Virus record (IMG/VR): IMGVR_UViG_3300024259_001623 | Strand: one strand, 5' to 3' | DNA from: a virus | Taxonomy: Duplodnaviria; Caudoviricetes | Length of the DNA: 64,000 nt | Shown here: positions 1 through 64,000 of the stretch, piece by piece | Layout of the letters: each line of letters begins with the position of its first letter | Position numbering within the stretch: the first letter of the stretch is position 1 | Position numbers and translations under genes: made by a program | Notes under the pieces: model-generated | The model's database searches: none | Told to the model about the DNA's origin: nothing | The model's input: only the letters and a program-made list of their open reading frames with translations

Positions 1-3000
1 GTTATTTCACTAATAATATTATTTACCATATGAGCATATTGATTTTCTACTGCGATTGTTATACCCCCATCACAATTATGAATAGTATTATTAATAATAT
101 ATCTATGCAGCCCGCCAGGTAAATTGATTCCAGAAGAAGACCATATGTTCAACGGATCATAAACATCATATGAATCATGAATATCATATATCAAATTACC
201 TATATAATATGATTCTGTCCCGAATCCTCCGCTACCCCCACCTACTCTGATCCCTACTTCTGCGTCGAATATCTCATTGTATAAGAACCACATACGTTCT
301 GGAGAATATTGCATACCAGTAGCAGAACCAGTAGCTCCAGCCTCAACATCATGAAAACCATACATAATATTTTCAGTAAATATAACATCGACAGCCTGTT
401 TAGACCATAATCCGGCTTGGTGATTGTTATGAGATATATTTCTACCGACGAAAATATGGTGACAAGTAGCTTGCGCTGCTGTTCCCGCATTAATCTGCAA
501 ACCATCACCGCTATTATGATACATTTCATTATCAACAAGAGTCAAATAACTAACTCTAGCCCCAGTAGCAATGCCATGTGCATCATCATCAAATTCTGGC
601 TTATCCCAATCTCCATTATCGTGTATAATATTATTATATGCAACGCCATTTGTATTATATGTATCAGTAACCCAGCTTAAAAAGCCTGTACCTCCGCCGG
701 TAAGGTTGCCGCTTACATCGCAATGACGGAACACACCATGATCTACTGGAGATAAAATAAAGATACCGCCCCTGAAACCACCGGATAGATCTCCATCTTG
801 GTCCCTGAAATCAATATTTTCTACAATAAAATAAGCACCTTTGAATTGGAATGCGACAGTTAATTCTGCCGGAACCGCTTTACTTCCGCCTCTAATAAAA
901 ACAGGATTCTCAAAAGTCCCAGTAAACGTTCTTACAAGAGATAGATGAAAATGATATACTCCTTTTATTTCTAATACAGATCCTTCCCCAGGATCCCCAA
1001 AAGGTATAGTCAATCTAGGAACAGATGGAGTTCCATAATCATTACCTGAATCAGTAGCACTAGGGTGATCAGGCTCAATATAATGAGTATAAGGTCCATT
1101 TGGTCCTATTTTATAAACTTCTGGTCCCGAACCATAGTCATATGTATAAGAAGGATCAGCATACATTAAATGACTCTCTTCTATACCAAAAGTAGGAGTC
1201 GGAACGCCTAAAGGAGCTACCCATGTTCCTATCTGTTCTATCATTACATCATCACCAGAAAAATCATCACCATATAAACGAACTGTCAACGTTCTGCCTC
1301 TTATTAATACTGGTTCTCCAATATTTTCCCAATTTATTCCAGTATCTTCAAAATCATTAGGATCTTGAGTCCTATCGATAATAGTAGTAGATAAGGTTCT
1401 TGTTATATCATCATTCATTTCATTATTCAGTGAATATACTGCATCCGTTGCATTACCAGGTGCAGAAGTCCAAGTAGCTGATACTTGATACATATAACCA
1501 GGATCTAAATCAGTAAATTGTCCTAAGAATAAATTAGTCGAACTACTAGAACTACTCACCGATGGGCTACTTGTTGAACTACTAGAAGAAGAACTATACA
1601 GGCTAGAGCTACTTGAACTGCTACTGCTGTATAAACTAGAACTACTAGAGCTAGAACTACTAGAGGAGCTAGAACTATACAAACTTGAACTACTAGATGA
1701 ACTACTAGATGAAGAGCTTGAACTATATAAGCTACTAGAACTAGAACTACTAGCTACAGGGGAGCTAGACGAACTGGATGAGCTACTAGATGAACTAGAA
1801 CTAGATGAACTGCTGTATCTGCTACTAGATGAACTAGAATCTCCAACTTCTATAAACTCATTAATACCAACATCATATCTATCTCCAGGAATAGCTCCGG
1901 CGATATCAAAATCTATATTATAATTGTCATTATTCTCAGAGAAGGGATCTTCAAGATCAGAATTAGTCTTGAGATAATAATTTTCGCTACCTAGATTTAT
2001 AGACACAAATTGGTTAGAAGCAGCTTTATTTTGCAAATTATTAGTAAAAATAGAAGCTGAAGTGTCATCAGATATATTATAATCACCTACTGTGTTAGGA
2101 TGAAAACCTTCATCTCCGTCAGCGCTGCAACCGCCAGAATAGCAATTATAACAATACATAGATCCAGCAGTAGTCCCGAAGAATGAATATGCGTCATCGG
2201 CTCCAGATGCGTCTAGATTATGAACAGTACAGTTATAACATTCCATACTGGCACTGGTATTGGCCTTAAATCCAACAGTATCTCCGAAACCAGTAGGAAC
2301 ATAAAGATCATATACTAAACAATTTTTAAATATAGTGTTTCCGGTTCCATCATGGTAAAATCCATATGCATTACTAGATCCTGTATAATTATATATAATT
2401 ATTTGTTGTATTAAAACATCAGAAGCATTGATTATTTCCACTCCGTAAGCATTTATTAAAGAACCAGAAATTCTAGTTATTCCAATTGAGCCAGTGCTAG
2501 TTCCATTATCATGTCCTCCAAGACGCATATAATCATCTATGATTCTAACTGCATAATATCCTGTTCCAGATTCTGATATTCTAGCTCCTGTCAAGTCAGT
2601 GTGATCAAATTCATTACCAGCTTCTGCTCTTAACCATAAGAATTTTTCATCAGTAGTTGTAAAACCATCAATATAAACTGTTTCATCATGAATTTCATCT
2701 AAAACTAATTCTCCAACCTGTGCTATTGATAAAACAGCAGATTGATCAGCAATCCAACCTTGTATGGATGTGTAATCTCCATTTCCGTCAGTTCTGATTT
2801 TGCTTACATTGGTTGGTAACGTGCCAGGCGAACTTGATGAACTACTGCTAGAACTGCTAGAACTACTAGAACTACTGCTAAATTTGCTAGAGGAGCTACT
2901 ACTAGATTGATTATTAGATGAACTAGAGCTAGAAGAACTAGAACTACTAGATGAGCTTTCTGAGCTACTAGAGCTTTCTGAGCTAGACGAACTAGAACTA

Positions 3001-4457
3001 CTAGATGAGCTTTCTGAGCTACTAGAGCTTCCAGAACTACTAGAGCTTCCAGAACTAGATGAGCTTGGGGAACTGCTGCTAGAACTGCTAGATGAGCTTT
3101 CAGAACTAGATGAGCTTTCAGAACTAGATGAGCTTTCAGAACTAGATGAGCTTTCAGAACTAGATGAGCTTTCAGAACTAGATGAGCTAGACGAACTGCT
3201 AGACGAGCTACTAGAGCCGCTAGATGAACTTGAACTGAGAGAACTACTCGATGAACTAGAACTAGACGAACTAGAACTTACTGAACTGGATGAGCTTGGA
3301 GAGCTACTAGATGAACTACTAGAGCTACTCGAACTACTGCTATATAGGCTACTAGAACTGGAGCTAGAGCGATCACCAGCAGAACTACTAGATGAAGGAC
3401 TAGACGAACTAGAGCTAGATGAACTAGATGAACTTCCAGAACTGGAACTGCTTGGAGAACTGGAACTGCTAGATGAACTAGAACTAGATGAACTACTAGA
3501 GCCGCTAGATGAACTTGAACTGCTTATAGAGCTTGAACTACTAGATGAGCTAGACGAGCTTTCAGAACTAGAGCTACTCCATGAACTTGATGAACTAAGA
3601 CTGCTAGAGCTGCTAGAACTGCTAGATGAGCTGCTTGAACTTTCCGAGCTTGAAGAGCTTGGGCTGCTTGAGCTACTTATGGAACTCGATGAGCTTGTAG
3701 AACTCTCTGAACTACTTGACTCGCTAGAAGAGCTAACAGCGGGAGAACTAGAACTGCTGCTAGACTCGCTGCTACTGCTTGATGAACTATAATTTAGTAA
3801 ACTACTACTGCTCGATGAGCTATATGCTGGTTGACTATACGAGAATGGGAAGATATCATCAAACCATGCTGTGTAGAAATACATTGATGAATATTCATCA
3901 ATATTGTCTATAACTAAATTATCAATATTATTTATTTTTGATAAAGTAAGCTCAAAATTATTATAGACTAAAGCTGCATAATTTTTATCAGTAACTCTAA
4001 AAATAAATTTCCAAGAAGCATCCTTAACAACGTTATCTCCGACAGTAGTTTTATCATATCCTAATAAATTTATAGCATTTACAAAAGTAGGATATCCTGC
4101 CAATATGCTATAAATGTCTAATCCTTGACCTTCAAACTCTGATGCATCTTCTGAATAACCGTCATTGGTACTATATTGAACTGAATACGCAAGAGATTTA
4201 TTCCCAACTATCATTTGAGATAAAAACGAAAACTCAAAATAGTCACTGAGAGTTTTATCCAAGAATATTACATCATCATTTATTTCAAGTCTTAAATTCC
4301 TGGGAGAAACGGTTTTAGAGACTGATTTAGTTGGGTAGTAACGAGTATTGAGCATTCGCACTCTAACTTTATTGGTTATAAACTTGTTGAGTACGATGCT
4401 ACTCTTTATCTCTGTACCTTCTCTATCTATGATTAAATTAGGATTATATATATCCAC
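1..4457 (-). CDS. Large Ser-rich protein with a beta-helix-like domain, putative virion structural or adhesin protein (3' partial, >1485 aa)
   Basis: GTG start at 4457, preceded by AAGGT. The same frame was open at spot checks near 4200-4450, 3800, 2830, 1545 and 3-40. Two poly-Ser tracts flank a G/N/D/T/C-rich repeat domain (CYNCTVHN, CYNCYSGG). It is absent from the ORF track, probably because no stop lies inside the window. Confidence 0.85.
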   Translation of the reverse strand, partial: MDIYNPNLIIDREGTEIKSSIVLNKFITNKVRVRMLNTRYYPTKSVSKTVSPRNLRLEINDDVIFLDKTLSDYFEFSFLSQMIVGNKSLAYSVQYSTNDGYSEDASEFEGQGLDIYSILAGYPTFVNAINLLGYDKTTVGDNVVKDASWKFIFRVTDKNYAALVYNNFELTLSKINNIDNLVIDNIDEYSSMYFYTAWFDDIFPFSYSQPAYSSSSSSSLLNYSSSSSSSESSSSSSSPAVSSSSESSSSESSTSSSSSISSSSSPSSSSSESSSSSSSSSSSSSSLSSSSSWSSSSSESSSSSSSSSSSISSSSSSSGSSSSSSSSSSSSSSSPSSSSSGSSSSSSSSSSSSPSSSSSAGDRSSSSSSSLYSSSSSSSSSSSSSSPSSSSSVSSSSSSSSSSSSSLSSSSSSGSSSSSSSSSSSSSSESSSSSESSSSSESSSSSESSSSSESSSSSSSSSSPSSSSSGSSSSSGSSSSSESSSSSSSSSSSESSSSSESSSSSSSSSSSSSSNNQSSSSSSSKFSSSSSSSSSSSSSSSSSPGTLPTNVSKIRTDGNGDYTSIQGWIADQSAVLSIAQVGELVLDEIHDETVYIDGFTTTDEKFLWLRAEAGNEFDHTDLTGARISESGTGYYAVRIIDDYMRLGGHDNGTSTGSIGITRISGSLINAYGVEIINASDVLIQQIIIYNYTGSSNAYGFYHDGTGNTIFKNCLVYDLYVPTGFGDTVGFKANTSASMECYNCTVHNLDASGADDAYSFFGTTAGSMYCYNCYSGGCSADGDEGFHPNTVGDYNISDDTSASIFTNNLQNKAASNQFVSINLGSENYYLKTNSDLEDPFSENNDNYNIDFDIAGAIPGDRYDVGINEFIEVGDSSSSSSRYSSSSSSSSSSSSSSSSSSPVASSSSSSSLYSSSSSSSSSSSSSSLYSSSSSSSSSSSSSSLYSSSSSSSSSLYSSSSSSSTSSPSVSSSSSSTNLFLGQFTDLDPGYMYQVSATWTSAPGNATDAVYSLNNEMNDDITRTLSTTIIDRTQDPNDFEDTGINWENIGEPVLIRGRTLTVRLYGDDFSGDDVMIEQIGTWVAPLGVPTPTFGIEESHLMYADPSYTYDYGSGPEVYKIGPNGPYTHYIEPDHPSATDSGNDYGTPSVPRLTIPFGDPGEGSVLEIKGVYHFHLSLVRTFTGTFENPVFIRGGSKAVPAELTVAFQFKGAYFIVENIDFRDQDGDLSGGFRGGIFILSPVDHGVFRHCDVSGNLTGGGTGFLSWVTDTYNTNGVAYNNIIHDNGDWDKPEFDDDAHGIATGARVSYLTLVDNEMYHNSGDGLQINAGTAAQATCHHIFVGRNISHNNHQAGLWSKQAVDVIFTENIMYGFHDVEAGATGSATGMQYSPERMWFLYNEIFDAEVGIRVGGGSGGFGTESYYIGNLIYDIHDSYDVYDPLNIWSSSGINLPGGLHRYIINNTIHNCDGGITIAVENQYAHMVNNIISEI
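1539..1838 (-). repeat. Second poly-Ser coding tract of about 100 codons
   Basis: Ser codons in frame with the 4457 ORF. Confidence 0.95.
2829..3821 (-). repeat. Poly-Ser coding tract of about 330 codons, including 5 perfect 18-bp repeats (3091-3180, SSSESS)
   Basis: Degenerate AGT/AGC/TCN codons; gatgagctttcagaacta x5 on the + strand. Confidence 0.95.
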
Positions 4458-4541
4458 TGTAAAAACCTTATCTATTTTTATTAAAAATACAAGCTATTTG
4501 AGCTTTTTCCTCTTAATTATATTGTGTTTATAATAAAAGAT

Positions 4542-4757
4542 TTATAAAGCCCCACAAAAACTAAAAAATAGTTGGTTTTTGTTTTGTTTGCTGTCTTTTA
4601 AACAAAATTCTAATTGATCAGCAGTTTCCCTATAAAGGGCAATTAAGTCTTCTGGTGAGTCGCAAGTCCCGCTTACCAAATTACCTAAAGTGTTATGAAC
4701 GATAACTCGTCCTTTTTTGCTTGAAAGCAGCTTAGTTATATTTTCAGATTTTCCCAT
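4542..4757 (-). CDS. Hypothetical protein
   Basis: 71-aa ORF in a tightly packed minus-strand run. Confidence 0.6.
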   Translation of the reverse strand: MGKSENITKLLSSKKGRVIVHNTLGNLVSGTCDSPEDLIALYRETADQLEFCLKDSKQNKNQLFFSFCGAL

Positions 4758-4767
4758 TATATATTCC

Positions 4768-5010
4768 TTATTTTAAAAATATTTCTAAATCAGAGTTTTT
4801 ATTTTCAACGCGATTTTTTAACATTTTAATCATAATTTCTTTAAAAGATATTGTTGTTTTTATTTTTATTTCTTGTGAACAATTATTATAGACGAGCCTC
4901 AATTCATAATCAAAAGAATCGTTTGTATCTGATATATCATGTACAAGGATACAATCTCCATTCTCAGATTGATAAACTTCTTCGTCAGATTTTATTCTCC
5001 ACCACTTCAT
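4768..5010 (-). CDS. Hypothetical protein
   Basis: 80-aa ORF with tight spacing to its neighbours. Confidence 0.65.
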   Translation of the reverse strand: MKWWRIKSDEEVYQSENGDCILVHDISDTNDSFDYELRLVYNNCSQEIKIKTTISFKEIMIKMLKNRVENKNSDLEIFLK

Positions 5011-5013
5011 TTT

Positions 5014-5547
5014 CTATTCCACTAAAATAACTAATGTATTATTCAAACCACACAAAATTTCATATAATTCTTCTAATTTAGACGTAGACATCAAAGACGC
5101 ACAATTGACTATAACATAATCAACATCTCTTATCCCCCTAATGTTATCCAAATTACCAGAACTAAAAGATAATATTCTCTGATTGTCTAAAGCTATTTGT
5201 TCTTTTGATCTAGATTCTGCATATCGAATCTTTTCTAAACTTTTTTCCATGTCTAATACGTTATTGAGTCTTCTCCTCATATTTCGCTTCATTTCTACTG
5301 TTTTTGCAATTATAGCAAATCTTTTATCCGGACTATTCTTAATTAATTTGTATATAGCATAGTCATGACCAGATTGTCTAGGACACCGTAACGCTATAGT
5401 ACAAAACTCTTTAAGCCAAGATTTTTTTGAGATTGAACTTCTAACATCGGTCGGGATTTTGTTTTGAGAATGATGAGCTATAACGATTAGATCTTTTAGG
5501 CAGTTGTACAGCATTTCTCCGGTATAAAGCATTTCTTCTGTTTCCAT
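5014..5547 (-). CDS. Degenerate P-loop NTPase-like domain (terminase-ATPase-like)
   Basis: PRQSGH resembles Walker A PRQxGK; RGIRDVDYVIVNCAS resembles RG...hhhDE with the catalytic residues lost. Confidence 0.45.
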   Translation of the reverse strand: METEEMLYTGEMLYNCLKDLIVIAHHSQNKIPTDVRSSISKKSWLKEFCTIALRCPRQSGHDYAIYKLIKNSPDKRFAIIAKTVEMKRNMRRRLNNVLDMEKSLEKIRYAESRSKEQIALDNQRILSFSSGNLDNIRGIRDVDYVIVNCASLMSTSKLEELYEILCGLNNTLVILVE

Positions 5548-5606
5548 AGGAACAACTCCTTTCCAGCTTGACAGGCTGATTTAATACATACTTTTATATC
5601 GGAAAA

Positions 5607-5963
5607 TTATAGACATGTTGAGAGATTGGCGACTAGCCCCAATAATTTATTATTGATATGATGGATATCACTTGCATCTAAAGAGTTAACAAAATTTATT
5701 GAATGTTGAATTATTTCTTTATCGCAGCCTGTGCTTTTGATATTGCCATCTCTTAATTTATATGTATACACTTTTAAAACATTTGCTAATGAATGCATTT
5801 GATTCATTACTTTTAATACTTTTGGATAATCATTATTTGTATTTGCATCACCATACGCATCTGTCAATTCCATAATCCGCTTGGCTGTTGATATTATCCA
5901 CTTTTCTGCTGAGGGGATATTAGCATCCTGTGCCGTTTTATACCATGATATTATTTTTCTCAA
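5607..5963 (-). CDS. Hypothetical protein with a WYKTAQ leader
   Basis: N-terminus MRKIISWYKTAQ. Confidence 0.75.
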   Translation of the reverse strand: MRKIISWYKTAQDANIPSAEKWIISTAKRIMELTDAYGDANTNNDYPKVLKVMNQMHSLANVLKVYTYKLRDGNIKSTGCDKEIIQHSINFVNSLDASDIHHINNKLLGLVANLSTCL

Positions 5964-6004
5964 ATTTATTTTTCCAATAGTGAGAATGCGTTATCTCTTT
6001 TTAT

Positions 6005-6349
6005 TTAATCGTTATATTCAAAAGTTTCGCCAGCACCAGCACGACCTAACAGGTCAACTAATTTCTCGGACAGGCCGGGATATTCCATGATCTCATTAGT
6101 TATATCTAGCCTAGCTCCATCAGAGGCTCTTAACCAAATTATATTATCTATCTCATAATTGGCAGTTTCAGTAGGATTCTCCCAAGTATCTTTGAAACCA
6201 GGATTGAAAGTTCCATTGACCTCTACTTCGATATAATCTTCATGAGTCATTTCTTCAAACATAAAATCATTAGCGTTGATGTTTAATGTCTCAGAAAAAG
6301 TTTGACCATAAGATAATTTGCTAAAAGATGCAGTCTTTATTTTTTTCAT
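6005..6349 (-). CDS. Acidic hypothetical protein with a KIKTAS leader
   Basis: N-terminus MKKIKTAS. Confidence 0.75.
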   Translation of the reverse strand: MKKIKTASFSKLSYGQTFSETLNINANDFMFEEMTHEDYIEVEVNGTFNPGFKDTWENPTETANYEIDNIIWLRASDGARLDITNEIMEYPGLSEKLVDLLGRAGAGETFEYND

Positions 6350-6361
6350 TACAAGCTCCTA

Positions 6362-6982
6362 TTAATTTCTTATATATAAGTAAACCGCATCATGTATTCC
6401 ATCCCATTTAGGTATATCAATACGTTCTACTTGCGACCATTCATTCTCAAGAGTGCAATGAAGGTCGTCATCTCCAGTGCATCCCCACCCTCCTTCTCCA
6501 ACATAAACTAGCTTATTTCCTTTAAAATTCTTTATAGCTTCATTCGCCATTGAATCAGCATATGGAGGCCAAACTGTCATCAAAACTCCATAACCACCAT
6601 ATTTCTCTAAAGCTTTTAAAGCATCTAAACTCTCTACATGAGTAAAAGACTTAGAAGAAGGATTAAATTTTTCTCCATAATAATCTGAATGTGCATCAGT
6701 AGCGGCAATATCTGCTCCTTCATCCTGTAGCAACTTGGCCCATAAACCATAACCAGCACCAATCTCTAATATTTTTTCGCCGGCAATAAAATCATTTATT
6801 TTTGATATGGCTTCTCTATTGGGAACAGACCAACCATAATCTTTTATATATTTATCTCTTCTATACCAATCCATCAAAGATTTATGCTTTTTATCTTGTA
6901 ATTCGTCAAGATAACCTTCACCGCCAGGCCCATAATGCTCCAAATCCTCATATAGCCCCATTGATGTTTTGTACCAATTCAT
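6362..6982 (-). CDS. Class I SAM-dependent methyltransferase with an MNWYK leader
   Basis: Motif I ILEIGAGYGLW. Confidence 0.8.
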   Translation of the reverse strand: MNWYKTSMGLYEDLEHYGPGGEGYLDELQDKKHKSLMDWYRRDKYIKDYGWSVPNREAISKINDFIAGEKILEIGAGYGLWAKLLQDEGADIAATDAHSDYYGEKFNPSSKSFTHVESLDALKALEKYGGYGVLMTVWPPYADSMANEAIKNFKGNKLVYVGEGGWGCTGDDDLHCTLENEWSQVERIDIPKWDGIHDAVYLYIRN

Positions 6983-7356
6983 TAATTATACTCAAATATT
7001 CTAGGATTTCCAAATGCCCTATCTAACTCTTTTATAACCCTCTTTTTAGCAAAATCCATTCTGCTGATCGGGCCATCATAAACTATCGCAGGAAAATATA
7101 CCACACTGGCTGTATGCCTTTTAGCTTCATATCTGCCTCTAGCAAACATTTCATTCTTGTCTGGCCATAAGTCCAAATGAGTCAAAGTTTTACCTTCTTC
7201 ATTATATAAGTCTTTTATATCTAAACTAAAATCTTTATACATAACCCATATCTTATCGCCAGGAGCATCCTTATGTCCTACACTTAAATAGAAAGGATTC
7301 TCATATCTAGAATCATCAACAGGCAGGGCTATTTTTATTTGTTTATACCAGTTCAT
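6982..7356 (-). CDS. MNWYK paralog family protein (copy 1)
   Basis: Leader MNWYKQIKIALPV; YLSVGH, W, H, ARGRY, LD..FGNP. Confidence 0.9.
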   Translation of the reverse strand: MNWYKQIKIALPVDDSRYENPFYLSVGHKDAPGDKIWVMYKDFSLDIKDLYNEEGKTLTHLDLWPDKNEMFARGRYEAKRHTASVVYFPAIVYDGPISRMDFAKKRVIKELDRAFGNPRIFEYN

Positions 7357-7739
7357 TATCTATACTCAATTATTGTAGGATTATTAAATTGTTTATCCAA
7401 AACAGATATAATTTTTTCTCTCATTTTTTCTCTTCTAGGAGGAAATCGAACCATACTATATTTTTGTTCATAAACTAAACTTATTCTATGATTAAAATCT
7501 TCATATCTTCCTCTCGCTAACATATCAGACCGATCTGGCCATAAATCTTCATGAGTGAGTACAATACCATCTTCATTATATAAATCATAAACATCTAGAT
7601 AATAATCACTAAATAATGCCCATATCTGGTCCAAAGGTTTGTCCTGATGTCCTACACTTAAATACGAAGGGCGACGATGACCTCGTTCGTATCTTGTATC
7701 GACAGGCAATGCTATTTTTATTTTTTTATACCAGTTCAT
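7356..7739 (-). CDS. MNWYK paralog family protein (copy 2)
   Basis: YLSVGH, ARGRY, LDKQFNNP. Confidence 0.9.
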   Translation of the reverse strand: MNWYKKIKIALPVDTRYERGHRRPSYLSVGHQDKPLDQIWALFSDYYLDVYDLYNEDGIVLTHEDLWPDRSDMLARGRYEDFNHRISLVYEQKYSMVRFPPRREKMREKIISVLDKQFNNPTIIEYR

Positions 7740-8437
7740 TCTGCTTCCCTCAAATATCTAGCAGGAATGTCATTATAAAATATTACTGTACCATGACTTA
7801 ATCCATCCGAACTGTCCACTTCATAATAAAAATCCTCTAAACCAATCTTATGAGCTAATGTCTCTATCAATTCGGCCTCTTCTAAAGGCCCTTCTTTGCC
7901 CACAGTTGGCATGTAACCATCTCTTTTCATCTGTCCGACGTTAATCTCAATCACCTTATCATAATGGTTCCTGGGGGTTCCTGGGTCATCAGAAGTAAAC
8001 ACAGCAGACCCAGTTCCTCTGTTAGAAATCCCTCTAGTCTCATCTCTAGATTCAAGACCATTTCTTATTATATCATCAAACCTCTCTTCGCCAGTTCCAT
8101 GATATAACATAAATCCATCAGAAACGTCATCCCAAAATTCTTTATTAAAATCTCTTTCGTCTACATAACGATAAGCATTTCCGCTGTTCGCTATATTCTG
8201 GATCCAGTCTACAGGCTCTTGAACTTCATAATATCCACCTAATTCAATTATCACATGAGTACCATTAATAATGGCAGATATTATTCTATCACCATCGAAA
8301 TCAATGATCTCGAAGTCTTTAGTTAATCTCTGTATAAGATTTATAACTTCTTCATCGCTATTACTATCTTCAATATAAGATTCGTAATCTGCGATTAAGT
8401 CTGCTTGCTCAATTTGTGCTTGCTTATACCAGTTCAT
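7736..8437 (-). CDS. Putative ADP-ribosyltransferase-fold protein with an MNWYKQAQ leader
   Basis: LYHGT...IIRNGL...AVFTS pattern typical of the ART/Tpt1-like fold. Confidence 0.55.
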   Translation of the reverse strand: MNWYKQAQIEQADLIADYESYIEDSNSDEEVINLIQRLTKDFEIIDFDGDRIISAIINGTHVIIELGGYYEVQEPVDWIQNIANSGNAYRYVDERDFNKEFWDDVSDGFMLYHGTGEERFDDIIRNGLESRDETRGISNRGTGSAVFTSDDPGTPRNHYDKVIEINVGQMKRDGYMPTVGKEGPLEEAELIETLAHKIGLEDFYYEVDSSDGLSHGTVIFYNDIPARYLREAE

Positions 8438-9243
8438 ATTATATACGGATCTATTTTATCAATTATTCTTTTAAGTTGAGTTCCCCAACCTTTACGGTTG
8501 AAGTCAGTTATTTTATTTCCAATATCTTTTGCACTCCAAGGTAATCTATAATTATATCGTTTACCATTGATGTATAAAGTCATCTCTCCGTAACTGTTGG
8601 CTCCATCAACAATAACAGTAAGAGATTTTTTCTTTTCGGGCACTATTTTTTCTTCAGTCTGTTTTACATTAGGAACTGGTTTATCAAAATCGTATTTAAC
8701 AGGCTCGGCAAATCCGAATTGTCCTTGAGAGGCCCATCTTTCGGCTTTTTGTCCGATAGCAAAACCTCTTATCTTCATCGGATTGGCTTGTTCTATAATG
8801 TGAAATGGAACATTCTCATACCATTTATTATTACTCATCACATATATATTAAACATGTCTCTTTCTGCTTCTTCATTAAAGGCATCATATAAACCATTTG
8901 CTATATTTCTTAAATCTTGAGAGGTTAAAGTATTTGTTTCTACATTATTGCCTTCTAGGCGTTTCCATCCCCACTGAACCATAGCATATTCCCTAAGATC
9001 CGCTTCCCCTAAAATGAGTTTGATATCTTCTTCAGTTACTCCTCTTTCTTTGAGTTCTTCTTCGCTCATTAAAATATAATCAACTTCATTTGGATCAATG
9101 TCATATTTAGCCATAACCTGTTCAGCGACGTAAGCCTCATGATTGTAATCGCTTACGTCGCCATCAGCATATAATGCATTACCAGAATCATCTATCCAAT
9201 ATTCTCCAGAAACGGCTAATTTTATTTGTTTATACCAATTCAT
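8434..9243 (-). CDS. Multidomain hypothetical protein with an MNWYKQIKLA leader
   Basis: Shares the leader; its W...NH...GWKRL segment is only distantly similar to the paralog family. Confidence 0.85.
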   Translation of the reverse strand: MNWYKQIKLAVSGEYWIDDSGNALYADGDVSDYNHEAYVAEQVMAKYDIDPNEVDYILMSEEELKERGVTEEDIKLILGEADLREYAMVQWGWKRLEGNNVETNTLTSQDLRNIANGLYDAFNEEAERDMFNIYVMSNNKWYENVPFHIIEQANPMKIRGFAIGQKAERWASQGQFGFAEPVKYDFDKPVPNVKQTEEKIVPEKKKSLTVIVDGANSYGEMTLYINGKRYNYRLPWSAKDIGNKITDFNRKGWGTQLKRIIDKIDPYII

Positions 9244-9680
9244 TAATCATCCTCGTATATAACAGGATTCCCAAAAGTATCATCTAATATCTGATATATT
9301 TTTTTATTTAAATATTCTTGTCTTTTAGGGTTTTTATCATATGACATATTTGTTAAAGAAACGGCATGTTTTTCTTTATCATATCTTCCTTTTGCCATCG
9401 CGTTATACCCGCTATGAGAATTGAGTCTAACATTACCAAACCTATCTATTGTTAAAGCTGGAAGAACTTTTATAGAAAAATCATAATAAATATACCATAT
9501 TTGATCTTTGTCTATATTTTCTAAAATTTGTTCTTGTATATTTTTTGGCAGAGAAGAAAGTTTTTTGTTTCTGTAATTTTTAGCATCAAAAAAACTACTA
9601 TGTCCTACATCAAAATATCCTACATCAGTAGGAGTATCCATTACAGGTAAAGCAATTTTTATTTGTCTATACCAATTCAT
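9243..9680 (-). CDS. MNWYK paralog family protein (copy 3)
   Basis: YFDVGH, AKGRYD, LDDTFGNP. Confidence 0.9.
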   Translation of the reverse strand: MNWYRQIKIALPVMDTPTDVGYFDVGHSSFFDAKNYRNKKLSSLPKNIQEQILENIDKDQIWYIYYDFSIKVLPALTIDRFGNVRLNSHSGYNAMAKGRYDKEKHAVSLTNMSYDKNPKRQEYLNKKIYQILDDTFGNPVIYEDD

Positions 9681-9682
9681 TA

Positions 9683-10132
9683 TTAAAATCCGTATATAGG
9701 AGCATTTTTAAATATATGATCTAATATTCTATAAATCCTTTTTTTAGAATATTCTTGTCTCTTAGGATTGTCAGATGATGGGAAATATCCTACAAATGAA
9801 ACTACATTTTTATTTTTATCATATCTACCCTGAGCTAAAACATCTTTTCCATTTATCGAGTCCCGATGCGTATTTATCATAATAAAGCCATTATCAGCTA
9901 TTTCCATTGCAGGGACTAAAAGAAAATTAAAATCTTTTAAGATATACCATAAAGCTTCTTTATGTTCAAAATCCCGTATGATTTTCTGCTCTTCTTCAGG
10001 ATATTCATTTATATTCGTATTATTATATTTTCTTGCAGAAAAGTTTACATTATGCCCAACGTCGAAATAAGTCATCTTACCAGGGGCTTCTGTAATAGGA
10101 ACAGCTAATTTTATTTGTTTATACCAATTCAT
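9683..10132 (-). CDS. MNWYK paralog family protein (copy 4)
   Basis: YFDVGH, AQGRYD, LDHIFKN. Confidence 0.9.
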   Translation of the reverse strand: MNWYKQIKLAVPITEAPGKMTYFDVGHNVNFSARKYNNTNINEYPEEEQKIIRDFEHKEALWYILKDFNFLLVPAMEIADNGFIMINTHRDSINGKDVLAQGRYDKNKNVVSFVGYFPSSDNPKRQEYSKKRIYRILDHIFKNAPIYGF

Positions 10133-19515: not shown

Positions 19516-19854
19516 TCAGGACTTGATCGTCGTATGCCAGCGATTCCGGCAGGATGAGCATTTGCAACTGGCATCGCCAGTCCGGGTATTCAGGGTATAG
19601 AGTACCCGGGTGGACTTGCAAGCGGGGCAGGGGACTTCCGGAAGGGGGTCCGGGACGCTGTTGGTATCCTTCCAGGTCCCCCGGTCGCCGGTGTCGTGGG
19701 CGTTCAGGATTGCATCAGCTTCGGCAAGTTCTTCGCATTTTGTGCAAGTTTTTTCGTTGTGGTCGGCGGTAGAGGCCAGGACTTCGTTCCGGTGGGCTTC
19801 CAAGGCGTCGGCGGTCATGGTTTCAAGGGCGTTCATAATTCGGGAAGTGTTCAT
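19516..19854 (-). CDS. Zn-ribbon hypothetical protein
   Basis: CTKC; CPAC...CSSC. Confidence 0.7.
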   Translation of the reverse strand: MNTSRIMNALETMTADALEAHRNEVLASTADHNEKTCTKCEELAEADAILNAHDTGDRGTWKDTNSVPDPLPEVPCPACKSTRVLYTLNTRTGDASCKCSSCRNRWHTTIKS

Positions 19855-20049
19855 TTTGTAGCTCCTTTGTTGCCCTTAACAATTGACCGTTATTTATCAG
19901 GGAGATAGTAGGGAAAGAGAGAAAAGGCGATTCCATATCCTTTTTACAGGCCAATACGGGACAATCCAACTCTCTTTCGCCAGAGCCGATAGTTGACTCT
20001 CGGGAACATAAACCCTTCTCTACTGTCTCTTATGATTGATCGTTATTTA

Positions 20050-20160
20050 TCAGGGAATAAAGAATAGCAGGGCTACGACAACAGCAGCGCCAGCAACAGC
20101 AAAAGACGCAAAGCCTATAACCATGATAAGCTCGATCAACGTGAAAGCTGTTTTCTTCAT
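20050..20160 (-). CDS. 36-aa type IV prepilin-like peptide
   Basis: MKKTAFTLIELIMVIGFASFAVAGAAVVVALLFFIP*: basic leader, A/FTLIEL class III signal motif and a hydrophobic helix. Confidence 0.8.
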   Translation of the reverse strand: MKKTAFTLIELIMVIGFASFAVAGAAVVVALLFFIP

Positions 20161-21237
20161 TGTTGTTCACTTCTCTTTTTGCGATTTTTTATTCTTGTTC
20201 AGGGACTAAAGAAACCAGATAAAATTGCTGATGAAAAGGCAAAGAGCAGTAAGATAGAGAACTATTCCTATTTTTATTCTTGTACGGTTAGCTGTCCAGC
20301 CCATCTTACCGACGATGCAGGCGGTGAACAGTAGGGTAAAAGCTACAATCAGTATTATCAAAGCCATTGTTTTCTCCTTATGCCTCATAAACGCATACTT
20401 GGCAGTTATTCAGGGGTTCGATCATGCCTCCAGCAGCGTTGACTTGTTCGATTGCTCTCATTAAGACTGGCTCTTGTGGCATACCGTATCGCCCGGTGTC
20501 GCCAGCCCAGATCGACGTTCCGCCGAAACAGGCGATCCACTCGAAAGGTCCATCCCAACAGAGCGTGGGACGTTCGAAACCCTTTTCTTGGCCGAGGATA
20601 GCGGGTTCGCCGTATTCCTTGGCGATGACGTTAAGGGCTTCAGCGAGAGTCTGTAGGAGTTCTTCTTGCTTCTTGTCGGTCATTGTTATTCCCTTTCGGT
20701 AGTAAACAATAGATAGGGTTATAACAGGGAATTGGCTCGCCGACGATCCATCCATACAGAGAGAATGAGCAAGATCATGCCGCCGGGACCAGCGATGATT
20801 AACAGACTTGCAAGGACAACATCGAGGATTGTCATGAGTTCCATTGTTTGTTCCCTTTCAGTCTATTTCTTTTATGTTTGTTCTTCAGGGATTTAATCGG
20901 CACAAAACATCAAAACAAGCCCAATAACCCACATAACCATATTGCCAGTACATAGACCGACAATCAGAAGAATCAATCCTGCTAGTGCCATCTCTTTATC
21001 CTCTTATTTACAGGGATATTATCCCACTCTGAATTTCTTATCTCTTTCCATAATTCGTTTGACAGTTGGCCAGGCCCACTCATAGCTGGCTCCGCTTTCA
21101 ATATCGACAACATGAGCGAAGTCGTGGAGTCTTCCAGCGATCATAGCTGGTTGATCGTTCAGTAAGCAGCTTTCGCCGGCGTACTGGTCTGCAATTTGTT
21201 GGATTGTTTCGTTCATACTCTTTCCCTTTTGTGTTTT

Positions 21238-21417
21238 TTATTCAGGGAGTCTTTGCTTCATAGCCCGTCGTACTTTTCTTCGGGCAAGGGTTTTCATTTT
21301 CCGGACAGAAGTTCTCCAAGGATTACAACAAGGGCAATGCCAACCACCAGGGCCAGAGTGAATATATCTATGATATATCTTTCCGAGTCCTTTTTTCCTT
21401 CCGGGCATCGTTGCCAT
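21238..21417 (-). CDS. 59-aa basic Cys-motif protein, not in the ORF track
   Basis: GPGGWHCPCC motif; ends LPE* across the TCCCTGAA motif; has an RBS. Confidence 0.7.
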   Translation of the reverse strand: MATMPGRKKGLGKIYHRYIHSGPGGWHCPCCNPWRTSVRKMKTLARRKVRRAMKQRLPE

Positions 21418-21761
21418 TGTTTGTCCTTTCTACTCTTTCCCTTTTGAGTTTTTTATTCAGGGACGAAAATCAACCCAGCGGCCCTTGTTCCGGTGTATTG
21501 TAGCTGGGCCGGGGTTGTAAAGCCATGTGTTTATCGAACTTAGAAGTAAGCTGGATGCTGTCTATGGCATCTTTCGCATCTACCCCGGATACGTAACCTA
21601 CGCAGCGACCGGACGGGGTGTGAACAGTCCAGAGCGGGTAAGCGGGCTTGTCGCAATCGGGGCAGCGGAAGTTGTTTGTCAGTGTTCCGCAAGAGCATTC
21701 TCTGAGTTGATCCATTGTTTGTCCTTTCTACTCTTTCCCTTTTGCGTTTTTTATTCAGGGA
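21415..21761 (-). repeat. Near-identical 49-bp motif-RBS-ATG leaders (21415-21463 and 21713-21761), plus a partial copy at 21214-21248
   Basis: 48 of 49 bases are identical, in front of unrelated ORFs. Confidence 0.9.
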
Positions 21762-22424
21762 TTCTTTTTCAACCAGCAAATCAAGTCGATAATCCCTAAA
21801 AAGACAATCGTTAAGGAAATTGCCAGTCCTTTTTCTAGTGGAGTCATTCCCAGATCCTTTCGGCTTTTTTTATTTTGATTTATTTTTCAGGGAACGTTAC
21901 TGATTAGCCTTTTCATTGGCCTTTGTTTGTGCTCGGAGTAATTTTTGCATAAGATTCGCTGGCACCGGAGTCTTTCCGAGAGCATTGATAAAATCATCCA
22001 AAGCATCAGAAAGGTTACTAACCGATATCTGCAAGTCGTCGAGGTCTTGCAGTCGGTCGCCGATTCTTGTTTCTCGTTCGATAATATCGGCAAGTTGTGT
22101 TCTACGCCATTCTCTATCTGTTGGAACATCTGGCGAGCCATCAGGGAGCATTTGATCGAAAACAAATTTTTCGACCTTTATTCCTGCAACGTTGGCAAAA
22201 TGTGACTTAAGCATTTTTATCTCCGTTTGTTTTCTTCGCCGGGAATCTTTTGCCATCTGGATAATACCATCTGGCTTCTTTCCCTACTGAGACAAGATAG
22301 ACAACAGACGGGCAGGGAGAACCGTATCTAGGTTCTGTCTTGACAATTGTTCCTCTCCCATCTTCTGTTCTAAAACGTACATGCTTCATCCTGATATGAA
22401 AACTCCTTACTTATTCAGGGATAA

Positions 22425-22516
22425 CTGGGCCGGTAGGAGTCGAACCTACAAACGAAGGATGCGCAACCCTTCAACCGCCTCTCCGGCGGCGCGTCTGCCA
22501 ATTCCGCCACAACCCA
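22425..22516 (-). tRNA. Atypical class II tRNA (Leu-GAG-like)
   Basis: Cloverleaf with a Leu-type D arm, T arm GTAGG-TTCGACT-CCTAC and a long variable arm; loop CGGAGAG lacks U33; G73. Confidence 0.6.
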
Positions 22517-22771
22517 ATAAAAAAGAGGAAAGGGTGAAAGGAACTACTCCGTCACTTTCTGCCCGCTTGCCTTCAGGCCCCTTTCCTTTTCGCAAAAACA
22601 TTTATCTCATGGCCGCAACCAAACGTTGTATGAGATAAAGAGGTCTTTGCTTGGATGCTCAATCCATTCTGTAGCAATTTTATCATTCTGGTCAGGGACT
22701 CTCGGCAACACCAATCCGGGCCGCAACAAGGCCGGGAATCCCTCTAAACCTTGCTGCGACCCTAGATATTG

Positions 22772-23101
22772 TTACGCCGGCGGTTCGACAATTTCGTTCG
22801 GCTGAAGGAAAAACATCTTATTTTCGACCGCGTTCTTTGCATCTCGCAAACTAAGGCCCGTCAAGTGACGGAGATACTTGATTGCCGGAATCTTGCGGCC
22901 GGAACTGACAAGATGCTGCATCTTGGCGTGATCGTCGCGTTCGATGGAAAAATCGGCGATGACGATAAGCGACTGATTGGCAAGATGACCCTCTTCCAAA
23001 ACTCGCAACGCCTGCTCCCGCATATCGCGGGTCATCGACGCCGAAGGGCAAACCAAAATGCTTCGGCTCAAGTCCATCGCTTGTATGGTAAAGCTGTTCA
23101 T
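22772..23101 (-). CDS. Protein with a ribosomal L7/L12 C-terminal-like motif
   Basis: KIPAIKYLRHLTGLSLRDAKNAVE. Confidence 0.65.
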   Translation of the reverse strand: MNSFTIQAMDLSRSILVCPSASMTRDMREQALRVLEEGHLANQSLIVIADFSIERDDHAKMQHLVSSGRKIPAIKYLRHLTGLSLRDAKNAVENKMFFLQPNEIVEPPA

Positions 23102-23803
23102 TGTTCATTTCCTCTTTGTAAGGGGTTTTCGTTCTTACCCTTTGTTATTGTTTGGGATTGTTCAGGGAAACTTTTTCAACAGCCGAAAATAGGCATAATC
23201 GGAAATCATATCGCTATTATGGACCTTACGCACAATTACGTTGTCCAGTTCTGCGTCTGGAAGGTTCGGGTCGTCGCACAAAAACATTTCGACGGCTCCA
23301 GCGGGCACATTCTCGCAATCGTAGGGAATCTGCTTCACGCCGCCGCGCCAAACTTGCTTGCCCCACAGCTTGCCGTCGCAGTTTTCTGGTCGAACGCCAG
23401 TATTGAAGTAAAAAGTTCTCATTGTTTATTCCCTTTCTGCCTTTAACGATTGTTGTTATGGTTTCAGGGAGAAACTATAGCTTGATCTGAGTTAAACCGA
23501 CCGTCGAAAAGTTCGTCCACATGATGCAAAGAAACAAAATCGAGAGAGACACAACCCTCGAAAATATCGCCATTAGGAAAATGGACCTTAACCCTAAGAA
23601 GCCTGTCAGTCTTGGAATGATAGCCTAAAATATCTATAAAACGATGTTCATTTTTATGATGATTGACAGCAGGCAGTGGAGTATATCGCAGAGCCTCGCC
23701 ATGTTCCCCATTCCAGAGCTTACGAATTTCGTCATCAAGAGTATATCGAATCATTTTCTTATCCTTTCGATCTTTACAATTGAATATTATTCGTCAGGGA
23801 AAC

Positions 23804-23878
23804 TGGGCCCTGCTGGACTCGAACCAGCAACCGACGCTTTATGAGAACGCTGCTCTAAACCTGTTGAGCTAAGGGCCG
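23804..23878 (-). tRNA. tRNA-Ile2/Met (CAT)
   Basis: Cloverleaf with loop CTCATAA; sequence resembles bacterial Ile2 tRNAs; no encoded CCA. Confidence 0.9.
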
Positions 23879-26800
23879 GTGCGGCTGGAGGGGGGTTAGC
23901 CCCTCCGAGCTTGTTCCTCCTGGATCAGGTCGATAACGTCGGCGAAGTGGTTGTAACCGAGCGACCCCTTGGTATAACGCTTAATCTCGCGTTCGGCATT
24001 CGTCAGATCGTAGCGAAGGGCGGCATCCGTCTTGCTGGTGAGAAGTCCCGATTCCTTGAGTTGCGTTGCGGTCATGGCTTTATCTCCTTTGTTAGCCTAC
24101 CGTTAATAATTATATCGTCGGATTCAGGGAATTATAGACATTGTTCAAGACAGCAAAGGTAAAAAGTGCCGTTGCCATGTTGAAAATACATACTCCCCCA
24201 TTAAACCATGAAGCAGAATGAATAGCAAAAACAGCATTGGCAATGCCGCTGAAAAAATTGAACATACCGAGGAACCACAAAAATACCATACTTTTCATCG
24301 TTTATTCCTTTCGACCAGAAGAGATTTGTTGTTATTCTTCAGGGGAATTGTTCTCTTTAGCTTGCTTATCAAAAACTTTGTCTAAAGCCTGGAATAACAT
24401 TTTCTCTGAAACATCGCGGCCAAGACAGTAGCCGGCCCACGCTCCAACAGCGAATATGCCGATTAAAGCTCCGATTAGAATAGCAATCGTCATAGCATTA
24501 TTCCTTTGAGAGTATCTTAATACCTATCCCAACGCTTTAGTTCTTTTAGGATCAGGGATTCATCATCGGCGTGATTTTCTTTGTTGAGAGATACAGACTT
24601 TCCCCAACAAGAGACAACCAACTTGATTTGGGGGTCGATAATTCCTCTTTCTAATTCTTTTTCTGTTGGGTCTATCTCGCCGGCCATAATACGACAGAAG
24701 CCGGCCGATCTTACTAGGGATTGGTCCCAATTGCTAGGAACCATTGCGGCATGGTTTAAGTCAGCCGAGAAGACAACAACGGAGAATTGATCGGTAAACA
24801 ACTCAACAACAATGTATTTCATATCCATACAGATTATCCTTTTTCCGCGTCTTTTCAGGGAAGTTACCTATTGCCTAGCTTATAGAGAATAATCATAAAC
24901 AATAGGATTACGACAGCCATAAAAAGGCCACCAAAGCCCCACAGAGGCGACAAAACGACAAACCATGTGAAAGCATGGACACCTGCCAACTTGGTCACCA
25001 GAAGGTAAGCAAACGACAGAATCCAAGCGATAAACATCCAGGCCGGGGCCGTCAAGTCGAATTTCATTTTTATTTCCTTTTTCTGAGAACCCAACAGCTT
25101 TTCGCCTTGGGATCTTCATGCACGAACATTTCAACAGCATCGCCGACAGACGGAGCGAACCCCCAGCAACAACTGGTGTGGAATTCTCCCAAGTCATCGA
25201 CTTCCAACAACTTAGCCCCATCACGGTTAATGAAACCAGTGATAGTCCCACAATTGTTCGACGGTCGTTTGTAGAAACTTGTCATTTTCATATTACTTCT
25301 CTTTTTTCTTTCTTTGTGCAGGGGAAAAATACGAAGGGAAGCCGGCCGCAATTGCTACCCCGAGGGAGCCGACTTCCCTTCTCAAAACCATAATTAATCG
25401 CAATCTCTTATTATTTATTTTTTAGAGTTGTCAGAGCATGACTTTTCTCCTCGTGGGTTAGCAAATTATACTTGACATTCTTCTCTATAGTATACTTAGT
25501 AATTTTATGTTAATTGTCAGGGAGGCATAGTTTCCTTTCTACTATCTCTCTTAACCATACTTTACTATACTTGTCACATTTTCAGGGATGCTAATTGTTG
25601 TCGATATTGATAGTTACGAGCGTATGCCCGCCATCATGATCGACAGAACTAACAATGTCTGTGACCTTACCAAAAGCCAGCGTGTCACCAGGGAACTGTA
25701 CGATATACGTTTCTCCGATAGCTGGTATCCGAGCAGGGGCAACATCGAACAGATGGAATTGGTCGTTGTCTACTTCTTTGGCAAACTTAACTTGAATATT
25801 GATCGTAGCTTTAGACATTTTGATATCCTCTTCAGGGGTTTACCAGTTATTTACTTGATCGTCCGTTATACGATCATTTCTGTGAAGATCGTCAAGAAAA
25901 ATGACCCATGCTTGCCTCATTGCTGGTCTGTCATTTCTGCCATGTTGTTTCAGGATTGAAGGTCTGATTGTTTGGCAGAACTCTGCTTGGGCTTCTTGTC
26001 TTGTCATGGTTATTTCCTTTTTCGGGCAAAAAACAGGGGAAGGCTCAGGTGTTCCCAAGCCTTCCCCTTTGACGTTTTTACATAATGCCTTCATGGATAA
26101 GCCAGGAAACGTGGCCGTGTTCGCACCAGCCGTCCGGCTCGACCATGCAACCGTCTGTGGCTTCACAAACGCCGTCAAACATCCATTCTTCCAGTTGGTC
26201 CATACTCGGTTGCTGATCGGTCGGCGTCTTGTAGGGATACTTGGGACGGTCCATTTTTCGACTCCTGAAAAGGGGTTTCGTTCTCGACTACCTTTTATCA
26301 TTTTGATTGTTGTATCAGGGAGTAATAATCAACTTGGCTTCTTTGACCCAATAGCAGTGGTCTTCTTCATCCCACTTAGACGCCAGGCCAAAAAAGAAAT
26401 GATCAAAACCATGTTTGACTGGTTTGTGCCATCCTTGTTTTCTGGCTTGACTTTTCGACGGGTAAAGTCCAGCAGCCACAAGCAAGTCAGACCAAAAAGC
26501 ATCGCCGACGACAACGAATGTAAACCATTCATCTGTATCAGGGATCGGGCCGAAAAACGCATCTCGGTCTGATTGGTTTACTCCATTGCCGACTAGAAAG
26601 TTTATTGATCTTCTTGGCATAACGTTATTTACTATTTTGTTTGATTTGTCAGGGAGATTATTTTAGGCGAAAAAATAAGGGAAGCCAATTTCTCAGCTTC
26701 CCTTACCCTCCTCCAGCTTGTTTTAAGCCCCCTTGTTACAGAACAAGGCGGGTCGCCGCCTCATCAATCATACTGCCCTTAGTCCCTACCAACCGCCGCC

Positions 26801-27385
26801 CAAGGCCCTCTACGGCGTATCGGCGTGACGTTGGCGTATCCTCATCCGTTCGGGCGAGCTTGAGGATGGAAAGCCGAGCATTGCCGTCAACAAGAATATT
26901 GATAACGTCAAACGTCTTGCCCTTGGCTTTCGGGCCGTTGAGCTTATGCTTGATAACTCTCAGAGCGGAACGGGGGCAAAAAACTTCCGATATGCCCAAC
27001 TTGATATTGGCGACCTTACGCTTCTTTGCCTTCTTTTGCTTTGCCATTGTCTTTTCTCCCAGAAAAAGGTTTTTGTTGTTGTCCTTTGCGACTACCTTTT
27101 ATGATTTCAATTGTTTTATCAGGGAGATGGAACATCAGCATACGGAGCAAAATCTATCCGTATCGTTCCATTAGTTGCCACAACATGTTGATACACTTCC
27201 CCATCTTTTGTGTACCTATCCAAACGTTCAGGATGAAAACCTTTAACCCTAGTACAGAACCAATTAGCAGCCGAAACGCAGCCCATACGTCTTTTTTTCT
27301 TTTTCCACTCTTTAATCGCTTCTTCTATTCTCATACCCTAACCATTTTTGTTTTTCTAATCAGGGAGAATATATAAGATAAGAGA

Positions 27386-27426
27386 GAACGTTCAGCCCCC
27401 TATCGCAAAAGAGAGGGCCGAACGTT
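27386..27426 (-). terminator. Long hairpin terminator after the structured RNA
   Basis: AACGTTCGGCCC...GGGCTGAACGTT followed by a pyrimidine-rich tail. Confidence 0.65.
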
Positions 27427-27512
27427 TTTGCAATCAATCGCCCCTAACCTCTATGGTTAGGTAACTCTGCCGACGCTCATAATTGGCCGACAGAGCAACG
27501 ATTGCTCTCCCT

Positions 27513-27656
27513 TTTAGGCTCAAGTATTGGACTTGTCAGCGCTCTGCCAACTGAGCTATATCCCGGCTTTGCCGAGATAGCTGGACTCGAACCAGCGACC
27601 TTTGCATATCCAATAACGACTTGCCGCAACAGGACTATGCCTGCCCTTGGCCTAAA
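27513..27656 (-). ncRNA. Circularly permuted tRNA-like RNA (YrlA-type Y RNA topology)
   Basis: Order is T arm, then acceptor stem closed by an AAA loop, then D arm. It is enclosed by the helices TATTGGA/TCCAATA, CAAG/CTTG and TTTAGGC/GCCTAAA. Confidence 0.75.
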
Positions 27657-28027
27657 TTCATTTTTAAGAAAAATGCAAGGGCGAGGCTTACTCCGCTGTA
27701 AGCCCCATCAGGAATTTTCCTTAGCCCTTGCTGACATCTTATTACGATTTCTGACTTGTTTTCAGGGAGACAAGGACAAAAATTATTTATCAATTTTCGT
27801 AGAAGATTTTCTCTTGTTTGTTTAGTATTTTAACTTTTTGTTAAAAGTACCAAGATACTTGTCTTTTTAGTCCTTGCTATGTCGGGGAGAGGAAGCTCTA
27901 TGCCGAGGTGTCTAGCTTAACAGGCATCGCTTCCTCTCCCCTAAACTGTACGTCCTTTGCGTCCTCTGCTCTCTTTTAGCATTACCCTTTTCAATTTTCG
28001 CTTGCTGGTCAGGGGAAACGGCTCCCC

Positions 28028-28642
28028 TTACCGCCGAACGATATACGCTTGCTTGTTCATGGTAATCGCTACGATGCTGGCGACCTTATAGTCGCGGAGA
28101 ATGATTTCCTTGTCGGTCTGTTGCGTTGCCGCCCGTCGCGGCTTGCTGAAGAATTCCCTTGCATCGGCCAACGTCGCAGCGTCCAATTCCTTGCCGTCGA
28201 GGCCGATATACTTGGCGTCAAGGGACTTTTCGACCTTCAATTCGACGTAGAATTGTCCCTTATGCTCGATCAGCGGCGTACCGTCGATCCGAGTTCCCCA
28301 TTTTCGAGGCTCGGCGACGAAAACGTCGGTATTGCCTTCTCGCTGGCGTTGGTTGTTGACCGAGTTGGCGTAACTCCAGCCGATCATGCAATTAACGCGA
28401 GAAACCTTAAACATCTTGCCGACAAACGGATTGCCAGTTTTCCGCATTTTCGGATCGGTTTTGGTTACGACCGTTACGAAATTGGCGCCCTTGTTGGCCC
28501 GCAGCATCGCAACCAATTGAGACTCATCAATGGCGATAACCGTCTGCTGGCCAGAAGTGTCGATAAAGAGTTGTTCGCTCGCAGTAATAGTCGCTGTCTT
28601 GCTCATTTTGTAACCTTTCTTTGTTAGGACTACCCTATACAA
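28028..28642 (-). CDS. Hypothetical phage protein
   Basis: 204-aa ORF with an RBS and an upstream motif; antisense ORFs here are shadows. Confidence 0.75.
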   Translation of the reverse strand: MYRVVLTKKGYKMSKTATITASEQLFIDTSGQQTVIAIDESQLVAMLRANKGANFVTVVTKTDPKMRKTGNPFVGKMFKVSRVNCMIGWSYANSVNNQRQREGNTDVFVAEPRKWGTRIDGTPLIEHKGQFYVELKVEKSLDAKYIGLDGKELDAATLADAREFFSKPRRAATQQTDKEIILRDYKVASIVAITMNKQAYIVRR

Positions 28643-29838
28643 TACCAGATTCTTTTTCAGGGAGAATTAGATATTGATAAGTTTCACGCCCCATTGACAG
28701 CCGTAAGTTTTGAGAATTCTATCGTGTTCGTCCACTTCTGCGACATTATCGACAGAGATAGCAAAATCGCAACCTGTCAAATTTTCGAGAATATCGGCTT
28801 GGGCTTCTTCGATAGAATGATATTCTCCCACGCTTTCGTCGCTGTACCAAACCTTAATAATCACAATTCATCTCCTGTTCTTATATCTGACCATTCTGTA
28901 TCTACAATTTTTGTTTTGCCATTGTCAAAGCTGAAATGATAATCAGCATCAGAACCAACATCTCGCCGGGCATCTTCCATATCGCCTTCATGCTCAACAG
29001 TCAATTTGATAATGGCGTAAAAAGTTGATCGCATTGTTATATCCTTTCAAGGATAGGGATTTGTAAAAAATGAGTCAGGGAGATAGAAGTTGGTACTATC
29101 TCCCTCTGCATAATTTTTCGTTGTATCATAGGGTAGGAACGAAAAATTCAATGCAGGAGCTTTATTAAGCTCAACTCGTTATACTACTCTTTATTTTTGT
29201 CGTTTTCTTCAGGGAGTTTCTCGCTTTTTGTCGCGCGATATTTATTTGGCTTACCGTTTGTAGCGTCAGTATGCCCTTCCTCGTAAAAATGTTGTGCAAC
29301 AGGGACCATAGATTTAACTGCATCTGCCTTGCCCGATAAATAAGCCGCCGGCAATACAGAAATCATCAAAACGCTCAAAGCAAGCAACGCCCCAGCGACG
29401 ACGTTTATTCTGAGTTCTTTATTATCAATCATAACCAGACTGCTTACGCATCCAGCCAAGGCTCCCATCGAAATAACCGTACAAGCTGTTAAGAAAAATA
29501 TCAGTCCCATTTTGTTGTCCTTTCGTGTTACCTATCTGTATTTTCTACTCTTTTTCAGGGATCAATTCCCACTTCTCTTCGTGGACCTTTTGGTACTTAA
29601 TATCACCTTTGATTGCGTCAATTTGCCCTTGCTTGTAACCTTGTTTGTGGCCGTATTCTTCTCTGGCATTCCCTATGTCATGGCACAACAGAGGGACAAG
29701 TATTAGAAGGGAAAAAATCAAACATCCTCTAATGCTTGTAGAGATAAAGTTGTTATCTAATGACGCCAACAAGCAAAGAATAATTATGAATATCGCAGCC
29801 CAAGCGAATAATGCAATTGATAACATGATAAAACCTTT

Positions 29839-30135
29839 CTAGCCCATTAGTTCCTTTAGGCTCTTCGGTGTCCAATACATATCCCTTTCGACAGGGAGGC
29901 CCATCGGGCCGCGTAACTTCAACAGTTCCGACAACGAGAAATACCCCAATTCTTTCTCGAAACCATCGACCAAGCCGAAAAACCTATCAACTCCGTCGAA
30001 TTCGGTGATATACCAAGTCCAATTCCCATCAGGGGTGAAGAGTTTGACAACTGCCATAGTCTCTTCAAGAGACTTTTTCTCATTGGCATACAGCGGAGGA
30101 ATCTTAACTTTGAGTGCTTTGGTCAAAAGTTTCAT
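29839..30135 (-). CDS. DUF2958 family protein
   Basis: KLFTPDGNWTWYITE...FFGLVDGFEKELGYFSLSEL. Confidence 0.8.
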   Translation of the reverse strand: MKLLTKALKVKIPPLYANEKKSLEETMAVVKLFTPDGNWTWYITEFDGVDRFFGLVDGFEKELGYFSLSELLKLRGPMGLPVERDMYWTPKSLKELMG

Positions 30136-31431
30136 TGTTGTTCCCTTTCTACTCGTAATGATTTAATCTTCAATATCAGGGAGATCGTGCTGGAACTCCT
30201 GATCCAAGAAAAGGTCAAAAGAATCATAAGAATCTGGCTCCTCCCAAAAGTAGGGGCATCCATCGCAAGTCGGACGGTCACAAGTCATACAAGCATCGTT
30301 TTCGCCATGAGCCATTTTCTTACCCTTTATGTTGGTTGTTGATTGCCTACAGAAGAGGGTTTATTCCCGCTTTAATCAGGGAAAGATCAGTGATAGCATC
30401 GTTAAGATACTCATATTCGATATAGTCGCCGTCTGGAGCGTGTCGTTTGCTGCTCAGACGGAACATCTTACCGCAACGCTCGAAAGTATAGCCTTGCTTC
30501 CTGGCTCGCTTAGAGAGCCTCTTAAAATCATTGTCCACTTTCATCTTCCTTAGTTGTTTCCGATTTGACTATGCTTCTATAGGCATCTATTTGCCCTTTA
30601 ACGTATCCCTTTTGTTCTGCTAAAATCAGGGAACCATTCTCTTTTTCGCATTTATCATATCCTTCATGCCAGGCGATATTTGTAAAGCATCCAAACGCTC
30701 CAGCAGTAACCATAAGAAAAATAACGAAAAACACAAGTCCCCAACCGTCATCAGACGGAGCAGATACGCATGTCATGGATAACAATACCAGAAGCAACGC
30801 CAAAATGATGAAGAAAATTCCTAGCCCTAACATGGTAAATCCTTTCTATTTTCAGGGAGTTTTTAATCCGTCAGTATCTCTTTCTTTTTTTCGATACCTT
30901 CTCTATATCGTTCAATACGCCTAAACTCTATTTTCGAAACTTCTCCATCGTTCAAAGCATCTTCGATTTTTTCTTTGAGTTCAGGGAATTCTGCTTGCCA
31001 TTCTTTCAGAGAATCGTATTGAGACTCGGAAATTTCTTGACCATCCAAAACTGCGCCAACAAGAAGCAACGTGACCAAAGTTACGACAACAAGTGCGCAA
31101 CTCATTGCAAATTCTTCCATTTTATTATTCCTTCTTTTCCCAAGCATCATTGTTAGAGGATTCTTTTTGTTCGTAATAAATCTCGCCATTGAGTGCATCA
31201 ACTTGGCCAGACTTATAACCATTTTCCCATACATGAGTTGTGAGCATTAAGATGGGGGTCACAAAGCACAATACTGCAAACAGGAATGGGACTAATGCCA
31301 GTCCATTCGGCTCTTTTTCATCAAAGAGAATGCAACTCCCGACTGCAAACAGCATACAGCCAAAAAGAAACATGATTGAGTAAACAACAACTGCTATCGT
31401 GAACATTATTTTTCCTTTCAATGTTACGTAA

Positions 31432-31573
31432 TACCCCTGGCAGGACTCGAACCCGAAACTCCACCATCATACATTTTCTTTATTGGAAGGCAGGGAGGTC
31501 CAGTCTCTAGCTTCCCATAATCATTATGTATTCTGGACATACGGTGTTGTTTTGCCAATTAAACTACAGGGGC
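31432..31573 (-). ncRNA. tRNA-like RNA with an insertion of about 69 nt in the anticodon arm
   Basis: Acceptor GCCCCTG/CAGGGGT, D arm GTTT/AAAC, T loop TTCGAGT, stem CACCGT/ATGGTG enclosing a structured insert. Confidence 0.75.
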
Positions 31574-32932
31574 GTGTGCTGTCCCATATACCGGCCCTAT
31601 CTCAATCTATTTTCTTTTACTCAGGGACAGCTATGAATAAAAGATCTTACTGAGACAGGGGAGAGTTTCCATTTTGGCCCAGGATTTTCAAACGATACTC
31701 TCCAAACGTATCCTTATCGGGCTGTCCTTAACGCATTATACTAGCTCCTTTCATTATTAGTAGCTTATATTATTGCTCTTACGTTAAGTATTAATTTCGT
31801 GTGTTGTTTCAGGGAGAACTACTTAATCAGGTATAGATTTTCTCACCTTTATCCCAAAGATTCCCCTTGGCTTCTGATTTAATTGCAATAGCTTTAATCC
31901 ATTGTTGACGATGCTCTTCGCCGGAGAAAATCGATGGCATAGATTGTTTATCGCTAATCCGGATTATAGTAGCATGACGACCAATAGACAATGACTCAGT
32001 TTTTACCCTAAACCCACAAGATTTTAGTTCTTTACGAAAATCTTTAAGTTCCATTGTTAGTCCCCTTCATCTCTAATCGATTTCGTGTATTATCTCAGGG
32101 AGAACTACTTACCGCAATTGAAGCAAGCCTCTTGTCCCATTTCTTCGCTGTAGTAGCCTTCCTCTGGCAGCGGCTTAATCCACTCTACCATGCCCATCCT
32201 CAGAAACTTAGGGATTTCTTTGGTGATACCATTAGCTGAGTTGGGAGCTTGGATGATAGCTCCGCAAGTCTCGCATTTCGTGGTGTTGAAGAATGCGACC
32301 CTCTTGTCGTTGATTCTCTTGAAATACTTATACATGTTGAGGCTCCTTGGTTAAGTTACCTCTATGGATTTGTTGGTTGTGTTTCAGGGACTTTATCTGT
32401 TCGCATCCCAGGCAGAATAGAGATGGATAATCCACCCCATTAAAACACACCAAAGAGCTACTGCCACAACAAAATGACAAATCGCTTTAATTGGATGCCC
32501 AGCCAATAATTGACCTAAACCAGGGATAATAAATGAAAGAATAGCGGGGAGACACCCCCCATGTTTTTGATCTTTACCCGAATTATTAATATAAATATCG
32601 CCCAATTGCATTTCTCCTTAGTTAAGTGATTTTTTAAAATACCTCGTTTCGTTCGTCCCATTGCATACAGAAAATAGTAATTTTTAAGCGACTGGTATTC
32701 TATATATCCAATCCCCACCAGTCCAAAAGTTCAGAAGCTCAAGAGCATCTGCCCGATTCCTACAATAAACAAAATTCATGCCGCTTTTATCTGTCGGAAT
32801 ATATCTCCATTTATAATCGAAACGTATCAGACCTAAGTGTTCTGCGGCGATTCGATTTCTTGTGTAGGATATTTGGTGTTCTGTTAGCATACTCTTACCA
32901 ATCTTTTCTACATTTTCAGGGGGAAATTTTAA

Positions 32933-33018
32933 TAGCACTGGTGGGAGTCGAACCCACACGGAGAATAAACTCCACGGATTTTAAATCCGTTGCCTCTTGC
33001 CAGTTGGGCTACAGTGCC
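32933..33018 (-). tRNA. tRNA-Leu (TAA)
   Basis: Stem ACGGA/TCCGT, loop TTTAAAA, long variable arm. Confidence 0.92.
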
Positions 33019-33060
33019 TTACTTCACAGCGTCTGCCATGCCGCCAAGCCGGCTTGATCG

Positions 33061-33696
33061 TTACAAGTTTACAATATCATCTACCTTTTCAGGGGCTTTG
33101 GTTTTTACAACCGTTCTCGCAGGTGGATTGGTTCTGACAAACCTGTGTGGCTTTGCTAACAAAGCATGAAGCTGCTCTAATGGAGTAGTGGGCTGTTTCT
33201 CAGGGATAGGCATTTGCATTGCTCTGTCAATCTCTCTCTGATTGTTGTTTACCCAAACAATCCGAGTTCCGCAACCACGGTGAACGTGACGATGCATATT
33301 CTGACTACGCCGGTGGCGATGTCCCACAACTTTCTTGCATCGCGGACAAACAGCGGCGATCTTACCTTCTGGCATTTTGGCCTTGAAGTCTAGGCGATGT
33401 GGGGTACATCCAATCTCCATCGCTTTGAGTTTCCAGACTCTATCATGCCCGTGACTATAACCGACCAAAGCATGAGCGATTTCATGCAATATGGTTTCCC
33501 TTACTTCTTCTTCTCCGTTAAGAGAAATCAGATAGCGTGACAGGGAGATATGGCTAACTTCCGGTATGCCACCTTTGCCGTATTTCCAATGGCATGTTCC
33601 TAACGTCTTTTTGCCTCTTGAGATTTTGAGCGGGCAAGTGATACCATGCTTTGCCATCAGTTTTGCCGCAATGATCTGAGCCTTGTAGATTTCCAT
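33061..33696 (-). CDS. SprT-like zinc metalloprotease
   Basis: TILHEIAHAL...HDRVWK and a downstream CPRC. Confidence 0.85.
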   Translation of the reverse strand: MEIYKAQIIAAKLMAKHGITCPLKISRGKKTLGTCHWKYGKGGIPEVSHISLSRYLISLNGEEEVRETILHEIAHALVGYSHGHDRVWKLKAMEIGCTPHRLDFKAKMPEGKIAAVCPRCKKVVGHRHRRSQNMHRHVHRGCGTRIVWVNNNQREIDRAMQMPIPEKQPTTPLEQLHALLAKPHRFVRTNPPARTVVKTKAPEKVDDIVNL

Positions 33697-33776
33697 TGTT
33701 ATCCCTTTCAGTTAGACATAACAAATAGCAGATAGAAAAACAGGGAGAAGTGAATAACAGACCTTACAAGACTGGC

Positions 33777-33807
33777 GGGGGAAGGGCTTTTCGTACGCCC
33801 TTCCCCC
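33777..33807 (-). terminator. Hairpin terminator
   Basis: GGGGAAGGGC/GCCCTTCCCC stem after the 33830-34168 gene. Confidence 0.65.
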
Positions 33808-33829
33808 TAAACTCTTGCCGTTTGGGACG

Positions 33830-34168
33830 TTACAGCGTAACGCCCAAAGCCTCCTGCTGTTCGGGCGACAGCAACGCCAAGGCATCCTTGCGAGCCTGTT
33901 CCTTGGCAGCGTAAGCCTCGCGGCCGGCCTTGAAGTCCTCGACCGTGACGATAACGACCGCCTGGTTGGCCTTGATGATCGTCTGGACGCCATCCTCGGC
34001 CTCGCCCTCCAGAATGCCCTTAATCGTCTCGGCATCGCCCTTGGTAGCGACCGTGACAACATGCTTGCCAGGCCCCTTCTTGCCGTTACGCTGGCGAACG
34101 TCATAAGAAGCCGCCTCATTCGTCGCCTCAACCGCCTCAACCGCATCCGTCGTGTTCGCATCCGTCAT
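33830..34168 (-). CDS. Hypothetical protein (GC-rich, biased codon usage)
   Basis: 112-aa ORF with an RBS and a downstream hairpin. Confidence 0.75.
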   Translation of the reverse strand: MTDANTTDAVEAVEATNEAASYDVRQRNGKKGPGKHVVTVATKGDAETIKGILEGEAEDGVQTIIKANQAVVIVTVEDFKAGREAYAAKEQARKDALALLSPEQQEALGVTL

Positions 34169-34659
34169 GATTACATCCTTTCAAGTTTGTGGTCGGCCCT
34201 GTTGCCGCCATCATTACCCATTTTTGGGTTATTTATCAGGGAAACTATTTCCCATGATCTCATTTGCAAAAAAATCTTTCAAGGCTCTCAGGACTTTCGA
34301 CAGCCGATGCTCTAGTCCGTTCAAGAACAAAACCCATTTGACAGACATAATAAAATCAATCAACTCAACAGGGGTCAGACTCAACAGCCTAGCCTTTACG
34401 TCAACAGCCAAGTCTTGAGAAATCTCGTAATCGCTCGGTATACTGCGATATTTACTAGACTTCGGAGGCTTTGTCTCAAGAGCAAACAAAACTGTTTCAA
34501 CAAACGTCCTCATATCTTTGTTGTCGCTCATGTTGTTGTCCTTTCCTCGTCTGCCTTACTTAAAAGACAATCGTTTATCAGGGATAACATAGAGTATATT
34601 TTTCTCCCCTGAAGAAACGTAGAAAATGCTTAACAGATTTGTACAAAAAAAGAGACTTT

Positions 34660-35085
34660 TCAGCCTCTCAAATCTTTCCTTAATTCCATAAGAGCTTTAC
34701 CTAGCATGTTTTCGCCTTCGCCAGTAACCAAATCAATACCCCAAAACTTATCGCCCCAAGTATTGCCTTCTTCTAACTCTGCATCGCCAGTAAAAAGTAA
34801 TTGTTGCTTTAGGCTAGGATCAGAGAACTTCATACGTAAAGCTAAACACATTACATCTAGCTTGATGAATTCCCAATCATCTCTCATCTTTATCTGTCTA
34901 CCGATTTTCTTGGCTTTGCCAGGGGTTTCGGCTTCCATGACAGCATCATGGTCTTCTTCATCAGTAGCTTTAACAGCCTGATAGAAATGTTCTACTGACG
35001 GATATTCTTTTCCGCAAAAAGTAATTTTCGACGGAAAGAAATTCGACAAGAAGAATGTTGATTTATTGAATTCTTTAATATCCAT
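34660..35085 (-). CDS. NADAR (YbiA/DUF1768) family protein
   Basis: FLSNFF...YPSVEHFYQAVK...RDDWE...KF...LEEGNTWGDKFWG...GENMLGKALMELR. Confidence 0.9.
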   Translation of the reverse strand: MDIKEFNKSTFFLSNFFPSKITFCGKEYPSVEHFYQAVKATDEEDHDAVMEAETPGKAKKIGRQIKMRDDWEFIKLDVMCLALRMKFSDPSLKQQLLFTGDAELEEGNTWGDKFWGIDLVTGEGENMLGKALMELRKDLRG

Positions 35086-36552
35086 TTTATTTTCCAGGCA
35101 TATGACAAGTTGCTATCATTGCGAAAAGGCCCAACCAAATACCTATTGGACCAGCAAAGTAGATAGCAAGCGGAATAGTAGCCCATATACCACAAATTGC
35201 GATACCTTTTCCAATAGACATTATATCAGCCTTTCTTACCACTCTTTCAAGAACTTCGGTTGTCTGCGTCAGTGCAAACTATAGCAATAGTAGCCACAGC
35301 AGCAGGGACGAAAGCCCAGACTCCAATAGTTCCAGCCATTGAACATATCGTAACAGCAGCAGCCCACATGGAGCCTATCATAATCATACTTCGGAATCTC
35401 ATTGTATCAACCTTTCTACAATAGTGCAAGAGAAAACAGAAATATATACTTAATCATTCTGATTTTGTGTTTCATGTTTTACTTCTTTATTGTTTGCATC
35501 ACCCCAAAAGGGTAGTAACATAAGCTGTCTTGCCTATATTACTACCCTTTTGATACTGTAGATCAGGGACTACCTTGCGGAGGACGCAGCAGCAATGGCT
35601 CCAGAGATGGCGGCGCCGATCCAAAAGACGACTGCTCCAGCGACGTTAGCGAAAACGATCCTAACGACGCCCCAAGCGACACCCCAAGACTCGACCGGCT
35701 CGCATTTGGCCGCTTCGATGATGCCGACGATACCCAAAACCCAACCTTGGTAGATACAAACATACAGACCGCCGCCAATCGCCGCCAAGAACAACGCGAT
35801 TGCAAACATAATTCCAATGACCTTCATCTTCTTACCCTTTCTAATTATGGGGAAAATTCCCCCTGTTAAATTTTAACGTGCTTCCATTCTAGCTTAGGTT
35901 CCGTATCCCAAACGACATCATGGTTTTTCGCAACTCCGAGAGCCAAATTGAAAGGCCCGCTGTAGACGAAATTGCCATCGACAGCCAAGTCAAACCTACC
36001 AGATTTCTTGTTCTGGGACAGGGAAGCCTCGACTTGCCCCTTAGACTGGTCAATATGACCCTTGACAGGCTCGCAATGCGAAACCCTCTTGACATTTTTC
36101 AACTTCTGAGAATACGCCATTTTGTGTTTCCTTTCTTATGGTTTACTCATTTCCCAAAAAGATTACTTATCTTCAGGGACGCTTTTTTGGTCGGCCTTAT
36201 CTTCTACTTTTTTTTGTTCTTCCGCTCTTGGGAAGGCATAATCAGCAAAAAACAGGAACGTGAATGTCATAACCCACCATTCCCAAGACACAAGCGAAGA
36301 CTGAAGGCCAGTGCAGATCTCCAACACAATAGAAAAAACCCATATACAAACCACTTGTTGGAAAAAATTGCTAGTAAAAACTCTCTTCAAGCCTCTACCG
36401 ACCTTAGCGAAAAACTTCTTAATATAAATCCAACCTGTCCAATCTCTTAATCCAAACTCAGTCCATAATATATATATTCCCACGATTATGATACCGATAA
36501 TAATTCCGTACATTTTGTTATCCTTTCGTGTTGCCTTTAACAAAACTCTATT

Positions 36553-37104
36553 TTAGGACAGGGAGAGAATACGATCTTCCAATTCCTTAATCCTATCTTT
36601 CAGTTTCCTAATGAATAAATGATGAGTAGTATTTGTACATACTGCAAGATTCTCTATTCGATTATCATCTTTGATTCCATTTAGATGATGAATTATTTCG
36701 ATTTTTTTTAGTTTACGGCCTAAATGTTTTTCAATAATCCATCTATGCTGTAAAACAGTTTTTCCTCTTACAGTTGTAGAAAGATATCCTTTTCGATTAT
36801 GTTTCCATTCTCTTTCTTCTAATGGAACAATCTTTTTTTGTTTTCCTCTAGAGTGGTCATAACCGCATTTTTTAGAGCAAAATTTGCATTCACTATTATG
36901 TTTCTTAGCTTTTTCTATCTCAGACGGACTACGATAAAAAGTATTTCCACATTCCTTACATACAAAATTTATACCACTTTTGGGTCTTCCTAAGTCTTTG
37001 ATATACTCAGGGTTACCGTATTTCTTCCATTTTTGATAATGTTTAGTGCAATATCCTTTACAAAAACTTTTCCTATCACACTCTTTAACTTCACATATTT
37101 TCAT
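36553..37104 (-). CDS. HNH homing endonuclease with N-terminal Zn fingers
   Basis: QHRWIIE...IIHHLNGIKDDNRIENL. Confidence 0.85.
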   Translation of the reverse strand: MKICEVKECDRKSFCKGYCTKHYQKWKKYGNPEYIKDLGRPKSGINFVCKECGNTFYRSPSEIEKAKKHNSECKFCSKKCGYDHSRGKQKKIVPLEEREWKHNRKGYLSTTVRGKTVLQHRWIIEKHLGRKLKKIEIIHHLNGIKDDNRIENLAVCTNTTHHLFIRKLKDRIKELEDRILSLS

Positions 37105-37164
37105 ATTTATCTCCTTTCTAAGAAACTTGTTCCGAGAAAAGAGATAAATATCCTTTAATTATTT

Positions 37165-37833
37165 TTAAGACGATACAGTTTTTTCATGTTCAATCCTAAA
37201 AATTTTGTACCACTTCGTGACATTTCCAATCCAGTTACCATTTAGCCTACGTTCAGCGGCTGATAAATTACCAGTTGTGGGGCAATACCGATTACCTAAG
37301 AAGGTAATGAAATTCAGGCTTTTGTCAGAATTCAACCATCTTTGATAATTCTTGACTACAGTAGCAGCAGCCCAGCCAGCTTGAGTATCCAAATTGGTAT
37401 TGATTGCTCTTGGATGTAAAACTCCGAACTCTAAGCCAGGCCGTCCATTTTCGGCTTTACGAATAGCCAAAAGAATTAAAAACAAATCTCCACCGCATTT
37501 GTTACGATTCGCAGCGACGACAATAGTTTTCAACTCATTTTGACCAAAACGCTTAGGATTGACGTACCTAGGGTAATTGTCAATCTTTGGGTTATTATCT
37601 ATTGGTTGCTGTTTAGATGCATAACGGATAGGAGGCTTAGGCTTAGGAGGATACAAAGCTCCCGTTCCGTATGTATCTTCTACATATTGATTTGCTGAGG
37701 CTTCTTCAGGGGTAATATTTTCTTCTCCATCGCCCAAAGTAGAGATCAACATAAAAACGATAAGAGTTAAAGTCAAGCATACAATAAAGATACCAACGTT
37801 TTTAGCTTCTTCGAGCAAGTGAGCCATTTTCAT
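37165..37833 (-). CDS. Membrane-anchored lysozyme/transglycosylase-like protein
   Basis: N-terminal TM helix; ILLAIRKAENG resembles an SLT-type catalytic helix. Confidence 0.4.
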   Translation of the reverse strand: MKMAHLLEEAKNVGIFIVCLTLTLIVFMLISTLGDGEENITPEEASANQYVEDTYGTGALYPPKPKPPIRYASKQQPIDNNPKIDNYPRYVNPKRFGQNELKTIVVAANRNKCGGDLFLILLAIRKAENGRPGLEFGVLHPRAINTNLDTQAGWAAATVVKNYQRWLNSDKSLNFITFLGNRYCPTTGNLSAAERRLNGNWIGNVTKWYKIFRIEHEKTVSS

Positions 37834-38128
37834 TTCCTTTCAGAGCGTGAGCTAATATGTTAGGATTAGCTAACATATATTTACCGAGCCTACAAGGCGT
37901 TTCGGCAGACTTCTCCATTTGTCCATGCGAAAAACAGGGAGTTTCATCGTACCAATCTTTATCATGGATTGAACAAGAGAATTGATCCCCATCTTTTTGT
38001 AGATGTTTACATGGTTGACCTTGACCATTATGGTGGATAATATTATCTTGTGCTATACCTTTGCTAGGATCATCAACGATCATAACAGACATTCGGTGAC
38101 AACAATATCCACATCGTAAGCAGATCAT
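37802..38128 (-). CDS. YkgJ-like CxxCxxCC Cys-cluster protein
   Basis: CLRCGYCC...PCKHL...CSIH...PC. Confidence 0.7.
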   Translation of the reverse strand: MICLRCGYCCHRMSVMIVDDPSKGIAQDNIIHHNGQGQPCKHLQKDGDQFSCSIHDKDWYDETPCFSHGQMEKSAETPCRLGKYMLANPNILAHALKGNENGSLARRS

Positions 38129-38642
38129 ATTAGTCTTCTATTGAAACAACAATCGTACCAACGAAAGCAATTGCAAACGCAATCACTCCCATATGGGCAA
38201 GAAAAATGCTACCAACCGCCGCTCCGACCCACATCGAAACAATTGCAATCGCCTTATCTCTGGATTTCATTGTTATTTACCTTTTTGTTGGATTCACCAG
38301 TGCATCCCATTCTTTATCAGTGATATTATCAGGGATAGGACCGCCAGGGACATTGTACCAAGGAACTTCGTCGCTGTTCGTTTCGTCAAACCATTCTGTA
38401 CTGATTCCGAAAGCTACGCTTCCATCAGGGAATTGGACATTAACAAGAGTTTTATCTTCTACAAACCCTTTCCCTGCCTGAAAACGTTCAGGATGGCCGA
38501 TAACATCGAAATCTAGCTTAGAGCCAGCCCGAATTATTTCGGTGGAACCCTCAACATCGTCAAGAGCCTCATCATAGCTACTGATGACTTCAATTTCGCA
38601 GTCTGTGTTGAATTTGACTTTCATGATTTTCTCCAATTTTTA

Positions 38643-38893
38643 ATGGGCGGGCTGGGAATCGAACCCCGCGACCTTCTTCCGAAAGCATTACGATATTGCC
38701 TTGTCTTACAGGGAATTAAACCCTGGTCTCCTGGCCTAATGCCAGGTATCTTCCATGCAATCTGATACCCTTGGTAAGTCGATCAAACTTTGGTAGAGTA
38801 GTGTTGCACAGTTAGCCACTCATTAGACGATCAGACGCAATAATCTCCTAGGACTACTTTCCGGATGCTGTTATGCCAAATAACTTCCGCCCA
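38643..38893 (-). ncRNA. 251-nt tRNA-like RNA with an insertion of about 170-180 nt
   Basis: Acceptor TGGGCGG/CCGCCCA, D arm GTTAT/ATAAC, stem AGCAT/ATGCT, T loop TTCGATT; starts 6 nt after tRNA-Lys. Confidence 0.7.
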
Positions 38894-38899
38894 GAAAAA

Positions 38900-38972
38900 T
38901 ACGCCCACCAGGACTCGAACCTGGAACCGCCACATTAAAAGTGTGATGCTCTGCCAATTGAGCTATAGGCGC
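38900..38972 (-). tRNA. tRNA-Lys (TTT)
   Basis: Loop CTTTTAA, canonical cloverleaf. Confidence 0.93.
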
Positions 38973-40206
38973 ATAAAGAACAAGAGGGCTTATCTTCCAG
39001 CCAGGATTACAACGTCAGTCAATCTAGCTCTTGTTCTCATTAGGAATTCAACATCAAACTACAGGGATTACCAAGTAGACGGAATAGAGTTGGAAGACGC
39101 ATATGCCTTCTTATACTCAGCCGGCAACTCATCCCAAGGAACGATCTTATGCGTTTGCGTTTGTTCATCGTAATACTTGTACGTCTTTTCAGGGGTCTTT
39201 TTCTCATCTTCATACGAAACGGTGGGTATATTGATAGCTACCATTCCAGCAGGGGCCTCTTGTCCCATCGGACTATTCGGTTCCCTACGAGCAATGATAT
39301 TGGCAGTTTCGCCAAGGCCCATTGAATGAGTCACAGGAGCCTTCATAACCTCTAGGGTTGTAGAAGACGTAAAGGTGAGCCAGGCCCCTTTGCCTGTTTC
39401 AAGATGCGTACCGGCACAACCACCAAGAGCAATAGAGAACAAAACCATAGTGAGCATTGCAGAGCGTTTCATCGTTTTTCTCCTTCTATGAGCGATTGAC
39501 TCATGAGCATTTTACGAGTTATTGCAGGGATATGATCAGCAGTCGCCTTTGTGTAGGTCCAATTTGGCCTTACGACGTTTTTTTCTGTTGGAAGGCTTTC
39601 CGCCCCAGGAATTGGAACGAAGTCGTCCTGACGCCCTTACAACGTCTAATTCGGCCTCTCTGGCCGCTCGACGCAGGGACTTGACCAATTTCTGCTGTTC
39701 CGTAAGTTTCTTTTTCTTAGCCATAATAATCCTTCTTTCGTTTTACTATGACAATTTCCTTCATTTTATCAGGGAAGATATACCTGATCTGAATAGCACC
39801 AATGCCCATTAGCCAATATAAAAACCACCTTATTGGCCCTAATGTCATCTTCATCTACTTCATCAACATTAGTGCCGCACTTTGTACGAGGATAATCGGT
39901 GATCTGCATTTGTTCTATCTCAGTTCTACCGAAACGAGTATGGATTTCGTCGCCGATTTTAATCATTTTGTTATCCCAAGGCTATTTGAGGATCATACCA
40001 ATACGCAGTAAATTCCTTTGCCTTCATGTGTCTGGCCCATAAAGGCTTTTGCCAAACAAACGAAGGTATCCATTCTTCATCTTTTTGACAATAGCTGGCA
40101 GGGACATTCTTGCAATAATGATCCTTATCAATCAAGAAATAACGCCGATCAAGAAGAAAACATCGGCCAGTTTGATTATGTCTAATAACAACATAAACAT
40201 TCGACA

Positions 40207-40860
40207 TCATTTTTCTCCTTCGAAGCTTATCTCGCTTAACCGATATCTTAAACCGCCTTCACCATGTATCTCAATAGACTCGTTTTTCTCCAGAACCTTG
40301 ACTGAGGGTATATCGGCCCCGGCCAAAGTAATATGTTCGACTATGAATCTACTCCAACTATTCATAACGATATCTCCCACACGAATTTCTTTTCTTTTTG
40401 CAGGGAGACAGAATTTGACGTAAAGTTCTAAATTGTGATCGTGTCTGAGGACTTCTTTTACTCTTTGTTCTGTTTTTCCCCCAGGAGAATATAAGAAAAC
40501 CCCTACGCAAGAATAATTATAGCCGCCCCCGAATTCTTCATCAATCATATCGATTGTGGCTTTTATAGTAGCCCCAGAACAAACAAAATCATCAATGATG
40601 ATATATTCGCATTGGTCTTTTTCGCAACCTTCTACCATAGAACTACTATGAGAGTTTTCGCAATCTTTTCTCACAAGAATCAAAGGTTTGCCAAGTTTAG
40701 CTGCTACGGCAGGAGCTACTACTGCTCCACTCATTCCCCTAAAGGCGATAGCATCAAACTTTTTTCTTGACTTTTTGATAACTCTGATAACATCATCAAT
40801 AACCGTTGACAAGATCTTACCAGACAGTTGTGCCCCCATATATTCGCTACGAATTGACAT
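40207..40860 (-). CDS. Type I phosphoribosyltransferase domain protein
   Basis: PRPP-binding loop IIIDDFVCSGATI. Confidence 0.8.
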   Translation of the reverse strand: MSIRSEYMGAQLSGKILSTVIDDVIRVIKKSRKKFDAIAFRGMSGAVVAPAVAAKLGKPLILVRKDCENSHSSSMVEGCEKDQCEYIIIDDFVCSGATIKATIDMIDEEFGGGYNYSCVGVFLYSPGGKTEQRVKEVLRHDHNLELYVKFCLPAKRKEIRVGDIVMNSWSRFIVEHITLAGADIPSVKVLEKNESIEIHGEGGLRYRLSEISFEGEK

Positions 40861-40901
40861 ATTTTCCCTTTCAGTTGCTCTTTTTGATTTTGTGCTTAAT
40901 T

Positions 40902-41552
40902 TCAGGGAATCTTAAAATATGAGTCTGCCAACTCTTCTCTTGCTTTGTCGCAATTGTTATCATGTCTTTGAGAACATTTATCAGCCTCAAAATATTTCCA
41001 AATTACATGGATAGGCTCGAAAACCTTTCTTTCGACTAAACAAGTAGTAGCATAGCGATTATAACTATGATTGACAGTCATGAATTCAATCTTATCAAAG
41101 CCTCTCCAATCGCCAACTCCATTAGCAGTCCAACCAGTTGTAATAACAATTCCCCCATTTCTTACTAATCTAGGAAGAATCTGCTTGCATCTGACTATGG
41201 TATCTTGGAGTCTTGTACCTTTTTCCTTGACTTTATAAGCTTTGGCGTTTTGAGAAGCTGAGAAAGGTGGATCGAATATAACAACATCGGCCCTTACCCC
41301 TTGTTGATACAGAAACTCTAAGAAATCGGCAGCATCCATATGAAAAGCCGCATCTGTATCTCGGCTGATATCATTGGTGAAATTTGCCAATGTAGCATTT
41401 CTTGCGAAAGGATCTACAATAGTGGCATGAGGATTTGCGGAGATAGCTTCTGCGATATACCTACGCAGTAGTTCCCCAATAGGTTTGATCTTATGGACTT
41501 CTTTATTAGCAGGAGCCATATGATAACTTGTTGTAGGTATCTTAATTCGCAT
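40902..41552 (-). CDS. Putative adenine DNA methyltransferase
   Basis: IVDPFA and VIFDPPFS motifs. Confidence 0.65.
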   Translation of the reverse strand: MRIKIPTTSYHMAPANKEVHKIKPIGELLRRYIAEAISANPHATIVDPFARNATLANFTNDISRDTDAAFHMDAADFLEFLYQQGVRADVVIFDPPFSASQNAKAYKVKEKGTRLQDTIVRCKQILPRLVRNGGIVITTGWTANGVGDWRGFDKIEFMTVNHSYNRYATTCLVERKVFEPIHVIWKYFEADKCSQRHDNNCDKAREELADSYFKIP

Positions 41553-41581
41553 AGATTAGTCCCTTTCTCTACGCTGTATCA

Positions 41582-42037
41582 TTATTCTACTTTTTTACAG
41601 GGAGACTTTTTCTGCATTTTTTTCAGTGCTGCAACTTTTTCTTGTGCATATTTTACTCCGTCTTCAGCATACTCTAATTCTTTATCGAGAATAGCTTTAG
41701 GCAACTTGTAAACCCGTCGCCACACTACTTTTCGCCATTTGTCAGAGAAATTACTTAGTCTGCCAGTGTCATTTAGAAATTCGCCAGCCTCAGTAAATTT
41801 ATAATCTTCAGGGACTTCAATGTATGTCCACCTTTTGTCTACGCTATGCGACCAATGTTGTTTATACTTAATCCATCTCATTTTATTTTCCTTCTGGCAA
41901 AAACATTGCGCCCTACCATGAATATTGCTACAATGTTGGTGGTCCTTAATGCCTGTCATTTTGCTAATGCAATACGGGCATTTAGCATCACATGCAGCAG
42001 AACCAACAACAACGCTCATTGTCCTAATTTCTCTCAT
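41582..42037 (-). CDS. Radical-SAM N-terminal remnant fused in frame to a separate ORF (41582-41881)
   Basis: CDAKCPYC (Cx3Cx2C) in the first 25 aa; internal RBS and ATG at 41881. Confidence 0.55.
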   Translation of the reverse strand: MREIRTMSVVVGSAACDAKCPYCISKMTGIKDHQHCSNIHGRAQCFCQKENKMRWIKYKQHWSHSVDKRWTYIEVPEDYKFTEAGEFLNDTGRLSNFSDKWRKVVWRRVYKLPKAILDKELEYAEDGVKYAQEKVAALKKMQKKSPCKKVE

Positions 42038-42447
42038 ATCTTATCTGCCTTTTCGCAATTACAGATTGTACACATTGTTTGAAAATTTCTCAGGGAGTCT
42101 TTGCCGCCTCTTGATTTAGGAATAATATGATCCTTTGTCATAAGAATCAATTGCTGTTGATCGTCTACCGCATACAGATTGAAATGCGGAATATTTGTAT
42201 TCGGGGGCAATTCCAAAATCATTTTGGTGCCAACAATACCGCATGTAACACAAGCTAAACTCTTTTTGAAACATGAATAGCGGGCTGAAGCCATTTTAAC
42301 TTTGAAAGCTTCCCCTCTTATAACAAATTCTCTAGGAGCAGCACCAGAAGAAGTCAAGGGAAGAACTTCTTCTGGCTTAAAATCAGCTAATCTTTTGTAA
42401 CTTTTTTGGCGACCCTTTTGCCGATTGATATTTTTCTTCTTAGGCAT
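42034..42447 (-). CDS. HNH endonuclease
   Basis: TKDHIIPKSRGGKDSLRNFQTMCTICN. Confidence 0.88.
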   Translation of the reverse strand: MPKKKNINRQKGRQKSYKRLADFKPEEVLPLTSSGAAPREFVIRGEAFKVKMASARYSCFKKSLACVTCGIVGTKMILELPPNTNIPHFNLYAVDDQQQLILMTKDHIIPKSRGGKDSLRNFQTMCTICNCEKADKI

Positions 42448-44242
42448 ACTATGTCTTTCTTAACTAATGGTGGTTGCAACTATCGGTGCGACGATATTAC
42501 GAATAGTTTACCGCATGTTCGTTAAGATGATCGATGTATGCTTTCGTGGCTCGGACAAAAACGTCCTTCCTCATATCGAAAACATAATGGAACCGAGATT
42601 GATTTTTGCTTTTGTCAATACTTCCGCCCTTCCAAGACATAATGACGGGCTTCATAACGACAAAAGGAAACTGATCGACATTGGCAACTTCCATAACGCT
42701 GCCAGTACGAGAACTATCAACGTCCCTCGTGAGAACAAGGTTCTCACCGACCTTGAAAGTCTTTACCTTACGGTTCGGAACGCGGAGATTCCCCTTACGA
42801 TCCAAATGCGGACGCCTGTGATTAAAAACATGATTCATTTTCTTACCCTTTTTTGGTATCAACAGCGACCCATTCGCCGTTTTCTTGTCTTTCTACCATC
42901 ACGCTTCCATCCTCAACCATAATCAAGGCAGAAGCAATATTACCATGAATAAAATACTCACTCAAGGTGCCTACTGGCCCCTTGCCATTGTAACGCATTT
43001 CGAAGACTTTACCAGCCATCGCTTCAGGGGTGTTACATTTCTGCTGAGGAGCATCTTTCAATGCCTTCGTAATCTTCTCAACCGAATTGTGTTTACTGTA
43101 AGACGTTACGACCAAAGTAGGATATAAATCATTCATGGCAAGTTCCTTTCATCTTCACTCAATTGTTGTAGATTTTACAGGGACTATTCTTGAGTCTCGC
43201 CCTTATCCAAAAACTCTTGCATGATATCGCCGATGGATTCTTCTAGGTCCATTTCCGCTTCTTCTATACCTTGAAGAGTTCCATCCAACATGTTTTCATA
43301 TCTCTTTAGCATAGCCCATCTTACGATATCCATAAGTCTATCGCTGGCATAAACTTCAGCCTCATCAACATCAGGAGGCGTTTCTCTATCACCAGAATAG
43401 TAATGAAATTCCGTTATAACAAAACCATCAATTGTTATGTCACCAGAGAGGGTTCTCTTAGTTACTGCATTTTGAGCATAATAGATACCCAAAAGCCCAT
43501 CAAACATAACAAGAGGATCGGAATTAGGATCGGTTTGTAGCTCGATGGTCGGGGAGTCATGCATCACAAAACTCGCCTTGTCAAGCATTTTTTTGAGTTC
43601 TTTGAGTTTTTCTAGTTGTTCTGTTTCAAACATTTCTATCTCCATAAAGGATTCTTGCGAGGGTAATATCTACCTCTCGCAAAAAATCCTTTATTTTCAG
43701 GGAGAACTAGATAAACGCAACTGCAAGAGCCATCAGACCGATACCGATAAAACCAATAATCCAACGACCGATAGCAGTTCCCCAAAGATAAGTAGTCACT
43801 TCATCAATTTCCATGCCTTTTGTATCTTGCTTATAAGACTGGGCTTTGAAGATACCCATAAACATAGCAATTGCTGCGCCAACAGCAATCCCCATCTCAG
43901 GGGCTTCTACTCCAAACATGGAACCAACGACAGCAGGGACAACGACGTTCCATGCAATACTAACAATCAGTCCTTGCATGAACAGGTCCAGTGCAATCAA
44001 CACAAACCACGACATCACGAGAATAAAAGAAGCTACCATTTTGAATTCCTTTCTAGTTAAATTTCTTTGGTAGACTCAGAAAGCCTAAACTGATTAGGCG
44101 ATCTTCTATTTTTGTATAATTAGCATTCGCAAGATCATCAAATGAATATAAACTCTCTCTACTAATAGAGATAAATGTTGAATGAGCTTTGGCAATATGC
44201 CTAATCATTCTATGCATAAAAATGCCTCGGATAGCATTAGCA

Positions 44243-44578
44243 TCATTCATCTCTGATTCTCCTAAACCTTTTTTTCTTTGTCTCAGGCCATCCGACTCTA
44301 TACGCACAAATTTTCCTTACATTTTCAGGGGAAATTTTAACCGACGTTCTTTTTTGCCCGATAAAATTAAAATCGAACAATGGGATATCAGTTACATCTA
44401 CTTCATACATAAAGTATTTCCCTCTAGGAGTATACTGGAAATACTGAGACAATATGTATCTTAAAGTCCCAAGATATATGTAGTCACTTTTAGGATAAAA
44501 AGAATTTAGAGTTTTTTGATTTATTTTTATTCCGTCAATATCTAACTTCGGTGATTTAGAAGCATGATACATTTTCAT
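44243..44578 (-). CDS. Possible ART-fold small protein
   Basis: MYHAS...GI...YIYLGT pattern; weak. Confidence 0.35.
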   Translation of the reverse strand: MKMYHASKSPKLDIDGIKINQKTLNSFYPKSDYIYLGTLRYILSQYFQYTPRGKYFMYEVDVTDIPLFDFNFIGQKRTSVKISPENVRKICAYRVGWPETKKKRFRRIRDE

Positions 44579-45153
44579 ATTGTTGCCACAGCAGTAGATT
44601 CCATAATAAATTCAACAACTTCTTTTGCCTCTTTCAAATGCATATCAGTCATCATTGCACGTAAAGCCTTTATGCATCGAATCTTATTCGTTCCAGAATT
44701 CAAAGCCACAGCAACCTTGTTATAAGCTTCTCTGGGAATGGGAATTGTTCCACATTCTTTTGTTTTTACATCTATGCTTTCTTCTGTGACAAGGATATTA
44801 GGATATTTCTTATAGACCCTTAATATCAATTCAAAAGCTTTATTTTTATTTTCTAGGCTGGCAGTGTTAGACATCAACACTTCTTTTGCCAAACCGATCA
44901 TTTCCAAATAATCTCTTAATACTTCTGGGTTGACACTGTTGTCCCCCGGCTCATCATCAATCTGAACATCAATAACTTTTATCTTTGCATCTTCCCCAAG
45001 TTCCTCTTGCCATGAAGCAGCATAAGATTCAAATACCTTTTGCAAAGCATCTTCTACTTGAACTTCGCTTGGAAACTTGAGAACAGCTTCAGATACATCC
45101 CTTGACAAAGGCTGAGTCACCTGAACTGTTACTGTATATTCGTCTTTATTCAT
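44575..45153 (-). CDS. Protein with a C-terminal L7/L12-like motif
   Basis: NKIRCIKALRAMMTDMHLKEAKEVVE. Confidence 0.6.
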   Translation of the reverse strand: MNKDEYTVTVQVTQPLSRDVSEAVLKFPSEVQVEDALQKVFESYAASWQEELGEDAKIKVIDVQIDDEPGDNSVNPEVLRDYLEMIGLAKEVLMSNTASLENKNKAFELILRVYKKYPNILVTEESIDVKTKECGTIPIPREAYNKVAVALNSGTNKIRCIKALRAMMTDMHLKEAKEVVEFIMESTAVATI

Positions 45154-45407
45154 TTTGCTACCAACTGGCTTCTTTGTTGAAAGTCGCTACATAATCAATT
45201 GTATAAATAATTGCAAGTACGAGTAGGTTGATTGGGCCAAATGCTATACACATAGCCAAACATCCAATACGATGCCCTTCTGTCCATTTCAAATCATCCT
45301 TGGTGGCAACGTGTTTGTACAATGGATATGATACTAAAGCACAAATCAACCAGATTATAATAAACCATTTCATTTTATTTCCCTTTCTTTTTATTTCCCT
45401 TTCTAAG

Positions 45408-45481
45408 TCTGGGTGATAGGATTCGAACCTACGACTTTCTGCTCCCAAAGCAGACACGCTACCAAACTGCGCCACACCCAG
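45408..45481 (-). tRNA. tRNA-Pro (TGG)
   Basis: Stem TCTGC/GCAGA, loop TTTGGGA. Confidence 0.93.
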
Positions 45482-45529
45482 ATACTATTATATATAAAAT
45501 ATTTTCCGCAGTCAGGGACTGTGATAATA

Positions 45530-46423
45530 TTATTTTTTACTAGTTCCAATTGCAGTGACAGGATTCCCAATTGCAGGCTTCCATTCAGAACCATCAGAAA
45601 ACTTAACTTTGTCTAAGGTTATAATGATTTTAGCAGTTGTTTCGTGGCCGTGAAGCGTCCAAGAAGACCGTTCACTTTCTCCAGTTTCAATTGTAGTTTG
45701 AGAAATACCAGAAACAATATTGATCTTTCCAAACATTCCTGTTACAGGTTTCTTAAAACGATCAAAACATGCAATAGATACTTCATAAGCAGCTACAGAC
45801 TTTAATGATACATTCTTCATTATTATATGAGCTTCGGGATTACCTATAACATTAAAAAGAACTCCCGCATGAGTAAAAACTAAAGGAGCGTGTACATCAG
45901 GTGAAAATATAATCAAAACTCGATGCGATTTCCATAAAAATTTATTACCATTTTTATATCTTTGTATGACCTGAAAGCTTTTAGTAGATGTTGTCGTTAA
46001 AAGTTCTTGCAATCTGCCATTCAATAATAATTCTGGGTATTTATTATTGGCTACTGGGCCGATACCCAAAATTTCATCACCTTTGTCTGGGGCGTTTGGT
46101 ATCGAAGAAGCCTTCAATTTGTTTGCTAAAACTGTATCAACAACTAAATACTTAGCTAAATTTTTATCATTTATTTCTTTTTGTAATTTTTCAATTTTGG
46201 CATCACGAGATGCTATAGCAGCCTGAAGCATCTTTATTTCAGCTTTATACTGAGTAATATTAGCATCTTCACCTAAAACAACAGATGAAAAAGAAAAAAC
46301 AATCAATATTGCCATATACAACGAAATTCTTTTTTTATACATTTTCTTTCCTTTTTTTGTTCTGCCAAGCTGAACTACACCCAGAAAAATTGCTCGATCT
46401 CCCCGTCGGCCATACTGTTGCAC
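45530..46423 (-). CDS. Secreted or membrane hypothetical protein with a coiled coil
   Basis: Signal-like MYKKRISLYMAILIVFSFSSVVLG followed by a coiled coil; the true start is probably the internal Met. Confidence 0.65.
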   Translation of the reverse strand: MQQYGRRGDRAIFLGVVQLGRTKKGKKMYKKRISLYMAILIVFSFSSVVLGEDANITQYKAEIKMLQAAIASRDAKIEKLQKEINDKNLAKYLVVDTVLANKLKASSIPNAPDKGDEILGIGPVANNKYPELLLNGRLQELLTTTSTKSFQVIQRYKNGNKFLWKSHRVLIIFSPDVHAPLVFTHAGVLFNVIGNPEAHIIMKNVSLKSVAAYEVSIACFDRFKKPVTGMFGKINIVSGISQTTIETGESERSSWTLHGHETTAKIIITLDKVKFSDGSEWKPAIGNPVTAIGTSKK

Positions 46424-46679
46424 TGTAACTATGGAGCCACGTTATTGCCAATAACGCTTTCGTATGTTTTTACCCTAGGGTCTGTCCTAGTTAATCGAAC
46501 TCAACTCACACTATACTTTACTATTGAATCAAAGGACACAATTCCTTTGCATCTTCATAACATTTGATCTTGGCTTCTGCCTTGCAACCAACAAGCTTCA
46601 TTGCTCCATCTTCATTGTCTTCGCAAATCTTATTCGTGCATTTCCAACAAATCGGCTCTTTCATGGCAGTTTCCTTTTA

Positions 46680-47342
46680 TTAGCCAACAACTAACGTGTT
46701 ACCATTGACAACGACCAGAACGTTCTGGTGACTCCCAAGATTAACCTTGCGGAGAATCCTATTGGAAATCCGAATAGCGTTGTCCTTATCCACAATATAT
46801 CTCATTGCAACAGGGGTCATTGACGGCGGTGCGGAAACAACCAACTTGCTAGTCCCGACATTGACAAAAGCCGTATCACCAGGCTTCAGTCCCATCGTCT
46901 TAACCAACGCAGACCTAATCAAAAGCCTACCTCGTTGATCTACTTTGCAGCCAGGCCCGCTCATAGGAGCAGCAGGTGCCGGTGCCGGCGTCGGTGCTAT
47001 AGCATTAGTGCTTGCCACAACAGGGGCCGTGGCAGGTGCAGACTGAAGATTATCAGGATCATAATCATTCGGATGCTTACTTTGCGGATAGTAAACATAC
47101 GTATTATAGTTAGCCAAGCAAGACAAAGCCCGACCATAACCATCAAACAGATAATCATCATCGGCGCCAACCGACCAATTATCATACATTCCATGAACAA
47201 CTTTCTTGACTTCGTAATGCTTGACCGTCAACCCATGAGTGTTACGCAGAACGGACGTAACATCAAAAGCCGAGAACATCTCATCAGCCTTGACAAAGCC
47301 CTCAATAACCTCAACAATCTTGTCTCTAGTCGTTTGATCCAT
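46680..47342 (-). CDS. AbrB/SpoVT-like DNA-binding protein
   Basis: KVDQRGRLLIRSALVKTMGLKPGD and a second similar repeat. Confidence 0.6.
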   Translation of the reverse strand: MDQTTRDKIVEVIEGFVKADEMFSAFDVTSVLRNTHGLTVKHYEVKKVVHGMYDNWSVGADDDYLFDGYGRALSCLANYNTYVYYPQSKHPNDYDPDNLQSAPATAPVVASTNAIAPTPAPAPAAPMSGPGCKVDQRGRLLIRSALVKTMGLKPGDTAFVNVGTSKLVVSAPPSMTPVAMRYIVDKDNAIRISNRILRKVNLGSHQNVLVVVNGNTLVVG

Positions 47343-47629
47343 TTTCCAATTCCTTTCTAATTCTATGAGCTATAGCCCATATGTGATTTTGATTCGGGTC
47401 CATTGCAGCCTTTTCCATCAACTCTTGTATTGCTTCATTGTCAATGGGATTTTTACGACGTTGAAAATAAAGATTCTCTCCATTAGTCAGTGCGTCAGAA
47501 CCATTATCGCAAATCTGTTCCCAAAAGCTTTCCCATTCTCTGTCATCTTGGCAATAATCCAAGAGAGCTTCAATATCTTTTGTCATTTTCATAATACTAC
47601 TCTCAAAAATGGCTCGATTTTCAGGGAGA

Positions 47630-48916
47630 TTACTTTTTGAACTCGATCAAGAAAACCGGATTGACTTGATTAGTCTTATAAACAATCATCTCATTGTTTT
47701 GTACGCCGCTTCTTCCAGCCTTCGCAAAAGTAGAATTGTAACCGCTCTTAGGGAAACTGCGCCCATAAGTAGCTGGGATATATTCTTTACCCATAGCAAC
47801 TTGACATAAGAACATAAAGCAGTTGCTATCTCTTGAGCCGCCCCAATATCCATAAGCATAATTCAAGCTTTTAGTGGATTGGTCAGAAAAATAAACGCCG
47901 TTTCCATACATTCGCCCCGTGCAATGAGAAGCATTAGACGGCGGAATTACAAAACCACCTTTAAGGATAGACAGCAAATTACTAGCCCTAGTTCCATGCC
48001 ATAAATCTCTTACATTGCCAATCTTCTTACCCTTTGCATTGAAGGCATCCAGCATGAAAGCGATTGATACAGAATAGACCCTATGGACCTTCAAAGAATG
48101 ACAAACATGCATTCTATTTCTAGTCTGTCCATACAGTTTCTTGATCCGATCAACAACTTTGCCTTCAGTTACAACATCCATAGCAACATTGAAAAGCTTC
48201 TTTTCGGCGACAACAACCTTCTTGCCTTTGTCATCTTTAGCCCCAGACATTGCAGAAGCATAGGACGATTCAAGACCATCCAAAACATCATTCTGCTTTT
48301 GGACAGCCGCAAGGTCAGGCAAGAACCCCTCAACAGTAAGCTTTCTGCCTACTTCTTGGGGAATAAGCATAAGGTAATCTTCTACATGACGCCTAGTAGA
48401 AGAAAGACCAAACTTTTGCTTTGCTACTGCATCGCCAAGAGAAGCCAAAATCTTTCTGGCTTCATCAATACTGTCTTTGGTAACAATGCCTAACGGTGTC
48501 TTAAAAAGACCGCTATCAACATCAAAAGTAATCTTACCACCAGTTGCATCATAGATATTATGAGCATTTACATCGGTAAGATACTCAATAAGCTTAACAA
48601 CAACTGGATTAGTAGACTGAATCTGTCGCTTGGCAATATCTTTGAGATTGCCTTTAGCAACAACTTTACTAGACGTAGATCCGCCACTATCCAAAGTAGC
48701 TACCGCACGATAGCCTTTATTCTCTTTTTCTCGGGCTTTCTTTTCAGCGTAACGCAGTCCAACACCAGAGAAGGTCTTACTTTGCATACCTTTACCGACT
48801 CTCCCCCATTCGCATAGAACATCGTCATTATCATATAAAGTATATTGCCAAACCTTATTAGAATTCACTTCAATAGAACTCAAAACAAACTTCTTAGTTT
48901 CTACCACGTTGGGCAT
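47630..48916 (-). CDS. WGR-domain poly(ADP-ribose) polymerase-like protein
   Basis: EWGRVG (WGR); LWHGT, GNGVYFSD...KSLNY and NNEMIVY give the H-Y-E triad. Confidence 0.9.
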   Translation of the reverse strand: MPNVVETKKFVLSSIEVNSNKVWQYTLYDNDDVLCEWGRVGKGMQSKTFSGVGLRYAEKKAREKENKGYRAVATLDSGGSTSSKVVAKGNLKDIAKRQIQSTNPVVVKLIEYLTDVNAHNIYDATGGKITFDVDSGLFKTPLGIVTKDSIDEARKILASLGDAVAKQKFGLSSTRRHVEDYLMLIPQEVGRKLTVEGFLPDLAAVQKQNDVLDGLESSYASAMSGAKDDKGKKVVVAEKKLFNVAMDVVTEGKVVDRIKKLYGQTRNRMHVCHSLKVHRVYSVSIAFMLDAFNAKGKKIGNVRDLWHGTRASNLLSILKGGFVIPPSNASHCTGRMYGNGVYFSDQSTKSLNYAYGYWGGSRDSNCFMFLCQVAMGKEYIPATYGRSFPKSGYNSTFAKAGRSGVQNNEMIVYKTNQVNPVFLIEFKK

Positions 48917-49688
48917 TTGTAATTTCCTCTATAAAACAGAAAGTGTAATTTTTACATTTTCTTTTTCTTCTAATACTATTTGATATTGCTGAAGCAGTTA
49001 CCCCTAATCTCTCAGCCGCCTTGACTATACCATCAAAGACTTCACCAGTCTCTACACAAAATACACTTTTGAGCGACCAGACAGGGACTTTTCCAATTTT
49101 TGCTTGGCTCATTTTTCTTTTGTGTTCTTCTGACCATAATGAGGATGTTTCAGTCTTATCTTTTTTTATAGAAAACCATCGTCTCTTTGCTGCTTTAGAC
49201 AATTTTTGCTTATGTTCTTTTGTGAATTTTTTATTTTTCTTACCTAAAGAAATTTTATTGCGCCATTCTTTACTTCTGTTTTGTTGAGCTTGACGCATTT
49301 TTTCTTTAGTTTCTTCTGTTCTTTTTGTGCCTCTCAAAGATTTTGAAATCTTCTTTTTTGTCTCTTCAGACATATTTTTTCTGTCAGCGTTTAAAGCGTT
49401 AAATCCGAACTCTCTATCTAATGCTTTAAAATATTCTATCCAAAATTCTTCCCTCTTTAGTAAATCACTTTTGTCACATAGTTCTATTATACCAAAAATA
49501 AAACTTTTTTCTCCGTATTTGTTCCAAGAATTTTGTAAGTGCTGACTATGATGCTGATTGTTATTTAATCTGCAACGATGACCAGACCATCGTTTGCTGA
49601 TCCAAACAGCACTCCCGACATACATTTTGCCATTATCTGAACATTTTATCCCGTAAATACCAGTTTCTTTCATAATAAACCTCCACAT
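48894..49688 (-). CDS. GIY-YIG homing endonuclease with NUMOD3-type repeats
   Basis: GIYGIK...YVGSA...RW..H; SEETKKKIS, TEETKEKMR, SEEHKRKMS repeats. Confidence 0.9.
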   Translation of the reverse strand: MWRFIMKETGIYGIKCSDNGKMYVGSAVWISKRWSGHRCRLNNNQHHSQHLQNSWNKYGEKSFIFGIIELCDKSDLLKREEFWIEYFKALDREFGFNALNADRKNMSEETKKKISKSLRGTKRTEETKEKMRQAQQNRSKEWRNKISLGKKNKKFTKEHKQKLSKAAKRRWFSIKKDKTETSSLWSEEHKRKMSQAKIGKVPVWSLKSVFCVETGEVFDGIVKAAERLGVTASAISNSIRRKRKCKNYTFCFIEEITNAQRGRN

Positions 49689-51172
49689 TTAAATTCGTGA
49701 AAGTTTATCAAAATCCTCTGTTTACTTTATTGTTATTGTTGCCAATATTTGACATGACCCATTTTTTTGTTTCAACTACATTTGGCATTGTTATTCTCTC
49801 CTGCCTCTACCCTTTTCTGCTTTCTTTTTCAGGGGAAATTTCTTCTGCATAAATACCAGACCAATCAATATCTTCGTCAATTCCACTTTTTCTTTGTGAG
49901 ACATCTACGGCTGAACATATACCATATTGATTACTACCATAATCCATATAAGCCATTAACATTTCTACTGCTTGTACAGCACCATTACGAGGCAGGGTAA
50001 AAACCATTTCCGTTGCCTTAAAGGGATATCTAGACACCCTAAAAGGTCGTACTGTAACTCTAGTATACCTTGCCATCTTACTTATCCTTTTCATCTTCGA
50101 GGACTTCGATCTTCATAAGTTCCTTGTCGGTGCTGCCAAGCCAAACCGGGCAAACGCCTAACCATTTACGATATGTAATCCGAACCTTCTTACCAGCATA
50201 TCCAAACAATTCTTTGCCCAGATCATGCCGGTGAGTTGTTACTGTAAATTTGCTGTTGTTTTTCACTTCTCCGCAAAAAACATCAGCTTGATAGTCTTTC
50301 CACCAAATTCCCCCATATTCAACGCTTCCGACATAAACATCGGCATGACCTTCTTCGACTGGAATAAATCCAGTCGTAGCAGATAGAGTAATGCCAATCA
50401 AAAAAACAAAAATTGAGTATGTCATAACTACCAGCAACATCCCGCCAATCCATTCTCCAACATAATTAGAATATTTGCATTCCTTACAAAGAATCTTAAT
50501 GGCAATTGCCAAAAACACAACGCTCAACGCACAAAATAAAATAAATCCTAACATTTTTCTTCTCCTTCTAACTACTCATAAAATTACGTAATTCTGCCGT
50601 AAACTGATTAAAACAATGACTACACAAGTCTTTACAGGTTGCCCCATCATGACCATTGATCTGTATATTATTTTTGTATTGAACTGTTCCAGCACCACGA
50701 TCAGAATTCGCAGTTTACAGAATCCCACATTTATCGCACTTTAATGCAGCAGCCATTTTTTACTCCTTAAATGTAGTTCATCTGCAAAAAGAAAAAGTGA
50801 TGCAGTAATCAGGGAGAAATTTTAGTTATTAATATTTTTCCCAGAACCTTTACATTTTGGACAAATTTCAAAACAATCATTATCAAAACACGTACTTCCA
50901 TACGGCGACCCGATACTTACTTGACAAAAACCTCTACATTCAGTACATGCATCATTAATGATATTTTTTTGCGAAAAAATTTGAACCAAACAGAACAAAA
51001 CCATAGTAATAAAAAACGACAATAAAACAGATACCACACAAATTGCAAGAATTGCTATAAACATAATTACCTCCTTATAAAGAAAAAAGCCTTCCCGAAA
51101 GAAGGCTTTATCTTATTTTCCACCCAGTGTCTGCTGTTACTATATTATAGCATCGAAACACCGAAAAATCAA

Positions 51173-51988
51173 TTACCAAATCACTTTCTTTTTGGCAATC
51201 TTCATTTTAATGCTTTTGCGGAACCTTTTTACCTTCCAGTCCAGACCATGAGCAACAATCGCAACGTCTTTGTCAGACGCATTAGAATCGCCGCTACAGA
51301 GTTTACATTTCTCGCAAATCGTCTTCCTGCCGCCCTCTACTGACGCAGGACAAACTATTTCATTCTTTTGTAGTGGATCATCTTTATCCAAACGAATGCG
51401 GAAACAACGCCAACCCCTAGCTTTCGCACGATGATATTCAGCCAAAGTATCAACTGACGCCATACAAAACCGCTTTAAGTCTGCGTCACAAAAGCTCTTT
51501 GCCCAATGATGAGTGTAGCCAGTCCAGCCTGCTGCGTTCCTAGTAATGGCTTCCCATACTTCCATAGGAACTGCGGAAGGATCACCGTAAGAACCCATTC
51601 TGACCACACTTTCATGGAACAGACGGACATTAACAGTGTTAGGAAATTCATACTTGCGATTTTTCCAAGCATTCCAAATATTATTCGGAGCATGGAAAGC
51701 CCTGGTATAACATGTTCCCCAACCGCCATTTGCAACAGAACTATGTTTACAATCGCCACAGACAGAACAGTCCTGACCCTTCATATATGCATCAAGGGGG
51801 CTTTTTCGAGCCGGCAATATCCAAGTCTGAATTTCGTCGCCAGTCTTTTCATTGTCGCTACCATTAAAACCAGTACTAATAACAACAATCTCTTTATTAT
51901 CGATAAGGCTAGGACCCCGATACAAAACAACACCCTGCGTAAGTTTTACTCGCGGATTCGCAATCGAATACATACTAAAGCCTTTCAA
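51173..51988 (-). CDS. Cys-rich phage protein (Gp88-like, putative Fe-S)
   Basis: CSVCGDC...TC; RMGSYGDP; CPAS...CEKCKLC. Confidence 0.45.
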   Translation of the reverse strand: MKGFSMYSIANPRVKLTQGVVLYRGPSLIDNKEIVVISTGFNGSDNEKTGDEIQTWILPARKSPLDAYMKGQDCSVCGDCKHSSVANGGWGTCYTRAFHAPNNIWNAWKNRKYEFPNTVNVRLFHESVVRMGSYGDPSAVPMEVWEAITRNAAGWTGYTHHWAKSFCDADLKRFCMASVDTLAEYHRAKARGWRCFRIRLDKDDPLQKNEIVCPASVEGGRKTICEKCKLCSGDSNASDKDVAIVAHGLDWKVKRFRKSIKMKIAKKKVIW

Positions 51989-52356
51989 TAAAAGAGTTTA
52001 CGCCGAAGTTTACTGACGACTCCCCCACACTTTTTCGCTCCCATTTTCAGGGAGAAATTACATTTTGACTAGGGGAAGTTATTAATTGCACTGTACTAGA
52101 TTTAATAAAATTAACTTACTTCTTATTGTCATAACTCTAATTATCTTGTAACTACAGTTATGATAACAAGTTATGAATGCTAAGTCCTAAAGCTGTTTTT
52201 TATGTTAAGACTTAATATATTGATTGTATAACATCTCTTTCGCAAAATTTTATTTACTTAGAATTATAAACCGTTATAGAATAAGTAGTTACAAAATCAT
52301 TTTTGCACTTATTTAACTGCTACTAATCTATAAATTATAACGAAGTTAATATACTT

Positions 52357-53448
52357 TTATATGGTACAGTACAAAACTTCTGCTAACTTCTTAACTACTA
52401 CCGGATAACTGAATCTTTGTTTCACGTAAGTGTATGCAGCATCAGCCTTTACAGTCATCTCTTCTCTATGAGAAAAAGCATATCTCATCCTTTCTCTGAT
52501 TTGAGACACAGAGATATAGGGCCAGAGAGCATTTTTAAATTGGAAGATGTTGTCTAGACATGGTATTTTATTATAGCCTTCAGGGACCAATAATAATGAA
52601 GTATCCGTATTACCATACTCAACACAACCAGAATGATCTGGGACAATCGTAGGGACTTTTAAGGCCATTGCCTGTAATGCAGGTAATCCAAAACCTTCTC
52701 CTAAACTTGCAGAAATATAACAATCAAAAGATTTTATATAACTCGCTACGTCATCATCATTTATAGTCGAAACATCTATAATAATTTCAGGAAATTCTCC
52801 AATCTTTTTTATAGATCTTTTTATTCTTTTTATAGTATTTTCGACTTGTACTCTGGTTGTATTTGTAGTTTTGATAGTGAGAGAAACATCATCTTGTTTT
52901 GAGAATTCTTCTAAGAAAGCTGTTATCAATTTCTCATAATTTTTTCTTTGCTTCCATGTTCCCATGAACAGAAAATTAAAACTAGTTTTATGTACAACTA
53001 ATTTTAAAACTTCAGGTGTAAAAACATTAAAGTTTATACAGTGAGGTATATAAAAAATAGGAGTTGTGAGCTTTAGTTTTTTAAACTCTCTATAATTAAA
53101 CATGCTCGGTGTTATAATAGCATCATTGCGATTTAAGTAAATACTCCAATTATCCGGAGGACTTGTAGTTTCAAAAGTCGCATAACCTATTGTCCTACCT
53201 ACACTTCTAACTCTTCTCTGCATTTGAGGGATACAATGATAAAGAGCAATACTCGGATTTTTTACACTTTTTTTAATTAGTGATTTATAGAAATCATGCA
53301 GGTCACTATTTATTTTTTTATGAGAACCTAAGTCTAACGCAGTTATATTAACATCATAACCAGCTTCATGAAGTGCTTGTATATTATTTTTTGCTGCTGT
53401 AGCAAAGCCTGTAGCAGATAAAAAACATATATAGTTGATAGGGATCAT
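52357..53448 (-). CDS. GT-B glycosyltransferase (family 4)
   Basis: FLFMGTWKQRKN; ISASLGEGFGLPALQAMA. Confidence 0.85.
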   Translation of the reverse strand: MIPINYICFLSATGFATAAKNNIQALHEAGYDVNITALDLGSHKKINSDLHDFYKSLIKKSVKNPSIALYHCIPQMQRRVRSVGRTIGYATFETTSPPDNWSIYLNRNDAIITPSMFNYREFKKLKLTTPIFYIPHCINFNVFTPEVLKLVVHKTSFNFLFMGTWKQRKNYEKLITAFLEEFSKQDDVSLTIKTTNTTRVQVENTIKRIKRSIKKIGEFPEIIIDVSTINDDDVASYIKSFDCYISASLGEGFGLPALQAMALKVPTIVPDHSGCVEYGNTDTSLLLVPEGYNKIPCLDNIFQFKNALWPYISVSQIRERMRYAFSHREEMTVKADAAYTYVKQRFSYPVVVKKLAEVLYCTI

Positions 53449-54098
53449 AACACAGTCATTATCGGATTTTTAGTCAACTCATAATTTTCAGATAACACAC
53501 TAGCATTTATAAATTTTATATCGGCAGATTGATAAACACCAGTTCCCCCATGTATATGTCCAAATACATGTAGCTTTGGCTGTATTTCATACATTCTACT
53601 CAAAAGTATAGGACAACCAGCCAACGATCCATCCCAATGTACATAATCTCCATATCCTTTTGGTGGGCCATGAGTAATTACAATATCAGTGTCTAGTGGA
53701 ATAGTTTGATATAAAAGTGCTGCTCTAGTTTTACCAGCATTACCTGTGGGAAAATTAAATGCCCAATTATACCCAAAATGTGGACTCCAGGGACTTCCCC
53801 ATATTTTAATTCCATCAATCTCTACACTATCATTATAAAGATAGTGCCACGAAAGCTCAATAGTCCATTTTTTTGCATACTGGAAAACAAAATCGTGGTT
53901 ACCTGCAATCCCTACTATATTTTTAGCAGGCACAGAAGAAAGCCAACTGGCGAAATGATCTTTCAACCAGTTGGCTTGCCACGCTGCTTCGTGATTCGTA
54001 GTAGGGCAGATATCTCCCGCAATGATTAACAAGTCACATTCAGGGACCTGTACCTCATCCATCTGTCCATGCATATCAGATATACATGCAATTATCAT
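53445..54098 (-). CDS. Calcineurin-like metallophosphoesterase
   Basis: SDMHG, AGD, GNHD, THGPP, GHIH. Confidence 0.9.
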   Translation of the reverse strand: MIIACISDMHGQMDEVQVPECDLLIIAGDICPTTNHEAAWQANWLKDHFASWLSSVPAKNIVGIAGNHDFVFQYAKKWTIELSWHYLYNDSVEIDGIKIWGSPWSPHFGYNWAFNFPTGNAGKTRAALLYQTIPLDTDIVITHGPPKGYGDYVHWDGSLAGCPILLSRMYEIQPKLHVFGHIHGGTGVYQSADIKFINASVLSENYELTKNPIMTVL

Positions 54099-54106
54099 AT
54101 ATTTAC

Positions 54107-55234
54107 TTATCTCTCATCAGCAAGGTAGATAGGACTACGCTGCTTGATGATTAAACGACGCCCCTTAATATACTCTTCTTCCAGTGGCTTGATAACAATG
54201 CCTTCTCTGCGAACATCCGGATAAAGCATAGAATACCCATTAGAGGCTTGCTGTATCGTTACACCCTTCGGGAACAGATCAGTCTCGTGAGGATTCTTAG
54301 ACAGCAACCAATCTTCTAATGTTATATTATAGCCAAGAGTAGGAACAAGTATCAATCCTGCCTTCTTGCCAAACACCTTATTAATGTAATCAATAAAGAT
54401 CGGTGTATTAACCCAAAGACCATTGATTTTAAGGTCAAACAGTCTCACCGTATTCTCTGGGAATTTATAGATATTTTTTTGGACTTTCGGACCAAGCATC
54501 TCTCCATAAACAGTAACGCTTTTGCCTGGATGTTCATCGGCAATTGCATTAGCAAAATCCAAAATACCTTCTCTAATAGCTACTTGCCACCAAGGATTAG
54601 TAGACTTATCCTCAGTTTCAATAGTATGTCTACGAGAGTTAACGTACTCAGTTCTATCAACTCCAATAGTGACAGAGAAATTAGACCCTTCTACTTTCTC
54701 AGAAATCCAGCAAGGTCTAGTCATTAGTGCTTCCACTAGATGCTTATACCTTTCTGCACCTTCAATATCATAGATAGTAAGATCTTCAGGTAAAGTAGTA
54801 AGTTTAGTCTGATTCCCCCCCATCATGCTAAACTGAACAGGTGGCTCATATTTCTCTACTCCAAAATACTGAGTTAACTGTTCGGTGGTAAAAGGCTCAT
54901 CAATCTCGGTAGGATCAGGCTTCTCAACATCCTCGCCCAGCATATCCAGCTTACCTACAATGCCTTGACTAATCTCATCCCTTAGACGGACAGTTTTGAC
55001 ACGGTTTTTCTTACTGCCGGATAATTTTCCCAGTAATCCCATCTTCTCAGAAACCCAATCAGGAAGCAGAGAATCGATAGGGAAGTAGATAACCTCTTCA
55101 CCGGAAGTATAAACACCTTTAGGAATAACAAATTGAAATTCCATACCATCCAGTTTAGCCAGTTCAAGTCTATCTGCATTAGGATGCGGATATACTTTCT
55201 CTATAGTCTCAATTGTTACTCCGAAAAATGCCAT
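54107..55234 (-). CDS. RNA ligase, DRB0094/Rnl2-like with an N-terminal OB fold
   Basis: HPNADRLEL; SEKVEGSN; YGEMLG; REGIVIK. Confidence 0.85.
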   Translation of the reverse strand: MAFFGVTIETIEKVYPHPNADRLELAKLDGMEFQFVIPKGVYTSGEEVIYFPIDSLLPDWVSEKMGLLGKLSGSKKNRVKTVRLRDEISQGIVGKLDMLGEDVEKPDPTEIDEPFTTEQLTQYFGVEKYEPPVQFSMMGGNQTKLTTLPEDLTIYDIEGAERYKHLVEALMTRPCWISEKVEGSNFSVTIGVDRTEYVNSRRHTIETEDKSTNPWWQVAIREGILDFANAIADEHPGKSVTVYGEMLGPKVQKNIYKFPENTVRLFDLKINGLWVNTPIFIDYINKVFGKKAGLILVPTLGYNITLEDWLLSKNPHETDLFPKGVTIQQASNGYSMLYPDVRREGIVIKPLEEEYIKGRRLIIKQRSPIYLADER

Positions 55235-55956
55235 TTTATTATCCTTTACTTAGTTTTAGTTGCAGAAACTACCTTATGACTGTGGAAAGAACGATACACT
55301 CCATCCTTCAAAATGAAGATCTCGTTCGATGCTCGTTTATTTCCCGCATTCCAAGTGATTAACAAGGCTCTATCAAGCTTTACACTAACGCCAGTTCCCT
55401 TATGAATACCGTTCAAAATACTTTTACCATCGGGTTGAATCTCAATTGTTCCATAAGTGAACTTATAAACGCCTTCCCACTTATGAGCTACACTTGTCGG
55501 AGGCAGAACAGGGACCGGCTTAATCTTAGGTGTTGCGGCCGGCGTTGCAGCTTCAATTTCTTTGTTAACCTCGGCCATTCTAAGAACAAGAATCTTAGAC
55601 AACGTTGCATCACCCTTGTCAACAGACTTCTTCAATTCTCCATGAAGTTGTTTAACATAATCCTTCTTAGCCTGCAATACCTTTGCTTGATATTCTTTTT
55701 CGGCCTGCTTCATGGAATTCTTTAGCTGGATATTAGCAAGCATCAAACCAAGATGCTGATAAGTATCCGCAGTAGGAGCCGCAGGTGCAGGCTTTGTTGT
55801 CGGGGTCTCTGCAACAACAGTACTCGTAGTGATAGCAATAAATAAAATCGCTAAAAATAACTTCTTCATTTTAAATCTCCTTTTCTTATAAGTACATGAG
55901 AGAACCTGGGATGATCACCCAGGTCAGTCTCATGCTTCAGTAACGATGTTTGTTAC

Positions 55957-56421
55957 TTACACAGTCGCGGCGGGGTCAGTTACAGTATCAGTTTCGGTGA
56001 CTGTTACTGTAACTTCGTTTTCTGGTTCATCACCGGCTTCTGCTTCCGATTCGGCTTCCGAATCTTCGACAACCGTAGCAACTACAGTTTCATCTACAGC
56101 ATTACCATCTGCATCAAAAACCTTAGTCCAATGACCAGCGTATTCGCCTTCAGTCAGCTTGGTAAAACCAGGCTTTGGCCGACCTCGGCCCTTTGCCAAA
56201 CGGGAAACCAAATTCCCATCGGCATCCTTCAACTCGACAGCGATTTCGCCATCAGGCCCAAAGGTAATATACTCAGGGGTAAAGCGAACAGCGTCAGCAA
56301 CGGGGCTAACAATAAAATCGCCATTGTCTTGCTTCACGGCGCCACGCGGGGGACGACCCTTACCCTTGACCTTACGACTCAGTTCGTTTCCTTCTGCATC
56401 AACATAAATCAGTTCAGCCAT
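55957..56421 (-). CDS. AT-hook-like protein with an acidic tail
   Basis: KGKGRPPRG and KGRGRPKPG. Confidence 0.6.
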   Translation of the reverse strand: MAELIYVDAEGNELSRKVKGKGRPPRGAVKQDNGDFIVSPVADAVRFTPEYITFGPDGEIAVELKDADGNLVSRLAKGRGRPKPGFTKLTEGEYAGHWTKVFDADGNAVDETVVATVVEDSEAESEAEAGDEPENEVTVTVTETDTVTDPAATV

Positions 56422-56479
56422 TGCTACATCTCCTTAAAAAGTTTAAATTTGCTTTCTACTATATTCTAGCATAAAATCG

Positions 56480-57328
56480 CTAAAATGCAACACAATAATC
56501 TGTTTTTTCGAGGAATTTTTTCAATTTACGTAAACCGTTTTCCTCATGGTGTTTAGCCCACGGCCTGCTTACTCCAAGCTCTTTACCAACATCAGAATAA
56601 GTGGGTTTCTTTCCATCAAAAAAGTATCTCATTTCAACAGCGACTCTTTCTTGGTAAGTTAGTCCAGCAGAATTATCTTTTAATGCTGTTCTAATAACAT
56701 CTATTAACTTACTATAATCGGTGGATAGATCTTCTACATCTTCTCCATCTTCAGTGTCATAAGAGACAGGGAACTTTTCTTCTCTCTCTTGTTTCTTCTT
56801 AATTTCTCCGGCAAAAGTTTTTATAATAGACCAAGTTGCATAAGTCGAAAACTTATTGCCTCTAGAAATATCGAATGTCTTAATAGCTCTCAGTAATGCT
56901 TCATTACCGACAGATACCATATCTTCATAATCTAAACCACTCTTCAAAAATCTCTTTGTTGTATTTATGACTAGTGCTAGATTATATTCTACTAACTTCT
57001 TTTGCATTGCTAATACAACTTTATACCAATGCATTATCTCTTGTTTAGCTGTATCCGTGAGTCCATCAGGATATGACTCTTTTACCTGAGAAATTCTTTT
57101 TCGCGCTAAATTATAACGCAAAAATACATTCCGTTCTTCTTCCCGACTTAATACAACAATATTTTTAGACGTTCTAACAGGAAGATCACAATTGAAAAAC
57201 CAAGATACATCCACATCCTCTGGAAGGTCTTGGTTCTCAATGCGTTCAGAAATTGTAGAATCCTCAAAATCAGGATGGTCTACGTATCTATTCTGTTCTA
57301 AAATATTCTTTAAGTCTTCTAGTTCCAT
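56480..57328 (-). CDS. Sigma-70 family RNA polymerase sigma factor
   Basis: Region 2 NLALV...EDMVSVGNEALLRAIKTFDISRGNKFSTYATW; region 4 TYSDVGKELGVSR. Confidence 0.9.
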   Translation of the reverse strand: MELEDLKNILEQNRYVDHPDFEDSTISERIENQDLPEDVDVSWFFNCDLPVRTSKNIVVLSREEERNVFLRYNLARKRISQVKESYPDGLTDTAKQEIMHWYKVVLAMQKKLVEYNLALVINTTKRFLKSGLDYEDMVSVGNEALLRAIKTFDISRGNKFSTYATWSIIKTFAGEIKKKQEREEKFPVSYDTEDGEDVEDLSTDYSKLIDVIRTALKDNSAGLTYQERVAVEMRYFFDGKKPTYSDVGKELGVSRPWAKHHEENGLRKLKKFLEKTDYCVAF

Positions 57329-58491
57329 TACTTCTCTTCTTCAAAACGATTCATAGCAGTAGAAGGCTCAAAACCTTCCAATACATTGCCAGTAGGTCTA
57401 AACAATTCGAACAAACTATTACGAAGTTTAGACTTAGACCCAGTTCGTATAGTCTCTAAAAAATCTCGTTTTCTACAGGGAAAAACGAATCTTTTAACCC
57501 TTGGGTCGATAGTATTGTTTGGATTCTGCAAATACATTCCTAACTCTTTATCACCCAACTCTTTAGTAGATAGATAAACCTCTTCTACCTCAGTTAAAAG
57601 ATCGTCCAGCTTCCCATTCAGTATAGATTCTATAGCATCAAAATCTTTACGAAATTCCTCTGGCAAATCTTTTTTCGCATTTTCAAGATCATCTAAGTTT
57701 CTCATCATGTCCCAGATAACCAATGGAGTGCAATTAGAAACTAAGCGATGCAACCTGCAATACTCATCACCCTTGATCTTGATACGATAACCATTAGTAA
57801 ACCGTACAACGAAACCCTCTTCATTATACGACAACGTTTTGCAAACTCCCAACATATCATCCAAAGAATCAAAATGAGCAGTTTCAGTCAAACCCATTCC
57901 AGTCTCTCTACTGGTGGCTTCCAATATCTCTCTTTGCAATTCATGACCAGTATCTACAAAGTACCCCCCCAGTAAAACTAATCCCTCAAAATCATAAGTT
58001 ACAACAATGCGATTCTGAGTATAGATTATTTCCACTAAATAAGTAGCATTCTCATGCATATAATCAAGCATGTAGCTCTGTAAATTCTTCTCAGCCCAAA
58101 CAGCTTGATCAGAAGCAAAAGAACCACGAGTAGCTACATTCCATTTTCCATTCCAAAAATAAACGATCCCTAAAGATCCATCCATCTTCAAAGTAGTAGA
58201 AAAACCCAAATCAGGTAGGTCTTCTTCTACCTCTCCATAATTGAAGAACTTGGGAAAAGGAGCAGCGACTACCTTCTTTTGAGAAGGGCAAAGGATTAAA
58301 CCTCTGGCCACAAGAGTAAAAATGTTCCAATGCTTATCATAAGTAGCAGTAGCACTATAATTGAAAAGCTCTAAATCATCTTTAGTTTGAACGTTGATGT
58401 ATCCAGCCTCTACCTCTTCCTGAAGACCTTTATACAAGTCATCGAACGGAAGAGTTAAAGCAGGATGTATGTGATATTCTATTTTTTCCAT
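57328..58491 (-). CDS. T4 Rnl1-like RNA ligase
   Basis: ARGLIL...PFPKFFN; KMDGSLG; EGFVV. Confidence 0.9.
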   Translation of the reverse strand: MEKIEYHIHPALTLPFDDLYKGLQEEVEAGYINVQTKDDLELFNYSATATYDKHWNIFTLVARGLILCPSQKKVVAAPFPKFFNYGEVEEDLPDLGFSTTLKMDGSLGIVYFWNGKWNVATRGSFASDQAVWAEKNLQSYMLDYMHENATYLVEIIYTQNRIVVTYDFEGLVLLGGYFVDTGHELQREILEATSRETGMGLTETAHFDSLDDMLGVCKTLSYNEEGFVVRFTNGYRIKIKGDEYCRLHRLVSNCTPLVIWDMMRNLDDLENAKKDLPEEFRKDFDAIESILNGKLDDLLTEVEEVYLSTKELGDKELGMYLQNPNNTIDPRVKRFVFPCRKRDFLETIRTGSKSKLRNSLFELFRPTGNVLEGFEPSTAMNRFEEEK

Positions 58492-58535
58492 GAGTTTTTG
58501 CCCTTTCAGACAAGCTCACAATTTTCCAGCTATTT

Positions 58536-59699
58536 TCAGGGAGATTTTCCCATCATTTCTTCTATATAATTATCTTCTTCTAAAGACTCTTTGCGCAAGG
58601 AGTTAATAAATTCCGCGCAGAAAAGATTAAACCCCACTTGTCTTTCATGAAGATCAGGATCAAAGCCCTGTCCTCTAGTCTGTAAAGGCAACCAAGTCTT
58701 CCCAATCACATAAGTCATTGCCATAGAAACAGATGCAAGCTCACATAATGAATCCCTGAATGAAGTCCATCTAATATCATTAGTATCAACGCCATCAGAA
58801 ATGGCTTTATAGATAGGCTCATAGTACAACTTAGACCATAATGTTATATTATACCTTTTATCCTCATTAAAACCTAAAAACCGATTATGTACCTCTTCTG
58901 AGTCACTGGCGGGCGTTAAATCTAATGCTGCATTAATCGCTATAACAGTATGAGAAGCAGGCCAATGAATATCACTCATTGTAAATCTTGCACGTTCATT
59001 ATCCTCAATCGCTGCAAAATTCTTTTTCGCCCAATTATACCAACAATCAGCATGAGATTTAATATTGTCAAAATATGAAATTTCAGAATGCCAATCCAAA
59101 ACCTTCAATGACAATAAACCAATCGCTTTTTGATAAACATCTTCATGTACCAAACAATACATGAGTTGTTGCCAATCCTGCTCGAAATGAGGACTCTTCC
59201 CAAAAACACTTATGTCAATCCGAAAATCCATCTCATACCCAATGATCTTCAACCATCTAAGAAGACCATTACCATACTCTTTGTATCTCCCTTCCGGAAA
59301 ATCCTTACCAAGATCGATTCTTCCCTCTTTCTGAAGTCGCTCAAAAAATGACAACAAATGTGTAGACATCGGATCTTCTTCGTCTACGTCTATGCAACCA
59401 TAATCATCATATTCACCTTTTATTGCAACAGAAAAAGGTTGAAAAAGATCATCTGATTTGATAATACTATCTTGCACAGGATGACCACATCTCCCCTTAA
59501 TGTCTGGAAGCAAAAGAACTAAACGTACCTTGTCTCCACACAGAATAGGTAAATTGGACAAATTGCAACATGCATTATAACATCCCATTATTCCGCTTCT
59601 CCATAAAGGTCTTTGACTAGAGCGATATCTATATCCCAATCGTTTGCTTCGACATTCGAAACCAACCTGTCGAAAAACTTTTTTATCCTTGTCTTGCAA
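58536..59699 (-). CDS. Hypothetical protein (probable start at the internal MGCYNACC)
   Basis: Long ORF; the stop overlaps the TCCCTGA motif. Confidence 0.7.
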   Translation of the reverse strand: MQDKDKKVFRQVGFECRSKRLGYRYRSSQRPLWRSGIMGCYNACCNLSNLPILCGDKVRLVLLLPDIKGRCGHPVQDSIIKSDDLFQPFSVAIKGEYDDYGCIDVDEEDPMSTHLLSFFERLQKEGRIDLGKDFPEGRYKEYGNGLLRWLKIIGYEMDFRIDISVFGKSPHFEQDWQQLMYCLVHEDVYQKAIGLLSLKVLDWHSEISYFDNIKSHADCWYNWAKKNFAAIEDNERARFTMSDIHWPASHTVIAINAALDLTPASDSEEVHNRFLGFNEDKRYNITLWSKLYYEPIYKAISDGVDTNDIRWTSFRDSLCELASVSMAMTYVIGKTWLPLQTRGQGFDPDLHERQVGFNLFCAEFINSLRKESLEEDNYIEEMMGKSP

Positions 59700-60297
59700 A
59701 AAGGTTCTTTTTCAATTAACAGCCTAAATGCAAGCACAGCAATGTTTTCTATCTCTAAAGCTTTTGCCCAATATTCTGTATATTCATCAAAATCATACCC
59801 AGAAGCAGCAAATGCAATAATTTGAACATATTTATCAACGAAATCACCATTAATAGCTCTTTTGAAGTCACTTACGGCTCTCTGCTGAAAACCAGGATAT
59901 GCTGTCATCTCAACAATATGAAAAAGAAGATGAATAGCAGAATCCACTTTCTCCACAGGCATATTCAAACGCTTATCACCAGATAATGCAGGACCAAGCA
60001 GGGATCGGACAGATCCCCACGCCTGAATGATAATCTTTAACTGCTCATCTGATGTATCTTCATCTTCCAAAAGATTACAAATCTTATCTTCTGGATATTC
60101 ATCAATATGACCACAAGCTAAAGGTTCGGTGCTACAGCCCATTATTCGGTCTACCACCTGCCTGTATGTTATCTCTTCCATTTTATTATGGCCTCAAATC
60201 CTGAAGTCTACTAATATCTCTTCCTTGAAGCTTTACCTCTCGCGCAAGATTTTGTAATTCTTTAGTCAATGTAAGAACGCATTGGATCATTGTTTTC

Positions 60298-60372
60298 GGG
60301 CTACCGCCCTACTCTCGGACTTAAACCGACAATCGTATGTCTACGTGCGTCTACCAATTCCGCCACCCGCCT
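60298..60372 (-). pseudogene. Degenerate Leu-like tRNA remnant
   Basis: GGTGGCGGAATTGGTAGACGC D arm, a 4-nt-loop hairpin in place of the anticodon arm, a T-like arm, and no acceptor pairing. Confidence 0.55.
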
Positions 60373-60378
60373 ATATAA

Positions 60379-60451
60379 CACGCCTGACAGGATTCGAACC
60401 TGTAACATTCTGCTTAGAAGGCAGATGCTCTATCCATTGAGCTACAGACGC
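60379..60451 (-). tRNA. tRNA-Arg (TCT)
   Basis: Stem TCTGC/GCAGA, loop CTTCTAA. Confidence 0.93.
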
Positions 60452-61545
60452 AAATGTCTATTGAATATCGCTCGGGAAAAGATAACTAGCGATACCTATA
60501 ACAACAGCAGCTATAAACATCCCAATATCACCAGTTACGAAAAAACATGACAGAAATACTATTGAAGCTATTAAGCAAGGTAATTTTAACATTATTCTAC
60601 CTTCTTCAATAACTTAATAAAGTTTTTGGTGGTAGGGTTCATCCGGGCAGGCTCAATATCAGCCAAGTCAGAAAGAAGTTCCCCAATCTCTACCTTCAAT
60701 AAAACAAGAGGAACACTAGGCAACTCAGGGTTCTCATTAAGCTGCACAAGATCAATCGTAGTTGTTTCGACAGCACCAGTCCCATGAGTCTTCTCAAGAG
60801 TAATCTTCATCTTTTATTCCTTATCTAATTGACGTTCAACTTCAACTATGCGCTCAACCAAAACTTTATTGTCCTGCTCTAATTCTTCGATTGAGTAACT
60901 TTGCATTAGATTTACAACATGAGCGAGTATTAATGCAATACAAATAAGAGTGATAGCTAAATATCTCATCTTTTTAATCCTTAAATTGAGGAATGTCCAA
61001 ATACATTCCATCAAGACTCTCTTTTACAACTACAAACAGTGATCGAGTCATATTACTCGCAATAATCGTCTTGCCTTCAGGGACTTCCTGATGATACCAA
61101 TTCACTCGAAATCGACCTAACCATACTCGTTTATCAATCCCATTAGTCTGTAAGTCTTTAACTAAAAAGAAGTTCTCACAATCCTGCTGCTCGTCTGCTG
61201 CCCATTTCTCTACAAATTCTTTCATCAAATCTTTTTTCTGGGCGTCAACAACAACACTAACTTTCGAGTTCTTTTGGCTCGGTTTTATCTGGGGCATTAT
61301 CTATTTCCTTATTTTTAATAAATGAGTCTTCATTCATCTTGTTAAACAAACGATTACGTAAATTACGCTCATTAGCCTGCTGCTGTAATCCTGCACACAA
61401 CTCAGTAAACCTCTCGTCAGAAAGTACAACAGCAGAAACCAATAAACTCTCAACTTCATTCTTCAATAACATATTGTCTCCAAAATGAAAACCACTTATC
61501 AGAAAATATAAGATTTACACACTTTATTGCAAAACCGGAAATGAG

Positions 61546-61582
61546 TTATATAATATATATACTCTGTATATATATTATATAA
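61546..61582. repeat. Perfect 17-bp AT-rich inverted repeat
   Basis: TTATATAATATATATAC-TCT-GTATATATATTATATAA. Confidence 0.9.
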
Positions 61583-63796
61583 AAACTCATGTTCCTTCTT
61601 TAAAATTATGTAAAATTATTATTTTAGGTCAAACATGACGCTCTGAGGAACAAAAACCTCATACTTCTTCGTCTCTTTAGCATTGAATGAAACAAGGCAA
61701 ATCCACCAAGGAGTAGGAACGTAACGATGAGTATAAACGACCCGAGGTTTGTCAGATGAAAGATCATCCTTGATAATCTTGCATTCTTTGACGCTGTAAG
61801 GGACTACAATTCTTTTACCGTCTAAGTCATGTAAAATTAAATTAATGCCCTTAGCGTCCGTTTCTGAGCTTACAATGGCATTTTCTGCGTCAGTACCCTC
61901 AAGGACTTCGGTGGTATACGTATTTTGAACAAACTCATCGCTTGTCATGTCTTGACTGGCAGAATGACAGCCAATGGTGATCCCAGTAACAACACAAGTA
62001 AAAAATACCAAAACTACAATAACAGCGATGGTATCTCCAAGATCTTTGTAATGATTATTATCCTTGTAATAAGAAACCAACGGCAGAAAAATCGACAGAC
62101 TCAGTAAAATCCAAAATATCATCGTTTTGTCCTTTCCCTAATTTGGAAAACAGTGTTATGACTTACAACAAGTTGATACTCAACGAGAGTACGAACTCTA
62201 TAACTGTATGGAGATATCCACCAAGGAACATCTACATACGATTTATCAATATTTAATACAGGTTTTGCTTCTTTCACATCTGTATATACAATCTCAAAAT
62301 TATCGTCATTCATTGTAAATTCTTTACCAGAAACGAATAACGATAATTCAGAATCCTCTTTGGTGATTGAAATAACTGGATTTCCAGCATCTCTAACAGG
62401 GATAATTAGTGATTCCCGCTCATGAGTTTCTTGATTTTGATCAGTAACAGCAGCCATATGTAATATAGCAACTATATTAGTTATGCCTACAACTACTAAA
62501 AATAAACTCATCGCTATAGGAATAACTACTGGATGAAAACGACCTTTAGCCATAATACCTATAGTTATTAAAACAGCAGCTATAATCATTAATATCCAAA
62601 ATATCATCTTATTGCCCTTCTACAGGGATTGAATCTTTCCCTGTTATTTTTTTCTTCGCAATTAATAATTTTACCCGAAAATTCAGGGAGAAAATCCCCC
62701 CCTGTTTATCTCAACGCAGTATGAAAATCTTTTTTATCTAAAAATACTTTCATAGCTTTGTCATGATCCGCTTTCTTCATAAAGACTTTCATAAATACAG
62801 CATCGCCATGAATCCCAGCAGCGATGAAGTCTTTACGATATACTGTCACAGGGATAACAATGTCATTAGAAAACTTGGTTAAATGATGAGCCGCACCTTC
62901 CTCCGTACAATAAACATGAATGCCTTTCTCAATTACATTATAGGTGGAATCGTCCCTCAACGTTCGCTTCTCACCATTAGTCAATGCTTTTTCAATACGA
63001 TCAGATTTGATCCAACCAGGAGTATATTCTTTGCAGCGCCATCTATAAGGAGAACGTAATGATGCGGTTCCCCATCGCTTTTTGATCCATAAAGCCTTAA
63101 ACATAACAAGCTTACCACCATTCTCATCAAATAACTTGTTGATCCTAGCAGTAGCTTTATCATCAATGTATAAACACATAGTCTTCTTCCTTAATTTTCA
63201 AATCTATTATTTATTTTTCGCCCACCAATATTATCAATAAGATAATAGATTTATTTTTTATTCCCAAATATTCTACGCCAGAATCGTTTCCGACGTTTAG
63301 CGTTTACTTCAGCACAAAATACCAGGAAAGCTTTCAGGGACTTCTGAGCAGACGGTAATACAGCCAACTTTTGTACAGTTACTACAGGCATATCAATAAC
63401 CCTCACAGTAGCTCTATCCCAAGCAGGAGGATTAGATGGATCATAACTAATAGGAGGAAGCTCTACAGCAGGACGAGGCTGCTGAACACAAGAAAACATT
63501 GACTTATAAGGACCAGACTTATAAGGATCAGACTTGATAGAATTCTCTCTAATATAATCATCCATCTTTGGATCAATATAATTAATTTTATTAATATATT
63601 TTTCATTCATATAACTCTTATTATGAATGATGCTGTAAGTATCATAAATGTCATCCCGACCAGAATCATACCTGCAACATTTACCATAATCATGTTCTTT
63701 AACCATTGTATTAGTTCCTTATTTTATTATTAATAACTAAAATGAATTAAATTATTAATTGTTGGGGTAACGCCTCATTAAATAGAGATTAATTAA

Positions 63797-63873
63797 CTCC
63801 AGACATATTTGAAAAGTACTCCAGACATATTTGAAAAGTACTCCAGACATATTTTACTTTTTGTACCAGACAT
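63797..63873. repeat. 22-bp tandem repeat (2 full and 2 partial copies), iteron-like
   Basis: CTCCAGACATATTTGAAAAGTA x2, then partial copies, next to an AT-rich noncoding tract. Confidence 0.85.
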
Positions 63874-64000
63874 TTTTCAAACGTATTCTCAGCATATTCT
63901 CATAACGTATTCAAGTGTCTTTTTCTATTTTATTTTTACATTTAATTAATAAATATTAAATATATAATTTGGTAGTGTATACTGTATACAAAAGTGTATA

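Follow-up and report, generated by a model that had tools for sequence, protein, structure and literature searches.

Introduction

The conservation of Y RNAs and of Ro60 extends from bacteria to humans. To our knowledge, nobody has established what the tRNA-like module of the bacterial Y RNAs is for. YrlA RNAs bind Rsr/Ro60 and mimic tRNA (PMC4201824; 10.1101/312249). They were described in 2014, mycobacteriophages included, with a same-strand location within 4 kb of Ro60 as the operational criterion (Chen et al., 2014, PMC4201824). In these RNAs a T arm, a loop-closed acceptor stem (6 bp in Salmonella, 7 bp in M. smegmatis) and a D arm are found in that order with tRNA tertiary partners that include a covarying 15:48 pair, the ends are closed in a long stem with a 5'-side internal loop, and Ro60 is encoded in the same genome. 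A CGAA motif, of the form GNCGAAN0-1G near the 5' end, has been tied to Ro60 binding in the literature. One phage Ro60 binds both phage Y-like RNAs and host PNPase (PMC12135203). The Yrl1 and Yrl2 RNAs of Thermus phage phiLo are the phage-encoded Y-like RNAs of a phage Ro60 for which Ro60 binding and assembly with host PNPase are experimental; they are stem-bulge-stem RNAs with CGAA, encoded upstream of Ro60, and no tRNA-like module or dispersed copy has been reported for them (PMC12135203). Links of phage Ro60 systems with the hijacking of host PNPase (PMC12135203) and with evasion of defence (PMC11482910) are recent.

Here a 64-kb stretch of phage DNA (the window) was analysed, in which a circularly permuted tRNA-like RNA of YrlA topology had been predicted from the letters alone. 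The anatomy of this element and its homology to YrlA are established in the present analysis, which supports the element as the gene of a YrlA-class Y RNA, a small non-coding RNA resembling an inside-out tRNA. It is an unannotated member or variant of the class described in 2014 and no new kind of system. RNAs of this kind are known; new are only the isolated location of the element and the change in its protein-docking motif.

Results

Anatomy of the element

Features of the element and its flanks are listed in Table 1. The original prediction had placed a T arm, an AAA-closed 9-bp acceptor stem with G3-U70 and a full D arm on the minus strand, and all three were found where it had put them. 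In tRNA numbering the acceptor hairpin is paired as 1-72 C-G, 2-71 G-C, 3-70 G.U and 4-69 G-C, with two extra pairs. G15 pairs with C48 (27597), and G18 G19 and T54 T55 C56 are present. Long helices had been predicted in place of the anticodon arm; these were recovered as an 11-bp outer stem, with a single bulged A at 27520, and a 7-bp second stem, the counterpart of helix two in the Rfam YrlA model. Relative to described YrlA RNAs, the acceptor stem is longer (9 bp), and 30 additional nucleotides, in which a small hairpin lies, are inserted in the 5' strand.

Table 1. Positions of the element, its parts and the flanking signals in the window.
Feature	Position	Strand	Basis
Promoter-like unit: TCCCTGA (27768-27762), 17-nt spacer, TAATAAGATG (27744-27735)	27768-27735	-	Motif counts
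5' leader hairpin GCAAGGGC ... GCCCTTGC (27731-27675), then U-rich run (27674-27666)	27731-27666	-	Sequence; MFE fold of 27735-27380
Whole permuted tRNA-like element	27513-27656	-	Sequence reading
Outer (terminal) stem, 5' strand TTTAGGCCAAG	27656-27646	-	Pairs with 27524-27513; in MFE fold
5'-side internal loop, 30 nt, with small hairpin GCAGG/CCTGT	27645-27616	-	Rfam alignment
Second stem, 5' strand TATTGGA	27615-27609	-	7 perfect pairs with TCCAATA 27531-27525
T arm, GCTGG / TTCGAGT / CCAGC, 5-bp stem	27596-27580	-	Sequence and Rfam alignment
Acceptor-like hairpin, 9 bp, AAA loop (27570-27568), G3.U70	27579-27559	-	Sequence reading and module parsing
U8 A9 and D arm (GCTC / AGTTGGCA / GAGC; arm 27556-27541), with G15, G18 G19	27558-27541	-	Sequence, Rfam alignment
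3' strands: second stem 27531-27525, outer stem 27524-27513	27531-27513	-	Sequence, folds
Three downstream hairpins: 27508-27492, 27461-27443, 27426-27387	27508-27383	-	Sequence; fold of 27735-27380

All four helices were recovered in the MFE fold of the element (z = -2.05 against shuffles). In the ensemble the acceptor hairpin is paired with a probability of ~1.0, the T stem with 0.92, the D stem with 0.57, the outer stem with 0.86-1.0 (0.40-0.46 at its outermost pair) and the second 7-bp stem with ~0.4. An inner alternative closing helix, GGCAAG:CTTGAGCC, was dropped as a fold at an ensemble probability of ~0 and was kept as a motif position only. The T-loop word GGTTCGADTCC occurs seven times in the window against 0.05 expected. 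Further tRNA-shaped RNAs that lack an anticodon are abundant in the window, as are RNA ligases.

A genuine circularly permuted tRNA gene, the transcript of which would be circularised and reopened into a normal tRNA, also runs from 3' half to 5' half over a short linker, as in the permuted tRNA genes of Cyanidioschyzon (10.1101/312249). This reading is disfavoured to the point of being negligible. At most two pairs arise between positions 27-31 and 39-43, where a 5-bp anticodon stem would be needed, and a 7-nt loop is lacking; with an anticodon stem-loop that cannot form, a true permuted tRNA gene is unsupported. The ends form a continuous rod of 11 bp and 7 bp and not a bulge-helix-bulge, and neither bacteria nor phages are known to have the splicing endonuclease pathway (10.1101/312249). 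Neither ARAGORN nor the Rfam tRNA model called such a gene.

Family assignment

The original prediction had called for comparison with Rfam models, for covariation among homologs and for a search for Ro60 elsewhere in the phage. The Rfam YrlA model (RF02553) was aligned to the element over all 114 model positions with 38.8 bits (an E value of 5e-5 in a search of the whole window), which is below the Rfam gathering score of 69, and was the sole Rfam family to match the element end to end. At the element, ARAGORN called neither a tRNA nor a tmRNA, and the Rfam tRNA model gave nothing at E<=10. The best match among the tmRNA-clan models was beta_tmRNA, partial, at 12.9 bits, and a two-piece (permuted) tmRNA was rejected on this result and that of ARAGORN. 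All phage examples examined scored 24-40 bits against the YrlA model, even those beside Ro60, which indicates that the model under-scores phage members. Sub-threshold matches also come from tandem tRNAs, and the YrlA search was positive in 9 of 14 control genomes.

Sixty nucleotides of the element (27541-27600) matched cluster-L mycobacteriophages at 82-83% identity. In Kingsolomon (MF140413.1), the sole record inspected, the match is unannotated, at ~42.4 kb; it shares the strand of an annotated 'Ro-like RNA binding protein' and lies ~145 nt downstream of it. Over these 60 nt the Kingsolomon RNA is 83% identical to the element, and it shares the TCGGC-NNN-GCCGG core, G3.U70 and a 9-bp acceptor hairpin; unlike the element it adjoins a Ro gene, its host and GC content are entirely different, and its closing stems are unrelated in sequence.

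Covariation was assessed over the element and 16 other modules (n = 17). The helices were 98.8% paired, a percentage that is partly circular because the modules were chosen for pairing, and 12 of 16 pairs had changed on both sides. The T-stem pairs covary, and in the acceptor hairpin double-sided changes were present in all seven scored pairs. The Levitt pair 15:48, which had played no part in choosing the sequences, also covaries, being G:C or A:U in 15 of the 17 modules (C-G 11, U-A 4, U-G 1, other 1); it was paired in 94% of modules versus 75% in shuffles, with 0 of 500 shuffles reaching that value. Nine metagenome contigs of the same population were 100% identical across a 731-nt region, so that the terminal stems gain no covariation from them. 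The element thus has the T arm, loop-closed acceptor and D arm in YrlA order, the covarying 15:48 pair and the long terminal stem; it lacks the CGAA motif, a Ro60 gene within ~4 kb and a score of at least 69 bits.

Other searches for relatives were made. An exact 43-mer of the element had no match in IMG/VR, the neighbouring 204-aa protein had no relative there, and the Rnl2-like ligase of the window had only a 25%-identical one. Among INPHARED phages nothing was near a 20-kb part of the window. The acceptor pattern TCGGC-NNN-GCCGG, which does match the known loci of the analysis, was not matched in viral, metagenome and genome contig sets. Look-up of 501-nt and 221-nt stretches among sequencing runs returned no RNA run; the 501-nt stretch was in seawater DNA runs only.

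Ro60 and a Y RNA array in the same phage population

As the original prediction had stated, the window is devoid of a recognisable Ro60 gene: tblastn with three phage TROVE proteins gave a best E of only 0.2, and a TROVE domain was absent from ten window ORFs scanned with Pfam, among them all ORFs >300 aa. The window was then extended via overlapping metagenome contigs, using two exact-protein look-ups. Contig L127 overlaps the final 10.75 kb of the window at 99.8% identity, and L147 and L149 overlap L127 at 99.96-100%. A 556-aa Ro60, in which a TROVE domain matched at E 1e-34 and a vWA_Ro60 domain at E 6e-47, is encoded on these contigs (L149:5647-7317). Its gene is on the same strand as the element at extended coordinates ~76384-78054, ~12.4 kb past the window end and ~48.7 kb from the element. 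What joins the window to Ro60 is 99.8-100% identity among contigs of one population and not a single proven molecule. Ro60 is encoded in the same phage population as the element.

Seven Y RNA units lie directly upstream of Ro60 (L149:4290-5600), and the units and Ro60 occupy one 3.7-kb interval from TCCCTGA to TCCCTGA. GGG(T/C)CGAA is common to all seven, and the permuted tRNA module is present in three. Unit 2 (L149:5322-5460) has a 56-nt tRNA-like core ~84% identical to that of the window element. Its acceptor hairpin reads TATATCGGC-AAA-GCCGGTATA versus TATCTCGGC-AAA-GCCGGGATA in the window, with an identical AAA loop and G3.U70 in both. From window to unit 2 the changes are compensatory at 4-69 (G-C to U-A) and 51-63 (U-A to A-U), and the Levitt pair is G15:C48 in the window versus A15:U48 in units 1 and 2. 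By this comparison the window element is a paralog of a Ro60-linked array unit, and the predicted phage Y-like RNA of YrlA topology stands on this relationship and on the match to the Ro-adjacent mycobacteriophage RNA.

The docking motif and possible Ro60 independence

Exact CGAA is present in all seven Ro60-proximal units of the phage. On the RNA strand of the element there is neither CGAA nor GNCGAA. GGCAAG (27625-27620), in the 5' internal loop, is at the Rfam-aligned position of the GNCGAA Ro60 motif, with the same spacing to the RUAY/YUAY position as in the array units, and GGCCAAG is in the outer stem. The TTATC word common to the seven units is ATATG in the window element. Around a bulged internal loop the array units have kept GGG(T/C)CGAA, TTATC and AACTTACCT as the 3' strand, whereas in the window copy, which stands alone, these words are altered and the closing helix is a near-perfect 11 bp. 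The word GGGCCGAA (27415-27422), found on the plus strand within a downstream hairpin, was also considered for a Y RNA handle and was rejected because its count of 2 is at chance level (1.9 expected).

In our view the element is most probably a functional Y RNA that mimics tRNA and is still in the service of the phage Ro60 particle. This reading is argued against by the sub-threshold score, the altered CGAA and TTATC words and the ~48.7 kb between element and Ro60, compared with 4 kb for YrlA. In all five TROVE-encoding IMG/VR contigs every YrlA match was <1 kb upstream of TROVE. In favour of the reading, TROVE was encoded by 6 of 10 IMG/VR contigs with a hairpin-closed module versus 0 of 5 tandem-tRNA controls.

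The main rival, rather unlikely in our judgement, is a Ro60-independent tRNA mimic: a duplicated Y RNA without its Ro60 handle, acting on its own as decoy or scaffold for proteins that bind the elbow and acceptor arm of tRNA. Candidate targets would be host tRNA-targeting defence nucleases, tRNA-modifying enzymes, RNase P and phage RNA-repair enzymes. It would account for altered words that are invariant in the Ro60-linked units beside a tRNA-like core kept by compensatory changes, for the conversion of the array's bulged internal loop into an almost perfect helix, and for a promoter-like slot of its own distant from the Ro60 operon. Two complete IMG/VR phage genomes (G005 and G007) have stem-closed permuted modules but no TROVE gene, and the abundance of anticodon-less tRNA-shaped RNAs and RNA ligases in the window is also in keeping with it. 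Against it, the Ro-adjacent Kingsolomon RNA has AGCAAU, a GCAA-type word, in the corresponding 5' internal loop, and several TROVE-adjacent IMG/VR modules also lack exact CGAA, so loss of the word alone does not show loss of binding; the CGAA motif may be looser in phages. The same phage has a Ro60, and no alternative partner is linked to the element, the adjoining genes having no Pfam family and their homologs no element beside them.

G3.U70 is an identity element of alanyl-tRNA synthetase (AlaRS). It was present in only 4 of the 17 modules and is therefore no family feature. A two-piece tRNA-like RNA might nonetheless arise if RNase P opened the acceptor hairpin at AAA and the 3' end were trimmed and CCA added; since the stem carries G3.U70, the product might be charged by AlaRS. 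A hairpin of at least 7 bp on a 5-bp T stem conforms to the rule by which RNase P measures its substrates. [quoted passage not shown] We regard such processing as very unlikely, given a stem that runs 2 bp past 1-72 and is closed by merely 3 nt, the lack of an encoded CCA, the rarity of G3.U70 among the modules and the judgement that most YrlA stems are poor RNase P substrates (10.1101/312249). It would be compatible with a Ro60-serving as well as with a Ro60-independent RNA.

The genomic slot

The element sits alone in a ~400-nt ORF-free slot bounded by two TCCCTGA promoter-like motifs. The upstream unit, ~105 nt from the element, is of a type found ahead of neighbouring genes. TCCCTGA occurs 67 times in the window versus 7 expected, 64 of these on the minus strand, and the aligned copies give the consensus TCCCTGA..AAAT.G.TAAAGGTAG. 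The ATG of an ORF of at least 40 aa follows within 80 nt after 39 of the 64 minus-strand copies, mostly ~40 nt downstream. From these counts we infer that the TCCCTGA unit is a promoter. The leader hairpin and U-run just ahead of the element resemble a terminator or an attenuator. The array has a similar hairpin and U-run, with an A-rich leader after them, upstream of its first tRNA-module unit. Downstream of the element, the last hairpin (27426-27387) has the look of a terminator; a pyrimidine-rich run and then the next TCCCTGA (27366-27360) come after it.

A non-functional leftover, that is, a decaying duplicate of a Y RNA gene with no role, is highly improbable. The Ro60-motif words are degraded, and protein-level relatives have no element near the homologous neighbour gene: the flanks of 57-60%-identical homologs of the 204-aa neighbour contained no permuted module, which also counts against a working Ro60 partner. 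For a 78%-identical homolog, the contigs show a gap of 1.1 kb, free of ORFs, behind the gene. Decay is, however, hard to reconcile with intact core helices, paralog differences that are compensatory and not disruptive, tertiary partners that are kept (G15:C48; G18G19 with the T loop), a terminal stem stronger than in the parent units, and flanks made of a promoter-like unit and a terminator-like hairpin.

Discussion

We infer from sequence the transcription of the element, its Ro60 binding and its effector. The window copy arose when a tRNA-module Y RNA of the Ro60 array of this giant marine phage was duplicated; it is now ~49 kb away, in a small slot of its own between promoter-like and terminator-like signals. 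The centre of the RNA has the fold of a tRNA elbow and acceptor arm, formed by the T arm, loop-closed acceptor and D arm in order, and its own 5' and 3' ends pair into the long stem that replaces the anticodon arm. This terminal stem, with the GGCAAG internal loop, would most probably dock on the phage Ro60 ring, and the tRNA-like module would then offer a second factor a surface of tRNA shape. That factor may be host PNPase, by analogy with the known particles of Ro60, Y RNA and PNPase, or may be found among tRNA-handling enzymes, and the outcome would be an RNA that tunes the RNA surveillance and repair machinery of the phage in infection.

That the element is instead a Y RNA paralog escaped from Ro60, either as a lone tRNA decoy, made from its own promoter, against host tRNA-targeting defences or as an RNase P-opened, CCA-added and AlaRS-chargeable two-piece RNA, seems unlikely. 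If true, the conversion of a Y RNA into a free-standing tRNA mimic would be documented here, with a tie to the stem-closed permuted modules of complete phage genomes without Ro60.

With seven Ro60-linked Y RNAs and one stray, this giant marine phage offers a natural experiment in which the mimic was kept and the docking words were altered. Comparison of stray and array copies for Ro60 binding and for partners would assign roles to the parts of the RNA. If the stray copy binds Ro60, the accepted docking motif widens; if it does not, it would be a Y RNA becoming an independent tRNA decoy.

Anatomy and predicted fold

The minus strand was read across 27656-27513, and the arms and hairpin agreed exactly with those listed in the original prediction. 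In tRNA numbering, the acceptor stem contains the pairs 1-72 (C-G), 2-71 (G-C), 3-70 (G.U), 4-69 (G-C), 5-68 (A-U), 6-67 (U-A) and 7-66 (A-U), followed by two extra pairs, and is sealed. The tRNA-type nucleotides U8, A14, G15, G18, G19, C48, T54, T55 and C56 are all present. All helices were recovered in the MFE fold, with partition-function pair probabilities of 0.96-1.0 for the terminal stem, ~1.0 for the acceptor hairpin, 0.92 for the T stem and 0.57 for the D stem; the second stem (TATTGGA/TCCAATA) reached only ~0.4. Given this fold, these probabilities and the excess of the T-loop word (7 copies in the window vs 0.05 expected), the anatomy is not a chance pattern. Read as a true permuted tRNA gene the RNA fails, because it has no anticodon arm of any kind, and the chance of that reading is negligible.

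Features of the YrlA-like RNA and its surroundings (window positions unless contig L149 is named)
Feature	Position	Strand	Basis
Terminal stem, 5' strand TTTAGGCCAAG	5' end of 27656-27513	minus	sequence reading
30-nt segment with small hairpin and word GGCAAG	3' of TTTAGGCCAAG	minus	sequence reading
TATTGGA, then short linker with AGGTC at its end	5' of T arm	minus	sequence reading
T arm GCTGG/TTCGAGT/CCAGC		minus	sequence reading
Acceptor-like hairpin, 9 bp, AAA loop, then TA	between T and D arms	minus	sequence reading
D arm GCTC/AGTTGGCA/GAGC, then 9-nt linker		minus	sequence reading
TCCAATA, then CTTGAGCCTAAA	3' end of the RNA	minus	sequence reading
TCCCTGA copy ahead of the RNA	27768-27762	minus	TAATAAGATG at right spacing
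Next TCCCTGA copy past the RNA	27366-27360	minus	motif count
tRNA-shaped gene	31432-31573	minus	Rfam tRNA, 36 bits
~250-nt RNA	38643-38891	minus	
Sigma-70-like gene	56480-57328		
Ro60 gene	about 76384-78054	minus	coordinate mapping
Seven-unit Y RNA array	L149:4290-5600 (~78.1-79.4 kb, extended window coordinates)	minus	
tRNA-like gene interleaved in array	L149:4364-4460		
Rod-like RNA interleaved in array	about L149:4466-4632		
TCCCTGA copies outside the window	L149:4194-4200 and 7937-7943		
Seemingly split RNA ligase gene	L149:596-3092		

The tRNA-shaped gene at 31 kb has normal acceptor, D and T arms, ~70 nt in place of the 7-nt anticodon loop, and TCCCTGA 48 nt upstream. The ~250-nt RNA lies directly downstream of tRNA-Lys (38899-38973) and is tmRNA-like in size and layout: its ends (GGGCGG.../...CCGCCCA) pair like an acceptor stem adjoining a T arm (GGTTCGATTCC), and a second, internal T-arm-like hairpin (CAGGGTTTAATTCCCTG) is present. 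It was called by neither ARAGORN nor Rfam.

Assignment to the YrlA family

ARAGORN found six ordinary tRNAs in the window and none at the YrlA-like RNA. Among 4227 Rfam families, YrlA was the sole meaningful match, aligning over its full length with a score of 38.8 bits (E = 6.6e-7 locally and 5e-5 across the window as a whole), in keeping with the YrlA topology originally proposed. The score is far under the curated 69 bits. All YrlA hits of the phage contigs examined fell at 24-40 bits; the Rfam model systematically under-scores phage members, so the low score is uninformative by itself. Sub-threshold hits were also obtained in 9 of 14 control genomes, and the weight of the assignment is carried by the closed hairpin and the context, not by the score. 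Homology to YrlA is very likely. Since the RNA scores below the gathering threshold, lacks the exact motif and lies far from Ro60, it is filed as a variant derived from the YrlA family and not as a certified member.

The Ro60 gene and its Y RNA array

No gene for the Ro60 protein domain TROVE was found in the window, as the first reading had stated: tblastn with three phage TROVE proteins gave E = 0.2 at best, and a Pfam scan of ten window ORFs, including every ORF >300 aa, returned no TROVE. The search elsewhere in the phage, proposed with that reading, located one on overlapping metagenome contigs. An exact-protein match at the right end of the window identified L127, which overlaps the window's final 10.75 kb with 99.8% identity; L147, L149 and L150 were found from the far end of L127 by a second protein match and overlap L127 at 99.96-100%. 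All three contain an ORF of 556 aa whose product has TROVE (E = 1e-34) and Ro60-type vWA (E = 6e-47) domains. It lies ~48.7 kb from the YrlA-like RNA in the same orientation; the linkage was drawn across contigs from a single, very homogeneous seawater population and not along one proven molecule. Judged by contig-size classes of 0.2-1 Mb, the phage is apparently several hundred kb long.

A Rnl1-type ligase, a Rnl2-like ligase and a PARP-like protein are encoded in the window, and the homologous gene in L127 is also annotated with a metallophosphatase. The minus-strand genes concerned (47630-48916, 53445-55234 and 57328-58491) comprise PARP-like (WGR, regulatory and catalytic domains), Rnl2-like ligase with OB domain, metallophosphatase and Rnl1-type RNA ligase functions, an RNA end-healing and sealing toolkit in a phage that also has Ro60. 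TROVE and RNA repair enzymes are combined in jumbo phages (PMC7824862). On L149, another RNA ligase gene is seemingly split, with Pfam intein-splicing domains on two ORFs and another gene between them.

The array occupies the 1.4 kb directly upstream of Ro60. Its units start with GGG(T/C)CGAA, carry TTATC ~10 nt on, and finish with AACTT(A/G)CCT-like or AATCCGAT strands; three contain a permuted tRNA module (partial Rfam YrlA hits, parsed), and the other four are minimal stem-loop-stem RNAs. The units are interspersed with a tRNA-like gene whose anticodon loop has a 31-nt insertion and with a rod-like RNA (~170 nt) that is closed by a long inverted repeat.

Unit 2 of the array (L149:5322-5460) is the closest relative of the YrlA-like RNA, ~84% identical over a 56-nt core. 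Its acceptor hairpin is TATATCGGC-AAA-GCCGGTATA, against TATCTCGGC-AAA-GCCGGGATA in the window. From the window copy to unit 2, pairs 4-69 (G-C to U-A) and 51-63 (U-A to A-U) differ in a compensatory manner, and the Levitt pair changes from G15:C48 to A15:U48. When 17 modules were compared, the three core helices were 98.8% paired and 12 of 16 pairs were changed on both sides, a partly circular result as the sequences had been selected for pairing. The 15:48 pair, which played no role in selection, is G:C in 11 and A:U in 4; Chen et al. argued for a tRNA fold from the same covariation (PMC4201824). The covariation check suggested at the outset was positive for 15:48 and, with that circularity, for the core; no diverged ortholog that would inform on the terminal stems was found. 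Likeness to unit 2, the compensatory changes and 15:48 covariation indicate, at the level of sequence, that the YrlA-like RNA is a paralog of the Ro60-linked Y RNAs in this phage, dispersed and kept under structural constraint. A dead duplicate would fit the compensatory changes poorly and is very improbable. M. smegmatis YrlA offers a direct precedent for opening by RNase P followed by the addition of CCA, and G3.U70 makes alanylation conceivable; however, the acceptor stem is extended, its closure is tight, and only 4 of the 17 modules have G3.U70, so this route was given low weight and is improbable.

Relatives in other phages

YrlA-type RNAs of phages have been on record since 2014. The advance here is modest: an unannotated example from an uncultured marine phage, notable as a dispersed copy whose handle has been remodelled. 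Searching phage genomes by blastn gave a 60-nt match (27541-27600, 82-83% identity) in 13 cluster-L mycobacteriophage records; in Kingsolomon (MF140413.1) it is unannotated and lies ~145 nt downstream of a 'Ro-like RNA binding protein' gene on the same strand. Scanning IMG/VR with a degenerate pattern gave mostly tandem tRNAs, and stem-closed modules were retained by requiring that a hairpin separate the T arm from the D arm. Of ten contigs with such a module, six encode a TROVE protein; of five large contigs matching through tandem tRNAs only, none does. Five TROVE-positive contigs were searched with the Rfam model; in each, all YrlA hits fell <1 kb upstream of TROVE and on its strand, in some cases as arrays of two or three. 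Two complete IMG/VR phage genomes with terminal repeats carry permuted modules and no TROVE gene: L012 (144.8 kb), with a module closed by a long-range 9-bp stem and AGCAAA in its 5' strand, which recalls the window copy's GCAA-type word, and L074 (107 kb), with two modules, one having a closed acceptor hairpin of 7 bp and the other one of 8 bp.

Putative transcription slot

The ~48.7-kb separation from Ro60 differs from the other phage examples checked, which were all adjacent. TCCCTGA occurs 67 times in the window (7 expected), 64 on the minus strand and mostly in the 18-36 kb small-gene region; the consensus of aligned copies is TCCCTGA..AAAT.G.TAAAGGTAG. An ATG of an ORF of at least 40 aa follows within 80 nt in 39 of the 64 minus-strand copies (commonest distance ~40 nt), preceded by an AAAGGA-like ribosome site. 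The unit probably serves as promoter in a transcription programme specific to the phage. Between the copies flanking the YrlA-like RNA there is no credible ORF, and the slot holds structured RNA only: a hairpin with U-run (27731-27666), the YrlA-like RNA and three hairpins, the last terminator-like. A single TCCCTGA-to-TCCCTGA interval of 3.7 kb encloses the array, Ro60 and the next gene. The window also encodes a sigma-70-like protein.

Docking words and function

Exact CGAA, one of the words linked with Ro60 binding, was not found in the YrlA-like RNA. By Rfam alignment and spacing to the next conserved block, GGCAAG (27625-27620) occupies the GNCGAA position, and TTATC of the array units is ATATG. 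The 5' strand of the outer stem, TAGGCCAAG, resembles TGGGTCGAA minus one G, and two G residues were gained on the partner strand; together these turned the bulged loop of the parent units into a near-perfect 11-bp helix. Once the outer stem has formed, GGCAAG falls within an internal loop on the 5' side, with a stem on either side, placed as in the Y RNAs of PMC12135203, which have an internal loop between two stems. The equivalent loop of the Ro-adjacent Kingsolomon RNA has AGCAAT, and CGAA is replaced by CGGAT or CGGTTAC in several IMG/VR modules next to TROVE, so the missing CGAA is not decisive against docking, for which the chances appear about even. The main rival, that the RNA is now independent of Ro60, is favoured by the altered docking words, the separate promoter slot and the complete IMG/VR phages G005 and G007, which have stem-closed modules without TROVE; it is nonetheless unlikely.

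YrlA binds Rsr/Ro60, and its middle domain, L-shaped, mimics tRNA and is modified by TruB and DusA; Y RNAs gate the Ro60 cavity or tether Ro60 to PNPase (PMC4201824; 10.1101/312249). A phage Ro60 assembles with host PNPase and binds phage Y-like RNAs (PMC12135203), and a Ro60-like protein of phage Bas63 counters Ppl defence (PMC11482910). The RNA described here is, on balance, probably an expressed Y RNA that would still work with the phage Ro60 particle.

Follow-up and report, generated by a model that had tools for sequence, protein, structure and literature searches.

A tRNA-like gene with an enlarged anticodon arm in a huge marine phage, probably one of several non-decoding tRNA look-alikes

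The genome of a huge marine phage contains a gene in which the body of a tRNA is kept and the anticodon loop has been replaced. The gene, hereafter the element, is 142 nt long and lies on the minus strand at positions 31432-31573 of the 64,000-nt stretch of viral DNA that was analyzed (the window). The Rfam tRNA model RF00005 spans it from end to end (36.2 bits, above the gathering score of 29, model positions 1-71), and it has the cloverleaf stems and the elbow nucleotides of a tRNA, while it lacks a 7-nt anticodon loop in which U33 precedes a natural anticodon followed by a purine at position 37. According to cmscan, the two strands of the anticodon stem are separated by 77 nt (31466-31542, minus strand) where the model has 7, which corresponds to the place of the loop plus an insert of 70 nt; an initial annotation of this DNA, made from the letters alone, had put the insert correctly in the place of the anticodon loop and had given its length as roughly 69 nt. 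ARAGORN misses the element in its default mode and finds it in intron mode only, as a tRNA-Ile(UAU). The element does not encode CCA, and neither do the normal tRNA genes in the window. The source is a phage of at least 434 kb, as proteins of the window are found on contigs of up to 434,625 bp. The stretch is present in 24 seawater DNA runs, in a listing from which RNA runs are absent, and no similar DNA was found among known phage records.

The tRNA body is built from two separate halves. The 5′ half (31543-31573, minus strand, from cmscan and the sequence) consists of the acceptor strand GCCCCUG, U8 and A9, the D arm GUUU-AAUUGGCA-AAAC, A26 and the anticodon-stem strand ACACC. The 3′ half (31432-31465, minus strand, from cmscan) consists of GGUGG, the variable loop AGUU, the T arm UCGGG-UUCGAGU-CCUGC, the acceptor strand CAGGGGU and the discriminator A73. 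The acceptor, D and T arms had all been described as intact at the outset, and for the acceptor stem (7/7 pairs by sequence reading, G1-U72 being a wobble) and the D stem (4/4 pairs) this is the case, while the T stem forms 4/5 pairs, with U49 and C65 mismatched. The anticodon stem ACACC/GGUGG also forms 4/5 pairs, the mismatch being A27 x G43. All of the elbow nucleotides are present, namely U8, A14, G18, G19, A21, G53 U54 U55 C56, A58 and C61, with GGUUCGAGUCC as the T-loop. When the exons are compared with the normal tRNAs of the phage, the nearest paralogue is tRNA-Lys(UUU) at 38899-38973. Relative to this tRNA, pairs 11-24, 13-22, 31-39, 3-70 and 7-66 are changed on both sides and, judged by eye, are still paired, which indicates that the cloverleaf was kept while the sequence changed. 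The last 24 nt of the element are also the last 24 nt of a normal phage tRNA-Arg, and the preceding base, at position 49, differs between the two. The U49 x C65 mismatch falls on a pair that the normal phage tRNA-Arg genes, with their near-identical T arm, have kept, and this is what relaxed constraint would predict.

The insert itself is flanked by a GTATG direct repeat that was overlooked in the initial annotation, the first copy (GUAUG in the RNA) being at 31538-31542 and the second at 31468-31472 (both minus strand, seen in the sequence and in an enumeration of excision products). Three pairings had been proposed within the insert (all positions that follow are on the minus strand). The first of these, ATACAT with ATGTAT, is a perfect 6-bp helix, P1, in both the MFE and constrained folds, with its 5′ strand at 31526-31531 and its 3′ strand at 31469-31474. 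The second, TGGGAAG with CTTCCA, corresponds to a helix that does exist and takes another form in the MFE fold, in which the 5′ strand UUAU-G-GGAAG (31511-31520) and the 3′ strand CUUCC-A-AUAA (31480-31489) form helices P2 and P3. This helix is UUAU-(G)-GGAAG / CUUCC-(A)-AUAA, so the pairing originally written down requires a bulged G. The third, between GTCCAG in a 5′ bulge and an apical CTGGAC, involves exact complements, as had been said: GUCCAG (31533-31538) lies in a 9-nt unpaired 5′ stretch and is perfectly complementary to CUGGAC (31498-31503), which is part of the 7-nt apical loop CUGGACC and is unpaired in the MFE fold. If the cloverleaf is fixed in a constrained fold, the pairs G32-U108 and U33-A107 lengthen the anticodon stem and a 9-nt 5′ bulge, AUGUCCAGA, is left.

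How far these pairings amount to a structure was judged against dinucleotide shuffles. One or more perfect 6-bp helices occur in 30% of these and two in 10%. By a post hoc test that was defined once the pairing had been seen, only 0.4% of shuffles have at least 6 nt in the unpaired 5′ stretch that are complementary to the apical loop. The insert folds with −13.5 kcal/mol and a z of −0.8 relative to shuffles, the whole RNA also has a z of −0.8, and both are no more stable than dinucleotide shuffles. Because 1-2 nt separate the bulge from the base of the ∼20-bp arm, pairing of the 5′ tail with the tip is incompatible with the full stacked hairpin. An H-type pseudoknot that includes the UUAU-GGAAG helix could form if AUACAU/AUGUAU opens. 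The description of the insert as pseudoknot-capable is therefore right on paper, provided that this helix is open, while rough energies do not place such a pseudoknot ahead of the nested fold. The latter comes to −13.5 kcal/mol, the tail-tip helix on its own to −6.4 and the middle helices on their own to +2.0.

Can a decoding tRNA be restored from this gene? No excision of the insert restores a sensible anticodon. Excision products were enumerated and were kept if they had an anticodon stem of 5 bp with no more than one mismatch, a 7-nt loop, U33, a purine at position 37 and a normal variable loop. This left one product only, obtained by removing 70 nt anywhere across the GTATG repeat, and its loop, GUAUGAU, has U33, A37 and the anticodon AUG. 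Removal at 37/38 yields GUAUGUU, which bears out the earlier statement that no canonical loop results from it. We know of no normal tRNA in which the anticodon AUG occurs. It would read His codons, and the features of tRNA-His are absent from the element, which carries C at −1 and has A73 as its discriminator. Two other candidate readings were rejected. The tRNA-Ile(UAU) reported by ARAGORN requires G33 and a two-base spacer from the D stem to the anticodon stem, and this reading is not needed, since a normal tRNA-Ile(UAU) is already present elsewhere in the phage (L107:2479-2551, 65 bits). An anticodon-like hairpin, GUAU-GUCCAGA-AUAC, in which the loop would be U33-CCA-G37, has four A-U/G-C pairs only and faces competition from the stronger P1.

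The insert does not resemble any of the RNA elements with which it was compared. A cmscan of 31300-31700 at E ≤ 10 matched no Rfam family besides tRNA in the element, the only other hit being one chance match outside it, so that the element contains no known ribozyme, group I intron, Y RNA or tmRNA; among the ribozyme families, hammerhead, twister, pistol, hatchet, HDV-like and others were all unmatched at that threshold. Group I introns contain a ribozyme core (P1-P9) and usually measure 200 nt or more. The judgment that the insert is too short for one stands, as it has 70 nt and the group I families were unmatched at E ≤ 10. Within the insert, the search at E ≤ 10 gave no further tRNA match, and the folds of the insert contain no T-loop-like hairpin. 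The YrlA model (RF02553) was unmatched at the locus at E ≤ 10, and the ends of the element sit in its acceptor stem. In addition to the 64-kb window, ∼31 kb was walked past the window's end, and no paralogue of the insert was found in the window or in the four walked loci (∼95 kb of the phage in all). A search of the window for antisense targets of the insert gave chance-level 10-mers only.

Judged from its surroundings, the element appears to stand at the head of a transcription unit. The heptamer TCCCTGA (e.g., 45512-45518) occurs in 64 copies on the minus strand of the whole window compared to 3 on the plus strand, mostly 35-55 nt before start codons and once 30 nt before tRNA-Pro. It is found ahead of most genes and probably serves as a promoter or processing signal specific to the phage. 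One copy (31621-31627) lies 47 nt upstream of the element. Folding of this region (z about −2) gives a 66-nt hairpin of 12 + 11 bp (31595-31660, minus strand) that ends 22 nt upstream of the element, and its apical loop, UAGCUGUCCC, contains the start of TCCCTGA, which runs on into the stem. The sequence GGGACAGC, located just before the 5′ end of the element, could alternatively pair with bases of the UAGCUGUCCC loop. On the downstream side is a gene for a 93-aa membrane protein (31125-31406, minus strand, from the genes called in identical contigs and the ORF list), the start codon of which is 25 nt past the 3′ end of the element, with no terminator-like site between them. Given this spacing and the lack of a terminator, the element and the membrane-protein gene are probably co-transcribed. 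A scan for sigma-70 promoters and terminators gave nothing beyond chance; a sigma-70-type factor is encoded at 56480-57328 of the window.

The element is probably not alone in this phage, which would encode several tRNA look-alikes that do not decode. Alongside normal tRNAs, at least three further RF00005 matches above the gathering score have enlarged anticodon arms, and these are 97 nt (L109:2546-2642, 43 bits), 161 nt (L111:4371-4531, 36.2 bits) and 99 nt (L111:5304-5402, 30.5 bits) in length. There is also a 250-nt element directly after tRNA-Lys(UUU) (38643-38892, minus strand) with the tRNA-like ends GGGCGGA...GGTTCGATTCCC...CCGCCCA and with ∼175 nt in the middle, including a second T-loop-like stretch. 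In these siblings, as in the element, the acceptor, D and T arms are kept intact and the anticodon loop or arm is enlarged, by 20 to ∼175 nt, but the sequences of the inserts differ. The inserts are unrelated to that of the element, those of the three RF00005 matches also to each other, and their local alignment scores with the element's insert are within shuffle range. Repeated insertion at one site in the same phage, with the tRNA bodies left intact, argues against random damage or decay.

Several other unusual tRNA-like sequences were observed, both in this window and elsewhere. Directly following tRNA-Arg(UCU), a sequence at 60298-60378 (minus strand) has a D arm of the Leu/Ser type (GGCGGAATTGGTAGACGC), lacks a normal cloverleaf and may be another tRNA-like RNA. 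At 22424-22517 (minus strand), ARAGORN calls a 94-nt tRNA-Leu(GAG) that is unmatched by the Rfam tRNA model even at E ≤ 1, which makes its status as a tRNA doubtful. A tRNA-like gene from metagenomes, present on two contigs (L043, reverse complement, ∼900-1040, and L077:2719-2884), matches the element at 25 of its first 26 nt and has a branched insert of ∼66 to 91 nt that is 87% alike between the contigs, with indels that include a whole extra hairpin; L077 encodes a protein that is 54% identical over 48 aa to the product of 39775-39918 in the window. Large tRNA arrays of other phages contain a gene that resembles tRNA-Cys(GCA) and carries an additional arm of ∼55 nt (L001:2394-2523, L002:8331-8454, L059 and L067), and a Ro60 homologue is encoded on three of these contigs. 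Over-long matches to the tRNA model are also seen in IMG/VR phages with Rnl1 homologues (G003:C1:61038-61160, 123 nt, and G005:C1:278204-278314, 111 nt), with inserts that are unrelated to that of the element.

Relatives of the element outside this phage are scarce. All of the recovered copies are 100% identical, insert included, and an insert-free allele was not found among them; two contigs from different samples are 99.97% identical over 17.6 kb beyond the window's end. As all copies are identical, strain variation provides neither covariation nor conservation evidence for the insert. The D arm of the element is common to many normal tRNAs, and searches of IMG/VR and JGI metagenomes with exact D-arm and exon patterns gave generic tRNAs or other odd tRNA-like sequences only, while a pattern for the core of the insert had 0 matches in IMG/VR. 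No relatives of the neighboring proteins were found in IMG/VR, the 75-aa and 93-aa proteins giving self-matches only in a word-index search. Homologues of the 75-aa protein found by HMMER are, in the loci with DNA, in other contexts in which the tRNA is absent. An orthologue of the element was found neither with RF00005 nor with a covariance model of our own (R1) in five huge IMG/VR phages whose Rnl1 is 35-43% identical. There is one clear syntenic relative (P0004), in which the neighboring SprT is 63% identical and the gene layout is similar, and in which a 421-nt gap free of ORFs is found where the phage described here has the 420-nt gap that holds the element. This gap lies at 5566-5988 of a 7,150-nt contig of ENA analysis ERZ23498360, on which P0004 is the SprT homologue. 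A second relative (P0005) is on a short contig.

The phage also has genes that act on RNA. The window encodes a T4-type Rnl1, an Rnl2-like ligase with an OB domain, a metallophosphoesterase, a 2H phosphoesterase and a PARP, and an RNA ligase bearing an intein is encoded just beyond the window. Ro60 (TROVE) is found ∼15 kb past the window's end (L109:3829-5499) and is adjoined by two partial YrlA matches. The window also contains a YrlA (Y RNA-like) match at 27513-27626 (minus strand, 38.8 bits, below the gathering score of 69), and a free-standing GIY-YIG/NUMOD3 homing-endonuclease gene (48894-49688, minus strand) adjoins the PARP gene.

The reading that we prefer, although we put it at somewhat short of an even chance, is that the element is the gene for a non-decoding tRNA look-alike that is matured like a tRNA and acts through proteins that bind the tRNA body. 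Such an RNA would keep two parts of an Arg/Lys-type tRNA, the stack of acceptor and T arms and the elbow formed by the D and T arms, and an irregular arm of ∼77 nt would replace the 7-nt anticodon loop, so that it could not read a codon. It would be transcribed from the recurrent upstream motif of the phage, jointly with the gene for the small membrane protein downstream. The tRNA-like shape of its top half would let host RNase P and the enzymes that trim the 3′ ends of tRNAs excise it, with CCA then being added. The look-alike may then act via proteins that recognize the tRNA body. Our guess is that it would serve as a decoy or partner for tRNA-directed enzymes, the candidate partners being either host anticodon nucleases and similar defense enzymes or the phage's own Ro60 together with its RNA ligase and repair set, and that the arm would either make the look-alike uncleavable or supply a handle. 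In its favor we count the kept body, the excision that gives AUG only, the siblings, the upstream motif together with the phage's sigma factor, the RNA-repair genes and the gap of conserved size in the relative, and against it the single sequence, the shuffle-like stability, the two stem mismatches and the failure to find an orthologue in the five Rnl1-sharing phages. The proposal in the initial annotation of a functional RNA domain displayed on a tRNA chassis is retained as far as the chassis is concerned, in view of the kept body, the lack of a usable anticodon and the siblings. The domain part stays conjectural, as the insert matches no Rfam family at E ≤ 10, has the stability of a shuffled sequence and has no paralogue in the ∼95 kb searched.

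A different explanation is that the element is a dead or dying tRNA gene, in which a phage tRNA of the Arg/Lys type took a 70-nt insertion or duplication in the anticodon loop, lost its function and now drifts undeleted. The GTATG repeat that flanks the insert resembles a target-site or slippage duplication. However, removing the repeat and the insert leaves the anticodon AUG, which is in no normal tRNA that we know of, and the repeat is therefore not the mark of a recent hit in a working gene. Decay would also account for the two stem mismatches, of which one affects a pair that the near-identical normal tRNA-Arg genes retain, yet the tRNA core is otherwise intact and the nucleotides that make tertiary contacts are all in place. 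Similarly, the insert has no RNA family, no paralogue in the ∼95 kb searched and no better fold than its shuffles, and an orthologue was not found in five related huge phages, but at least three other genes of the same design are present in this phage, the upstream motif is of the type found at genes and the size of the gap is kept in the relative. On balance, we consider it unlikely that the element is such a relic.

The insert might also be an intron that is removed by proteins. Lak megaphages have tRNA genes with short "enigmatic" introns that are too small for group I (Devoto et al., 2019, PMC6784885), and these introns, together with the rnaC and rnaD genes of phage T4, which are much less tRNA-like, are the closest published systems to the element. 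The Lak introns share with it a huge phage, a short insert in the anticodon loop, no match to an RNA family and no known splicing route (PMC6784885). In an analogous reaction, 70 nt would be cut out of the element and, after end healing, the halves would be joined by Rnl1 or the Rnl2-like ligase to give a 72-nt tRNA; the spliced form would carry the junction ...ACACCGUAUG-AUGGUGG... in an RNA of ∼72-75 nt. This is in accord with the position of the insert, which is exactly in the anticodon loop, with the one 70-nt excision that leaves a stem of 5 bp and a 7-nt loop containing U33 and A37, with the two or three RNA ligases and two phosphoesterases encoded by the phage, and with the short non-ribozyme inserts that are on record in phage tRNA genes (PMC6784885). 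The comparison with Lak fails in other respects: excision there predicts named tRNAs (Tyr GTA, Thr TGT), whereas the sole tidy excision here gives AUG; intron-less alleles exist there, whereas here all copies are identical and none is insert-free; and one of the Lak inserts may itself be a tRNA (PMC6784885), whereas that of the element is not tRNA-shaped and so offers no handle for RNase P and RNase Z. Of the properties that define a Lak-type intron, the element has the short non-ribozyme insert in the anticodon loop and lacks a recognizable tRNA on excision as well as insert-free alleles. The product with AUG would read His codons, yet it has C at −1 and A73. A credible bulge-helix-bulge motif was not found in the 142 nt, where there are minimal matches only (∼15 per orientation), none of them compatible with the cloverleaf and none with a proper inner helix. 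Moreover, the insert is not located at 37/38, and a splicing endonuclease was not seen among the scanned proteins, which represent part of the genome. The enzymatically spliced intron, offered by the initial annotation as its second option, found no positive support, and we regard splicing of this kind as very unlikely.

That the element is a cis-acting processing signal, a tRNA-shaped leader of the membrane-protein operon that is cut to set the 5′ end of the mRNA and has an arm that is free to vary, is highly improbable: it does lie between a gene-type motif and a start codon 25 nt on with no terminator between, it has a 23-bp hairpin just upstream, and its well-kept parts might be taken to be only those read by RNase P and 3′-end enzymes, but the D arm and the elbow nucleotides, which such a leader would need least, are fully kept, and other TCCCTGA units have no such element.

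A non-decoding tRNA look-alike would differ from the comparable RNAs of other phages. The T4 genes rnaC and rnaD (species 1 and 2 RNAs) are 139 and 119 nt in length and are found among tRNA genes, with their function unannotated in the record (AF158101.6). The 3′ end of rnaC has a tRNA-like T arm and acceptor. However, rnaC scores 17.5 bits with the tRNA-Sec model only and both RNAs are unmatched by the general tRNA model at E ≤ 10, whereas the element is a full cloverleaf save for its anticodon loop and scores 36.2 bits. YrlA is a tRNA-like Y RNA of bacteria and phages and is found in phages with Ro60. Like the element, YrlA (RF02553) is a tRNA mimic with an elbow, an acceptor-like stem and no decoding loop, but it is circularly permuted and ends in the Ro60-binding stem, while the element has the normal ends of a tRNA. 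By eye, the Ro60 handle of the phage's Y RNA array has no clear match in the element.

It is conceivable, if rather doubtful, that huge marine phages use the tRNA body as a carrier with swapped anticodon-arm modules, the kept acceptor, D and T arms allowing host enzymes to mature and stabilize the RNA. The element would be one such RNA, in which the bulge and tip of the arm would be a switch or a dock that functions with Ro60 and the ligases or against defenses that cut tRNAs. If the insert is spliced, it would represent an undescribed protein-dependent route of tRNA splicing in viruses that infect bacteria. The element matters chiefly as a member of the set that this phage carries, and less as a single sequence. 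The so-called tRNA scaffold trick is a laboratory means of stabilizing foreign RNAs, and the RNAs of this set, if they are made and stable, would be natural examples of it. They would also constitute a further class of phage small RNA in the contest over tRNAs between phages and the defense nucleases of bacteria.

Follow-up and report, generated by a model that had tools for sequence, protein, structure and literature searches.

Species 1 and 2 RNAs of phage T4 and the ‘tRNA-like stable RNAs’ of phage T5 are long-known non-decoding RNAs, encoded within or beside phage tRNA genes and co-transcribed with them. More generally, the tRNA-like RNAs of large phages are candidate decoys against host tRNA-cutting defences, or candidate partners of phage RNA-repair and Ro60 systems. 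Among the ‘enigmatic’ tRNA introns of Lak megaphages is one that interrupts a tRNA-Thr(UGU) and may itself encode a tRNA (Devoto et al. 2019, PMC6784885), and similar tRNA inserts have been noted in jumbo phages (PMC13037316). The 251-nucleotide (nt) RNA described here, encoded by an uncultivated marine megaphage, is of a kind already known: from phage tRNA-like RNAs, from tRNA frames with tRNA-like inserts in huge phages and from this very genome. It differs in its large insert, in the presence of two tRNA elbows together with a long rod, and in the lack of an anticodon loop in either tRNA layer.

The RNA lies on the minus strand of the 64,000-nt stretch of DNA that was analysed (hereafter, the window). 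Proteins of the window recur on contigs of up to approximately 434 kb, nearly all of its genes are on the minus strand and its tRNA genes are scattered. Within a tightly packed run of co-oriented genes, the locus is an ORF-free stretch, separated by 5–6 nt from a canonical tRNA-Lys(UUU) on its upstream side and ending 18 nt before the ATG of a 115-aa ORF (Table 1). A motif upstream of the tRNA, TCCCTG-N13-AATT, has 15 copies in the window (18811 to 62689), all on the minus strand, against 0.19 expected, and is by its sequence a phage-specific promoter-like signal. No terminator-like site was found in 38100–39300. The small gap, the upstream promoter motif and the lack of a terminator-like site in this interval make co-transcription with tRNA-Lys plausible. 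The hairpin between motif and tRNA (−19.4 kcal/mol, z = −2.77; 3 of 200 shuffles fold equally well) may be a leader or processing hairpin. The window also carries a T4 Rnl1-type RNA ligase and a second RNA ligase (PF09414 type), with ligase genes at 57328–58491 and 54107–55234, as well as a PARP and homing endonucleases, and an HNH gene is found at 36553–37104. A further phage RNA ligase gene, with intein-splicing domain matches (PF14890 with PF09414), is present at L179:2481–3092 and L180:12299–12910.

Table 1. Features of the 251-nt RNA and its surroundings. RNA positions (p) are counted from U1, which is window position 38893 on the minus strand, so that window coordinate = 38894 − p.
Feature	Window position	Strand	Remarks
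Composite tRNA-like RNA, whole, 251 nt	38643..38893	-	ORF-free
Outer acceptor, 5′ strand UGGGCGG, p1–7	38887..38893	-	pairs with p244–250; pair probabilities 0.76–1.00
Outer acceptor, 3′ strand CCGCCCA + U	38643..38650	-	CCA not encoded
Outer D arm, p10–24, GUUAU / loop UUGGC / AUAAC	38870..38884	-	pair probability ~0.55
AGCAU (p25–29), possible outer anticodon-stem strand, and small 5′ hairpin p29–48	38846..38869	-	
AUGCU (p206–210) and outer variable hairpin with GGAA tetraloop (p209–222)	38672..38688	-	pair probability 0.71
Outer T arm, p226–242, loop UUCGAUU	38652..38668	-	one G·A mismatch or bulged A
Inner domain, p49–202	38692..38845	-	closed by 3+5+4-bp stem p49–61/188–202; pair probabilities 0.6–0.9
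8-nt tandem repeat CGUCUGAU/CGUCUAAU, p57–72	38822..38837	-	read from sequence
59-nt rod, p83–141, 8 + 6 + 5 bp	38753..38811	-	pair probability ~0.55–0.6
6-bp hairpin CCUGGC-AUUAG-GCCAGG, p148–164	38730..38746	-	pair probability 0.96–0.97
Inner T arm CAGGG-UUUAAUU-CCCUG, p169–185, perfect	38709..38725	-	pair probability 0.95–1.0
tRNA-Lys(UUU), canonical, directly upstream	38899..38973	-	ARAGORN; Rfam RF00005 67.9 bits at 38900–38972
GGAG ribosome-binding site (38634–38631) and 115-aa orphan ORF (ATG 38624)	38277..38634	-	
Promoter-like motif TCCCTG-N13-AATT (TCCCTGT-N12-AATT)	39045..39067	-	~72 nt upstream of tRNA-Lys
Possible leader hairpin, 11-bp stem enclosing ~40 nt	38976..39038	-	between promoter motif and tRNA-Lys

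Our analysis confirms the tRNA-framed RNA of 251 nt proposed in the initial annotation, and all of the features described there are found in the sequence. The outer acceptor comprises seven Watson–Crick pairs (1–7/244–250, UGGGCGG/CCGCCCA), the 5-bp D stem (10–14/20–24, GUUAU/AUAAC) closes a loop containing GG (UUGGC), and the T arm (226–230/238–242) presents a canonical loop, UUCGAUU, on an imperfect stem, which contains either a G·A mismatch together with an additional nucleotide, C243, or a bulge at A241. A short variable hairpin with a GNRA cap occupies the place of a long variable arm. The annotated AGCAT/ATGCT flanks are likewise present, as AGCAU (25–29) and AUGCU (206–210) enclosing 176 nt, but their pairing is thermodynamically disfavoured: the helix has an ensemble probability of approximately 0, and a fold in which it is forced reaches −72.2 kcal/mol compared with −76.6 for the minimum free energy structure. 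A tRNA-Sec-like 8/5 reading of the outer frame was considered and rejected; it needs an A·C pair, and no UCA anticodon is present.

The outer tRNA frame is non-random. A strict descriptor required seven Watson–Crick acceptor pairs, 2 nt, a D stem of 4 bp whose loop contains GG, the sequence G53-UUCRA-C61 together with four or more of the five T-stem pairs, and a span of 100–360 nt. It has a single match in the 64 kb (both strands), exactly at the 251-nt RNA, and none in 300 shuffles; a looser descriptor is unspecific, with 39 matches in 50 shuffles. The two T arms have canonical or near-canonical loops and pair probabilities near 1, and the chance of a second perfect T arm arising in 170 nt is, by our own estimate, approximately 6 × 10^−4. 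The folding energy of the whole molecule is just marginally better than that of shuffles (z = −1.73).

The insert, approximately 169–176 nt long, takes the place of the outer frame’s anticodon arm. Its 5′ part holds a small hairpin and the 59-nt rod; then follow, on its 3′ side and in this order, the 6-bp hairpin, a 4-nt linker, the perfect T arm and the 3′ strand of the closing stem. The inner module thereby formed has a bulged closing stem of 12 bp adjoined by the T arm, with the 6-bp hairpin standing where a long variable arm would be; its acceptor is mismatched and the 3′ end of the insert carries no NCCA. Both tRNA layers are imperfect, the outer one in its T stem (mismatch or bulge) and the inner one in its acceptor and in having no GG D loop. 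The only similarity of the inner T arm to outside sequences, a weak one, is to the T arms of phage tRNAs. Both copies of the 8-nt tandem repeat are able to pair with AGAC at p188–191, so that two alternative inner ‘acceptor’ pairings are possible, and the weak inner model given by ARAGORN takes the second copy. That model appears at 75% stringency only, reads the module as an ‘Ala(UGC)’ with two A·A mismatches and a further 35-nt insert, and clashes with the much more stable 8-bp helix of the rod.

Several smaller patterns within the RNA were considered and set aside. An internal duplication was rejected because the outer and inner halves have just the T loop in common. The CGGAA direct repeats on either side of the insert are unlike a target-site duplication in that no tRNA is rebuilt when they are collapsed. 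The internal loop of the rod is symmetric, ACCA/ACCA (p100–103 and p119–122); the RNA has three such motifs in its 251 nt, which is not significant, approximately one being expected.

tmRNA, too, combines a tRNA-like domain of acceptor and T arm with a large insertion in its centre, and the initial annotation called the RNA tmRNA-like in outline but lacking G3-U70 and a recognisable tag ORF. Our results agree. The third acceptor pair is G3-C in either register, so there is no G3-U70; no tag ORF is recognisable, with stops in all three frames; ARAGORN in tmRNA mode (-m) reports 0 genes. The Rfam tmRNA models touch the T arm only, with 12.4 bits for beta_tmRNA (gathering 84) and 9.2 for tmRNA_permuted (gathering 47). 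The RNA has no pseudoknot series and retains a full D arm. A short or degenerate tmRNA, which would account for the shared outline and for those 9–12 bits but is contradicted by the other observations, including scores far below the gathering values of 47–84 bits, has in our view practically no probability.

The RNA is not a canonical tRNA either. Such a tRNA would score at least 29 bits with RF00005 and present a 7-nt anticodon loop with U33 and R37; here RF00005 has no match at E ≤ 10, and ARAGORN stays negative at its default stringency, whether introns are allowed or not. At 80% stringency it proposes a ‘His(AUG)’ tRNA, a poor model that has A33 and requires an intron of 169 nt. Rfam searches, run on 701-nt and 264-nt slices at the gathering threshold and at E ≤ 10, returned nothing credible; at E ≤ 10 there are just chance or T-arm-sized matches, the best being a chance match to CRISPR-DR54 at 22 bits. 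The group I intron model RF00028 (Intron_gpI) finds no match at E ≤ 10 with permissive filters, and group I introns are approximately 200 nt or more in length, compared with the 169–176 nt of this insert. No self-cleaving ribozyme, YrlA or SRP model of Rfam matches the 251-nt RNA.

Every possible single excision was scanned for a product with a variable region of 3–24 nt and an anticodon arm in which a paired 5-bp stem closes a 7-nt loop that has U33 and R37. None restores a fully paired anticodon stem together with U33 and a purine at 37; the scan yields just two equivalent solutions, both with a C·A mismatch and the unnatural anticodon AUC. The loop CCGGAAA (GGA, Ser) proposed initially is arithmetically right, by joining at 36/206, but places C rather than U at position 33. 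The G73 discriminator is a feature of bacterial and phage tRNA-Ser, and the outer frame is without it. With ARAGORN and Rfam negative, no fitting excision, C33 and no G73, the suggestion of an intron-containing tRNA-Ser is unsupported. A bulge-helix-bulge could not be drawn at the junctions by hand on the predicted fold, which has a 3-nt bulge (GUA, p203–205) on the 3′ side only and, on the 5′ side, 19 unpaired or hairpin nucleotides plus a 1-nt bulge. The RNA has no 7-nt anticodon-type loop and decoding is therefore impossible: neither layer of the predicted structure can decode.

These observations bear on an explanation in which the insert would be a tRNA-shaped intron of a split tRNA. RNase P and the 3′ tRNA-processing nuclease would excise the inner module, the acceptor, D and T arms would keep the outer halves associated, and a phage RNA ligase would reseal these halves into a working tRNA or tRNA-like RNA. 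We consider this improbable. The position of the insert at the anticodon-loop place, with a T arm adjoining its closing helix, speaks for it, as do the Rnl1-type and PF09414 RNA ligases encoded by the phage and the Lak and jumbo phage tRNA ‘introns’ that may encode tRNA (PMC6784885; PMC13037316). So does a tRNA-Ile(UAU) in the window (31432–31573, minus strand) with a 68-nt insert in its anticodon loop, for which ARAGORN makes an intron call at default stringency and the Rfam tRNA model gives 36 bits; its exons resemble a real tRNA, unlike those of the 251-nt RNA. The split-tRNA design fails this key test, because the exons rebuild no tRNA and no excision gives a paired anticodon stem with U33 and R37. 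Cuts at plausible inner ends (p49/202, p57/193 and p66/192) leave loops of 10–40 nt, and the junctions are undefined by any intron-less allele. The inner module, with its mismatched acceptor and no 3′ NCCA tail, is seen by ARAGORN at reduced stringency only, and the insert has three times the length of described tRNA-shaped inserts.

A related ‘double tRNA’ reading, in which RNase P and the 3′ nuclease would free the inner module and the Rnl1-type ligase would reseal the outer halves, appears very remote to us, and equally so the guidance of this release by the inner acceptor-like stem and T arm. The ACCA motifs of the rod might also contribute to the release, as ACCA after a helix is reminiscent of an RNase P guide. 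To our knowledge, protein-only splicing of this design has not yet been shown in bacteria or phages; if the reading were true, a single gene would give two non-decoding tRNA mimics by this route.

Comparison with the Lak tRNA introns reveals a similar overall arrangement: a huge phage, a tRNA-shaped frame, an anticodon-region insert with tRNA-like features and a sequence identical across samples. In Lak phages, however, joining the exons restores a recognisable tRNA, and both filled and empty alleles occur. For the 251-nt RNA, none of the excisions leaves a usable anticodon arm, no allele lacking the insert is known, and the insert of approximately 170 nt has an added long rod. The stable RNAs of the T4 and T5 tRNA clusters provide a second comparison, as non-decoding RNAs beside phage tRNAs with tRNA-like termini. 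The 251-nt RNA, if expressed, fits this description: it adjoins tRNA-Lys, has a promoter motif in common with it and no terminator, and its acceptor and T frame are significant by the strict descriptor. The likeness groups these RNAs by function and implies no homology; among 50,697 phage records, blastn found no sequence homology to the T4 and T5 stable RNAs, with T-arm-sized matches only. We know of no nested second T arm described for T4 species 1 and 2 or T5 RNA1–3.

YrlA-type Y RNAs (Rfam RF02553) are alike in fusing a tRNA-like module to a long bulged helix. In Y RNAs this helix is built from the 5′ and 3′ ends and binds Ro60. In YrlA the module is circularly permuted, with the T arm first, whereas the inner module here has the normal order, with the T arm last. 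RF02553 scores the phage’s own Y RNAs at approximately 29 bits and has no match on the 251-nt RNA, from which the phage Ro60 handle GGGUCGAA ... ACUUACCUAGU is absent except for the 7-mer ACUUACC; the partner strand gives this shared 7-mer no support. The YrlA-type array and the 251-nt RNA belong to the same genome, with its theme of RNA repair and quality control. This array (L180:14100–15465), approximately 14–15 kb beyond the window end, lies upstream of a Ro60 gene; its members have the handle in common and Rfam YrlA recognises part of it. One member, at 14968–15041, scores 33.7 bits with the Rfam tRNA model, has a tRNA-Lys(UUU)-type anticodon loop (CUUUUAA) and looks like a mimic of an anticodon-nuclease target.

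Our searches found no homologue or paralogue of the 251-nt RNA in phage, viral, metagenome and genome collections. An exact 30-mer had no match in the viral contig collection; two T loops at matching spacing in IMG/VR, JGI metagenome contigs and GTDB genomes led to unrelated loci only; and the 50,697 phage records gave tRNA-Lys and T-arm-sized matches only. BLAST found nothing similar in ten IMG/VR records that are related by their Rnl1 gene, of which four are 310–467 kb long; in five of the ten, a covariance model built on the 3′ 110 nt was run as well. Ordinary tRNAs were all that these searches returned. No paralogue was found by nhmmer or blastn-short in approximately 104 kb of the phage genome (the window and ~39 kb beyond its end). 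Four assemblies of the phage, the window and three others, are 100% identical over 6.3 kb; with these identical and no homologue found, no helix has covariation support. Both flanking ORFs are orphans, one of them having a 58%-identical relative on contigs without a tRNA-like gene. The nearest sister phage is seen through two nearby proteins, a PRTase (63% identity) and a 222-aa protein (54% identity), on contigs of ENA assemblies ERZ23498360, ERZ23498361 and ERZ23498365; as judged from gene spacing alone, the corresponding position of its genome apparently offers no space for an RNA of this kind.

The proposal of a new tRNA-mimic class holds in so far as the frame is tRNA-derived, is not a tmRNA and does not decode. 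‘New class’ is too strong, because the RNA is a single orphan sequence without covariation support, because insert-bearing tRNA-shaped RNAs are numerous in the same phage, and because tRNA genes with tRNA-like inserts have been reported in Lak and jumbo phages (PMC6784885; PMC13037316). In this phage, large structured inserts interrupt the variable or anticodon region of further tRNA-shaped RNAs at L180:1357–1520, L180:2452–2930 and L180:3384–3484, none of these RNAs being a sequence relative of the 251-nt RNA. In IMG/VR, type II tRNA-Leu-like frames (GUGGCGGAAUUGGUAGACGC) on contigs L022, L036, L050, L016, L017/L061 and L086 contain 50–125-nt inserts with a second T loop, which shows that nested T-loop designs recur in unrelated phages. 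Like the 251-nt RNA, the insert-bearing RNAs of both sets keep the acceptor, D and T frame intact and have a large structured insert for the anticodon or variable arm; they differ from it in showing no detectable sequence homology, in the positions and shapes of their inserts and in frames that are mostly tRNA-Leu-like.

In tRNAs and in minihelix substrates, the stacked acceptor and T arm form the unit that is recognised in RNase P cleavage, 3′ processing and CCA addition. With about even confidence, we regard the 251-nt RNA as a genuine non-decoding, tRNA-derived composite that would be co-transcribed with tRNA-Lys, matured like a tRNA and act as a tRNA mimic. In the sequence of events that we propose, the phage promoter at approximately 39067 would give one transcript containing tRNA-Lys(UUU), the 251-nt RNA and the downstream mRNA. 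RNase P would cut at the foot of the outer acceptor helix, to be followed by 3′ trimming and CCA addition. The outer tRNA frame would hold the second tRNA-like module at its anticodon-arm place, and, since the outer acceptor and T arm present the recognition unit of tRNA processing, a stable RNA of approximately 250 nt with two tRNA ‘elbows’ should accumulate. This mimic could occupy a protein that recognises tRNA shape, such as a host defence enzyme that targets tRNA (a nuclease or modifier) or a host processing enzyme; an alternative partner would be an RNA-repair or quality-control protein of the phage itself. These two options are the most economical guess in view of the RNA ligases, Ro60, Y RNAs and many tRNA look-alikes that the phage encodes. 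The analysis shows the anatomy of the RNA, its departure from chance, its place in the genome and that it falls outside known families; expression, processing, stability and a binding role are what we infer for it.

The main rival to a functional composite is a decaying chimera: a tRNA or tRNA-like gene hit by insertion or duplication of tRNA-cluster DNA, transcribed and functionless. It is possible, though on the unlikely side. The orphan status and lack of relatives, the imperfect tRNA features of both layers and the weak folding z-score would fit decay; homing endonucleases and mobile DNA abound in the genome, and the window has the HNH gene; the internal tandem repeat hints at slippage; and the flanking genes are orphans, which points to a hypervariable region. 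Decay would not be expected, however, to leave predicted helices (7, 5, 12, 8+6+5, 6 and 5 bp) that are free of mismatches except for one in the outer T stem. The element moreover fits exactly between tRNA-Lys and the next ribosome-binding site, and many other tRNA-like RNAs of comparable elaboration are retained in this phage.

In organelles, and also in the case of MALAT1/mascRNA, tRNA-like elements are established as punctuation of polycistronic transcripts. The 251-nt RNA could by analogy be a cis-acting leader with no role in trans, its tRNA-like shape recruiting RNase P, separating tRNA-Lys from the mRNA and setting the mRNA 5′ end. Besides these precedents, its place between a tRNA and an ORF of one transcription unit, so close to the start codon, would suit this function. 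We nevertheless judge it decidedly improbable: the plain 3′ end of tRNA-Lys already offers a processing site, an RNA of 251 nt that has two elbows and a long rod is far more than punctuation would require, and the homologue of the downstream ORF in other contigs is without such a leader.

The composite RNA has an unusually clear two-layer design, with two tRNA elbows on one molecule, and it adjoins tRNA-Lys(UUU), a classic target of anticodon nucleases. If expressed and stable, it would be a compact test case for what such mimics bind and for whether tRNA-processing enzymes cut nested tRNA shapes; as a single orphan sequence, its value is that of a lead, not a result. The insert-bearing tRNA-shaped RNAs, the Y RNAs by Ro60 and the RNA ligases together indicate that tRNA mimicry is a recurrent theme of this phage. 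At L166:3055–3190 and, with the same sequence, in L170, a phage ORF is followed downstream by a tandem pair of mini tRNA-like hairpins, each with an acceptor-like stem and a T arm and neither with a D or anticodon arm.
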